Of a DNA stretch of 64,000 nt, positions 1-64,000 are shown piece after piece. Position 1 is the stretch's first letter; each line of letters begins with the position of its first letter. The notes under the pieces were generated by a model that was not told the DNA's origin, did no database searches, and worked only from the letters and a program-made list of their open reading frames with translations. A program made the position numbers and the translations under genes. This DNA is from Somniosus microcephalus (lineage: Eukaryota): NCBI GenBank assembly GCA_052327205.1, contig CM126230.1:21638001-21702000 (forward strand), in the 5' to 3' direction.

Positions 1-130
1 ATGCGCCACATGAGCCTCCTCCCAACTTATTCATCTCACCCTATCAACATATCCTTCTATTCCTTTCTCCCACATGTACATATCTAGCTTCCCTTTAAAT
101 ACATCTGTACTATTCCCCTCAACCACACCA
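1..130 (-). mobile_element. CR1-type LINE 3' fragment (continues at ~640-750 after a nested LINE)
   Basis: Reverse complement resembles the CR1 ORF2 end/3' UTR seen elsewhere in the window (e.g. 11005-11187, 35920-36100). Confidence 0.6.
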
Positions 131-132
131 TG

Positions 133-631
133 TTTTTTTTTCCGTTCATGTGATGTGGGTGTCGCTGGCAAGGCCAGCATTTATTGCCCATCCCTAATTG
201 CCCTTGAGAAGGTGGTGGTGAGCCGCCTTCTTGAACCGCTGCAGTCCGTGTGGTGAATGTACTCCCACAGTGCTATTAGGTAGGGAGTGCCAGGATTTTG
301 ACCCAGCGACGATGAAGGAATGGCGATATACTTCCAAGTCAGGATGGTGTGTGACTTGGAGGGGAACTTGGAGGTGGTGGTGTTCCCATGAGCCTGCTGC
401 CCTTGTCCTTCTAGGTGGAAGAGGTCGCGGGTTTGGGAGGTGCTGCCGAAGAAGCCTTGGCGAGTTGCTGCAGTGCATCCTGTAGATGGTACACACTGCA
501 GCCACGGTGCGCCAGTGGTGGAGGGAGTGAATGTTTAAGGTGGTGGATGGGGCGCCAATCAAGCGGGCTGCTTTGTCCTGGATGGTGTCGAGCTTCTTGA
601 ATGTGTTGGAGCTGCACTCATCCAGGCAAGT
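133..631 (-). mobile_element. Non-LTR retrotransposon 3' end (CR1/L2-group RT C-terminus)
   Basis: ORF 194-562 (LNIHSLHHWRTVAAVCTIYRMHC) resembles an RT C-terminal thumb region; T-tract tail at ~133-142; near-identical copy at 19165-19730. Confidence 0.75.
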
Positions 632-1361
632 GTGACAGCATGCTACATATTTTCAACACTCTCTGAGTAAAGAAGTTTCTCCTGAATCCCTTATTGGATT
701 GATTGGTGACTATCTTATATTTATGGCTCCTAGTTTTAGACTCCCCAAGAAAGATAAGAAAGAATTCAACTGATTTTTATTTCTATATAAATGCAAGTTC
801 TTTCTTTAAAAGTAAAAACAATGCTTTCAGATAAAGTAAATGTCCAAAAAAAATGATCAATGAAGCAAAGTGCAGGACATAAATTCTACAAATATAACAG
901 GTTGTTTTACTGAAAACCCCCTGTTCACAGATTTAAAAAATCAACAGATGAGCCCATTTTAAAGAACTGCCCTGCCTGGTTGGAGCCATTAGGGTGATAC
1001 TTGTAAATTAGATTCCTTCAAGTATTGCCTCAATTTCTGTCGGCTTTTTCACACTATTGTTGTACATTTACAGTCATATGACGAGCAGATACTCAAGGGT
1101 CTCACATCCCCAGAACTTACTTGAGCGACCCGGGGAGTTCTTGTGCTGATGGTCATTATATCCTCCAGGTAAATTCCAACATGTAGTCATGCATTGGATC
1201 CTCCACTTCATGGGGACACCTTCCTTTCCTCTGAGGTATTACTTTAGGGACGTGTAACACAAGATAGTGGCCAACCAATCAAAATGGGTGGGTCTCTCAA
1301 GAGCTGGGTAAATAAGGTTCTGCTGTTTACATACTATCAGAGAAGGTGGCTGCACAATTCA

Positions 1362-1838
1362 CTCATCTACCCTCCGTAAACTTGAGGTCATCCAAAACTC
1401 TGCTGCCCGTGTCCTAACTCGCACCAAGTCCTGTTCACCCATCAGCCCTGTGCTCGCTGACCCAATTCGCACCCAGTTAAGCAAGGCCTCGATTTTAAAA
1501 TTCTCACCCTTGCTTTCAAATCCCTCCATGGCCTCGCCCCTCTCTATCTCTAACCTCCCCCAGCCCTCCGAGATATCTGCACTCCTCTAATTCAGGCCTC
1601 TTGAGCATCCCTGATTTTCATCGCTCCACCGTTGGCGGCTGTGCTTTCAGCTGCCAAGGCCCTAAGCTCTGGAATTCCCACCCTAAACCTCTCCGCCTTG
1701 CTGCCTCTCTTTCCTCCTTTAAGACACTCCTTAAAACTTACCTCTCTGCCCTAATATCTCTTTATGTGGCTCGGTGTCAAATTTCGTTTGATAACCTGTG
1801 CAGCGCCTTGGGACATTTTACGATGTTAAAGGTGCTAA
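1362..1838 (+). mobile_element. L2-type LINE 3' fragment; its tail resumes at 6312-6340 after the Harbinger insertion
   Basis: QNSAARVLTRT..PI.PVL-like translation and L2-type tail 'gggacattttac..ttaaaggtgcta..aaatacaagttgttgttgtt'; homologous copy at 28020-28460. Confidence 0.75.
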
Positions 1839-2192
1839 GGGCTAGATTTTCAGTATAGGCAGTTTTGGGGCGCTAACCTTAGCGCCCGCCCGAAGTTAGC
1901 GCCCGCCCCAAAGTAGTGCCCCGTTGCCGGGAATTCAGTGGCTTCGCCCTAAGAGGTTGGTGGAGCGCTAAAAGAGGCGTTCCACTACTATCTTTAGGTG
2001 CTAAGCCGGCGGTCCAGAGGGATAGCGCCCAGGCGGGGCGCAGCGCGGGTGCGGTCATTTTTGGACTGACAGCAGACCCCGTGGCGCCGACCAGCTCTTA
2101 AAGGGGGAAGGGACGAATTGGTCTGCTGCCACGCCCTGCACACTGCAGCCTTGCAAAGAGGCCTCAACACTGCTGCTCAGCCCCAGGGAGTC

Positions 2193-4175
2193 ATGGCAAC
2201 GCCAGAGAAGGCCCGTCAGCGTGCCCTGCGCTTCTCAGAGGGTGATCTGGACATAATGGTCACAGCTCTGGAGGTGAGGCGCAAGATCTTGTTCCCAGAG
2301 AGTGGGAGGAATCCAACCCACCACGACTACACCAAAGCCTGGAAGCAGATCGCCCAGAGGGTGACGTTCACCGGCGATGCCCCCAGGACCCACAAACAAT
2401 GTCGTAAAAAATACAACGACCTGACCAGGATTGTCAAGGTGAGTAGCCTTTCCAGTCTCCTCCTCATTCTTGCATGTACACCTGACATGATGGGCAAAGG
2501 GAGCTGAAAGTCCTATTGGCCAGCCCTCAGCCAGCAGCATTGGGACAGTCATGAGCATCAAATGGCCATTCGGCACTCTACACTTTGGCCAAGCTATTCC
2601 ACCATGGGAGGCTGTGCACACTACATCAGGGCTTCACTCTGGCCAAGCTATTCCACCATGGGAGGCTGTGCACACTACATCAGGGCTTCACTCTGGCCAA
2701 GCTATTCCACCATGGGAGGCTGTGCACACTACATCAGGGCTTCACTCTGGCCAAGCTATTCCACCATGGGAGGCAGTGCACACTACATCAGGGCTTCACT
2801 CTGGCCAAGCTATTCCACCATGGGAGGCAGTGCACACTACATCAGGGCTTCACTCTGGCCAAGCTATTCCACCATGGGAGGCAGTGCACACTACATCAGG
2901 GCTACACTGCGCACTTACAGCCCGTCCTTTCTCTTGCAGGCTAAAGTAGCCTTTAATCGCCAGGCCCGTGCCAGGGGTGGCCGCGCCAAGCTGCAGAAGC
3001 TCACTCGGCTGGAGGAGCGCGTGTGTGTGCTCATGGGAGCCCGTGTGATCGTCCCCACAGCGTGCGGAGTATCCGACCCTCCACTGCCCGGCAATGGTAA
3101 GGACCTCGCCTTTTGGCCCTCTCGCGTCGCACTGGCCCATCCGAGCTACCTCCTTTGCCACTGTCCCACCAATGCGCTGAATGCCACCAGTCCTAACTCC
3201 CTCGCTGACGCCGTCTCCTCACTCTGAAGCTACTCTTGTGCATTCCTGCTTTCAGCTGGTGACGACCAGGACCCTGAAGCTGCCAGTGACAGCACCTCTG
3301 AGCAGGAGGAGGAGGAGGAGCAAGCCGGACCATCGGGGGAACAGTCACGTCCCGCAGGAGAGGAGGAAATGCTTGACACCTCCTCACTGGACGAGTGCCT
3401 GGAGGAACTGTCGCAGGGCAATGCAGCTTCTGGGACCAGTGGCGTCCAGCCACCCAGGAGCCGTGCGTGTGGCCCGCGGCCTTCCCCCCAAAGGGGGGAA
3501 GGATCAGAGGGGAGTGCTGCTGATCGGCACACTCGCCGCCACCAACGTGGCAAGGGTCCCTTAGTTCGGCCCCCTCCTCCCCAGCGGGAGAGTCGCGACT
3601 CCAGTCCGGACACCTTCACCTCGGAGGAGGTGCGGAAGCTGGATAAGATGGCCGAGGATTCGGACCGGCGCCACACGGAGCTCATGAGCGTGGTGGGGCA
3701 CATGCCTGAGGCCATCGAGTCGCTGGCGACCAGTGTGCGCGAGTTCGGGGCAGCAACTGGCGCGAGTGGCCGCATGCTGACTGATGCCGTCAAGACCCTG
3801 GCGGATGTGATGCGCGCGCACACCAGGACAACAGGGGCACTCACTGCTGCCACATGCGCTGTCTCAGGCAGGCATCGCCAGGGCAGCCGCCGCGCTGGAC
3901 CATCCCAGCAAGCCGCCCCTCGGCTAATTGTTGCGGATCCTGCAGTGCGGGCCCGGCCGAGTGCCACCGCGCCACAGCACCAGCCAGCGCATCCCAGATG
4001 CCAGCTGGCCCACATTGCGCCATCCGTCGCCGCCATTCCCCCACTGGGGCGTCAAGGGCAAGCGGCTGTAGCTGATGGTGGCCAGGCTCAGGTGCGCCAC
4101 TCAGCAGACGGCCCCTCGAGGCCCAAACGCCGTGTAGGCCGCCCCCCCAGCGGCATCTGGCGGAAGGGCATCTGA
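2193..4175 (+). CDS. Harbinger Myb/SANT (trihelix) DNA-binding protein, 3 predicted exons 2193-2438, 2940-3096, 3256-4175 (~440 aa)
   Basis: Exon 1 RFSEGDL..AWKQIAQRV..RTHKQCRKKYNDL is a MADF/Myb-SANT motif; GT-AG sites (aag|gtgagt, ttgcag|, atg|gtaagg, ttcag|) join in frame to ORF 3369-4175 without stops. Confidence 0.85.
2587..2905. repeat. 54-bp minisatellite, ~6 copies, in intron 1 of the Myb gene
   Basis: Unit ggccaagctattccaccatgggaggc(t/a)gtgcacactacatcagggcttcactct starts at 2587, 2641, 2695, 2749, 2803, 2857. Confidence 0.95.
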
Positions 4176-4659
4176 GCCTCAGGCACCTTCCCCCAGCCTC
4201 GCAGCAGCCACTGGGCAGAGCTTGCGAAGGAGCAGCAGGCCGGGCAGGGGAGGCAAAAGGCTGGGCAAGGTCTCGTCCTCGCGGGCCACTCAGTAGAGGG
4301 TGTGGCCAGCTTTCCTTTTATATGGCGGTGGCCATCTTTATTTTGCCCATGGTTGTGTTGTTGGAGGGCTTATTTTTTGCGTTAGGCCGACGTTGAGGCC
4401 CGGTTTGAAGAAAGGTGGAGTGACTCCTCCCCAGTTTGTGGGAGTGAGTCGTTTGTTGGGCTTTTTGTGGGGCCCATTTATTGTTTTTGGGGATTCATGT
4501 GGGAAGGGCTTTTCATTTTTGTGTAATAAAAAATTATCTTTATTCATGCAGTCTCCATGGTTGTTCTTCTTAGTGTTTGTTGGCTTCGCCGGCTGAGGGC
4601 TTGCGGAGCGCCTGCATTCATCTTCCCTCATGGCCCCTGGCCATTCCCTGACAGGGGGC

Positions 4660-5811
4660 TTAGAAGTACCGTGTAATAAGGTGGCGTCGTGCGGCCCTTG
4701 GCCCTGGTCGCTCCCTCCTGGGAACGTACTCCTGCTCCTCCTCCTCCTCCTCCTCATGCTCCTCCTGCTCCTCCTCCTGAGGTGCTGGTCCAACGTCAGG
4801 TGGCAGTGCCTGAGTCCTGCGGATAGCCAGGTTGTGTAGCATGCAGCAAACCACCACAAATTGGGAGACCCGGTCCGGCGAATACTGGAGAGCTCCTCCG
4901 GAGCGATCAAGGCAGCGGAACCGCTGCTTGAGGACCCCAATAGTTAGCTCGATGATGTTATGGGTGGTTTGATGGCTCTCGTTGTAGGCCTCTTCAGCAG
5001 CGGTCCTGGGCGCGCGGAGCGGGGTCATGAGCCAGGTGCACAAAGGATAGCCTTTGTCCCCGAGTAGCCATCCTCTTGGGGGAGGCTGTGCCTGGAACAT
5101 GTCATGCACAGTACTCTGCCGCAGGATAAAGGCATCGTGGCTGCTGCCTGGGAAGCTGGCATTGACTGCCATGATGCGCTGCTTGTGGTCACAGACCAGC
5201 TGCACATTCAGAGAATGGTAGCCCTTCCTGTTGCGATACTGCTCGCCATGCTCCAGAGGGGCCCGCAAAGCCACATGCGTACAGTCAATGGCGCCCTGCA
5301 CCAAGGGGAATTCCCCGAGTCTGGAAAATCCCAATGCGCGCTGATGCTGGCTCTCCAGGGCCATGGGGAAGGAGATGAATTGGCTTCTCCTTCTGAACAG
5401 TGCTTCGGTCACCTGGCAGATGCAGCGATGCGCGCCGTACTGGGAGATGTTTGCTATGTCCCCAGCAGCGTATTGGAAGGAGCCGGTGGCATAGAAGTTC
5501 AATGCCACCGTCACCTTCACTTCCACCGACAGAGACGTCCTGCACCTGAGCTTTGGCCGCAGATCTTGGCGAAGCAGGTGGCAGATCTCTGCAATCACCT
5601 CCTTTCGGAATCGGAGCCTTTTAACACATCGCGCGGCACTCATGTTTAGGTAGGAGCGCTGCTGGCGGTATAGCCTGACTGGGTAAGGCCTACGTGGCCG
5701 ACGCCTGTAGCCCCCTCTGCCTCTAGCCAGGGCTGCCCCTCTCACAATGCGTCTGCGAGCCCTACGGACATGGAGCTGCAGCTCCGCGTTGGCACCCCAT
5801 GCAACCCCCAT
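4660..5811 (-). CDS. Harbinger DDE transposase (HARBI1-like family), intact
   Basis: Uninterrupted ORF with GAIDCTH, NRKGYHSLNVQ, PGSSHD, LGDKGY, IELTIGVLKQRF, CCMLHN; likely ATG at 5811. Confidence 0.93.
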   Translation of the reverse strand: MGVAWGANAELQLHVRRARRRIVRGAALARGRGGYRRRPRRPYPVRLYRQQRSYLNMSAARCVKRLRFRKEVIAEICHLLRQDLRPKLRCRTSLSVEVKVTVALNFYATGSFQYAAGDIANISQYGAHRCICQVTEALFRRRSQFISFPMALESQHQRALGFSRLGEFPLVQGAIDCTHVALRAPLEHGEQYRNRKGYHSLNVQLVCDHKQRIMAVNASFPGSSHDAFILRQSTVHDMFQAQPPPRGWLLGDKGYPLCTWLMTPLRAPRTAAEEAYNESHQTTHNIIELTIGVLKQRFRCLDRSGGALQYSPDRVSQFVVVCCMLHNLAIRRTQALPPDVGPAPQEEEQEEHEEEEEEEQEYVPRRERPGPRAARRHLITRYF

Positions 5812-6690
5812 CAAATCCTGGCAAACACTCAAATTTCCAAAAGGCCACTTGCAGCGCTCTGGCCTGAGTCCAAAAATACCTGAGCTCTTGCTGCTTGAAA
5901 CCAGTTAGCTATCCTCCTTGTTGTGTCTCCAGAAATGCGTTGCACAAGAGTGTTTTCTGAAAAAAGGCTGGCCTTTATACTGGAGAGCACGTCCCCTTTA
6001 ATTTGCGCCCCCCGGGGCCCACGCTGGTTGTGTTGCGTTCCTTTTTCCAAACGCTCCGGCCGCCAGCCGCACAATGGGGCGGTCCGACTGAAGTTTGGAA
6101 TCGGGGCGCACAAAGGGCGTTGCACGAGGATGTGACGTCATTTTCTGCGCGCGCATCCGGGCGGGCGCTAAACTTTGTGCCGGCGCTAACGGGCAACTTA
6201 ATTTGGGGCGGGGCGCAAACTGCGCTGCGCACGGGCGCTACACGCATAGCGCCCGAAAATCACTTCTCTTAAGGCGCTAACTGCTGGCGCTATCAACTGA
6301 AAATCTAGCCCTAAATAAATACAAGTTGTTGTTGTTGTAGTTGATAAACTGAATGGTCAGATATTACAATCACACTGATCATGTGCAAAATTTTACTAAA
6401 AGCAACACATTGGGCTGGATTTTAATTCAGGGGCGGGCTGGGGTCGTGTAATCCGTATTTCGTGTTATCCACCCGAATCTAAATCGATGTGGGAGATTGA
6501 TGCGAATTTAACTTAATTGGCCAATTGAGTTCCAACGTGTGGGAACCCATGGCCAATGAGTTTTTCCAGTCTGAAAGTCGCCTCCAATGACGTCATCATT
6601 GCTGCTGCATTTAAGGTCTGCAACAAGCCTTGCTTCTTCTGCAGACTGCCAAGCTTTTGGCCTTTCATGCTACAGGGACCTGGAGGAAGA

Positions 6691-8610
6691 ATGACCAGCT
6701 AGAGACCTAGGTCTGCCCCCAGGTTTGATGACGTTGCCTTGCAGGCTTTAGTTGAGGGAGCAAGAGCTCATAAAGAGGTGCTCTTCCCTTCTTCAGGGAG
6801 GAAGAAGCCTCTCCAGCAGACCAAGGCTGTGTGGGTCCAGGTGGCAGAGGAGGTCAACTCATTATCAGTAACCCGCAGAACCTGGATTCAATGCAGGAAG
6901 AGATTTCATGACCTTCTGCGCACTGGAAAAGTGAGTATGGATTTCCCATCACCCTCAATCTGATCCCCATTGCCTTTCCTCACCAGCACTCAGCTTTAGC
7001 AATCTCTTCTTCCACATCCCACTTGACACAGACATCCATGCACCCTTACCCATTCCCTCTCTCTCTATGCTCATATTCACCTAACTATTCGACTATGCAG
7101 CCCTCACACTCCCTATCACTGTGATGCTATGAAAACAACTGACAACACACAGGGAGGGCCCATGGTCTTTCCACCTCACTCCATCTTTGTCTCCTTCTAA
7201 GTATCTATGCTATGGAATCTCTACACTCACTCCTTCATTCTCACTCAACCTCCACTTGTCTCCCTTATTGCAGGCGAAGAGAGCTCACAATAAGTGAGAA
7301 AGAGTGAGGACGGGAGGAGGGCCACCCTCAGTAGCCCACCTCACCTCCTGGGAGGAGGCGGTCCTGGAGATCGTAGGAGTGGAGGAAGATGCACAAGTGG
7401 GGGATGGACAGAGGGGTGCATCACAGCAAGCTGGCGACAGAATAGTTTTCCATCTCTCGCATTGACATTGCATGAGTCACTGATAATGATTCTGAAGCTC
7501 TAACAGATGGACTTATGATCATCTGCAATATGCAAGGTGCATGTAACCTTGGCATCACATCTCTGACTCTTTCCTTTACTCCCTCACAGGACCATCGCAA
7601 GCACCCGTCCCCACTAGCCAGGAGGAACAGCATGAGCCTCTAGACTCCTCAGAGGAAGCTGCAACCTCTGAGGGCGCAGCATCTGCAGAATTCAGCGCAC
7701 CCAGCACCAGCGCAGACACTCACACCTCGGTGGGACCTTCGGGACACAGAGTATGGTGTATCACAGCTCACAAGTGAGCATCAGCAGATTGTGGAGACAG
7801 GGAAAGCAGTGGAGAGTCCTCATCGGAGGGCGCAGGACTCTGCCAGCTCGGCTCAGCTGCATGTCGAACCTCTGCCTCTGGGTCCATCCATAAGATCAGC
7901 GGTGCTAGAACTCCAGGAACAGATGCAGGAGTCTCTGGCAGGTTTTGTCTCCAGGGTCGCTGCGAGTGTGGAGCGAATGGAGGAGTCCATAGCAAACATG
8001 AGCAGAGCCTTTGTGGAGTCATTGGCACATGAACGCATCACCATGGAAAGGATGGCAACCTCCATGGAGGTGATAAGTCGCCAGAGTGCAGAAAACATGG
8101 TGAGTGTTCAGAATAGAATGACATCTCTGGAGGAGCGATGGTCATCTATTGAACAGAGAAACCAGACCTTCATGGAAGTCCTTCTGAGTAGGACTGCCAG
8201 TGCAGATATGGGTCCCCATGGCCCCCCTGATGTGCAGCAAGGTGCTCTCAAGCCACTTGCAAGCGCTGAGGGGGACCTGACCCATGAGAGGGAAGTTGGT
8301 GGCAGACATCAAGGAAGTGGGGGCTCCTCTCCAAGCGCTCACACTTCCATGCCACTGCAGAGCTCGGTCAGAGCCCCACCAGAGTCCACACCCATCTGAT
8401 ATCGGCGTCTCAACCCCTGCACAGCCGCAGGAGCAACAGACTGTTGCCGAGCCCTCACAGGTTCACAACCCCAGAGGACGCCCGCCAAAGGTGTCGAGAG
8501 AGGAGCAGCAGGAAAGTGAGCAAGGGACCTTGACATCTGCTGAAGCCACAGGGGAAGCAGCACGTAAGAGCACAAATAGTCACAAGGGTAGCCACAAGGG
8601 TGAAATTTGA
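6691..8610 (+). pseudogene. Harbinger Myb/SANT gene with in-frame stops
   Basis: Exon 1 PRFDDVALQALV..VWVQVAEEV..RTWIQCRKRFHDL to donor at 6931; TAG at 6700-6702; exon 2 from 7274 has TGA at 7295-7297; coiled-coil-like last exon (ORF 7791-8399). Confidence 0.8.
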
Positions 8611-8836
8611 TGTTTTCTGTGAAAAAACCATCAGGTGAATAATGTAAATAAAAAATCTGATGGCTACTGCTATAGTTGTGGCGTGTGTCATTTCGTGAAT
8701 GGGACTTTCACATTGAGGGCTAAGGATTACTTGCAATTGTCAGTATGGTGGTCAAATTGCTAGGAATCCACTGGTCCTTGGCCATTGTCGATGCTCAGGT
8801 AAGAAGCTGCGAGGCAAAAGTGCTTGATTGGCTAGG

Positions 8837-10081
8837 CTAAGCAAATCTGGCCAAGATGAGTGCGTTCCTTGCATCCCGGGCAGCTATGTTCTCGCGTACT
8901 GCTGCCGCTGGTTGATGGGCCTCTGCAAGATACTCGTTTTCGCTCTCCTCCTCCTCCTCCGAGGAGGAGGAGGAGGATATGTGACGAGCCACTTGGTCCT
9001 CAGGAATCTGCAAGCCACGACGCTGTGCCATGTTGTGAAGTGCACAGCAAACCACGATGATTCTGGCGACCCTGGCTGCTGAGTACTGCAGGGCTCCACC
9101 TGATCTATCCAGGCATCTGAAGCGCATCTTCAGCAAACCGATGGTTTGCTCGATTATGGCTCTGGTGGACATGTGGCTGGAGTTGTAGCTCTCCTCAGCT
9201 TCGTTGGATGGGCTCCTCAACGGCGTCATTAGCCATGTCTTCAGGGGATAGCCCTTGTCTCCAAGTAGCCCTCCATTAAGTTGGTCTGGCAGACTGAATA
9301 GCGGAGGCACACTAGACTGGTGCAGTATGAAGGAGTCATGGCAACTGCCAGGGTACTTGGCACAAACATGCAAAATTTCCTTCTTGTGGTCACACACCAG
9401 CTGAACGTTAAGGGAGTGGAAGCCCTTGCGGTTGACAAAAATACCTGCATTGCGATGGGGTGCCTTAAGGGCCACATGTGTGCAGTCAACGACGCCCTGT
9501 ACCCTTGGAAAGCCTGCCAGATTAGCTAATCCAACCGCACGCGCCGTGACACTTGCTTGATCCTTGGTGAAATGGATGTGATTGTGCGCGATGGCAAAGA
9601 GGGCATCGGTTACCTGCGTGATGCAAGTGTGTGCAGCCGCCTGGGAGATGCCGCTGATGTCTGCTGCTGATCCCTGGAATGAGCCAGAGGCAAAAAAGTT
9701 GAGTGCGGTGGTGACTTTGATGGCCACTGGTAAGAGTTGTCCACCTGGTCCTCTGGCCTGCAGGTCTTGTTGCAGCATTGCGCAGATGTCACCCACTACC
9801 TCTCGCAAAAGTTGGAGCCACCTTTGGCACTGCTGCTCAGACATGTTGAGGTAGCTGACCCTGTGTCTGTAGACCCTGTTTGGGGGGTATCTCCTGTGCC
9901 AACGGGCTTCCATGCACTGGCCCCTTCTGGCCTGTGCAGCTTCAGGTGGGTGAGCAGCAGCTTGGCGCTCCTGCTGGTGCTGCTGCTGTTGGTGCTGCTG
10001 TTGTTCCTGGTTCTGCTGGTGCCGCGGCTGGTCTTCGTCCTCATCTAATGTCCAGAAGGGAAGGAAAAAAAGGCCTCCCAT
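8837..10081 (-). CDS. Harbinger DDE transposase, open ORF of 414 aa
   Basis: [48 protein letters not shown] motifs; poly-Q N-terminus. Confidence 0.9.
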
Positions 10082-11004
10082 GCTTCTGGTAGATGCCTCA
10101 GTTGAGGAAGCGCTCAGTGAAGGTGGCGAGAGGGGTTTCCCAGGAGGTCACACTGGAGATGGGTGTCAGGCTCCAAACTTCCACAGCTGTGGTTATGCCT
10201 TCTAAAAGTTCCCCCAGACCTGAGACTACAAAGTCCTGCCACCTGCAAATGATGGCTGATCAAATCTCCTCTTTAATGGTTGAGCTGCAGCTGATAGTCA
10301 GCAATCCAATGGTGCTCCTACCAGGTTTCACCGTCGTGTTTCAGAACAGGCGTGTTTCACGTGGGAAAAGGGTTAAAATTGCAAAGGCCTTTCAAAATGG
10401 CATTATAGAGGCAATTTAGTGCTTGTTAAGGGCCTTAAGGGCCTATCCCGCCTCTTGGAGGCGGGACGGAGATAGGACCATTAGACACGAATTAATGAAA
10501 ATTGCTTGGAGGCAGGGTTGGGCCTGCATGGCAGTTTTTGCAATTTTAACCCCACACACGCCTCCAATCCCGCCTCCACGGCCCAATGAAAATCCTGCCC
10601 ATTGTCTCACCGTACATGAAAGCCACCATTTTCTTAAAGGGATAGCGCATTCTAAACCTGGCCTGAAATAGAAGAAAAATGTAGATCTTTTTTCAGAAAG
10701 ATTGATCTAGAAGATTACATAATATATCATTTGGCAATGCACTTTTAGTTTTGAATCAAATTAGGTTAAAATAAATTATCAGGCAATATTTAGCAAAACC
10801 ATGGGGATTATTTGTAAAGCTAATGTGTGAAAGCTAACTCAGAGTATAGCATATAGCTGAACTAATGTCAAATATCTATAGCATAGTAAAAATCTTAATG
10901 CACTTCCTACAAGGCCGTACTTGCTGTCATCATGTTTTTGTCACAGTTTTTCTGTTACAAATTGCTATGTCCATATTTATAATGGAAACTGCTTATGTAT
11001 TATG

Positions 11005-11187
11005 GAATAGTATAGATGCATTTAAGGGGAGGCTAGATAAGCATATGAGGGAGAAGGGAATAGAGGGTTATGCTGATAGAGTTAGATGAGGAAAGACGGG
11101 AGGAGGCTCGAGTGGAGGTTAAACGCTGGCATGGACTGGTTGGGCTGAATGGCCTGTGCTGTATATCCTATGTAATCCTATGTAAAC
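11005..11187 (+). mobile_element. CR1 LINE 3' end
   Basis: NSIDAFKGRLDKHMREKGIEGY translation; 3' hairpin and repeated 'tcctatgtaa' tail. Confidence 0.75.
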
Positions 11188-11862
11188 TTGTCACCCTGTA
11201 ATTGCACCCTGCTGCCAGTGGTGGTGCTGTACCTCTCTGTTGCATCTGAAGCTCCTCAGCCTGTATTTAGAGAAATTCCTATGCTCCAACGAAATCTACT
11301 TCTCTGCTTCCTAAATTGTCACATGATTTACTATTTAAATAACATAACATTAAACAATATAAATATAAGGACAGAATTAAAATGGGACTGCGTTACATTT
11401 GCATTCCTTGCTGCAATTATCCCCACCCTTTAATCTTGTTTTATCTGAAGACTACACTTGGTCTTAACTCCCCATGTGCAAGGCCATGGGAGATTGATTA
11501 GTATTTTACCTAAACAGTTGGCCCTGCTTGTTTGAAAAGCAAAGGAAACTGGGGCTGCATCTCATTCAACCAGCAACGATAGGCTAGACCAAGGCCATTG
11601 GTCTATGAACTGACAGCAGGGGGAAATGAAGGTAAACATTGGGTTCCCTACAGCTGTAACTCAGTGGGTAGCACTCTCGCCTCTGAGTCAGAGGTTCAGG
11701 GTTCAAGTCCCACTCCAGAGACTCAAGCACATAAATCTAGGCAGACACTCCAGTGCAGTGCTGAGGGAGTGCTTCACTGTCGGAGGTGCTGTCTTTCAGA
11801 TGAGTTGTTAAACTGAGGCCCTGTCGCCTCTCTCAGGTAGGCATAAAAGATCCCATGGCACT

Positions 11863-12091
11863 TGACGTAAGAAAACTACGAGGCACTTGGTCTGAGTATT
11901 AAACAAAGCTTTAATCAACTGTTTTACAACATGGAGATCTAGTTGTGTCCTTCACTAGTTCCTGTTAAAGAATGTCCTGAGCAAGCTGGGCCCATGCCCG
12001 AGTATTTATACTCTCCCTGGACAGCACCACCAGCAGGCCGCCCAGTATTACTTCATAAGTTATTTCCACATGAATGACGAGATTCATGTCA
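11863..12091 (-). mobile_element. Solo LTR (229 bp)
   Basis: TGAC...GTCA ends; 5-bp TSD GCACT (11858-11862, 12092-12096) splitting the SINE; TATA and ATTAAA motifs on the minus strand. Confidence 0.85.
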
Positions 12092-12277
12092 GCACTATTT
12101 CGAAGAAGAGCAGGGGGGAGTTATCCTTGGTGTGTTGGCCAATATCTATCCCTTAATAAACATAACAAAATCAGATTATCTGGTCATTATCACATTGCTG
12201 TTTGTGGGAGCTTGCTGTGTGCAAATCGGCTACTGCATTTCCTACATTACAACAGTGACTACACTTCAAAAGTACTT

Positions 12278-12380
12278 TTTCCAGTTCTAACGAAGGGTCA
12301 TTGACCTGAAACGTTAACTCTGTTTCTCTCTCTACAGGTGCTGCCTGACCTGCTGAGTATTTCCTGCATTTTCTGTTTTT
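12278..12380 (+). mobile_element. Penelope-type terminal repeat with a degenerate hammerhead core
   Basis: agtt-CTAACGA-agggtcattgacct-GAAAC-GTT-aact; 15-bp TSD acttcaaaagtactt (12263-12277, 12381-12395). Confidence 0.75.
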
Positions 12381-13341
12381 ACTTCAAAAGTACTTCATTG
12401 GCTGTAAAGTGCTTTGGGATGCCTGGTGGTCGTGAAAGGCGCTATATAAATTGAAGTCTTTCGAATGTTTCACAAGAACCTGGTAGGGAGAGGTTGGCCT
12501 TATTTGACATCTGGTTCTTAAACTTTTTATCAATGTAAAAAATGTACGTTCTCACAAAAGTGGCCCCACAAACTGTAGCGCATAAGTGCGCCACACACAT
12601 CTGGCCACATTACTAGGCCATGTCGGATATTATTTTACCTTCACAGGAGCAAGCGCCAAAAGAGGGATAAAATGAAATGATTGAAAAATTCCAAAGTTGC
12701 TTTGGTTTTGCAATACTCGGATGGCATATCTAGAATAAATGGCCGGTGACCATGGAAAATATTCCGCCATGAACCTAACTACCACATAATGCACTCTTGC
12801 CTTCATAGTTTGTGGGTTCTGTGGTCCAGCATAACGGAATAAATGATGTTTTTCATAGTTGCCCACCAACCAGCCTCTGTTTTGGTTACCATTTGTCAAA
12901 GTTCACACGTCGAAAAGCAAACGTTAACAAAATTATCAGAGTATTCAAAAATATTTCTGCTTCAAAATGTTTTTTTTCATAAATCAGGCTGTATCATGTT
13001 AATGTCGGGTTTATTTAAGGTTGAGCTCCAGTTCTATGGTTGAATTCACATCCTTGTCACCTAAGATGCTCGAGCGTTTCAACAAAAATAAGAACCGCAA
13101 GATAACACCGCGGACATTTTATTCTTAAAAAATAGGTCATCAAATCTGCCAGTCTTCTCTTTAAGTTGAGCAATCGAGAGGAAAAGCCAAATACAAGACA
13201 CAACCAAGATTGCAAAGAATCAGAACTTCAGCACAATGAGGATTAAGAGAGGAGGAAAAATGTATATTTGAAATTTAGGAGGAATGAGAGAGGAAATTCC
13301 AGAGAAGCAGTGACAGTGATAGTATCGATAAAATGGAGGAC

Positions 13342-14005
13342 TGTGGCGGTACCACCGGATGTCCCTTACTTATAATACATAAAATTCCCTTTAACTTAAC
13401 TATGTATATATATATAGCTTACCTGTTCAGGCCGTTGCCCCTTTAAGAACGCGACCTAACGCACTGACGTCACGGCGCGCGTGACGTGACGCACCCAGAT
13501 GCGAGCCGGCCCAGCTCGGCCTTCCTCTCCCGCGACGGCCGCCGGCACAGCTCGGCCTCCCGCTCCCGCGATGGCCGCCGGCCCGGTTCGGCCTCCCGCT
13601 CTCACGACTTCGGCCGCAACGGCCAGCCTCAGTGCCGGGTAAACGCGCCGACGTAATGATGCAGGTCACATGGCCGCCCAAGCGCGGGCAAACGCGCTGA
13701 TGTCACGACGCGGTCACGTGACCACACAAGCACGGGAAAACGCGGCCGAGCATGATGACGTCATCACGCAATCCACGGGACTGCGGACTCAGTCCTCGTG
13801 GCATCCCCGCTGGGGAAAGACCTACTCCAAGGCTCTCCTGCATCCATTTCTCTTACCTGCTGTATTTCATCTGTTTCCTGTACCTACCTGTTGGAATTCG
13901 GTTATTCTTGAATTAAAGAACTTCTTGATTGTTCTCCTGAAGTCAAACTCGATTATTTAGTAGGAATTCGTCCAATACCTACTTAGGTGAACCCGAATAC
14001 CTACA
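13342..14005 (+). mobile_element. Probable solo LTR (664 bp), CpG-rich
   Basis: TGTGG...CTACA ends; flanks ggac/ggat (4-bp TSD with 1 mismatch); internal ~37-bp GC tandem repeats, TGACGTCA motifs and AATTAAA. Confidence 0.55.
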
Positions 14006-14129
14006 GGATGATAACAAAGGCTGTGGCAGAAAGAGGCAAGAGAATGACTGGTTATCAGAGAACTAGGTGTTTCCTGTTGCCCTTTAATTTGACTTTGGAA
14101 TGTCAATCCAAATTATCAACAATGATTGT

Positions 14130-15677
14130 GAAGAAAGAACTTACATTTATATAGCGCCTTTCATGATATCCCAAAGCAGATGCAACCAATGAAGTACCTT
14201 TGAAGTGCAGTCAATGTTGTAATGTAGGAAAGGCGACAGCCAATTTGCACACAGCAAGGTCCCACAAACAGCAATGAGATACACGATATAGATACAGATA
14301 ATCTGTTTTATTGATGTTGGATTGAGGGGCACCAGGGATAGAACTCCCGTGCTCTTCTTCGAAATAGTGCCATGGGATCTTTTACATCCACCTGAGAGAG
14401 CAGATGGGGCCTCGGCTTAACATCTACCCTGAGGAGGGGACCGAGTGTAACACGTCAAAGTTTGCAGATGATACTAAGATGGGAGGGAAAGTAGTGAGTG
14501 AGGAGGACATAAAAAACCTGCAAGGGGACATAGACAGGCTAAGTAAGTGGGCAGAGATTTGGCAGATGGAATACAATACTGGAAAGTGTGAGGTTATGCA
14601 CTTTGGCAGGAAAAATCGTAGAGCAAGTTATTATCTTAATGGCAAGAAACTTGAAAGTACTGAAGTACAAAGGGATCTGGGGGTCCTGGTGCACGAAACT
14701 CAAAAGGTTAGTATGCAGGTGCAGCAAGTGATTAAGAAGGCCAATGGAATGTTGGCTTTCATTGCTAGGGGGATAGAATATAAAAATAGGGAGGTATTGC
14801 TTCAGTTGTACAAGGTATTGGTGAGACCGCACCTGGAATACTGCATACAGTTTTGGTGTCCATACTTAAGAAAGGACATACTTGCTCTCGAGTCAGTACA
14901 AAGAAGGTTCACTCGATTAATCCCGGGGATGAGGGGATGGACATATGAGGAGAGGTTGAGTAGATTGGGACTCTACTCATTGGAGTTCAGAAGAATGAGA
15001 GGCGATCTTATTGAAACATATAAGATTATGAAGGGGTTGGATCGGGTGGATGCAGGGAGGATGTTCCAGATGATGGGTGAAACTAGAACTAGGGGGCATA
15101 GTCTTAGAATAAGGGGCTGCTCTTTCAAAACTGAGATGAGGAGGAACTACTTCACTCAGAGGGTGGTAGGTCCATGGAATATGCTGCCCCAAAAAGCTGT
15201 CGAAGCTACATCATTACATAAATTTAAAACAGAAATAGACAGTTTCCTAGTAGAAAAGGGAATTAAGGGTTACGGGGAGCGGGCAGGAATTTGGACATGA
15301 GTCTAGGTTCGGATCGGACATGGCCCTGTGGGTAGTGGAGTGGGCCCAGGGGCCGTGTAGCCTGATCCTGCTCCTGTTTTCGTGTGTCTAATGCTGTTAG
15401 ATTCAGGAGATAGTCCTGTCATAGTGGATTGGCGGTTAGGATCAGATCAGCCATGATCTTATTGAATGGCGGAGCAGGCTCGAGGGGCCAATTGGCCGAC
15501 TCCTGCTCCTATTTCTTATGTTCTTATGTTCTTATGAAAGACAGCACAGCACTCCCTCAGTACTGCACTAGAATGTTAGCCTGGAGTATGTGCTCAAGTC
15601 TCTGAGGTGGGGTTTGAGCCCACAACCTTCTGATATCTAGAGGTGAGGGTGCTACCAACTGAACCACAGCTGACACC
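14130..15677 (-). mobile_element. DeuSINE-like SINE split by a CR1 insertion (parts 14130-14423 and 15537-15677)
   Basis: Reverse-complement homology to 11650-12460 on both sides of the CR1. Confidence 0.75.
14424..15536 (+). mobile_element. CR1 LINE, 5'-truncated; RT C-terminal ORF open to 15300
   Basis: SKFADDTK, RDLGV, LYKVLVRPHLEYC, RRMRGDLIETYK motifs; (ttcttatg)n tail. Confidence 0.92.
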
Positions 15678-16132
15678 TTTCTTTGTTGAATTCAAAGAAA
15701 TGGCTGTTCTCAGTAATGCTACTGAACCAACTGGTCCTGGAGTTCCAAATTCTCAGGCCTTTGATGTGCCGTCTATTGTTGGATTTCTCCTTTCATTAGG
15801 TGTGATGGTATCAGCTGTTTTTGAGACTGTGAAGTCAAGGACAGGCAGATTTTCAATAAGGTAGGGTCTTCCATGGTTCTTGAAGTTTGCAATCAGATAG
15901 GACAACAATAGTACAGTATCACATTGTCACTTGAGTGATATCTGATATGAAAAGGGAAGTATTCACTAAAAAAAATGATCATATTCTCAATAATTGAAAA
16001 CCTGGGATTGGGCTTTCTGCCTGAGTCAATTAAAATTATGATGGCCATCCGCAGGTACAGGCACTGCTTCATACTTGACTCTTTTTCCAAGCAACAATGA
16101 ATCTGACTCTATCACCTTGAGGAAATATTATT

Positions 16133-16869
16133 GGCCCAGAAATTCAGGTCTCCACGGGTGAGTACGCACGGGGTACTCACCCGTAAGCCCAATGGAAGTG
16201 CCGGTTTCCTGCATGCACTGCGCATGCGCGGGAAACCGGCACTTCCGTTCCCCTGAACGAAGGGGTTCAGAGTTCGAACGCGTGCGCAGGAGAGGCTGCG
16301 AGTGTGCATCGAACTTCGTTTTTTTTTTACAGGTTTTCCCGGGAGGGTAAGTCTGCAGAATTTATACATATAAAAAGCAGGCGTAAGGCCTGCTTTTTAC
16401 AAGGTAAGTGATGAATTAATTAAAATTAAAACATTTTTTCCACAGGTTTATTATTTTTAAATACTTTAAAGCAAGGTAAGTTTATTTTTAGCCCTGTTAG
16501 AAAATAAAATTATTTTTTTCAAAAATTTAAATTACTGTTTAAAATAGTTATTTCATGTAATCTATAGTTTATTTAAAAAATGTGATTTTTAAAAAATTTA
16601 TTTGAAGATTTAGTGATGTTTTGGGGCCTGTAGTATTTCTAAGTTTTGACAGCTCTTCCTGTCAAACTTATGAATGGAGCATTCCCTGCTCCGATTGGCT
16701 CCCTATGGCCCACGTGATCCCAGGGGACGCATCGAACTCTGGGATACGCAAGCGCTGTGCGCTGGCAGCTGGAGCAGGCCCAGGATCGCAATTCCACGGG
16801 GGCCCACAGCTCAACGGCCGGCGCGCAAGGTTGCACCCGCGGGAAGTCCCCGACCCGAATTTCTGGGGC
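16133..16869. mobile_element. Harbinger-type MITE with internal palindromes
   Basis: TIRs ggcccagaaattcagg / cccgaatttctggggc; AT-rich core; several internal hairpins; TSD not matching. Confidence 0.6.
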
Positions 16870-17220
16870 TGTCCTGCTGACTTTGGTTATTTTGCATTTA
16901 GAACTTCCCTGACCAAGTGAGAATTGGTCATTTTAAGGGCCTTTTCCATTCAAAGAAAGGCTGTGAGTGAAGGCGAAGATAAGGGTTTAAATCGCCACTT
17001 CGTACCTTTGCCAAAGTTTTAGCAACAGAATATTGGGAAGGTGGGATATTAGGCATCCCAACATAAGAATATAAGAACATAAGAAATAGGAGCAGGATCG
17101 GCCATTTGGCCCTTCAAGTCTGCTCTGCCATTCAATAAGATCATGGCTGATCTTCTTTCTCATCTCCACTTTCCTGCACTATCCCCATATCCCTTGATTC
17201 CCTTAATATTCAAAAACTCT

Positions 17221-18411
17221 GGGGTAGATTTTGGCGATCCTGTCGGGAAGAAGGCGAGACTTCAACTTTCGGGTTTTTGACCCGCCTACTTTGACATCCG
17301 GCTAATCCGCGCGATTTTCCCTTGATTGACCTTGTTAAGCCCGCCCAGCGGGCTCAGCAGGCCAATTATGGGCCACCCGGCAACAGGTGACGTCACAGAC
17401 TGCAATTTCATCTGTCAAGAGTGCTTGACAGATGAAATATCAGTGTTTCACAGCTGTTTGAAGCTGTGAAACACTGACAGTTTGAGTTCTAAGCTGAGTC
17501 CTTCTACGCAGACTCAGTTAGAACTGTCACCGGCACTCAAAGCTGAAGGCTGTCACTTTTCACAGATCACAGCCGTTCAGCTTTAAGTTCCGGGTGAGTG
17601 ATGCGCTCCCGACGGCTACAGGAAGAAAGGCTGTGAAGGTAAGTACAGGTAAGTAAAAGTTCTTTACACACTTTAGACACACCAAACACACTTACCTTTG
17701 CACTGCACTGCAGTGGTTAGCACTGTTGCCTCACAGCGCCAGAGACCCGGGTTCGAATCCGGCCTCGGGCGACTGTCTGTGTGGAGTTTGCACATTCTCC
17801 CCGTGTTTGCGTGGGTTTTCTCCGGGTGCTCCGGTTTCCTCCCACAGTCCAAAGATGTGCGGGTTAGGTTGATTGGCTATGATAAATTGACCCTTAGCGT
17901 TAGGGGGATTAAATACGTGGGGTTACAGGGATAGGGTGGGATATGTGTTGGTGTAGGGGTTACGGGGATCGGGTGGGATATGTGTCGGTGCAGGCTCGAT
18001 GGGCCGAAATGGCCTCTATCTGCACTGTGGGGTTTCTGTGATTTCTGTGATTTCATGCACCCATCACTAACCTGAGCGCCGACATCGCGACCCCTCCAAC
18101 TCCTTCAACACAACGGCCCGCCGCTCCAACCTGCCGTGGTTTGGAGCCGTCGGGAAACCCAAACGAAACCCCTTAAAATAGGGATTAGGCTAAAAACTGC
18201 CTGTTAACTACCTGTTAACAGGCAGTTAATTGGCACTAATCCCTTCCCGCCTCGGGTCGGCAGGTCCCAGTGTGGGGCGGGTACCCGCTGCCCCTGAAAC
18301 TTACGTGGGGCGGGGTTTGGGCGGGATAGTGGCGGGACCCCCAAAATCGGGATTTCCCCCCCCCCCCACATGCCTGAAACCCCGCCTGACGGCTCCCCAA
18401 AAATTTAGCCC
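17221..18411 (+). mobile_element. Harbinger-type MITE, hairpin-cassette family A (contains an HE1-like SINE)
   Basis: TIRs ggggtagattttgg / ccaaaaatttagccc; TCT TSD (17218-17220, 18412-18414); homologous to 62335-63171. Confidence 0.85.
17706..18053 (+). mobile_element. HE1-like V-SINE
   Basis: tRNA head (agtggttagcac..gggttcgaatcc), V-domain 'gtgtggagtttgcacattctccccgtg..ccggtttcctcccacagtccaaagatgtg', CR1-like tail. Confidence 0.88.
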
Positions 18412-19164
18412 TCTGTCTTGAATATACTCAACTACTGAGCCTCCACAGCCCTCTGGGATAGAGAATTCCAAAGATTCACCATCCTCTGAGTGAAGAAATT
18501 TCTCCTCATCTCAGTCCTAAATGGCCGATCCCTTATTCTGAGACTGTGACCTCTGGTTCTAGACTCCCCAGCCAGGGGAAACATCCTCCCTGCACCTAAC
18601 CTGTCAAGCCCTGTAAGAATTTTGTATGTTTCAATGAGATCACCTCTCATTCTTCTAAACTCTAGAGAATTTAGGCCTAGTCTACTCAATCTCTCCTCAT
18701 AGGACAATCCCCCCATCCCAGGAACCAATCTGGTGAACCATTGTTGCACTCCCTCTATGGCAAGTATATCCTTCCTTAGGTAAGACCACCAAAACAGTAC
18801 ACAATACTCCAGGTGTGGTCTCACCAGGGCCCTATGAGAAAGCCAATGTTTCATTTAGTTGTCATGTCAAGTGATGGGTTTTCTCCAGTCTTCAGGGCTG
18901 CAGTATTTGCTCTCTGAGTAACTATCATGGTAAAAGTTTGATATGGGTAGGACGTGAAACAACTGTGACCAGTAGGACTCATTTCTTCAGGACTCTGAAG
19001 TTTCTATCAGCTTTTGCCATCTGCTTGCTCCAATGTAGCAGAGATGTTCTGCTTATCAAGCTAGCCGCTGGATGTTTGAATTCTTTCCCTTGCCCTCTCT
19101 TCTTTTAAGACCTTCCTTTAAATCTACCTCTTTGGTCAAGTACCTGGTCACTGTCCTTTGGCTT

Positions 19165-19730
19165 TACTCTCCAAAGCCTTTCCACCATTTACAAGGCACA
19201 AGTAAGGAGTGTGATGGAATACTCTCCACTTGCCTGGATGAGTGCAGCTCAAAACAACACTCAAGAAGCTCAACACCATCCAGGGCAAAGCAACCCGCTT
19301 GATTGGCACCCCATCCACCACCTTAAACATTCACTCCCTCCACCAGCGGCGCACCGTGGCTGCAGTGTGTACCATCTACAAGATGCACTGCAGCAACTCG
19401 CCAAGGTTTCTTCGGCAGCACCTCCCAAACCCGTGACCTCTACCACCTAGAAGGACAAGGGCAGCAGACGCATGGGAACACCACCACCTCCAAGTTCCCC
19501 TCCAAGTCACACACCATCCTGACTTAGAAATATATCGCTGATCCTTCATCGTCGCTGGGTCAAAATCCTGGAACTCCCTCCCTAACAGCACTATAGGAGT
19601 ACATTCACCACATGGACTGCAGCGGTTCAAGAAGGCAGCTCACCACCACCTTCTCGAGGGCAATTAGGGATGGGCAATAAATGCTGGCCTTGCCAGCGAT
19701 GCCCTGATCCCATAAACGAATAAAAAAGAC
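19165..19730 (+). mobile_element. Non-LTR retrotransposon 3' end (same family as 133-631)
   Basis: Direct homology to the reverse complement of 133-631; A-rich tail. Confidence 0.75.
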
Positions 19731-20018
19731 GCTATATAAATACAAGTTGTTGTTGTTGGCTTGGCATTTGTCTTCCTCATGCTTCTGTGAAGCGCCTTGG
19801 GCTGTATGAATGCAAGTGCTGTGCCTATTGAAGAGAATTCGGCGCCCCTTGTGGAGGAGAGATGTCTGGATAACATCACAAACTTTCTTGACGGTGTTAT
19901 TGACTTAACCTGTGCAGCCCCGAGTACATACCTCTTGTCACACCTCTGCACAGCTATCCCTGTCTGTTCACAGTGCCTCAGTCACTGATTATTGCTCCTG
20001 GTGCCAGTGGGAACCAGA

Positions 20019-20817
20019 GGGCTGGATTTTGCCAATGGGGAGCTTTTGGAGGCGAAACTCCCCACTTGTCGGGTTTCAGCCCCGCCTCCATCAACTTCTG
20101 GCCAACCCACGCTATTTTCCCTTGATTGACCTTGTTAAACTCGCCCAGCAGGCTTAGCAGGCCAATTAAGGGCAGCCGGTTATAGAGAACGTCAATGTAT
20201 GACGTTTCATCTGTCAAAAATTTTTGATCGATGAACTGTCTTTGTTTGACAGCTCTGTGAAGCTGTCAAACACTGACATTCTCTGTTGTTTGATGTGCCC
20301 TTGTGTTCGAGACCTCATCAAACATCTTTTGCGAGCAGAAAGCAGATGGCTGTAGCATCGGAGAATGCAGCAGCCATTCTGTCGTCTCTGCCGGTGAGAT
20401 GCCGGAGCCTCCGGTTCCCCAACTGTTGAAGCCTGCAGGAAGAAACAAAGGTAAGTAAACATTTTCTATCACCTCACACACTTACCTCTCCACACTTGCA
20501 CCCATCACTTACCTCCACAGCGGACTTTTGGACCCCTCCGACCCCCGCAGACCCACTGCTCGCCTCGCTGACCCTGGCGAGATTCGCAGCCGTCGGGAAG
20601 CCCGCACTTGCAGGGGTAAAATGGGGATAATCCTCTTAATTGCCTGTTAACTACTTGTTAGCAGGCAGTTAAGTGGCTGTAATCCCCTTCCCAGCGTGGG
20701 TCGGCTACCCGCCTCCTGGGAAGATGGCACGGGGTGGGCACCCGCCCACAGATTCTGCTATTTTCCCGGCAGTCCCGCCTCCAAACCCGCCTCCCCAGGG
20801 CTGGCAGAATTCCCCCC
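20019..20817 (+). mobile_element. Harbinger-type MITE, hairpin-cassette family B
   Basis: TIRs gggctggattttgcca / tggcagaattcccccc; AGA TSD (20016-20018, 20818-20820); homologous to 47238-48068 and more distantly to family A. Confidence 0.85.
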
Positions 20818-22147
20818 AGAGTGTTTCCAATATTATCACTACTGCTACAACAACAACAACTTGCATTTACGTAGTGGTTAATTCTGCTTGAGAAATCTCA
20901 TCTCCTGGTCATGTGTTTAATGTCAATTTTTAAATATTCTTAAACAAAGAACCTGTAGTTCACTTACTCCAGTTCAGTTCTTCTCTGTGCTATTTTTAGA
21001 TAACAGGTTTGCATCAAGTTCTGTGTGCTGTGTTTCAAAGAAAAAAGAAAAGACTTGCATTTCTATAGCGCCTTTCACGAGCACCGGACGTCCCAAAGCG
21101 CATCACAGCCAATTAAGTACTTTTGAAATGTAGTCACTGCTGTAATGCAAGAAGTTGTTAATCCCTTCATTTTAAACGGGTTAATGACTATTTTAAAATA
21201 GCACAGGTAAGGATTTGATGGAAACACGTTAACCAGTGTGCTAAATATAGCACACAGAGGAATCTCTATCCGTGTGTCTTTTAATCAGAGAATTTGAGAC
21301 AAGCAAATAAACCTGAGAATTTTCAATCAAAGAGGTCACAACTTACAGCTAAATTATTCAGACTATTATAATCTGACTATTTGACTTAAAAGCTCAAGAC
21401 TTGAATGTGGTTAAGTGGTTTAATTTCTTTTGGTAGCACAATGGAATTTTACACAAACATGTTAACCAATGTGCTACATTAAATTAAATATCTAGCGGAT
21501 TGAAATTGCTCTCTGCAATATTAGCAACAAACACATTGGCACGGATGTTGCGGTCAGCAGTGAACGATCGGTGCCAGCCGTTCATTACACTTCCACTTGC
21601 CCACAGACTTTCAGTGGGCTTCTACACGGGAACTTGCTGTGATTCGAAATCCAGAACAGCACGGCGCCCTCTACAGGGGACCTGGGACCTGTGTGAACAG
21701 GGCAAGCAACTGTGTGTCTCCTCAACCAATCCGATTGATGAATCCTTCCTGAGGCACGCAGAATCGGAACCAGGAAGTGTAAGCTAGAACATTTAATTTA
21801 ATGCCAAATCATGTACAGAAAACAAAATAAAGAGAGGGAAAGAAAGATGGGATTAAGAGAGAGAGAGAGAAAAGAGACAGAAAGACAAAGTACAAACATT
21901 TCTTTTTAAAATCTCCAACAATAATTAAAATCTGATGGAATGAGACTCTACACTTATAAAAGGTTACTTTTCAATGCCAGAGAGGTTGTTTGGCAGTAAT
22001 TAAGATTTATCACTCTGTTAAAAATTCACTTACACTTGAATGGACAAGCCCTAACTTTTTCTGGCTTGTTTAGTGGGTATCTAAAATGTAAGTATTGCAA
22101 CTTCAGGCCCTTCATGTATTTGAATACCGAGTCTCTGGCAAGATACT

Positions 22148-25100
22148 TGATGCGCTATCAATTACTCATAAAAGACTGAGAGTTAAGAGAGTAACTAAAG
22201 GCTTTTATTAACAAAAGAATGAAGGTCTGCCTCGAGTGGTCGACCGGTCCAGAATACAAAGGGGCTGGGGAGCAGTCACCTTTATACTAGGACTTGTGGG
22301 AGGAGTCAGCCGAGGCATGTCCAGGCATGTACACAGTGGAATACAAACAGTGGTTTACCACATTCACCCCTTGTTTAAAATTGAGTCCGGCGGGGTGAAG
22401 TGTATTAAAAGTTAGTGTATTGGAGTCTCTCCGGAGGTCTTGTCTGCCGCTGTGATCGGCGTGGCGACGGCAGGGGTAGTGGAGCTTCCGGCGTCGAGTC
22501 CTGCGTAGGCTGTGGCACAGGCGTCGCGTCCTCGTAGGTGTCGAGCGGGTCGCTGGGCCCAGGCCTGCCGTCTGCTGGGGCTGGATGTTGGATCGTGGGG
22601 GGGGGGTGGTAGTGAGTAGTGGGTTACTGTGGCCCCCGAGGGTGCAAGGTCTCTTATGGAGACTGTGTCCTCCCGCCCGTCCGGGTATGCAATATAAGCA
22701 TACTGGGGGTTGGCGTGGAGGAGGTCGACCCTCTCGACCAGGGGGTCTGTTTTATGGGTCCTCACGTGCCTTCTCAGTAGGACCGGCCCTGGGGACGTCA
22801 GCCATGGCGGTAGCGATGTCCCCGATGTGGACTTCCTTGGGAAGACAAACATTTTCTCATGAGGGGTGGCGTTAGTGGCAGTGCAGAGCAGTGACCAAAT
22901 AGAGTGGAGCGCATCGGGGAGCACATCCTGCCAGCGGGAGGTTGGAAGGCCCCTAGACTTTAAGGCTAGCAGGGCGGCCTTCCAAACTGTCGCATTTTCT
23001 CTTTCCACCTGTCCGTTCCCCCGGGGGTTGTAACTGGTGGTCCTGCTTGTGGCAATACCCCTAGTTAGCAGGTACTGACGGAGTTCGTCGCTCATAAACG
23101 ATGAGCCCCGGTCACTATGGATATTGCTGGGGAAACCGAACAGGGTGAAGAGGTCGTTCAGACATTTAATGACCGTGGCACTGGGGATGGCGAACGGGAA
23201 ACGGGAGTACTCATCAATAATATTGAGGAAGTACACATTGCGGTCGGAGGAGGGGAGAGGCCCTTTAAAATCAACGCTCAGGCGCTCGAAGGGGCGAGTG
23301 GTTTTTATCAGGTGGGCCCTGTCTGGTCTATAACAGTGCAGTTTGCACTCAGCGCAGATTTGGCAGTTCCTGGTCATGGTACTGACCTCCTCAATAGAGT
23401 AAGGCAGGTTGCGGGCCTTGATGAAGTGGAAGAACCTGGTGACCCCCGGGTGGCAGAGGTCATTGTGCAGGGCCCGCAGTCTATCGATCTGCGCGCTGGC
23501 GCAGGTGCCACACGATAGCGCATCCGGGGGTTCATTGAGCTTCCCGGGCCGGTACAAGATCTCGTAATTGTAGGTGGAAAGTTCGATTCTCCACCTCAAG
23601 ATCTTGTCATTTTTGATTTTGCCCCTCTGCTTGTTGTTAAACATGAAAGCAACTGAACGTTAGTCAGTGAGCAGGGTAAATCGTTTTCCGGCCAGGTAGT
23701 GCCTCCAATGACGCACAGCCTCCACAATCGCCTGGGCCTCCTTCTCAACAGCGGAGTGTCTGGTCTCCGGGCCTTGGAGGGTTCGTGAAAAGAAGGCCAC
23801 GGGTCTCCCCGCCTGATTGAGGGTAGCGGCCAGGGCAAAGTCGGACACGTCGCTTTCCACCTGGAAGGGGATGGATTCGTCCACTGCGTGCATGGTGGCT
23901 TTGGCAATGTCTTCCTTGATACGGTGGAAGGCTAAGCGGGCCTCTGCCGTCAAGGGAAAAGAGGTGGACTTGATCAGCGGATGGGCCTTGTCCGCATAGT
24001 AGGGGACCCACTGGGCATAATAGGAGAAAAACCCTAGGCACCTCTTCAAGGCCTTGAGGCAGTGGGGCAGTGGGAGTTCCATAAGGGGACACATCCGGTC
24101 GGGGTCGGGGCCGATGACTCCGTGTTCCACAACACAGCCAAGGATGGCGAGGCGGTTTGTGCGGAATATGCACTTCTCCTTGTTATATGTCAGGTTCAGG
24201 AGTTGGGCGGTGCGGAGGAATTTTTCGAGGTTTGCGTCATGGTCCTGCAAGTCACGGACGCAGATGGTCACATTGTCCAGATATGGGAAAGTGGCCTGCA
24301 ACGCATTTTGATCTACCATCCGGTCCATCTCCCTTTGGAAGACGGAGACCCCGTTGGTGACGCCAAAGGGAACCCTAAGGAAGTGATAGAGGCGGCCGTT
24401 TGCCTCAAAGGCAGTATACTGGCGGTCCTCAGGGCGGATAGGGAGCTGGTGGTACGCTGATTTCAGGTCAATGGTCGAGAAGACGCGGTACTGCGCGATC
24501 TGGTTGACCATATCAGCTATGCGGGGGAGTGGGTAGGCGTCCAGCAGGGTGTAGCGATTTATTGTCTGGCTGTAGTCGATGACCAGGCACTGCTTCTCAC
24601 CGGTCTTAACGACCACAACCTGGGCTCGCCAGGGGCTGGTGCTGCCCTCAATAATCCCTTCCTTCAGGAGCCGCTCCACTTCGGTTTTAATGAAAACCCT
24701 GTCCCCGGCACTGTATCGCCTGCTCTTTGTGGCGATGGGCTTACAGTCGGGGGTGAGGTTAGCAAACAGTGGGGGGGGGGGTGACTCTGAGTGTGGAGAG
24801 GTTGCACCTGTTGCGCGGCGGGCAATTTGGGAGCTGCTGGCTGCGGACTGTGAGTGGGGGTAGGGGTCCACCGTACGCCATCGTAACACTTTTAAGGTGG
24901 CACTGAAAATCTAACCCCAGCAGGACGGCAGCGCAGAGGTCGGGCAGGACCAGAAGTTTAAAATGATCATACACGGTCCCGTCTACTGCGAGTGTCACTA
25001 CGCAGTAGCCGCCGATGTCCGCCGACTGGGACTCGGAGGCCATAGAAATCCGCTGGTGCGCAGGCAGGACTGGGAGAGAGCAACGCCGCACCGTGTCGGG

Positions 25101-26469
25101 GTGGATGAAGCTCTCCGTGCTCCCAGAGTCAAAAAGGCAGATTGTATCATGGCCATTTACCTTAATGTCCATTGTGGAGCTGGCCAGCTGGTGCGGTCTC
25201 GCTTGATCCAGTGTAACAGATGCCAGCGTAGGGGTTGGTGTGTCGCTGCAGGTATCAGATGAGGCGGTGTTGGGGGCCTGCTGCGTTCCGGCTGTCGTCC
25301 AAGATGGCGGCGTCCATGATCCCCATGTGGCTGGAGGCGTCCAAAATGGCTGCTGTACCGGTGGTTCGCACATGGCCGGGGAGGCCCAAGATGGCGGCCC
25401 GCATGGCCCACACGCGGCGCTGCTGGGGTTCGGGGTGGCTTTGGCCCTGCAGACGTTAACGTAGTGTCCCTTCTTCCCGCAGCCCGAGCAGATCGCGTTT
25501 TTCGCCGGGCAGCGCGCTCTGGGGTGTTTTGCCTGGCCACAGAAGTAGCATTTCTGGCCTTGGGGCACTGCTGTCTGGCCTTGGGACACTGCTGCGGTAG
25601 TTGGGCCATTGCTGGGGTGTGGCTGGGGTGGCACGGCGCTATGAGGCGGTCCTACCGTGTCCCAGGCTGTCATTCCCCGCGGCGTCCACGGTGCAGAGGA
25701 GTAGGCATCCATGCCCCGGTAGGCTGCATCCAGTGATAGTGCGAGTTCAGAGGCCTTGTTGAGGTCGAGGTCACTCTGCTCCAACAGTCGCTGTCGGGTG
25801 TAATTGGATCTGTGGCCCGCTACAAAAGCGTCCCGGATAAGTTCCTCTGTGTACACGGCGGTCTTTACATCCTTACAACCACAGGCCCGGCCAAGCACAG
25901 ACAGTGCCTGAAGGTATTCCACGGTCGATTCCCCAGGTTGTTGTTTACGACTCCCCAGAAGGTGCCTGGCGTACACTTCGTTCACTGGGCGCGTGTACTG
26001 GTCCTTGAGGAGCTTGATAGCGTCCGCGTACGAGGTCGCGTCTTGGATGACCGAGTACACTCGGTGGTTCACTTTGGAGGTCAGGACATCCAGTTTGTCC
26101 TCGTCCGATTTGATTGCTGCGGAGGTGGTCAGGAATTTTTCGAAACACTTAAGCCAGTGAGTAAACTTGGTGGATGAGTCCGCCTCCCGATGATCTAAGT
26201 CCAGGCATGCTGGTGTGAGGATCTTCTCCATTATAAAAATTTTGTTAATAAAATTGATGCGCTATCAATTACTCATAAAAGACTGAGAGTTAAGAGAGTA
26301 ACTAAAGGCTTTTATTAACAAAAGAATGAAGGTCTGCCTCGAGTGGTCGACCGGTCCAGAATACAAAGGGGCTGGGGAGCAGTCACCTTTATACTAGGAC
26401 TTGTGGGAGGAGTCAGCCGAGGCATGTCCAGGCATGTACACAGTGGAATACAAACAGTGGTTTACCACA
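22148..26469 (-). mobile_element. Ty3/Gypsy (Mag-like) LTR retrotransposon 1, full length
   Basis: Identical 215-bp LTRs (22148-22362, 26255-26469) with TG..CA ends; 5-bp TSD ATACT; PPT-like aacaaggggtgaa next to the 3' LTR; gag-PR-RT-RH-IN order. Confidence 0.95.
22405..26231 (-). pseudogene. gag-pol polyprotein of LTR element 1, with two homopolymer frameshifts and one stop as assembled
   Basis: Two CCHC knuckles (CYFCGQAKHPRARC, CSGCGKKGHYVNVC), protease LFDSGS, RT YLDN, RNase H EKE..LTD, integrase HHCC with SVD/SDRG/VEREN; breaks at G runs 24771-24781 and 22597-22606 and TAA at 23660-23662. Confidence 0.88.
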
Positions 26470-26767
26470 ATACTGTTATAGCGAAGCTTCTGATGGAGCA
26501 AGGCAACTCGAATAGTAACTTCCTGATTTCTGCGTTTAACTGCACATGTGTGGATGCAGGAAGTTGCTGTCTGATTATCTCCTTAATAATGGTGAGCGCC
26601 GATAGCCTCACCGTTATTTCTACTGCAAAATCTGGGCCAACAATGTATCCGTATGAAATGACTCTGATTCCTATTTTTAGTGCAGCCATTTTAAGCAACA
26701 TTTATTAAAATAGCAGAAAAGGAACATTACACGTCTTGATTTGTACTCAGTCACAACATAACCTAAT

Positions 26768-26931
26768 GGGATAAATGCTCATCTTCACCCCTGGGCAGTA
26801 ATCTAGCGAAGTGGGTCACCCTCTCACCGCACCCCCCCCCCCCACCCACTAGCAGAATCCACCCAAATTGGGCAGGTTCTGTAAAGGATGGGTGATTTGC
26901 TCTGCTGCGGGTGAAAATTAAAATTTACCTC
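26768..26931. mobile_element. Small Harbinger-type MITE (164 bp)
   Basis: Imperfect TIRs gggataaatgctcatcttcaccc / gggtgaaaattaaaatttacctc; AAT TSD. Confidence 0.55.
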
Positions 26932-28019
26932 AATATCTTTTACTAGACATTTCTGCTGGAGGTAGACATTGAGCTGGCACGTTCAAAGACCTCTCCACTT
27001 TAACCCAGTTCCTTTTTCTGATTCACATGGTACCCCTGTTCGATTCAACAGACTCCCTTCTTTGCTCCTACATTAATGATTTTACATTTATCCACGTTTA
27101 ACTGCATTGGCCACCTATTGGCCCAATTTCCTAAAGTATCTAAATTCTTCTTAATTGGATTGCATTGTTTCTTTTTATGTTTCCTGCCTATATTTCAGTG
27201 TAATCTAGAGATTACAGTAATATATTAAAACTAGTGGGAGACCTGAATTGAAATGAAATCTATAGTATGGTTGTTAAAGTTAAAAAAATGCATTATTTAA
27301 AATTAAAAACTTTAAAGCGGTACTAAAATGGGTCAGGAATCCTCCGGGAGAAGGGATCTGTTTAAAGAACTTCAAACTTAAACAATTTGGAATATAGATA
27401 TTTTAAAAAATGCCTATATGGATTAGTATTCAATAAAATCCAGTGACACATTTCAAACAATACTCACAGCCAAGGAAATTCCTGAGCAGCCTTTGGGGAA
27501 GAAGGTGGGAACTAGAAAATGTGGAGATTAATTTGAAGTTTAATGACTACTGTAACTGAAATGATGGTACTGCTCAGGTATGACTCCTTGAATTAACTAT
27601 CTGCAGGCCAATTACTTGCAGTAACCTGCATACCCTCATCAAGCACTAATACACTGAACTAACTGCTAAAGAAAATAGGGACCCTAAAATTACACTGTAA
27701 GATAATAGTGCAGAAATGCTTAATGTCTTCATCTGAAATTCCTCTCTTGGCTATTTTAGCAAAGGTGTTGATCCGTTTATTATAAATAGGTTAACACCTC
27801 CGCTAAAATGGGAAGGGAGAAATTACTGACAAAAGTATTAAACATTAGCATGCTCGCATCCCACAGAATCATTTCAGGACCAGGAAAGACTCCTCCTTCT
27901 CTGTGAGACTGTACCATGGGAGGGCTACTCATGGAGTATCTGGAATGAAGACTGATTTTTACTTACAGCAGTCATCGCTCTTCAAATGAAGGTAGAATTC
28001 CTTGGTCCCATGATAAAGC

Positions 28020-28460
28020 TCTTGTCCTTGCTCGCTGACCTACATTGGCTCCCAGTCCAACGACGCCTCGATTTTAAAATCCTCATTCTTGTTTTCAAAT
28101 CCCTCCCTATCTCTGTAACCTCCTCCAGCCCTACAAGCCTTCGAGATCTCAGCGCTCCTCCAATTCTGGCAACTTGTGCATCCCTGATTTTAATTGCTCC
28201 ATCATTGGCGGCCATGCATTCAGCTGCCTTGACCCTGAGTCCTGGAATTCCCTCCCTAGACTTCTCTTCCTCACTACCTCTCTCTCCTCCTCCTTTAAGA
28301 TGCTCTTTATAACCTACCTCTTTAACCAAGCTTTTGGTCATCTGTCCTGATATCTCCGTCTGTGGCTTGGTGTCAAATATTTTTTGATAACGCTCTTGTT
28401 AAGCACCTTGGGACATTTTACTACATTAAAGGCGCTATATAAATGCAAGTTGTTGTTCTG
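28020..28460 (+). mobile_element. L2-type LINE 3' fragment
   Basis: LADLHWLPVQRRLDFKILILVFKSL translation; L2 tail. Confidence 0.8.
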
Positions 28461-28489
28461 CTAGGATATAGTTTACAAGCTAATGAGCT

Positions 28490-28630
28490 AGTTCTGATGA
28501 AGGGTACACAACCGAAACCCGCCTCTTCTCTTTACCGATACTCACTGGCCTGTTGTGTATTTCCAGCATTTTCAGTTTTTATCTCAAATATCCAGTTTTA
28601 ATTCCATTTTTTTTCATTTTCTTTTAATGT
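28490..28630 (+). mobile_element. Degenerate Penelope-type terminal repeat with hammerhead core
   Basis: agtt-CTGATGA-agggtacacaacc-GAAAC; downstream 'tttccagcattttcagtttt' shared with the other copies. Confidence 0.55.
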
Positions 28631-29550
28631 GCTAGTTCTTGTTTGGATCTCAACTCAGTCCCGTATTTTGCTTCTGTGGGAAACAAAAGAGTAATTTTCT
28701 GACATTTTTGCTTTGGCAACACAGAAACAGATATATTTGGACATCTATTTAATACAGCGACTGCCCCTTGAACATGCAGCCCCTATAGAGTCATACAGCA
28801 CAGAAGGAGGCCATTCAACCCATCCTGCATGTGCCGGCTCTTTGAAAGAGCAACCCAATTAGTCCCACTCTCCTGCTCTTTCCCCATAGCCCTGCAAATT
28901 GTTCCTTTTCAAGTATTTATCCAATTCCCTTTCAAAAGTGACTATTGAATCGACCACCCTTACAGACAGTGCATACCTAGTGATATGTGCCTCTCATGCC
29001 ATATCTAGGCATTCCTTCTCTGGTTGTCAGTCAAACCAAGTAGAGATGATGTTTGGTTGTGGTAGTATGGAATATGAATCTAAAATCAAACTTTCCTTGG
29101 AATATTCCTTCCTGTTGTATTTATTGCCGGGTGAGGATGAGTCAGCCCTGTCCTTGGAGGGTTTCGATTGTTTATTGTTCACATCTTGCTATATTCAAGT
29201 GTCCAGATTCTTCATTGGTCATCTTGCCTTAATACTTCTACTCTCTTTACCAGTAATGGCAGAATCCCTCGGGAATCGAAGTAAACGGGTGTCTTTAGCC
29301 AGTTACACAGTTTCTCTGGGGGTTCTGCTGGTCTCTGGCTGGAGTTATGGCGGAAGACTGGGAGAATCCCTATGGACTTTCAGAGCTATTGTTTTGTTTT
29401 CTCTTCTTGAAAAAGCATGCAGAATTTGTAGGCTATGAAGCAGTGTTTGTTCTTGATATGCCAGAGATGCTTGGTGTAACCAGCAATATTTGGAAAAAAC
29501 TACCTACAGCTATTGCCAAATTTGTGAGCAAAATCTCCATAAAACTCTAC

Positions 29551-30430
29551 GGGGGAAAAATTCAGTATCGCCCCATTTGGGGCGCCATTATTGGCCGTGC
29601 TCAAATTTTATCGCCTCCGACGGCAAACTTGGCTTTTATTGCCCCTGGAGGTGATTGGAGCGCTAAATCAGGCGCTTCACACCTGTCTTAAGGCGCAAAG
29701 GCCGAGGAGTGAGGCGTTACATCAGAGCGCTGGCGAAGCTCATGTGATGTCAGTCAACAATGGAACACAGACACACTGGTGCCGGCCAGTTCTTAAAGGG
29801 GAGTTCTGACGAACGGTCATCGACCTGAAACGTTAACTCTGTTTCTCGCTTCACAGATGCTGCTTGACCTGCTGAGTTTCTCCAGCATTTTCTGTTTTTA
29901 TCTTAAAGGGGAGGGTTGATTTTGCTCTCCATCCACATCCTACAGCCTTGAATCTCGGCTTGGAGAAACCTGCACATCAAATCTGCTGGAAAGAACAATG
30001 GAGAGGCCCAGGGAAAGAGCTCAGAGTGCAGCCCCCACAGTCTCTTCTAAATCGATACAAGGAAAGGCAAATCAAAATGAACCTGCAAAGTGCTGCTCAG
30101 TACCCAAAACTCCTTCACACAGCATTGAATCTCTCCAGAAGTCTCTCTTTCTCTCTCTCTCAGAATGTGTGGTGCAAAAATGTCATCAACAAAAAAAGGC
30201 AGGAAGCGGTCACCTTTAAATAGCGCTCCCCCAGTCCCTTCCTGACTGCAAAATGCTCCCCTCAACCTGTCGTTGCTAGCAGCAGGTGGTAAGGCAGGGG
30301 GCGCCACTCAATATCCGGTCCGGGGCGCTACCGGGGCATTGCGCACTCGACTGATGTCACGATCTGCCGGCGCAGGAGATCGTGGCGGTAGTGTTTAGTT
30401 AATTTCGTGAGCGGCGCAAACATCGCCTTT
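29551..30430. mobile_element. Degenerate non-autonomous relative of Harbinger 1
   Basis: Left end gggggaaaaattcagtatcgcc and 'ggagcgctaaa..aggcg' resemble 1839-2000; right end truncated. Confidence 0.55.
29804..29900 (+). mobile_element. Penelope-type terminal repeat with minimal hammerhead
   Basis: CTGACGA-acggtcatcgacct-GAAAC-GTT-aact; 13-bp TSD tcttaaaggggag (29791-29803, 29901-29913). Confidence 0.8.
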
Positions 30431-30929
30431 ATATATCTTGGCTTGGATGTGCTGCAGAACCATTCACCTTGCTCTTTTTTGGTAGTGTGATTATCTCCTG
30501 ACCAAAACCAATTAACTTAGTTCTGAGTTAGAACTTCAACTTCTCATTTACTGTACCTACATTTACAAATTTCTGTAATTATCAATGAAAAGTGAGAGAG
30601 AGCTTAGTTCACATGTTTGCTGGGTGGTAAAAGCAAGCTATGACTGGCAATGTCGGTTGTCCCTTTCCAAAAAGTAAAATGGTAGCAACCAGGAGTCTTA
30701 CCAACTAGTATCCCAGCCAAGACGTGACAGAACCTATTACAACCATGTTTGCTGGATTCAAGTACTAATGAGCTCCAGGATTGTACCTCTGGTGGACTGT
30801 TAATATTATGTCATGGGGCAGATCCTTACAGTAGAGTTTAATTATGGTACTTTTCTTATTGCCACTTTCTCTTCAAGTTCCAGTTATTTCCCGTAGCTCT
30901 TCGCTTTTGATCTAATGATGTTAATTACT

Positions 30930-31272
30930 TTTTTTCTCTTTCTCTTGCATGGCAGCTGTCTTTCATTCTGCCAGTGCCATTTATACTTCATCTAGAGCCA
31001 TCTTTTGTTTCTTAACTTGTCCCATTACCATCTCCTTTTGCCTTGCACCATCATCCCTTTTGTTCTTTCCTCCCCTCCCCCCTTTCCCAGCCCCTACACT
31101 TGCTTAAAAATCTGTTCCATCTCCAGCTTTTTCCAGTTCTGACGAAGGGTCATCGACCTGAAACGTTAACTCTGTTTCTCTCTCCGCAGATGCTGCCTGA
31201 CCTGCTGAGTGTTTCCAGCATTTTCTGTTTGTCTTTCAGATTTCCAGCATCCGCAATATTTTGCTTTTGTAT
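30930..31272 (+). mobile_element. Penelope-type 3' fragment with minimal hammerhead (core 31135-31171)
   Basis: agtt-CTGACGA-agggtcatcgacct-GAAAC-GTT-aact; TSD tgatgttaat(t/g)actt at 30916 and 31273. Confidence 0.8.
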
Positions 31273-32879
31273 TGATGTTAATGACTTGTTTGTTTGTCCG
31301 CTGCTGGGTTTATGTTTCTTTCATGTGCTGATTGCTACAAACCAATATGCAAAATCCCAGGCCCCCTCCCAAGCCTTTAGTGAGAGTTTGCAGTCCTGCA
31401 TCTCACAGTTGTTTCTTGTGCATTGTACAAAGTACAGGACCAGACCCTGAGGAAGGTTCACGTCACCTCTCCCCAGCTTGAATGATTCCCATTTACAATG
31501 ACCATCTGTTTCTTAACATCTAGGTAGATTGTGGTCCATTTTTGCTGCTTCCTCTTTATTCCCCAAGCTCTCACCTTTGGTACTGGTCTCCTGTGAGTTA
31601 TTTCATTGAAAATTGAGATGAAAAAATATCTTTTGGCTTGCCCCCATCTGGTAACTTAGTTGCAACCTCAATAAATTTAAAAAGCACGATCCTCTCTTCA
31701 TAAATCCATGTTGGCCTTCCGTAGTCATATTTACTTTTGATAAACGATCCTGAATTATGTCCCTTATAATCTTCTCAAATATTTTTATGGCTAAGCTAAC
31801 CGGCCTGCAATTTCTGCCCTTTCTTTAACATTGGCACTGAATTAGCTTGTCACTCCTGTATTCAATGAGCTACTGTATATTTCTACCAAAGCTTAACCTC
31901 CCTGGGGATTATGAAAAGATATTTGAGAGCATTTTAAAACTATTTGCTAGGGTTATTATGATTTGAGATCTGCAAGTCTGATGAGAAAAGGCAGTTTTAC
32001 TACTTGGAAGCACAGAGACAACGCAACTACAGAGGAACTGCAGATTGGAACGTGCAAAGACTGTACTAATTTATCCTGATCCAAGTGGCTGCTGATTAGT
32101 TAGTGTGTTTAATCGGCTCATTATTACAATTTTCCTGTTTTCAGAGCCCCCTCTACATTCAACCATTCTCTAAAAGTTGAAACCTCTTGCGTTACTGTGA
32201 TTAGGTGTTAATTTTATTTTAAACCAGCAGACCATTTCAAAAATACCCTCACTGCCCAGAAATGCATACATAAATAATCTTCTTAAATAAGGAACTCACC
32301 TCAACTCAGCTCCAGTCTACCAGCTACGAAATGAATGCCAGCATTGCTAAAGTCAGCAGGGGTCCTGTTTGAAAAGAATGGCCACCTTTGGAAGCAATTG
32401 TAGACTCCTGGCCCCAGCTCCCCCGACAATTGTTCTTTGAGTAAGGATTGACTCTCAGCAACTTTTCGGGCTTAAAGTATTTAGTCAATGTGATGCTGTT
32501 GTAAATAAGGCTAATCAAGTGGGTGCAATCATTGATTTAATAATATTTGTCTACCGTTGCAGTTTTAAGCATGTCTACATAAATCAGGAGAGAGAGTGGG
32601 GGGAATTTTAACCCCCCAAATCAGGTGGGCTGGTGTCGGGTGGTTCGAAATCTGAAACAGGAACCCAGCCTGCCTTGAACCCACCCACTTACGGTCTTAA
32701 CGAAGGAGGGACGAGGGGTGTTGACCAACCCGCTCTCAGGAGGCAGGTCGGTCATTGAAACCTTTGAAGGAGGCTGCATGCCTTCATTTTAACAGGATTT
32801 CTATTTTTAACTCATGTTGGCTGGGTTTCCCTGGCCTGGGGAAACCTGGCAGTTAAAAGGTGGCGAGAAGGTTTGGATC

Positions 32880-34743
32880 CATCGGTATATCAGGAGGAAA
32901 AGACTGGTAAAATCCCAAGTCGGTCCCTTGCAGTCCGATTCGGGAGAATATATAATGGAGAATAAGGAAATGGCAGACCAATTAAACTCATACTTTGGTT
33001 CTGTATTCACAAAGGAGGACACAAATAACCTCCCAGGAATATCGACAAACATAGGGACTAATGAGAGGGAGGAGCTGACAGAAATTAGTATCTCTAGGGA
33101 TATGGTGTTGGGTAAGTTGAGGGGACTGAAGGCCGACAAATCCCCGGGGCCTGATAAACTACATCCTAGGGTACTTAAGGAGGTGGCCCTGGAGATAGCA
33201 GATGCTCTAAGGATCATCTTCCGGAACTCCATTGACTCTGGAACAGTACCCGTGGATTGGAGGGTAGCTAATGTTACCCCAATATTTAAAAAGGGGGGTA
33301 GAGAGAAAGCAGGGAATTATAGACCAGTAAGCCTTACATCGGTTGTGGGCAAAATGCTAGAGTCCATTATTAAGGATAAAATAGCGGAGCACTTGACAAA
33401 TGGGGAAAGGATCGGACAGAGTCAACATGGATTTACAAAGGGTAAATCGTGTTTGACTAATCTGCTGGAATTTTTTGAGGAAGTAACTGGTAAAATAGAT
33501 GGGGGAGAGCCAGTGGATGTGGTGTACCTTGACTTCCAGAAAGCCTTCGATAAGGTTCCACACAAAAGATTATCATGCAAAATTAAGGCTCATGGGATTG
33601 GGGGCAAAGTATTAACGTGGATAGAGAACTGGCTGGCGGATAGAAAACAGAGAGTTGGAATAAACGGCTCGTTTTCGGAGTGGCAGGCAGTGACCAGCGG
33701 GGTGCCGCAAGGATCTGTCCTGGGACCCCAGCTGTTCACAATATATATAAATGATCTGGATCAGGGAATTGGATGCAATATTTCCAAATTCGCTGACGAC
33801 ACTAAACTAGGAGGAGGGGTGGGCTCTGATGAGGATGTCAGGAGGCTACAGTGCGATTTGGACAGGTTGGGGGAATGGGCGGATACGTGGCAGATGCACT
33901 ATAATGTGGATAAATGCGAGGTTATCCACTTTGGGGGTAAAAACAGGAGGGTGGATTATTATCTAAATGGCAATAGATTGGGAGATGGGGAAGTGCAGAG
34001 GGACCTGGGTGTTCTTGTGCACCAGTCACTGAAGGAGAGCATGCAGGTGCAATAGGCGATTAAGAAGGCAAATGGTATGTTGGCCTTCATATCAAGGGGG
34101 TTCGAGTATAGGAATAGGGATACCTTACTACAGCTGTACAAGGTGCTGGTGAGACCGCATCTGGAGTATTGTGTACAGTTTTGGTCGCCCCATCTGCGGA
34201 AGGATGTTCTTGCCATGGAAAGAGTGCAGCGGCGATTCACCAGGCTGATACCTGGAATGGCGGGAATGACCTACGAGGAGAGATTGAATAGCTTGGGCTT
34301 GTACTCACTGGAGTTTAGAAGATTGAGAGGGGATCTCATCGAAACATATAAAATTATGGCAGGCCTGGACAGGCTGAATTCAGAGAGAATGTTTCCAATG
34401 GCAGAGGAGCACAGAACCAGGGGCCACAGTCTAAAAATAGCGGGCAAATCATTTAAAACAGAGATGAGGAAGAATTTCTTCACTCAAAGAGTGGTGAGCC
34501 TGTGGAATTCCCTGCCAGAGAGGGCTGTGAAGGCTAATTCAATAAATATTTTCAAGAGAGAATTGGATATATTTCTGAAGGCTAAGGGGATTAAGGGTTA
34601 CGGAGAAAAGGCGGGGACGGGGTACTGAACTGGTAAGATCAGCTATGACCTCAGACGAAGATCAGCCATGATCTCATTGAATGGCGGAGCAGGCTCGAAG
34701 GGCCGAATGGCCTACTCCTGTTCCTATCTCTATGTTTCTATGT
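32880..34743 (+). mobile_element. CR1 LINE, 5'-truncated ORF2 (RT) with one premature stop at 34053-34055
   Basis: [40 protein letters not shown] motifs. Confidence 0.95.
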
Positions 34744-34974
34744 AAGTGCATTTACAGCACTGCTTGTGGGCCAGGAGGAGCAGGAGTGTTTCCTCCAGGC
34801 CCAACAAGCTTACCCTGTAAACCTCCGCCCCCACAACTACCTCCACGATCTCTCCTGAGCGCCCCCATCACCAACTGCCCCCACCGTGATCACCGACCCC
34901 CCCATCACTGACCCCCCCCCCTGATCTCTCCCCGAACCCCCCCCCAACGATCCCCGACTCTCCTGATCTCCGGC

Positions 34975-35319
34975 TCACAGAAACCCCACAGTGCAGATAG
35001 AGGCCATTTCGGCCCATCGAGCCTGCACCGACACATATCCCACCCGATCCCTGTAACCCCTACACCAACACATATCCCACCCTATCCCCGTAACCCCACG
35101 TATTTAATCCCCCTAACACTAAGGGTCAATTTATCATAGCCAATCAACCTAACCCGCACATCTTTGGACTGTGGGAGGAAACCGGAGCACCCGGAGGAAA
35201 CCCACGCAAACACGGGGAGAATGTGCAAACTCCACACAGACAGTCACCCGAGGCCGGATTCGAACCCGGGTCCCTGGCGCTGTGAGGCAACAGTGCTAAC
35301 CACTATGCCACCGTGCTGC
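34975..35319 (-). mobile_element. HE1-like V-SINE
   Basis: Reverse complement of 17706-18053. Confidence 0.88.
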
Positions 35320-35789
35320 TCCCTGCTCCAATCTCTTTCCATCCCTCATGAACATCCAACCTGTTGCGATCACCCCTGACTCCCCATGATCTTAGACCCC
35401 ACCGCGATTCCCCCCAGACCCCTCTAACCACACGCTACCCAGTACCCCAACTTACCCCCCACCCCACCGTGATCTTTAACCCCAACAACTGCTCAGGCTA
35501 CCTGCTCCTGGGCTGCGGCCTTTTCTGGAGCGCTCTCCACCCGCCAGGCAGCGTAGCCTGTCAATCAGGCCGACTTCCGAGTGAGGAATTTGTTAAAAAG
35601 AAGCACGCACACCATGGAGTTAAAACATCACGCCGTTCCCGACCATAACTCCTCCCCCACCCCGTGCTCCGCCGCTCCAAAACCCCACCCCAGTAAATAT
35701 CGGGGCCAGATGGTACAACTGCAAATTATAAATGCAATTGTTCACACCTTGTTCCAGGGCATACCAATAAATAGCCTGACCAGTGAGTT

Positions 35790-37490
35790 TAAATGCACTC
35801 TCACCTCTGAGTCAAAAGGTCATGGGTTTGAGTCCCACTCCAGAGACTTGAGCACAAAAATCCAGGTTGACACTTCAGTGCAGTGCTGAGTGAGTGCTGC
35901 ACAGTCAGATGGGCAGTACACAGGATTAGATCGGATTACATCGGATATATGGCACAGAAACAGGCCATTCGGCCCGACCAGTCCATGCCGGCGTTAATGC
36001 TCCACACGAGTCTCCACCCATCTTTCCTCATCTAAATCTATCAGCATAACCCTCGATTCCCTTCTCCCTCATATGCTGGTCCAGCCTTCCCCTTAAATGC
36101 AGTACTGAGGGAGTGCAGCACTGTCGGAGGGGCCATACTGAGGGAGTGCAGCACTGTTGGAGGGGCCATACTGAGGGAGCACTGCACTGTCGGAGGGGCC
36201 ATACTGAGGGAGTGCAGCACTGTCGGAGGGGCCATACTGAGGGAGCACCGCACTGTTGGAGGGGCAGTACTGAGGGAGCGCCGCATTGTCGGAGGGGCCA
36301 TACTGAGGGAGTGCAGCACTGTCGGAGGGGCCATACTGAGGGAGCGCCGCACTGTCGGAGGGGCCATACTGAGGGAGTGCCGCACTGTTGGAGGGGCAGT
36401 ACTGAGGGAGCGCCGCATTGTCGGAGGGGCCATACTGAGGGAGTGCAGCACTGTCGGAGGGGCAGTACTGAGGGAGCGCCGCACTGTCAGAGGGGCAGTA
36501 CTGAGGGAGCGCCGCACTGCTGGAGGGGCAGTACTGAGGGAGCGCCGCACTGTCAGAGGGGCCATACTGAGGGAGTGCCGCACTGTCAGAGGGGCAGTAC
36601 TGAGGGAGCGCCGCACTGTCAGAGGGGCCATACTGAGGGAGTGCTGCACTGTTGGAGGGGCAGTACTGAGGGAGCGCCGCACTGTCAGAGGGGCCATACT
36701 GAGGGAGTGCCGCACTGTTGGAGGGGCAGTACTGAGGGAGTGCAGCACTGTCGGAGGGGCCATACTGAGGGAGTGCCGCACTGTTGGAGGGGCAGTACTG
36801 AGGGAGCGCCGCACTGTCGGAGGGGCTATACTGAGGGAGTGCCGCACTGTTGGAGGGGCATTGCTGAGGGAGTGCAGCACTGTCAGAGGGGCAGTACTGA
36901 GGGTGTGCTGCACTGTCAGAGGGGCAGTACTGAGGGTGTGCCACACTGTCAGAGGGGCAGTACTGAGGGTGTGCCGCACTGTCAGAGGGGCAGTACTGAG
37001 GGTGTGTTGCACTGTCAGAGGGGCAGTACTGAGGGAGTGTCGCACTGTCGGAATGGCAGTACTGAGGGAGTGCCACACTGTCGGAGGGGCAGTGCTGAGG
37101 GAGTGTCGCACTGTCAGAGGGGCAGTACTGAGGGAGTGCTGTACTGTCAGAGGGGCAGTACTGAGAGAGAGCTGCACTATTGGAGGTGGTGTACTTTGGA
37201 TGTTAAAGCAAGATCCTGTCTGCTCTCTCAGGTGGACGTACAAGATCCCATGGCACTGTTCGAAGAAAAGCAGGGGAGTTATCCCTGGTGTCCTGGCCAA
37301 TATTTATCCCTCAACCAACATCTAGTCACCATCATATTGCTGTTTGTGGGAGCTTGCTGTGTGTAAATTGACTGCCACGTTTCCCACATTACAACAGTGA
37401 CTACACTTCGAAAGTACTTCATTGGCTGTAAAAGGCTTTGGGCATCTGAGGTTGTGAAAGGCGCTATAGAAATGCAAGTCTTTCTCTTCT
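35790..37490 (+). mobile_element. DeuSINE-like SINE containing a CR1 3' fragment (~35920-36100, minus) and an expanded internal minisatellite
   Basis: SINE head at 35790-35915 and body/tail at 37190-37490 flank the array. Confidence 0.7.
36100..37190. repeat. 33-bp minisatellite, ~33 copies
   Basis: Unit actgagggagtgcagcactgtcggaggggc(c/a)(a/g)t; matches the SINE internal segment (cf. 11755-11790). Confidence 0.95.
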
Positions 37491-37909
37491 TTCTTTTACC
37501 ACTGCTGACGAATGTAAACGGGCGGTGGGAATGACCCTTATTTTTTACGGCTGGAGATGGGCCAAGTACTCAGCCTGTCCTTTCGTGCCGAGGATGCAGT
37601 CTTCCCATTGCTACCCTCCCGAGGCCTTGCACAGTCACAAGAGTTGGTGCGCAGCCAGGAAACTAAATCCGTGGTCATGATTTTTGTTGCTGCTGGTGCC
37701 GGGCAATCCACCCCATAATGTTAGTGGGACGGACACCCCTCAGCACCAGGAACCCCAGTACATTATAGCACCGCTGCTTAAAGTCAGTACAACGTGGGGG
37801 CACCAGAGAATCCCGACTTCACCTCTCTTGTACACTTACTCCATGCTCAGTGACATTGTTTGCCGGCACATAGAGAGAAAGCAAAGAAAGAAAGACTTGC
37901 ATTTATATA

Positions 37910-38072
37910 ATAAAAAAAGCAAAGCAAAATACTGCGGTTGCTGGAAATCGGAAATAAAAACAGAAAATGCTGGAAATACTCAGCAGGTCAGGCAGCACCT
38001 GTGGAGAGAGAAACAGAGTTAACATTTCAGGTCGATGACCTTTCGTCAGAACTGGAGAAAGTTAGAGATGTA
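37910..38072 (-). mobile_element. Penelope-type terminal repeat with hammerhead core
   Basis: Minus strand agtt-CTGACGA-aaggtcatcgacct-GAAATGTTaact; 15-bp TSD acttgcatttatata (37895-37909, 38073-38087). Confidence 0.78.
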
Positions 38073-38304
38073 ACTTGCATTTATATAGTTCCTTTCATGA
38101 CCTCAGGACGTCCTAAAGTGTTTTACAGCCAATGAAGTACTTAGCCATAGAGTCATAGAATCATAGAGTCATAATGGCACAGAAGGAGGCCATTTTTGAA
38201 GTGTGGTCATGTGTTGTAATGTAGGAAATGTGGCAGCCAATCTGAGCACAGCAAGCTCCCACAAACAGCGATGTGATAATGACCAGATCATCTGTTTTAG
38301 TGAT

Positions 38305-38536
38305 AAAAATAACAACAGAAAATGCTGGAAAAACTCAGCAGGTCAGGCAACATCCGTGGAGAGAAATTTGAGTTGACGTTTCGGGTTGGACCCTTCTTCA
38401 AAACTTTTGAAGAAGGGTCCAACCCGAAACGTCAACTCAAATTTCTCTCCACGGATGTTGCCTGACCTGCTGAGTTTTTCCAGCATTTTCTGTTGTTATT
38501 TCGGATTTCCAACATCTGCAGTATTTTGCTATCGTA
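38305..38536. mobile_element. Inverted-duplicated Penelope-type repeat (perfect palindrome 38307-38501)
   Basis: 97-bp arms around a single C at 38404; 16-bp TSD catctgttttagtgat (38289-38304, 38537-38552). Confidence 0.85.
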
Positions 38537-39934
38537 CATCTGTTTTAGTGATGTTGATTGAGGGATAAATATTGGCCAGGACACCGGGGAGAACTCCCCT
38601 ACTCTTCTTCCAAATAGTGCCATGGGATCTCTGGGTCCACCTGAGAGTGGTTTAACATCTCATCTGAAAGTCGGCACCTCCGGCAGTGCAGCGCTCCCTC
38701 AGTACCGCACCGGAGTGTCAGCCTAGATTTTTGTGCTCAAGTCCCTGGAGTGGGACTTGAGCCCATGACTTTCTGACTCAGAGAGCGACAATAAGTGCGA
38801 TCCATTGCATTTTCACTTTTTAATCCAAAAGTATTTTGTGGAATGATGTGAAAATTTTGTCGGGAAACTTAAAGCTTTGATCAGTTTTGGTGGTCCACTA
38901 TCAAGTGCCCGAATTGTTAAGTAAATGTTTAGCTTTACACCCACATGAGGCCTCCTCTTAGCAGCATTCTCCAGGCATTTAAGCTCACTTGACAGTTTAT
39001 TTTAGCCAGTGTCCACTCTCCCATTAGGTCTTTGACAAATGAAGTTACTGGAAACTTTTGTTCTGCTCTGTTTGCAGAGTGTAAGAAAGTAAGCTAATCA
39101 ACAGGAGATAAGAGAGCAATTAACAGTCTTTTAAAGATAAGATCCGCCCCAGCTCTCCTCCGATAAGGAATCTCAAGTACTTACAATCACTGGTGCTAAA
39201 CATTTCTCTTTTCTAATGTGGTGTGAGGAATTGACCATTAGCGAGATATTTTTTTGTGTAAAATCTGTGGCTGCTCCTTTAACCCTGGGCTTTCACTTCT
39301 GGAGTGAAGAAGAAAAAAAAATTCAACAGAATTTGGATGAAAATCACACAAAGCATTTGTGAGGCGAGTGTTTGGTGAAAGGCGTATTTTAATGTTGTTG
39401 GCGGTGATGCATTGCTTCAGGCTAAATAAAGCAACTGTTTCTTCAAGCATAATTAATTCCATTATATAACAAAAATAAGCAGCGCACAAGCAAAGACTCA
39501 AGACCTGTAAATAAATTAAATGTGATGAAGTTTATAAACATGTGTTGCGCTGTAGGACAGGGCAGAGCCACTATAAACTGATCAACATAATTGGGCTTTC
39601 TACGCTAGAACCCATTGGGTTAATGATCCAAGTGTGCACAGTGGGAAGCCTCACCAGCCCCACTGCATATCGGAAAATCGTGGGCAGTGCATCCAGAAAA
39701 TCTGGGCTAATATCTGTCCAGGAAAATAGTCTTCCGTGTTCTCTGCACAGTTAATTAATCCCAGCAGGAAGCTACAAATGACCTCAACCACCTTGGGGGG
39801 GAAATCCAGCTCATGTTAAATGCCAGCTGTGGCTCAGTTGGTAGCAAGCTCACATCTGAGCTGGCAGGGCATGGGTTTAAGTCCCACTTCAGAAACGTGA
39901 ACACAAAATTCACAAAATAGTGCTGCACTGTCTG

Positions 39935-41402
39935 AAACATAGAAGATAGGAGCAGGAGTAGGCCATTCGGCCCCTCGAGCCTGCTCCGCCATTCAATGCG
40001 ATCATGGCTGATCATCCAAATTCAGTACCCTGTCCCTGCTTTCTCCCCATTCCCCTTGATCCCTTTAGCCTTAAGAAATATATCCAACTCCTTCTTGAAT
40101 ATATTTAATGTATTGGCCTCTACTGCCTTCTGTGGTAGAGAATTCCACAGGTTCATCACTCTCTGGGTGAAGAAATTCCTCCTCATTTCTGTCCTAAATG
40201 GCTTACCCCTTATCCTTAGACTGTGACCCTGGTTCTGGACTCCCCGACCATCGGGAACATCCTTCCTGCATCTAGTCTGTCCAGTCCTGTTAGAATTTTA
40301 TAAGTTTCAATGAGATCCCCTCTCATTCTTCTAAACTCCAGTGAGTACAAGCCCAATCGACCCAATCTCTCCTCATACGTCATTCCTGCCATCCCAGGTA
40401 TCAGTCTGGTGAATCTTCGCTGAACTCCCTCCATGGCAAGAACATCCTGCCTCAGATAAGGCGACCAAAAATGCACACAATACTCAAGATGTGGTCTCAC
40501 CAAGGCCCTGTACAACTGCAGCAAGACATCCTTGTTCCTGTACTCAAACCCTCTCGCTACGAAGGCCAACATACCATTTGACTTCTTAACCGCCTGCTGC
40601 ACCTGCATGCTTACCTTCAGCAACTGGTGCACAAGGACACCCAGGTCTCGTTGCACTTCCCCTTCTCCCAATCTATTGCCATTCAGATAAAAATCTGCCT
40701 TCCTGTTTTTGCCACCAAAGTGGATAACCTCACATTTATCCACGTTATATTGCATCTGCCATGCTTTTGCCCAATCACCCAACCTGTCCAAATCATCCTG
40801 GAGTTTCTCGGCATCCTCCTCACAGCACACACGCCCACCCAGCTTTGTGTCGTCTGCAAATTTGGAGATATTACATCTAGTTCCCTTGTCTAGATCATTA
40901 ATATATATTGTGAATAGCTGGGGTCCAAGGACCGATCCCTGCGGTACCCCACTAGTCACTGCCTGCCACTCGGAAAAAGACCCATTTATTCCAACTCTTT
41001 GCTTTCTATCTGCCAACCAGTTCTCTATCCAAGTCAATACCTTGCCCCCAATCCCATGTGCCTTAACTTTACACGCTAATCTCTTATGCGGGACCTTATC
41101 GAAAGCCTTCTGAAAGTCCAAATACACCACATCCACTGGTTCTCCCTTATCTATTTTACCAGTTACATCCTCAAAAAATTCCAGTAGATTACCTCTTGTA
41201 AATCCATGTTGACTTTGTCCGATCCTGTCACTGTTTTCCAAGTGCTCTGCTATTACATCTTTTATAATGGACTCTAGCATTTTCCCCACTACCGATGTCA
41301 GGCTTACCGGTCTGTAATTCCCCGTTTTCTCTCTACCACCTTTTTTGAATAGTGGGGTAACATTAGCTACCCTCCAATCCATGGGTACTGTTCCAGATTC
41401 CA
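39935..41402 (-). mobile_element. CR1 LINE, 5'-truncated, inserted in a DeuSINE-like SINE (39822-39934, 41403-41720)
   Basis: ORF 40216-41451 RT motifs; small deletion at QHGFTRG|NLL; (aacatag) tail. Confidence 0.92.
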
Positions 41403-42255
41403 TCTGAGGTGTTGAAACGTTAAACCGAGATGTCTGTTCTCTCGGGGTCATGTAAAAGATCCCATGGCACTACTGGAAGAAGAGCAGAGAAGTTCGCCCC
41501 GGTGTCTTGGCCAATATTTATGCCTCAACCAACATTAAAAAACAGAACATCTGGTCATTACCACACTGCTGTTTTATGGGAGCTTGCTGTGCGCAAATTG
41601 GCTGTCACGTTTCCCACATTACAACAGTGACTACACTTCAAAAAGTACTTCATTGGCTGTAAAGCACTTTGGGACGTCCTGAGGTTGTGAAAGGCGCTAT
41701 ATAAATGCAAGTCTTTCTTTATGTTCCCACTTTTGATCGGCATCTTGTGACTCCTGCTGTAAGTACATGTGTGTTGTCAGCAGGCGAAAACAGGATTGGC
41801 CATGTTTACGATGCTCCCGAATATTAGGTTTGCCAACCCTCCAGGGTTGTTTTGGAGTCTCTCGGAATTAAAGAATAATCTCCTGGACACTGCTGTGAGC
41901 AACCAGGAGATAAATCATAGGGGCATTACAAACCAATCGTGTCTTTTTTTCTTTGAGGACTTGTTTTTCAGTTATAAAAATACTGGAGGTGTGGGAATAA
42001 AAGCTGTTTGACTGACAGTCAAGAACCATCCAATCGGGTAGCGAGGAGTCTGTTCACTTTCCAATTGGCATGGGAGGGTGGTGCACCCTGTGGATGGACG
42101 TGTCGGGCGACCAAAGGCAGGAGTGTGGAGGCGGGGCAGTTGGAGGCGGGAGGTCATAAGATGAAACCTCTGGGAATACGGCCAACTAGGCAATTAGGCA
42201 ATTGGATAAAGTAGGAGAGAGTGGTAGGCATTGGTGGAACTGTACCCTGACATAG

Positions 42256-42800
42256 GCCCAAAATTTGCAATGAGAATTAACTATGCTGGCTATCAGCGCT
42301 TGCCGTTATAATGGAGGAAATCTGACAGCAAATTTTGGAGTAGGCACATGCGCAGTTAAAACACAGAAATCCAGAAGTTGCTGTCAGAGATACCCTGTTC
42401 CACCACAGGGTGCACTGTTGTAGTCCTCGCCGATGTTGCATTTATTTAAATGCCGAGTCTGAACTTGCTGTACTTGCCCACTAGTTCCGCACTAAAAACA
42501 GGTGGAAAATTTAGAGCTGTTGCATTCAGGAGTGACTTTTTAATGGTGTGATAAGTGATAATTACTGCTGAACAACCTCTCTGGCCCTGAAAAAAAAATT
42601 TTTACAAATGTGGAGCCTCATTCCCTCAAAAGAAAATTAGTGTTGGAGATTTTTAAAAATTAATTTAAAAAAAATCTTTTCTGTCTGTCTCTTTTATCTC
42701 CCTCCCATCTGTCTTTTCTAATCTTTATTTTGCTTTCTGTACATCATTTAAATCTAATTTACATTTCCTGGTTTGTACTTCCTGGTTTGGACTCTGTGGG
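42256..42800 (+). mobile_element. Harbinger-like non-autonomous element fragment
   Basis: Starts ggcccaaaatttgca; homologous to the flanks of LTR element 1. Confidence 0.5.
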
Positions 42801-43162
42801 GGGGTGGGGGATTTTAACACGGGTGAGCGGTTGGGTTGGTGGGGCTAAATGGGCAAAATTTCCAAGCGTGTCGTGAAGCCGGCTCCCTGTGGTAGCAACC
42901 TCTACTTAGTTCTTAGTTTTAACTTAGAACTAAGTTAATTGGTTTTAGTCAGGAGATAATCACACTGGTTAAACCTTCAACTTCCCATTTACTGTACCTG
43001 TATTTATACCTTTTTGTAATTACCAAGTTGGATGAACCAACACCAGAGTGGTTGTACTAAATTGGCAGGATATTTTGTCACTTGCAATGTGTCTTATGCT
43101 GTGAACGCCAGTGAGGCATTGATAATGTTTGAGCAGAGCTATGAGCAGGGAGCCTCTGGTTT

Positions 43163-43375
43163 AGTGTCTCTTCACCTCTCATAGAAATTCCCTTTTTGTT
43201 CTTTCATCCCCTCCCCCATTTCCCAGGCCCCCAAACTTGCTTTTTAATCTGTTTCATTTCCTGCTTTTTTTCTCAGTTCTGAAGAAGGGTTTTGACCTGA
43301 AACGTTAACTCTCTTTCTCTCTCCACGGATGTTGCCTGGCCTGCTGAGTTTTTCCAGCGTTTTCTATTGTTGTCT
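43163..43375 (+). mobile_element. Penelope-type fragment with hammerhead core (43275-43310)
   Basis: agtt-CTGAAGA-agggttttgacct-GAAAC-GTT-aact; short duplicated flank ctctggttt. Confidence 0.7.
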
Positions 43376-43733
43376 CTGGTTTTATTACCTGCTCGCACTG
43401 CTGTGGGGCTAACAGAATTCAACGCATGAGTGCCTCCTGTATTACTGCTGTATTTCCTACTGATTGAAGTGAGCTAACTTGACAGAGAGCTCCTTTCAAA
43501 CAATAAAAATAATAGATGGCTTCAAGTGCTGCTAAAGGTTTCCTTTTAAATATAAAAAGTAGTTACAAAACGGGTTTGATGTTAAGGCGGAACAAAAGCA
43601 CAGTGAGCTGACCTCTCTCCATCTCACATTAATACTCATAAGACAGAACTAGATGTAGCAGCATTTTACTGGACTTTTAGGCTCCAATCCAAATGTCTCA
43701 GTGCTTGTGAAAAAAAATTCCACCACTACCAAT

Positions 43734-43876
43734 CAATGGTCCCTTTAATTATTTTTTGAGTGCGCGGCCCCTTTAACGGGCTGTGCGGCCCATTCAAATC
43801 TCCGCGCATGCGCGGTTTTTCCTATTGTAAAGCTGGCAAGCAGCCTGCCCGGGTCCTCCAGACGACGAGAACATTG
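43734..43876. mobile_element. hAT-type MITE (143 bp)
   Basis: Ends caatggtccc / gagaacattg; perfect 8-bp TSD CTACCAAT (43726-43733, 43877-43884). Confidence 0.8.
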
Positions 43877-44041
43877 CTACCAATAGTTAAAGTGGACCAG
43901 ACTGGTCTGGGACAAGGGTTTGGCTTTTAAACAACCTCCCTCCCCAAGAGGACTCCTCTGCTGCTCCCCTTCTCCTCTCCACAAGAATGTGGAGTTTCCA
44001 TTAAGACCCTGCTGCCAATCTCCCTCCAGGAAAAAATTTAA

Positions 44042-44521
44042 AACATAGAAACATAGAAACATAGAAGATAGGAGCAGGAGTAGGCCATTCGGCCCTTCGA
44101 GCCTGCTCCGCCATTCAATGAGACCATGGCTGATCATCCAAATTCAGTACCCTGTTCCTGCCTTCTCCCCATATCCCTTGATCCCTTTAGCCTTAAGAAA
44201 TATATCCAACTCCTTCTTGAATACATTTAATGAATTGGCCTCTACTGCCTTCTGTGGTAGAGAATTCCACAGGTTCACCACTCTCTGGGTGAAGAAATTC
44301 CTCCTCATCTCTGTCCTAAATGGCTTACCCCTTATCCTTAGACTGTGACCCCTGGTTCTGGACTCCCCGACCATCGGGAACATCCTTCCTGCATCTAGTC
44401 TGTCTAGTCCTGTTAGAATTTTATAAGTTTCAATGAGATCCCCTCTCATTCTTCTAAACTCCAGTGAGTATAAGCCCAATCGACCCAATCTCTCCTCATA
44501 CGTCATTCCTGCCATCCCAGT
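44042..44521 (-). mobile_element. CR1 3' fragment
   Basis: ORF 44144-44545 GMAGMTYEERLGRL..; (aaacatag)n tail. Confidence 0.9.
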
Positions 44522-44864
44522 TATCTTTATTTTGTTGAAAAGCATTTAATGATATAAGGGAATGGATGCCTCCCTAAAACCAGAGTCGGATCTGCTATTT
44601 GATGTTGGGGGGAATGTTTAAAAATAAAAGTTCAAATATAAAAGTGCGGAGAATTTCATTTTTAAGTACTAGCTAGAATTAATCATCCATGGTCCAGTAA
44701 CTCAGCCTCGGTTCCAGAGATTCAGAAAATGGTTCCCTTTGCATGGGGATAGTGAGCGCGGCACAAAGGGTGGTAGCTCTTTCTGGGCAAGGTTATAATA
44801 ATTTCCTGGTTCTTCGATCGCTCAGCAAGTTTACCCAGTCTGTAGCTAAGCCGTACAAAGCAGA

Positions 44865-46030
44865 ACGCTTCACTTGGAGGGTGGTGCATCTTTGGAATTC
44901 TCTGCCCCAGTGGGCTGTGGATGCTCAGTCGTTGAGTATATTCAAGGCTGAGATTGATAGATTTTTGGACTCAAGGGGAATCCAGGGATATGGGGATAGG
45001 GCGGGAAAGTGGAGTTGCGGTCGAAGATCAACCATGATCCTATTGAATGGTGGAGCAGGCTCGAGGGGCCGAATGGCTGACTCCTGCTCCTGATTCTAAT
45101 GTTCTTAACAAACCCAGCTTCAGCCATTGGTTTATGTTGAGTCAGCTGATCTCAGATGGGGCAGTTTTAGGGATGATATGGTTGGCTTCAAGCGCTCCTG
45201 GGTTAGGGAGCAAAAAATCGCCAAGGCTCCTGTTTCCTGATTGCTATCCAGCCAAGTGTGGGTATCAGGTGGCAACATAGAATCTTACAGCACAGGAGGA
45301 GGCCATTCAACCCATGTGCTTTGAAAGAGCTCTCCAATTAGTCCCCGCTCTCCCCTGCTCGTTCCCCATAATCCTGCAAATTTTTCCTTTTCAAGTATTT
45401 ATCCAATTCCCTTTTGAAAGTCACTATTGAATCTGCTTCCACCTCCCTTTCAAGCAGCGCGTTCCAGATCACAAGAGTTTAGAAGAAAGAGATGAGATCT
45501 CATTGAAATGTATAAAATTCTGACAGGGCTAGACAGACTGGATGCAGGGAGGATGTTTCCCCTAGCTGGGGGTTGTCTAGAACGAGGGGTCACAGTCTCA
45601 GGATACGGGATAGGACATTTAGGACTGAGATGAGGAGACAGCTCTTCACTCAGAGGGTGGTGAACCTGTGGAATTCTCTACCGCAGAAAGCTGTGGAGAC
45701 CAAATCACTGAATATATTTAAGAAGGAGATAGATAGATTTCTAGACACAAAAGACATCAAGGAGTATGGGGAGAGAGCAGGAATATGGTATTGAGATAGA
45801 GGATCAGCCATGATCATATTGAATGGCGGAGCAGGCTCGAAGGGCCGAATGGCCTACTCCTGCTCCTATTTTTCTATGTTTCTGCAACTCACTGCGCTAA
45901 AAAAAATTCTCCTCATCCCCTCCCTGGTTCTTTGGCCAATTATCTTAAATCTGTGTCCTCTGGTTACCAACCCTCCTGCCAGTGGAAACAGTTTCTACCT
46001 ATTTACTCCATCAAAACCCCTCATAAATTT
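44865..46030. mobile_element. Cluster of CR1 3' fragments (44865-45107 +; 45474-45883 + nested in a minus-strand CR1 tail 45275-46030)
   Basis: FTQRVVNLWNSLPQ..IDRFLD..GYG translations and CR1 3' UTR hairpins. Confidence 0.75.
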
Positions 46031-46704
46031 ATCCAGATCGTAAGGACAGTGCATTACTCTATTGGCATTAATGTATTGTACATTTGCAGCAGTTCTGAGT
46101 TCAATACATAAGTGCATAAAGCAGCTTCATTGTACAATGGTGCTGAAACAGCCCGGTGAATGAGCAGGTTTCATTGCAGATAGACTGTTGAAAACCATCA
46201 GGCCTATTACAACGAGATAAAACAAAGTTCATCACGAATAATAAATTAATCAGCAAAAATGGGCATTCCCGCTGTTTTGAAAGTAGATGACGGATATTTC
46301 TTTATGTAACCTGCAGGAAAAAAGAGCATCAGGAATATAGAAAAAAATGTAGAGAATGGTTCAAGTGTCAATGTAAAAGACTTCACTTAACAGCAACCTG
46401 CCATAAAACATGTGCGCACTTAAGGGAAGTCAGTGTGATGACTGATTTTGTTAAAGTTTTCTTTTCTTTGCCCTACACTTAGAAGAAATATTTTATTTAC
46501 CATCTTACCAAATGTACCAGTAACTGCTTGGATATCTCAAAATCTTGACAGCTACGCGTGACGCTTCTGGTGAAGTTTTCAGCACAGGAGTTAAAGGAAT
46601 GGCTCTTACAAAGTCCTTTTGTCATGACGAAACTTGATAAAGATATAGTTAAACATTTTTTTTTTTAAAAGGACACTTGGTAATAATCTGTCTTTCCAAT
46701 GATA

Positions 46705-46970
46705 CATTAAACCGAGGCCCCGTCTGCCCTGTCAAGTGCACATAAAAGATCCCATGGCACCACTTCGAAGAAGAGCAGGGGAGTTAACCCTGACATCCTG
46801 CCCAATATTTATCCCTCAATTAACATCATTAAAACAGATGATCTGGTCAGTATCTCAAGTCTGTTTGTAGGAGCTTGCTGTGCGTAGATTGGCTGCCACA
46901 TTTCCTTGTATCAACAGTTACTATGTTTCAAAAGTATTTCATTGGCTGTAAAGTGCTTTGGGACGTCCTG
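46705..46970 (+). mobile_element. DeuSINE-like SINE fragment
   Basis: 'aaagatcccatggcac..gaagaagagcagggg..gagcttgctgtgcg' body. Confidence 0.7.
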
Positions 46971-47237
46971 AGCGGGTTAGGACTCTACAATTAGTGCTCC
47001 TTCGCAAGGGGCGGGGGATCAAAGTCAGCCAGGGTTTGCACTTATGATTGCTATCCAGTGACCCCCACAGTCAAATAGCCTGCTGACACTCACCACCTCA
47101 GCTCACGCAAGAAGAATGCCCACTTGGGGGAGATACTGGATAGTTTAGGCACAGGGAACGTTTCCCAGCGAGAGCCTGTGCCTCGAGGCCAGGAGGGGAG
47201 AAAGCCGAACAGAAAAACCTCTCGAGCATAATATTTT

Positions 47238-48068
47238 GGGCACGATCTTGCCAGCCCTGGGGAGGCAGGTATGGAGGCGGGACTGCTGGGAAAATGGCAG
47301 AATGGGTGGGTGCCCAACCCGCCCCCCAACCCGCCTCCGTGCCATCTTGTCAGGAGGCGGGTAGCCGTCCCATGCCAGGTCCCGTCTCCTTGGAGGCGGG
47401 AAGGGATTACAGCCACTTAACTGCCTGTTAACAGGTAGTTAACATGCAGAAAATAGGCTTATCACCATTTTGCCCACACAAGTGCAGGCTTCCCGAAGGC
47501 TCCGAACCCCACCAGGTCAGCGAGGTGAGTAGTCGGTCTGCGGGATGCAAAGGTGTGCTGTGGAGGTGAGTGATGGGTGCAAGTGTGTAGAGGTGAGTAT
47601 CTGAATTAAGTGGAAAGTGTTAGAAAAAGTGTACTTACCTTTGTTTCTTCGTGCAGGCTTTAGTCGGTGGGTATGCGGAGAGTCTCACACCTCCGCGATA
47701 GAGATGACAGATGGCCGTTGCATTCTCCAATGCAACAACCATCTCATTTCTGCAAAAGAAAGAGGTTTGATGAGGTCTTGAATTCAAGGCCTCATCAAAC
47801 TACAGAGAATGTCAGTGTTTGACAGCTTCACAGAGCTGTCAAACGATGACAATTCATCTGTCAAAAATTTTTGACAGAAAAAAGTCATACGTTGACGTTC
47901 TCTGTAACCGGCTTTCCCTTAATTGGCCTGCTGAGCCCGCTGGGTTAGCTTAACGAGGTCAATCAAGGGAAAATAGCATGGGTTGGCCAGACGTTGATGG
48001 AGGTGGGACTAGAACCCAACAAGTGGGAGTCCCGCCTCCAAAAGTTCCCCATTGGCAAAATCACCCCC
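47238..48068 (-). mobile_element. Harbinger-type MITE, hairpin-cassette family B
   Basis: Reverse-complement homology to 20019-20817; ends gggcacgatcttgcca / tggcaaaatcaccccc. Confidence 0.8.
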
Positions 48069-49132
48069 GACGTGTGGTGCGTGTAACATGCTTGGGAGGA
48101 ACAGGTGACTTTGGACCTGTGGTTCCCAAAGCTCTCCACCACTGGGGGTTTTCCTCATGCCATGCCTGGGTCTGCTGTAGACTCATTGATTGAGATTGAT
48201 TGCTTTGATTAGTCAACAACTCCATTATCATTGTATCATGTGACTACCAGGATGGTAGAAGGCGAACTAGATGGATCTTGGTCTTTCTTCATCTAGCAAT
48301 ATGAAGCACAAACTCCAGCCGACCATAAAGGAATTGGTTAGCTGTAAGAACTCTAACCGTACTAAATATATATGGTAACCTTTAGAACAGTGGCCGTGCT
48401 TCCAAGTGCATCATCAAAGGCAGTGATTTAATAAAACCGTTATAAGGAGGTGAGATCAAGGAAGTTTAAACCAATATCAGTATCCAATATCATGTGAGCA
48501 CCAAGGAGATAGTAAGTGGAGTTCACAACTTTATCCTTTCAGTCAATTATCCTATTGCAGGCCCGTTAACAAAAGTGATCGTCACTGTCTTATCTCAGTG
48601 CGCCAGCCACCATTCAAGAAGCGAGCGCAGGTCGCACGCTGTAAGCGGGTCTTGCCTGGGCAATCCTTCCTCCAGCTGAGTGGCTTTTTGCACTCGTCAA
48701 ATCTCTTGTGCTCACGTCAAAGCAGGCGCTTGGTGTTCTATTGTATGTGTGGGGAGGGGAAACATTCACCCAAGACACCAAACTCTGTGATCTGCTGGGA
48801 GAGGTGAAAAAAAAAACAGCTAAAAGCCCAGGCCAATTTGAAGGGGGGTGGGGGGGAGGATATTCTGGGGAAATTCCTCTCTGATGATTGAAGGTAGTCC
48901 TGGTGATCACTCTGGCCCTGATCATTCTATGCAGTACCATACCTTTAGTAAGAGGTGATCTGTGCCCCAGCCAGAAACAGGTCCAGCTCTCACTTGAAGG
49001 AATTCTTTGTAATCTCAGTTCGAAGCTAACATAAATCTCACCTTCAAGGCCAACCACTTTCATTTCCAGAATCAGACCAGGGTAAATGGCCAAGGAGGGT
49101 GTTTCCCATTTATTTTTAGCCTCGGCACTTTT

Positions 49133-49481
49133 CACAGAATCACAGAAACCCCACAGTGCAGATAGAGGCCATTTCGGCCCATCGAGCCTGCACCGACACA
49201 TATCCCACCCGATCCCCGTAACCCCTACACCAACACATATCCCACCCTATCCCCGTAACCCCACGTATTTAATCCCCCTAACACTAAGGGTCAATTTATC
49301 ATAGCCAATCAACCTAACCCGCACATCTTTGGACTGTGGGAGGAAACCGGAGCACCTGGAGGAAACCCACGCAAACACGGGGAGAATGTGCAAATTCCAC
49401 ACAGACAGTCACCCGAGGCCGGATTCGAACCCGGGTCCCTGGTGCTGTGAGGCAACAGTGCTAACCACTATGCCACCGTGC
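49133..49481 (-). mobile_element. HE1-like V-SINE
   Basis: Near-identical to 34975-35319. Confidence 0.88.
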
Positions 49482-50167
49482 TTTTGTTTAAGTTAACAGC
49501 AATTAATAGAAACACTAATTACTTTGGCTTCCTGCTGGGTGAGTTGGACAGGATTTTGTCAGCCCGACCTGGTCATTGCTCATTTCATGCCTCTCACAGT
49601 GGTTTGCTAGCCAGTTAACTAGCAAAGTAACGACCAAAGACTTTAATCCAGCTCTGGAGAGCGGAAAACAAGAAAATTAAGCACAGCAGTGAATCTGTAC
49701 AGTCTGATTTAGTGACTATTTCTGGCTTTGAAAGAAGAATTTATAGAGCTGTGGTATTCAAACCAAAATATTTGCTCTTCTGGCTGTAACTGATCTCTTG
49801 TGTTTTGAAGTCTGAAATAAAATGTAAGCCACAATGTTGGTTTTAATAATCGCCTCAATTGTCTGCTTTGGTGGATTGGCTGGAAAATTATGGCCCCCGA
49901 TATTAACTGGGAGCCGTGTTGGGAGTGGGGGTGGTGGGGGCATGTCCGATATCGCGCGGGAAACCCAGAAGTAAGTTCAGCGCGTCTGTCAGTGGCTTGT
50001 TAACTGAGCCAGCTCATTGGCATTTTACTTCCGGGTCTGGCGTCTAAGCCGCGGCAGCGGGCGCGTGATGAGGACCCGCGTGACGCGATACCAGCTCCAG
50101 TATTTAAAGGGCCAATCCGGAGATGGAATTTGGAGGAGTTGGTAAGTGGACAAGAGGAAGTTCAAGA

Positions 50168-53100
50168 ATGGATTTGAGACGGGCAAAGGCTGCGTCGCAT
50201 TTCAATGACGCCTCCCTTGATGTGCGGGTGGTGGGTTCCCTTCCCTTGCTAGAGTCTATTATAAAAGATGTAATAGCAGAGCACTTGGAAAACAGTGACA
50301 GGATCGGACAAAGTCAACTTGGATTTACAAAAGGTAAATCATGCTTGACTAATCTACTGGAATTTTTTGAGGATGTAACTGGTAGAATAGATAAGGGAGA
50401 ACCAGTGGATATGATGTATTTGGACTTTCAGAAGGCTTTCGATAAGGTCCCGCATAAGAGATTAGCGTGCAAAGTTAAAGTACATGGGATTGGGGGTATG
50501 GTACTGACTTGGATAGAGAACTGGTTGGCAGACAGGAAGCAAAGAGTTGGAATAAACGGGTCTTTTTCCGAGTGGCAGGCAGTGACTAGTGGGGTACCAC
50601 AGGGATCGGTGCTAGGACCCCAGCTATTCACAATATATATTAATGATCTAGACAAGGGAACTTAAGGTAATATCTCCAAGTTTGCAGACGACACAAAGCT
50701 GGGTGGGCGTGTGTGCTGTGAGGAGGATGCCGAGAAACTCCAGTATGATTTGGACAGGGTGGGCAATTGGGCAGATGCATGGCAAATGCAGTATAATGTG
50801 GATAAATGCGAGGTTATCCACTTCGGTGGCAAAAACAGGAAGACAGATTATTATCTGAATGGCAATAGATTGGGAAAAGGGGAAGTGCAATGAGACCTGG
50901 GTGTCCTTGTGCACCAGTTGCTGAAGGTAAGCATGTAGGTGCAGCAGGCGGTTAAGAAGGCAAATGGTATGTTGGCCTTCATAGCGAGAAGATTTGAGTA
51001 CAGGAGCAAGGAAGTCTTGCTGCAGTTGTACAGGGCCTTGGTGAGACCACACCTTGAGTATTGTGTGCAATTTTGGTTACCTTATCTGAGGAAGGATGTT
51101 CTTGCCATGGAGAGAGTGCAGCGAAGATTCACCAGACTGATACCTGGGATGGCAGGAATGACGTATGAGGAGAGATTGGGTCGATTAGGTTTATATTCGC
51201 CAGAGTTTAGAAGAATGAGAGGGGATCTCATTGAAACTTATAAAATTCTAACAGGAGTAGACAGACTAGATGCAGGAAGGATGCTCCCGATGGCGGGGGA
51301 GTCCAGAACCGGAGTCACAGTCTAAGGATAAGGAGTAAGCCATTTAGGACTGAGATGCAGAGGAATTTCCTCACCCAGAGAATGGTGAACCTGTGGAATT
51401 TTCTGCCACTCAGGGCAGTTGAGGCCAATTCATTAAATATATTCAAGAAGGAGTTGGATATATTTCTTGAGGCTAAACGGATCAAGGGATATGGGGAGAA
51501 AGCAGGGACAGGGTACTGAATTTGGATGATCAGCCATGATCGCATTAAATGGTGGAGCAGGCTCGAGGGGCCGAATGGCCTACTCCTGCTCCTATCTTCT
51601 ATGTTTCTATATTTATGTGCTGCTGGAGGCTGTGAGGGAGTCAGAGAGAGACACCCTTCCCCAGCAAGGGGAGGAAGAAACCTGTTGGTGAAATCTAGAA
51701 AGCATGGCTGGAGGTGGCAAAGGGGGTGAGCAGCAGCAGCATAGTGCCACGCTCCTGGATTCAGTGCAGGAAGTGCTTTAATGACCTAACCAGGTCAGGA
51801 AAGGTGTGTTGCACATTCACCTACATCCTGCTGTGTGCATCGCCTCACCCCCTCACTCTGCCTTCTCAAGCCCACTACATCACATCACTCCTCGCACCCA
51901 CTTACCTTGCACGTACACCCATCCTTCTCTTTTTATGCACTTCCTCACATCCCCATCTACCCATCCACCACTCCCACTCACCTTATGCAGCATCATGCCT
52001 CTCCCTGATAGTCACCCTCACCAAATGGACTGCGTCCATCCAGTGAACACATGCCATTGTAGTCACTCATAGGTCTGTTCTTTCCCTTGTTGCAGAAGAG
52101 AGCACAGAACACGAGGGAGAGGGAGTGAACCGGAGGTGGGCCTCCACACACTTCCCAGCTCACAAGTGCAGAGGAAGAGGTGCTGGAGATCAGTGGGGTT
52201 TCGGCATCCTTAGCCAATGTAGATGGGGAGATGGGGAGCTCCCAGCTACCTGATGGCAATTAAATATCAGCGATCCACATGCCATGCGGCAGTCAGTCAT
52301 GCTGACTTTGAGTGAAATATGATCATCCTCATAGTGATAAGTTGCAACATTCTGACCTTGCCAGGACTAATTCATGTCTTTTATCTCTGACAGGGGCTTA
52401 ACGCAGCAGCAGAAGCCGGTGGAGGTCGCGGACGATGTTTCCTCAGCGGAGCTGATTTGTTCCGCGGGTGCACCGTCACAGGACTCATGGATACCGTGCA
52501 CTAGCTCAGATATTCGCACTTCAGTGGGACTGCTTAGACAGATAGTTGGGTTTTCACCTGGTGATTCATGCTTCACAAGTGAGCAAGAGCAGATGGTGGT
52601 GGCAGTGACAGCAGTGGAGAGTCCGCGCCGGAGGGCGTTGCCCTCTCCAAGCTCTGCCCAGCTGGACACAGAGGCTGTACCCTGGGGGGCCGTTGATAAG
52701 AAGGAGAATCATTGAGGCGCAGCAGAGAATGTGCGATGTACTGACAGGCCTTCCAAGCACACTGACCACAATTGCAGGGCCGATGGAGGAGCAGGAGTGG
52801 GTTGATATCACAGGGTACTGCGATGATGTGTTCTTCCATGGATAGAACGGCCAGCTCCATAGAACATTAAACACTCCAATCAAATGAGTCCATGCAGGCC
52901 TTGACCATGGCCATGCAGACTTTGGTTAATAACATGTCTGCCATCTGCCACCTTAAATAGGATGACATAGTCCTTAGCCTTGGCCTTACAGTGTTGCACT
53001 GATCTGCACCAAAATGCTCTCCAGTACAGTGGTAACAGTGAAATGCAGCTGGCCCATGAGAGGGATGATGGCGAAAGGGGGCATGGAAGTGGGGACTCCA

Positions 53101-53360
53101 CTCAAAGCGCTTCCACTTCTCACCCGTTGCCTCCCCTCAGTCAGTACCCGGCATGCTGCGTCCTGTCCTGATGGCCGAGGCTGCCCCTGCACAGGTGCAG
53201 GTGGAGCAATCTTTGGCAAGCTCCAAAACCCAGAGGTCGTCGGCCGAGAGTATCTCAGCAATCACAGCAGGGATCTGAGCAGCCTACCTCTACCTCTGCT
53301 CAAGCCACAGGGGCTGCACCACGTAGGAGCAGTAGGAAAATGAAGAGTAAAGCTTTGTAG
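50168..53360 (+). pseudogene. Harbinger Myb/SANT gene remnant
   Basis: [19 protein letters not shown]|CR1|LLEAVRE..SWIQCRKCFNDLTRSGK with donor at 51804; later exons frameshifted; 3' end approximate. Confidence 0.65.
50226..51614 (+). mobile_element. CR1 LINE, 5'-truncated, with several stops
   Basis: RT motifs in ORFs 50123-50665 and 50939-51325; flanking ATGTGC duplication (50220-50225, 51615-51620). Confidence 0.9.
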
Positions 53361-53654
53361 CTGCATAAGGCTATGCACATGGGTGTATGATAAAATGTAA
53401 TGTTGTTAGTTAAAGCACATAAATGTTATTCTTTTGTACCACTTTCCCATCTTGCCCATTCTTGGTTGCTGGGTGGCAAATCGCCTTTTAAGTTGTTTAA
53501 TGATGAATAGGAGGATATGAATTGATGGCAACCAATGGGGGGATGTGCAAGGGGTGGTTGTTTGTTTGCAGGACTGCTTTGTGTCAGTGACATTGGGGGT
53601 GGGGGTGAAGAGTGGCCATTGCATGTGCTTCTGACATTGGTCCATTGGTGCAAC

Positions 53655-54771
53655 CTAAGTCAACCTGGTATTAATAAGGGCATCCCTGGCATCCCGGGCA
53701 GCAATGTGAGCAGCTGGTGGCGCATTGCCCATATCACCTTCCTCCTCCTCATCTTCCTCCTCCTCCTCGGAATCATCCAAAGAGGATCTGAGCTCTGTGC
53801 CTTGTTCCTCCTGCAGATCAAAACTTCGCTGTTGTGCAATGTTGTGCAGAGCGCTGCACACCACGACCATTCTGGACACCCTGGCTGGTGTGTACTGAAG
53901 GGCGCCTCCAGATCTGTCCAGGCACCTGAAGTGTATCTTCAGCATGGCTTGTTTGATCACACATCTGGTGGTCATATGGCATTCATTGTATCGCTGTTGG
54001 GCTTCATTGGTCGGATTTCTGACGAATGTCATCAGCCAAGTTTGAAGTGGGTATCCCTTGTCTCCTAGCAGCCACCCTTTAAGTCTGCTTCCAGGTCTGA
54101 AGACGTCAGGGAGCTTGGACTGCCACAGGACTAAAGCATCATGGTAACTCGCCAGGAATCTTGGGTACACCTGCATAAATATCTTTTTGTGGTTGCATGG
54201 AGTGGAAGCCCTTGCAGTTGATGAATACTCAGGGTTGACCTGGGGGTGCCCGGATTGCCACGTGTGTGCAGTCAATGACAGTCTGCACCTGTGGGAAGCC
54301 AGCGAGAGATGCAAACCCAAATGTCCGCTCATTCTGACTAGCATCACCGCAGGCGAAGGTCACATAATTGCCAGCCATGGCAAACAAGCCATCAGTCACT
54401 TGTCTTATGCATTTGTGGGCCGCCGACTGGGAGATCCTGGATATGTCTCCAGCGGAGCCCTGGAAGTATCTGAAGGCAAAGAAGTTGAGAGCGGCGGTGA
54501 CTTTGACAGCCACTGAAAATGCATGGCCGCCAGGTCCAGCAGGGAGCAGGTCTTCTTCTAGCAGGCTACAGATATCTGCCACCCCTGACACAACAACCTG
54601 AGCCTCCCGAGACACTGCTGTTCGGACGTGCCAAGGAAACTCAGCCTCTGCCTATACACCCTGTGTCGGGTAGTGCCTCCTGTGAGCTGCACCCCTCTGC
54701 TGTTCCCCTCTCTGCTGGTCATATTGGACCTTGCCCAAGGTCCAATCTAAGGCAGTCGAGGCACCACCCAT
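53655..54771 (-). pseudogene. Harbinger DDE transposase, frameshifted
   Basis: VIDCTH (ORF 54229-54615) and LGDKGY..CSALHN (ORF 53655-54347) lie in different frames. Confidence 0.88.
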
Positions 54772-56026
54772 TCTGATGTGATTGAGAAAAGCTCCAACGT
54801 GTAGAAAGTAACCGCTCAGCAAAAGTACTGTGAACAAACCCTTTCCCACTAGCAGGTAACAAAGCAGCGGTGAGTACTGAGTATTTAGTGCAGTATTTCC
54901 ATGATTGATTGGTCCCCTCAGTTGCCGCTGTGCTCTCGCCTTGCTTTCACTGGCGAGTTCCAGGAAGCCCAGGAAACCCGTGGATGCGGCGTTAAATTTA
55001 AAAGTGTGTTGAAATATTGCTCCAATTGAGCAATTGCCGCATGTTAATAGGCGACTGGCCTCTCCCACGGGGGTGGCGCGCACACAGCCTAACGCGCCAG
55101 AGTCAAATGCGGAAGTTGGCGGGTTAGAGCTGGCTTCCCGACGCACTGACATTTTTTCCCGGTTTTCAACCCCCACCTGCACCCAAACCCACACGCTCCT
55201 CCAGGTCAAAATTCCCCTCTATATTTCAGCTAATTTAATGTTTAATCGAGTTTACCTTGTACCTGTACTGATGAATTTAAACAGCCAAACTATGGGATTT
55301 CTGATTTCCCATAAGGGAGAATGAAGTGTATGGTTGAGCAGTGCATTTTGCAGCTCATCTGTTTATATTGTCCGGAGCTGGGAGTTACTCAGTGAATTAA
55401 ATTGCTGACAAGCAACGCTGCTTAAAAGCTCGATAGTAGTTGTTGGGGCGGGTGCGTAGGCTGTGGCGAAGCCTGCACACTCAGACAGCTGTCTCTCACC
55501 AGCAGCAACAGTGAATCACTTAATATAACAACTGCAGCCCCATCCAAGTTCTCTGCTGAAGAGTTTAACTACTCCGTCATTGAATTACTTCCAGTTGAAT
55601 TGGCAACCGAATGACTACCTGGTCACATTATAGCACACTCTCAAATAATAGTAAGACTTGCATTAATATAGCATCTTTCACAACCACCGGACGTCCCAAA
55701 GCGCTTTACAGCCAGTGAAGTACTTTTTGAAGTGTAGTTGTTAGATCCGTGGTTCAGTGGATGAAGAATTACACGGATGCTGTATATAAACAAACAACAG
55801 GTCTTTACTGGAGGAGGGTCATCTCTAGACTGGAGTACAGAGGCATGCGCACAGCTTATATACCGGTGTGGTTACTGCCGGTACTACAGTATACAGGAGC
55901 TGTAAAAAGTAGTTCTGACTTAAAGCACATACACTACAATTCCTCCCTTTTTAGATTAATAATACCCCCTTAATATTCAAATAACAATTACATTTTTACA
56001 TGTACATTCAATAGCAAAAAGTCCAT

Positions 56027-59000
56027 TTATAGATTCAGTCTTTGGGGCGGCTTCCTGACCCTTTCGGGATAGCGCCTTTCCGGAGGTTCTTGTTCTTGGT
56101 GCAGAGGCGATTCTGACCCCTTTTCATCGGGTAGTTCATTGGGTTCCACTGCTACTGGGTCTGAAGTAGATGCTACTGGTATGTCGGGTTCATCCCCAGG
56201 TACTCGAGACATGGGGTTGACGCCTTCCTGTGACGCTAAGATCTGATCGACGTGGCGTCTCACAATGTTCTCCCTGACATCCACTGTGTACATTAATGGC
56301 CCCTGCCTTGTACATATTGTTCCGGGTTGCCACTTCTCTGTTCGATAGTCACGGGCCAAGACTGGTTGCCCTACATTGAAGCTCCTTGTCGGCTTCTCGT
56401 TGATGTGCTGGAATTGTTTATCCTCAACATTTCTTCGCACATTTGGTCTGAGCAAATCCAGACGAGATCTCAACCTTCTGTTAAAGAACATCATGGCCGG
56501 GGTCTGGTTGGTAACTGCATGTGTCGCGTTTCGGTAGGCTAATAAGAAATTGTCCATCTTATGCTGTAGTGGAATTTCCTCGTCGCACATGGCCTTTATC
56601 GCCTTCTTAAAGGTTTGTACGAACCTCTCAGCCAATCCATTGGTGGCTGGATGATACGGGGCGGATGTGTAATGCCTTACCCCATTCCTTTTCATGAATT
56701 TTTGGAACTCGTCGGACACAAACTGTGGTCCATTATCAGAGCAGATCTGCTCTGGCAACACGTTTCTGGCAAATATGGTCCGTAGGACTGCAATCGTTTT
56801 CTCTGTAGTGGTTGAAGACATCTTTATCACCTCAGGCCACTTTGAATGAGCATCCAATGCTATTAAGAACATTGAGTCCATGAATGGACCAGCGGAATCA
56901 ATGTGCACCCGTTGCCATGGAGAGGAGGGCCACTCCCATGGGTGTAGAGGGGCATGTGGTGGTGCATTTTGGACCTTCTGGCATCATAAGCAGCTCTTAG
57001 TTAGGTCTTCGATTTGTTGATCGATTCCCGGCCACCACACATAAGCCCTAGCAAGGCTTTTCATTTTCACTCCCCCCAGATGACCTTCATGTAGCTCCTT
57101 TAGCACTCTCTCCCTTAACTTGGGTGGAATCACCACTCTGGATCCACACATCACTGTCCCCTGGCATACTGACAGCTGTTCTCTTCTGGATGAGAATGCT
57201 GGCAACAGTGAGTCGCCATGTGTTGGCCATCCACTCACCGTCAATTCATATACCCGTGACAGCGTCGGATCATTGCGGGTCTCCTTCTCTATATCCGCGT
57301 TTGTTACTGGCAATCGTTCAATTATCGACGAATAAAATATCTCGATAGGGTCCACTGCTGGTGCTTCCTCCACCATAGGCAGTGGCAGGCGCGATAGCCC
57401 ATCAGCGTTCCCATGCTGTTTCGTGCCTTTATATTCTATTTCATATTGATTCGCCCCTAGAAACAGGGACCATCTTTGTAACCACTGTGCAGTCATCACT
57501 GGAACGCCCTTCTTAGGATTAAAGATGGAGACAAGTGGTTGGTGGTCAGTCAGCAAGGTGAACTTCTGCCCATGCAGATAATGGTTGAATTTTTTTACTC
57601 CCCATACTAGGCTGAGGGCCTCCCTGTCAATCTGGGCGTAGTTGCGCTCGGCTGAGGTTAGTGACCGAGACGCAAAGGCCACTGGCCTCTCCAACCCGTC
57701 TGGGAATTTGTGCGACAGCACCGCTCCAATGCTGTAGGGTGATGCATCACATGCCAAACGAATTGGTAGTGCTGGGTTGAAATGGGCCAACACCTCTTTC
57801 GATGTGATCAATTCTTTACACTTCTGGAAAGCTCGTCTACGTTCGTCATCCCACTTCCATGGTACCCCTGTTTGCAGTAGGGTGTTCAGCGGGTGTAGTA
57901 CCGTAGACAAATTTGGTAAGAACTTGTGGTAATAGTTTACCAGCCCGAGGAACGACCTCAGTTGTGACACATTTTCCGGTGCTGGAGCCTTGACTACTGC
58001 CTCAATCTTGTCAGGGGACTTATGTAACCCCTCTTCATCGATGACGTGGCTGCAATACGAGATCTGTTTCTGGAAAAACTCGCACTTGTGGCGATTAGCT
58101 CGTAGCCAATATTCCTTTAATCTGGCGAGCACCTTCTCCAAGTTAGCGAGGTGATCACCGTCATTTTCGCCCATGACCAAGATGTCGTCCAAATAACACT
58201 GGGTCCCTGGAATCCCTTGCAGGACCTGATCCATTGCCCTTTGCCAGATAGCCGGAGCCGAGGCTACTCCAAACACCAGCCGGTTGTATTGATAGAGACC
58301 TTTATGGGTGTTGATCGTAAGGTAATGTTTCGAAGCTTCTTCTACCTCCATTTGCAAGTACGCCTGGGCTAGATCAATTTTGGTGAAGCGTTTACCACCA
58401 GATAGCGAGGCGAAAATATCCTCAATTCGTGGAAGCGGATATTGCACCGTGTGACGACTGGGTTCACTGTCACCTTAAAATCCCCACAGATGCGGATCTT
58501 CTTAGGTTCCCCAGGCGTATTACTCAACGACCTCTTCATTACAGGGACGATGGGTGTAGCCCACTCACTCCAGTCCACTTTGGACAGTACTCCTGAACGT
58601 TCCAACCCTTCCAGCTCTGCTTCAACCGCTGGTCTGATCGCATAAGGCACTGGTCTGGCCTTCAGAAACTTTGGGCTTGCATTATCCTCTATTTTAATTG
58701 TTGCTGTTATTTCTTTTAGTGTTCCTAGTCCCTCCTGGAACACTTCTTTTGCGTCAGTTAGCATTTTTGACAGTCGTCCAGGTGTGACGTCGTCATCCTT
58801 TTTGGCCTCCACCTTCAGTGCCTGTATGGAATGCCAATCTAAATGTATCTTCCAGATCCACTCACGTCCTAGCAGTGGTGGTCCTCCATTTGGCAATACA
58901 TATATATCCATTTTAGGTATTTCCTGACCTTTATATGTCACTTTCACCCTTATTTTTCCTTTGGGGTAGACTTTTTGCCCCGTATACGTCTTCAAGACAA

Positions 59001-59973
59001 TCTCTGTAGCTTTCAAGGGTATGTGTGAAAATAGCCGCTTGTAGTCTCTTTGATTTATGACTGTTAGAGCTGACCCTGTGTCCAATTCCATTTCCACTTG
59101 GACTCCGTCTATCTTGAGTGTAACCCAGATAGTCTGGTGATCCTCTATTTCGGTTACATTATGTAGTTTCAGACAACCCAGCTCCTTGCTTCCAGAGTCT
59201 GTGTCACTTTTCTGTTCGTCTGAACCACTGTCCATCACCTGGTGTACCTTTTTGTACTTCTCCTGTGGAGATTTCTTACTGTTGGTTTTCTTCCCAGACC
59301 TGCAGACTCTTGCTATGTGTCCTGCTTCCCCACACTGTCTGCACACTTGGTCCTTGAACCAACAATCTTTCTGGTCATGTGTTGTTCTGCCACAGCGATA
59401 GCAGTTCCCTGTTCCATAGGTCATTTCGTTGGTGCCGTATTCTTGTGGTCTCCATTGTATCTCTGCAGCGCCCCTTGCGGCTGCTTCGTGTGATACTGCC
59501 ATATTGAAAGCTTTGTCCAGCGTAAGGTCCTTTTCTGATAGAAGCCGTTTCTGGGTTCCTTCACTTTGTAGCCCACACACAAACTTGTCCCTTAACGTGT
59601 CTGCTGGTCCCGCTCCAAACTGGCAGTATGTCGATAGCTTGCGCAGTTCCGTTAGGTACTCAGCATTGCTTTCGTCTTTGTGTTGGTTACTTTTATGGGA
59701 CGTAAATTGTTCTGCTATCAGCAGCGGTGTGGGGCTTAAGTGGTCCTGTAGGATTTCTACTATGCTTCCAAAATCCTTGTTTACCGGCTTCTCTGGGGTT
59801 ATTAGATTTCGCAGTAACCCATAAGTTTTTGCACCCATGGAATTTAACAGAACCAGTGCTTTATTAGCATCTGGCACTTCATTCACCCTGCAGTACACCG
59901 CAATACGTTCCACATATGTTGCCCAATCTTCGACTTCATTGTCGAACGTAGAGATACTGCCACTCTTCGGCAT
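56027..59973 (-). pseudogene. gag-pol polyprotein of LTR element 2, broken at ~58450 and ~56985
   Basis: Two CCHC knuckles, LDTGS protease, YLDD RT, CDAS RNase H, integrase HID/SDNG/AER and C-terminal RRYPERVRKPPQRL. Confidence 0.9.
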
Positions 59974-59998
59974 CCTTGGTTGTGCGTTAACTATCCCC

Positions 59999-60200
59999 AA
60001 TGGCGCCTCCCGCGCTTCCCCTTCTTCTCCGCTGGTACAAAATGGCGTCTCCCGTGCTTTCCTTCCTTCCCGCGCTCACCCGTCTTCTCCGCTGCGGCTT
60101 CGCAAAATGGCGTCTCCCGCGCTCTTCCTTCTTCTCCGCGGCTCAATGGCGCCTCCCGCGCTCTCCCTGCTTCTCCGCGGCTCAATGGCGCCTCCCCTTG
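59999..60200. repeat. ~39-bp degenerate tandem repeat in the 5' leader of LTR element 2
   Basis: aatggcg(c/t)ctcccgcgct..cttctccgc repeated about 5 times. Confidence 0.8.
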
Positions 60201-62152
60201 CTTCGCCCCGCGGACCCTGATCAGCCCGTGATCCCTGGCTGTGCTCTGCGCGTTCTTCTCTTGATATTTGTTGACGCCGCTCAGTCTAGAACCCGGCTGT
60301 TTCTTACCCTCTCTCTCTCCGGTTTGCAGTATTTTCCCTCGACGCCGCTCGGTGATCAAACCCCGGCTGCGCCCTGCTCTCTTCACCCTCTTTCTTACCC
60401 CGTCGACGCTGCCCAGCTCTCTCTCTCTGCCGTCGGTCGGCTCCAGCCGCCGCTGCTCGGGAAGGGTCTGCTCAGGACCTGTCGTCAGTCTCTTACTGCT
60501 TGTTGTGGCTGGGGAACCAAGCCCGGCTCTCCACAGCCTCCCCAGCGAAGTTGGATCTCTGCCTGACTGCTGGGCGGTTGCTCGCGGTCGACGCCCGTGT
60601 TCCTGGACTCGACTATTTTTTTGTTTTTTTTGTTTAATGTTGCAGGTAGATTCGCATCGACACTCGTCGCCACTGTTAGGTCCGTGGTTCAGTGGATAAA
60701 GAATTACATGGATGCTGTATATAAACAAACAACAGGTCTTTACTGGAGGAGGGTCATCTCTAGACTGGAGTACAGAGGCATGCGCACAGCTTATATACTG
60801 GTGTGGTTACTGCCGGTACTACAGTATACAGGAGCTGTAAAAAGTAGTTCTGACTTAAAGCACATACACTACAGTAGTCACTGTTGCAATGTGGGAAACA
60901 TGGCACCCAATTTGTGCACAGCAAGCTCCCACAAACAGCAATGTGATAATGAGCAGAAAATCTGCTTTTTAGCAATGTTGTTTGAGGGATAAATATTGGC
61001 CAGGACACCGGGGATAACTCCCCTGCTCTTCTTCGAAATAGTGCCACGGGATCTTTTGCATCCACCTGAGAGGGGAACCTTGATTTAACGTCTTATCTGA
61101 AAGACGGCACCTCCGACAGTACAGCACTCCCTCAGCACTGCACTGGAGTGTCAGCCTAGATTTTTGTGCTCAAGTCTCTGGAGTGGGACCTGAACCCACA
61201 ACCTTCTGACTCAGAGGCGAGAGTGCTACCCACTGAGCCACGGCTGACGTTGGGCGTGAGAGCGCTTTACTGAGAATAATTGAATTCATTGCAATAATCT
61301 GGCGGGAGAAAAGTGGACAGACTACTCCGGATATGTCATCACGTGGGCCAATTTTACAAATCACCTCTCCTGGCATGTTATCCCCATTGCAGTGCAACTC
61401 AGCTCTTGGTCAACTTTCTGTACTGCTCGTGAACACTGGGTCGATGGAGCTGGGGACCAATCTCCGACGGAAATGAGGCAGATTTGACTAGCTTTACAAC
61501 AACAACAACAACTGGTATTGATATAGCGCCTTTAAAGTAGTAAAACGTCCCAAGGCGCTTCACTGGAGCGTCATAAGATTTTTTTTAATTGACACCGAGC
61601 CACATAAGGGAAATTAGGGCAGATGACCAAAAGTAACTTTCAAAAGGGAATTGAATATATGCTTGAAAAATTAAAATGTGCAGGGCTATGGGGAAATAGC
61701 GAGGGAGTGGGACTGGTTGGATCGCACATTCAAAGAGCCAGCACAGGCATGATAGGCTGAGTGGCCTCCTTCTGTGCTGCGAGATTCTATGATTTACTAT
61801 GAATATATATATTATTACAGTAATTTATTTGTTTGCTCATCCATTGTTTGATGCATTTATTTGTCAATTAAAACCTGATATAAAGACTGTTGTTAATGCT
61901 ACTCAGTCACATGAGGCTAAAGAAATTTAAAGAAAGGTTGTCTGTTGATTATCCTGGGCATACTGTCAAAACCTCCCTAGATATCAGCACCAGTGAAGAT
62001 ACTTTTGATGATGTAGGAAGCTAAGACTGTCTAAAATATAGACACCATAATATCTAGACTAAGAAGGGCAGAAACACCCAGAAATCTGATAATATGCACC
62101 AATATTTCAAGACCTTACTCCTCCTCTGATACCTCCAGTATGTTCCCATTGT

Positions 62153-64000
62153 TCACATAAGAACATAAGAAATAAGACCAGGAGTCGGCCATACGGCCCC
62201 TCGAGCCTGCTCCGCCATTCAATAAGATCATGGCTGATCATCGACCTCAATTCCACGTTCCTGCCTAATCTCCTTATCCCTTGATTCCCCTAGAGTCCAA
62301 AAATCTGTCTATCTCAGCCTTGAATATACTCAAAGGGCTGGATTTTCATTCAACAGTCGGGAAGGAGGACTACAACTTTCGGGTTTTAGTCCCGCCTCCA
62401 TCGACGTCCGGCCAATCGACGCGATTTTCCCTTGATTGACCTTGTTGAGCCCGCCCAGCGGGCTCAGCAGGCCAATTAAGGGCCACCCGGCAACAGGTGA
62501 CGTCACAGACTGACATTTTATCTGTCAAGAGTTCTTGACAGATGAAATATCAGTGTTTCACAGCTGTTTGAAGCTGTCAAACACTGACAGTCTGACTTCT
62601 AACCTGAGTCCTTCTACACAGACTCAGTTAGAACTGTCACCGGCACTGAAAGCTGAAGGCTGGCACTTTTGACAGTTCGCAGCCATTCAGCTTTCAGTGC
62701 CGGCTGAGTGATGGACTCCTGACGCCTAGAGGAAGAAAGGCTGTTAAGGTAAGTACAGGTAATTTAAACTTCTTTACACACTTTAGACACACCAAACACA
62801 CTTACCTTTGCACTCATGCACCCATCACTCACCTGTACACCGACATCTCGACCCCTCCAAGTCCTTCAACCCGACGGCCCGCCTGCTCTAACCTGGCGTG
62901 GTTTGGAGCCGTCGGGAATCCCACACGACACCCCTCAAAATAGGGATTAGGCTAAAAACTGCCTGTTAACTACCTGTTAACAGGCAGTTAAGTGGCACTA
63001 ATCCCTTCCCGCCTCGGGTCGGCGGGTCCCAGTGCGGGGCGGGTACCCACCTCCTCTGAAACTTACGTGGAGGCGGGTTTTGGGCGGGATGGTGTCGGGA
63101 CCCCCGAATTCGGGATTTTTGCCCCCCGCACGCCTAAAAGCCCGCCTCACGGTACACTGAAAATCTGGCCCTTTAAAGACTCAGCATTCACAGCCCTCTG
63201 GGGCAGAGAATTCCAAAGAGTCACAACCCTCTGAGTGAAGAAATTCCTCCTCATCACAGTCTTAAATGGCTGACCCATTATCCTGAGACTGTGCCCCCTA
63301 GTTCTAGACTCTCCAGCCAGGGGAAACAACCTCTCAGCATCTACCCTGTCAATCCCCTTCAGAATCTTGTATGTTTCAATGAGATCACCTCTCATTCTTC
63401 TAAACTCCAGAGAGTATAGGCCCATTCTACACAATCTCTCCTCATAGGACAGCCCAGGAATCAATCTAGTGAACCTTCATTGCATCACCTCCAAGGCAAG
63501 TATATCCTTCTTTAGATAAGGAGACCAAAACTGTGCACAGTACTCCAGGTGTGGTCTCACCAAGGCCCTGTACAATTGTAGCAAGACTTCCTTACTCTTA
63601 TACTCCAATCCCCTTGCAATAAAGGCCAACATGCCATTTGCCTTCCTTATTGCTTGCTGTACCTGCATGCTAGCTTTCTGTGTTTCTTGCACGAGGACAC
63701 CCAAATCTCTCTGAACACCAACATTTGAAAGTTTCTCACCATTTAAAAAATATTCTGTTTTTCTATTCTTCCTACCAAAGTGAATAACCTCACATTTCCC
63801 TACATTATACTCCCTCTGCCACCTTACTGCCCACTCACTCAGTCTATCTATATCCCTTTGCAGACTCTTTGTGATCTCCTCACAGCTTACTGTCCCACCT
63901 AGCTTTGTATCGTCAGCAAACTTGGATACGTTACACTCGGTCCCTTCATCCAGGTCACTAAAATAGATTGTAAATAGTTGAGGCCTCAACACTGATGCAT
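62153..64000 (-). mobile_element. CR1 LINE 3' portion split by a MITE (62153-62334, 63172-64000)
   Basis: ORFs 63477-63992 and 63147-63464 RT motifs; (acataaga)n tail. Confidence 0.9.
62335..63171 (+). mobile_element. Harbinger-type MITE, hairpin-cassette family A (uninterrupted copy)
   Basis: TIRs gggctggattttca / tgaaaatctggccc; colinear with 17221-18411 once the SINE is removed. Confidence 0.85.

Follow-up and report, generated by a model that had tools for sequence, protein, structure and literature searches.

The window analysed here is a stretch of 64,000 nt from Somniosus microcephalus (assembly GCA_052327205.1, contig CM126230.1, positions 21,638,001 to 21,702,000, forward strand). 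It carries copies of a hairpin-bearing, non-coding element of about 840 bp with short TIRs. The copy at 17.4 kb, its parts and the other copies in the window are arranged as follows.

17221-18411, plus strand: MITE copy of subfamily A1, about 840 bp plus a later insertion, with a TCT target duplication.
17221-17232, plus strand: core of the left TIR, corresponding to the Myb-gene end of the parent.
17247-17291: hairpin HA, a palindrome of the GC box (GGCGGG) situated upstream of the TATA box of the parent, its core conserved between subfamilies.
17319-17372: hairpin H0, bearing an inverted CCAAT pair, with loop inversions in single copies.
17388-17395: the motif TGACGTCA, from the parent's Myb promoter.
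17405-17438: H1, a TGACAG palindrome spanning a 25-nt deletion of the parent's TATA-like box, near-invariant in sequence between subfamilies.
17440-17477: H2, a palindrome from the Myb 5' UTR directly ahead of the start codon, with a TGACAG core in most subfamilies.
17487-17523: H3, built on the opening codons of the Myb exon; its symmetry is kept while its sequence drifts.
17530-17593: H4, derived from the antisense strand of DNA that directly precedes the transposase start in the parent; again symmetry is kept and sequence drifts.
17620-17704: unstructured middle, in which both strands carry 5'-splice-site-like motifs; the homologous part of the 62-kb copy bears the strand-biased RNA peak.
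17712-18043, plus strand: later repeat insertion foreign to the MITE, with 98% identity to 34975-35304 and 49138-49469.
18180-18244: hairpin H5, at the transposase end, with inner 14-bp arms near-invariant between subfamilies.
18400-18411, plus strand: core of the right TIR.
20019-20817, plus strand: MITE copy of subfamily B, with an AGA target duplication.
47238-48068, minus strand: MITE copy of subfamily B2, in which H3 is a near-perfect palindrome to its centre; the flanks show no exact duplication.
62335-63171, plus strand: MITE copy of subfamily A with a C-C mismatch in H2, used as the reference for RNA read mapping.

The insertion at 17712-18043 is, from its features, presumably SINE-like. 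A preliminary description of this DNA had named the element a Harbinger MITE with three further copies in the window. All three copies are present, and the assignment is borne out by the TIRs, the 3-bp target duplications and a two-gene Harbinger parent. The element is a non-autonomous Harbinger MITE derived by reduction of a two-gene Harbinger; it has its TIRs in common with the autonomous Harbinger of family H, and its target site is palindromic, of the GACAC-NNN-GTGTC type. An exact 3-bp target duplication was found in 47 of the 88 copies with both ends called, and a duplication with one mismatch in 21 (shuffled mean 4.3, maximum 11). Fourteen full copies lie within 364 kb around the window. 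Six were found in 640 kb of stretches not picked for the element, 200 kb of which surrounds actin-family genes, giving an estimate of about 60,000 copies (95% range 22,000-132,000) in this vertebrate genome of 6.4 Gb. Between 54 and 81% of MITE words are present in sequencing runs under three organism labels. The literature listings covered here contain no description of this element or of Harbinger MITEs with TGACAG palindromes; it may be catalogued in supplements or repeat databases.

The flanks of the 62-kb copy read AAA on the left (62326-62334) and TTTAAA on the right (63172-63177), with no plain 3-bp duplication. TIR positions 4-7 differ among A copies, and the variants recur across subfamilies; the copy at L007:1342-2186 has the same variant at both ends. 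The mosaic appearance of the subfamilies suggests exchange among source elements.

The Harbinger expansion in this genome is very large: a first look yielded about 97,000 transposase candidates and 130,000 candidates for the Myb exon, with many open frames of 386 aa. Harbinger has been reported as undetected in elephant shark, in an account that leaves other cartilaginous fish open (PMC9179366). In the window, two full-length two-gene Harbingers adjoin each other at 6413-10600 and 1838-6312, each with the Myb gene on the plus and the transposase gene on the minus strand. The former has an open transposase frame of 436 aa and an early stop in the Myb exon, and the latter a 54-bp tandem array within a Myb intron. 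A further tandem array occupies 35971-37260 and consists of some 32 or more units of 33 bp.

In the 17.4-kb copy, H1 is indeed a perfect stem of 15 bp and H2 one of 16 bp, H3 and H4 fold as had been claimed, and the GC box, CCAAT and TGACGTCA stand ahead of the hairpins. The 201 nt of the four hairpins fold at -100.4 kcal/mol on the plus strand (z -10.6, equalled by none of 200 shuffles), and the minus strand of the same 201 nt folds better (-109.6, z -13.0). The picture of a bounded cassette of four hairpins had to be given up: further hairpins lie at 17247-17291, at 17319-17372, at 18180-18244 and close to the right end. Hairpins thus cover both subterminal regions, leaving the middle of the element free.

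Pairing is kept between subfamilies that have diverged considerably. Of 196 cassette sites, 62 (about 32%) are different in subfamilies E and A, yet the fold reaches -104.5, as against -44.3 +/- 4.2 when the changes are placed randomly (0 of 150). All four cassette tests of this kind gave 0 of 150, as did seven of the eight tests on the promoter and right-end regions, the exception giving 10 of 150. The internal symmetry is therefore maintained far beyond chance, as had been proposed, and this maintenance is element-wide, including the promoter and the right end. The individual changes listed in the preliminary description fared differently. Both H4 pairs are exchanged as described: among 51 aligned copies, one is A-T in 39 and T-A in 12, the other A-T in 36, T-A in 12 and unpaired in three. 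H3, said to be largely replaced yet still pairing, has been rebuilt in each lineage and does still pair. The exchange of C-G for G-C in H2, by contrast with its description as a difference between families A and B, is restricted on the C-G side to subfamily A1 (17 of 19 copies, including the 17.4-kb copy). That pair is a C-C mismatch in every one of the 30 family-A copies, the 62.5-kb copy among them, as well as in all three A3 copies, and the other lineages have G-C. The TGACAG core of H2 is altered on one arm in A3 and A, and on both arms in A1. Covariation over the 51 copies holds for the two clean A-T/T-A swaps in H4 and for one of the 16 pairs of H2, but not for H1, where the single case among 13 pairs occurs in one sequence. 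Pairs changed on both sides number 11 against 12.0 in shuffles (417 of 500), and cells 58 against 31.8, counts that ignore relatedness and include a one-column register shift of H3 between lineages.

The ancestry of the element could be followed back to a coding transposon. By way of diverged relatives it was traced to family G (1.7 kb, with a decayed Myb exon) and then to family H, whose full-length copies of 4.2-4.5 kb carry convergent Myb and transposase genes. Nine of 20 extended H loci match transposase, and H copies match the transposase of the relative in the window at 55-70%. Pfam recognises Myb_DNA-bind_5 (PF13873) in the H and G exons and DDE_Tnp_4 (PF13359) in the window relative. 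Family G is a deletion derivative of H, and the 880-bp family F, which aligns to H in three blocks, connects G with subfamilies E, B, C, D, A3, A and A1. Alignment of consensuses identifies the GC box, CCAAT and CRE-like motif as the Myb promoter of the parent. The same promoter and the Myb 5' UTR gave rise to H1 and H2, Myb codons to H3 and the opposite-strand transposase leader to H4. Two other assignments were rejected: H4 does not span the Myb/transposase junction, both of its arms coming from the transposase side, and the first transposase family found (30 loci) is not the parent, as it has no match to the MITE. Folding strength and symmetry rose along the lineage from H through G and F to the MITE, the mean folding z of the consensuses being -0.6 for H, -1.0 for G, -2.7 for F, -4.2 for E and -4.0 for A; among single copies, an A copy gives -4.0 and a LINE-like copy -0.2. 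Introns and UTRs of autonomous Harbinger families were not palindromic. Eleven other or related short Harbinger-type elements of this genome all have negative mean z (-0.9 to -5.0) and a similar subterminal layout of varying degree. This is a rare case in which the birth of a MITE can be traced stepwise from protein-coding exons to an array of palindromes.

Exon 1 of the parent's Myb gene (L191-L220) already contains three short inverted repeats within the reading frame, and in family G some of these have been made perfect, with conserved residues sacrificed in the process.

Where constraint acts became apparent from a comparison of source lineages with inserted copies. On a tree of ten subfamily consensuses, changes per site amount to 0.04 for H1, 0.09 for the H2 core, 0.11 for H5, 0.16 for H0 and 0.25 for HA, as against 1.19 for H3, 0.81 for H4 and 0.79 elsewhere. 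In source lineages the rates of the first five are thus lower than those of the rest by a factor of 3-20, with the proviso that stem classes were defined after inspecting the data and that most copies are best hits to cassette queries. Among 136 inserted copies of eight subfamilies, after masking of misaligned stretches, stems have the same singleton rate as other sites, rare doubles with compensation number 15 against 13.6 expected, and singles that repair a mismatch number 13 against 11.6, which is the neutral rate. An apparent excess of compensated doubles (40 against 17) was an artefact of misaligned copies with insertions and was gone after masking. Given the low rates at source level and the neutral decay after insertion, H1, the H2 core, H0, HA and H5 are fixed in sequence only in lineages that went on transposing, H3 and H4 are fixed in symmetry only, and copies are under no constraint once inserted. 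Selection on jumping copies can thus be distinguished from neutral decay of landed ones. Perfect pairing is not needed, since source families with mismatches succeeded; family A, with its C-C in H2, is the most homogeneous subfamily (2.7% from consensus).

Copying from one arm to the other is visible in single copies as well as in source lineages. The H0 loop is flipped in four single copies, to differing extents and in one with repair of a wobble; the centre of H1 is flipped in one copy, one arm of H5 has been perfected by copying in one, and the H5 loop is inverted in one. H3 was lengthened by rewriting of its 5' arm in B but of its 3' arm in C, D and A, and in the B2 consensus (three copies) the palindrome is perfect to the centre. 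Changes at source level are clustered (220 adjacent against 126 expected) and rich in transversions. Other compensations went via successful sources that carried a mismatch, C-C in A3 and A and T-T in A3. An APOBEC-like TCA/TGA bias in source changes was considered and rejected as weak (9 of 61 swaps). The loop inversions, the H3 extensions and the clustering match what template switching would produce, a process reported to create and maintain stems (PMC8794818; PMC5453318). Intrastrand conversion, put forward earlier as the neutral alternative, is accordingly seen directly in the loop inversions, but it is too rare in inserted copies and leaves the fixed sequence of five palindromes unexplained. 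With single-base repair proceeding at the neutral rate in inserted copies, the copying that maintains H3 and H4 would have to be linked to transposition or filtered by selection.

The motif TGACAG accumulated along the same descent. In the left 420 nt its count is 0 in H, 1 in G, 3 in F, 6 in E and 7 in A, and a count of 7, taken over any 6-mer, was attained in 5 of 2000 shuffles that preserve structure. Family H has one TGACAG palindrome, upstream of the transposase gene, and none in the left end. The same TTTGACAG core arose in an unrelated group of MITEs with no match to H, G or the hairpin MITE: in 20 of its 21 copies a TGACAG-core hairpin with covarying outer arms stands about 25-30 nt past CCAAT, and the remaining copy has a hairpin without TGACAG at the same place. 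The ends of this group match another Harbinger clade, which contains 0-1 TGACAG per 3.6 kb in six copies, and its true parent may be unsampled. One copy of the group, with CCAAT and TGACAG-core hairpin, lies in the window at about 16100-16867 on the minus strand (palindrome near 16647), 350 bp from the A1 copy. TGACAG occurs only in some MITE families and is lacking in several; spacers range from 4 to 16 nt, and A1 loses three sites.

The explanation we consider probable, with some reserve, is that the internal palindromes of this Harbinger MITE act at the DNA level, were selected for mobilisation and were fed by arm-to-arm copying. Palindromic binding sites in DNA had been one of the options raised at the outset, and it is the best-supported reading. 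In this model, selection on the few copies still jumping would keep double-stranded palindromes that likely aid mobilisation, which putatively occurs in trans by the Myb and transposase proteins of H. The fixed palindromes would be protein-binding sites, with the element-encoded Myb/SANT protein perhaps occupying the GC-rich subterminal ones and a host TGACAG-binding factor possibly bound at H1 and H2. Gap repair is expected to raise the number of template-switch events. Mirror changes would be supplied by template switching, which repair of the excision gap probably boosts, and selection on transposition would then retain the useful ones. The symmetry of H3 and H4 might itself be selected, through extrusion or nucleosome exclusion, or be a by-product of copying.

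A neutral ratchet would dispense with selection on hairpins altogether: once coding constraint is gone, template switching in post-excision gap repair would perfect and extend chance inverted repeats. Much of what is seen would follow from it, namely the loop inversions and the arm-perfecting event in single copies, the block-wise growth of H3, which ran in opposite directions in two lineages, palindromes perfect to the centre, the clustered source changes, the negative mean z of all 11 other short Harbinger-type elements and the reported ability of template switching to make and keep stems (PMC8794818; PMC5453318). Palindromes made by copying alone should, however, drift neutrally, and the five conserved ones instead change 3-20 times less in source lineages, although they mutate at the normal rate once inserted. 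The non-palindromic introns and UTRs of autonomous families also speak against the ratchet, which would not predict the recurrence of the same TTTGACAG core in an unrelated MITE, and we regard a purely neutral origin as unlikely.

Alternatively, only shape might be selected, in the form of an extrudable DNA structure near both ends (cruciform, single-strand hairpins or nucleosome exclusion), with no protein specifically reading H1 and H2. H3 and H4, whose symmetry is kept at background substitution rates, would fit such a requirement, as would the restriction of structure to two subterminal regions here and in other MITE families and the lack of strand bias. The sequence invariance of H1, the H2 core and H5 is at odds with it, as are the long-lived mismatches in successful subfamilies, so that selection on shape alone seems to us quite improbable.

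The preliminary description had also proposed a structured RNA, such as a miRNA-like cluster or regulatory RNA, which would here be expressed from the retained promoter. The GC box, CCAAT and CRE-like motif were inherited from a real promoter, H4 has a pre-miRNA-like length, and its wobbles lean towards G-T on the plus strand. Two RNA runs contributed reads to the element, 6,637 out of 16.65 M and 17,538 out of 14.40 M. They form a strand-biased peak at 62727-62866, with tops of 2526 against 594 (4-fold) and 5131 against 293 (17-fold), and in one of the two runs a plateau over H3-H4 with a 4-6-fold bias; strand is uncalibrated in both runs, as the chosen actin-family gene has no exon coverage and its repeats give minus/plus ratios of about 0.8 and 2.5. 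None of the listed runs holding MITE words is on record as RNA, and the 17 runs listed include no small-RNA library. Lying beside the hairpins, in the unstructured middle and flanked by splice-donor-like motifs, the peak is left unexplained by the DNA-level reading favoured above, and the reads over the hairpins speak against that reading.

5'-splice-site-like motifs occur on both strands of 62727-62866 and the homologous middles at 3.6-8.2 per kb, compared with a background of 1.1, and at 6.5 per kb in the unrelated MITE group.

The structure itself gives little indication of an RNA. The minus strand folds better in nine of 11 cassette consensuses, and the strand bias in G-U pairs proposed as a check is absent overall: unique mismatches in consensus stems comprise 10 G-T against 12 A-C, and those in the cassette three against five. 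An Rfam scan found no family near its cut-off, its one hit in 17200-20900 scoring 23.4 bits against 98 and lying on the minus strand. Drosha substrates have a minimum size that excludes stems as short as H1 and H2. With the TATA-like box deleted, pairing maintained equally at the right end and upstream of the parent's TATA, the arms of H4 derived from the opposite-strand gene, inserted copies decaying neutrally and a fold that would give a cut-and-paste element nothing in cis, a functional RNA is very improbable. "Compensatory" changes in repeats are hence no proof of RNA.

A narrower proposal concerns the TGACAG sites. TGACAG is described as the monomer (HEXA) site of Prep/Meis, and TALE factors as acting with NF-Y at CCAAT in early zebrafish embryos; in the same account the partnership with NF-Y is tied to the 10-bp DECA motif and not to HEXA, which is little used at blastula (PMC6023610). 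Unrelated shark Harbinger MITEs might independently have evolved TGACAG palindromes next to a retained CCAAT, thereby recruiting a host TALE factor together with NF-Y, opening the element in the germline or early embryo and out-competing their parents for transposase, while template switching would mirror new sites. We hold this scenario to be doubtful, and the convergence on TGACAG is a lead rather than a result. If it were true, cassettes numbering in the tens of thousands would be available as TALE/NF-Y enhancers and would disperse sites for developmental regulators, and host-factor recruitment would allow the question of why MITEs are more numerous than their parents to be tested directly.

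Several known systems invite comparison. With TALE HEXA/NF-Y sites the MITE shares the presence of several TGACAG motifs near CCAAT; unlike them, it lacks the full DECA motif, and its occupancy by TALE factors is putative. Template-switch hairpin mutations resemble the changes seen here in their loop inversions, multiple compensations and one-step stem extensions, and are described for RNA genes and the human genome (PMC8794818; PMC5453318), whereas the present case is a DNA transposon in which some palindromes are also fixed in sequence. The target of zebrafish Harbinger3_DR is like the GACAC-NNN-GTGTC type of the shark MITE but has a different central triplet (PMC3016246). Some internal sequences are known to modulate how readily MITEs move (PMC9921582). 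Tourist-like PIF/Harbinger MITEs, such as rice mPing and the Harbinger-1M_cIno derivatives, are likewise non-coding products of internal deletion of a two-gene Harbinger, with TIRs and a 3-bp duplication (PMC13668399). Their duplication is a plain TWA, whereas that of the shark MITE is mostly W-rich within a GACAC/GTGTC palindrome, and the shark MITE differs further in that its interior has been rebuilt from parental exons into tiled palindromes through intermediates that can still be traced.
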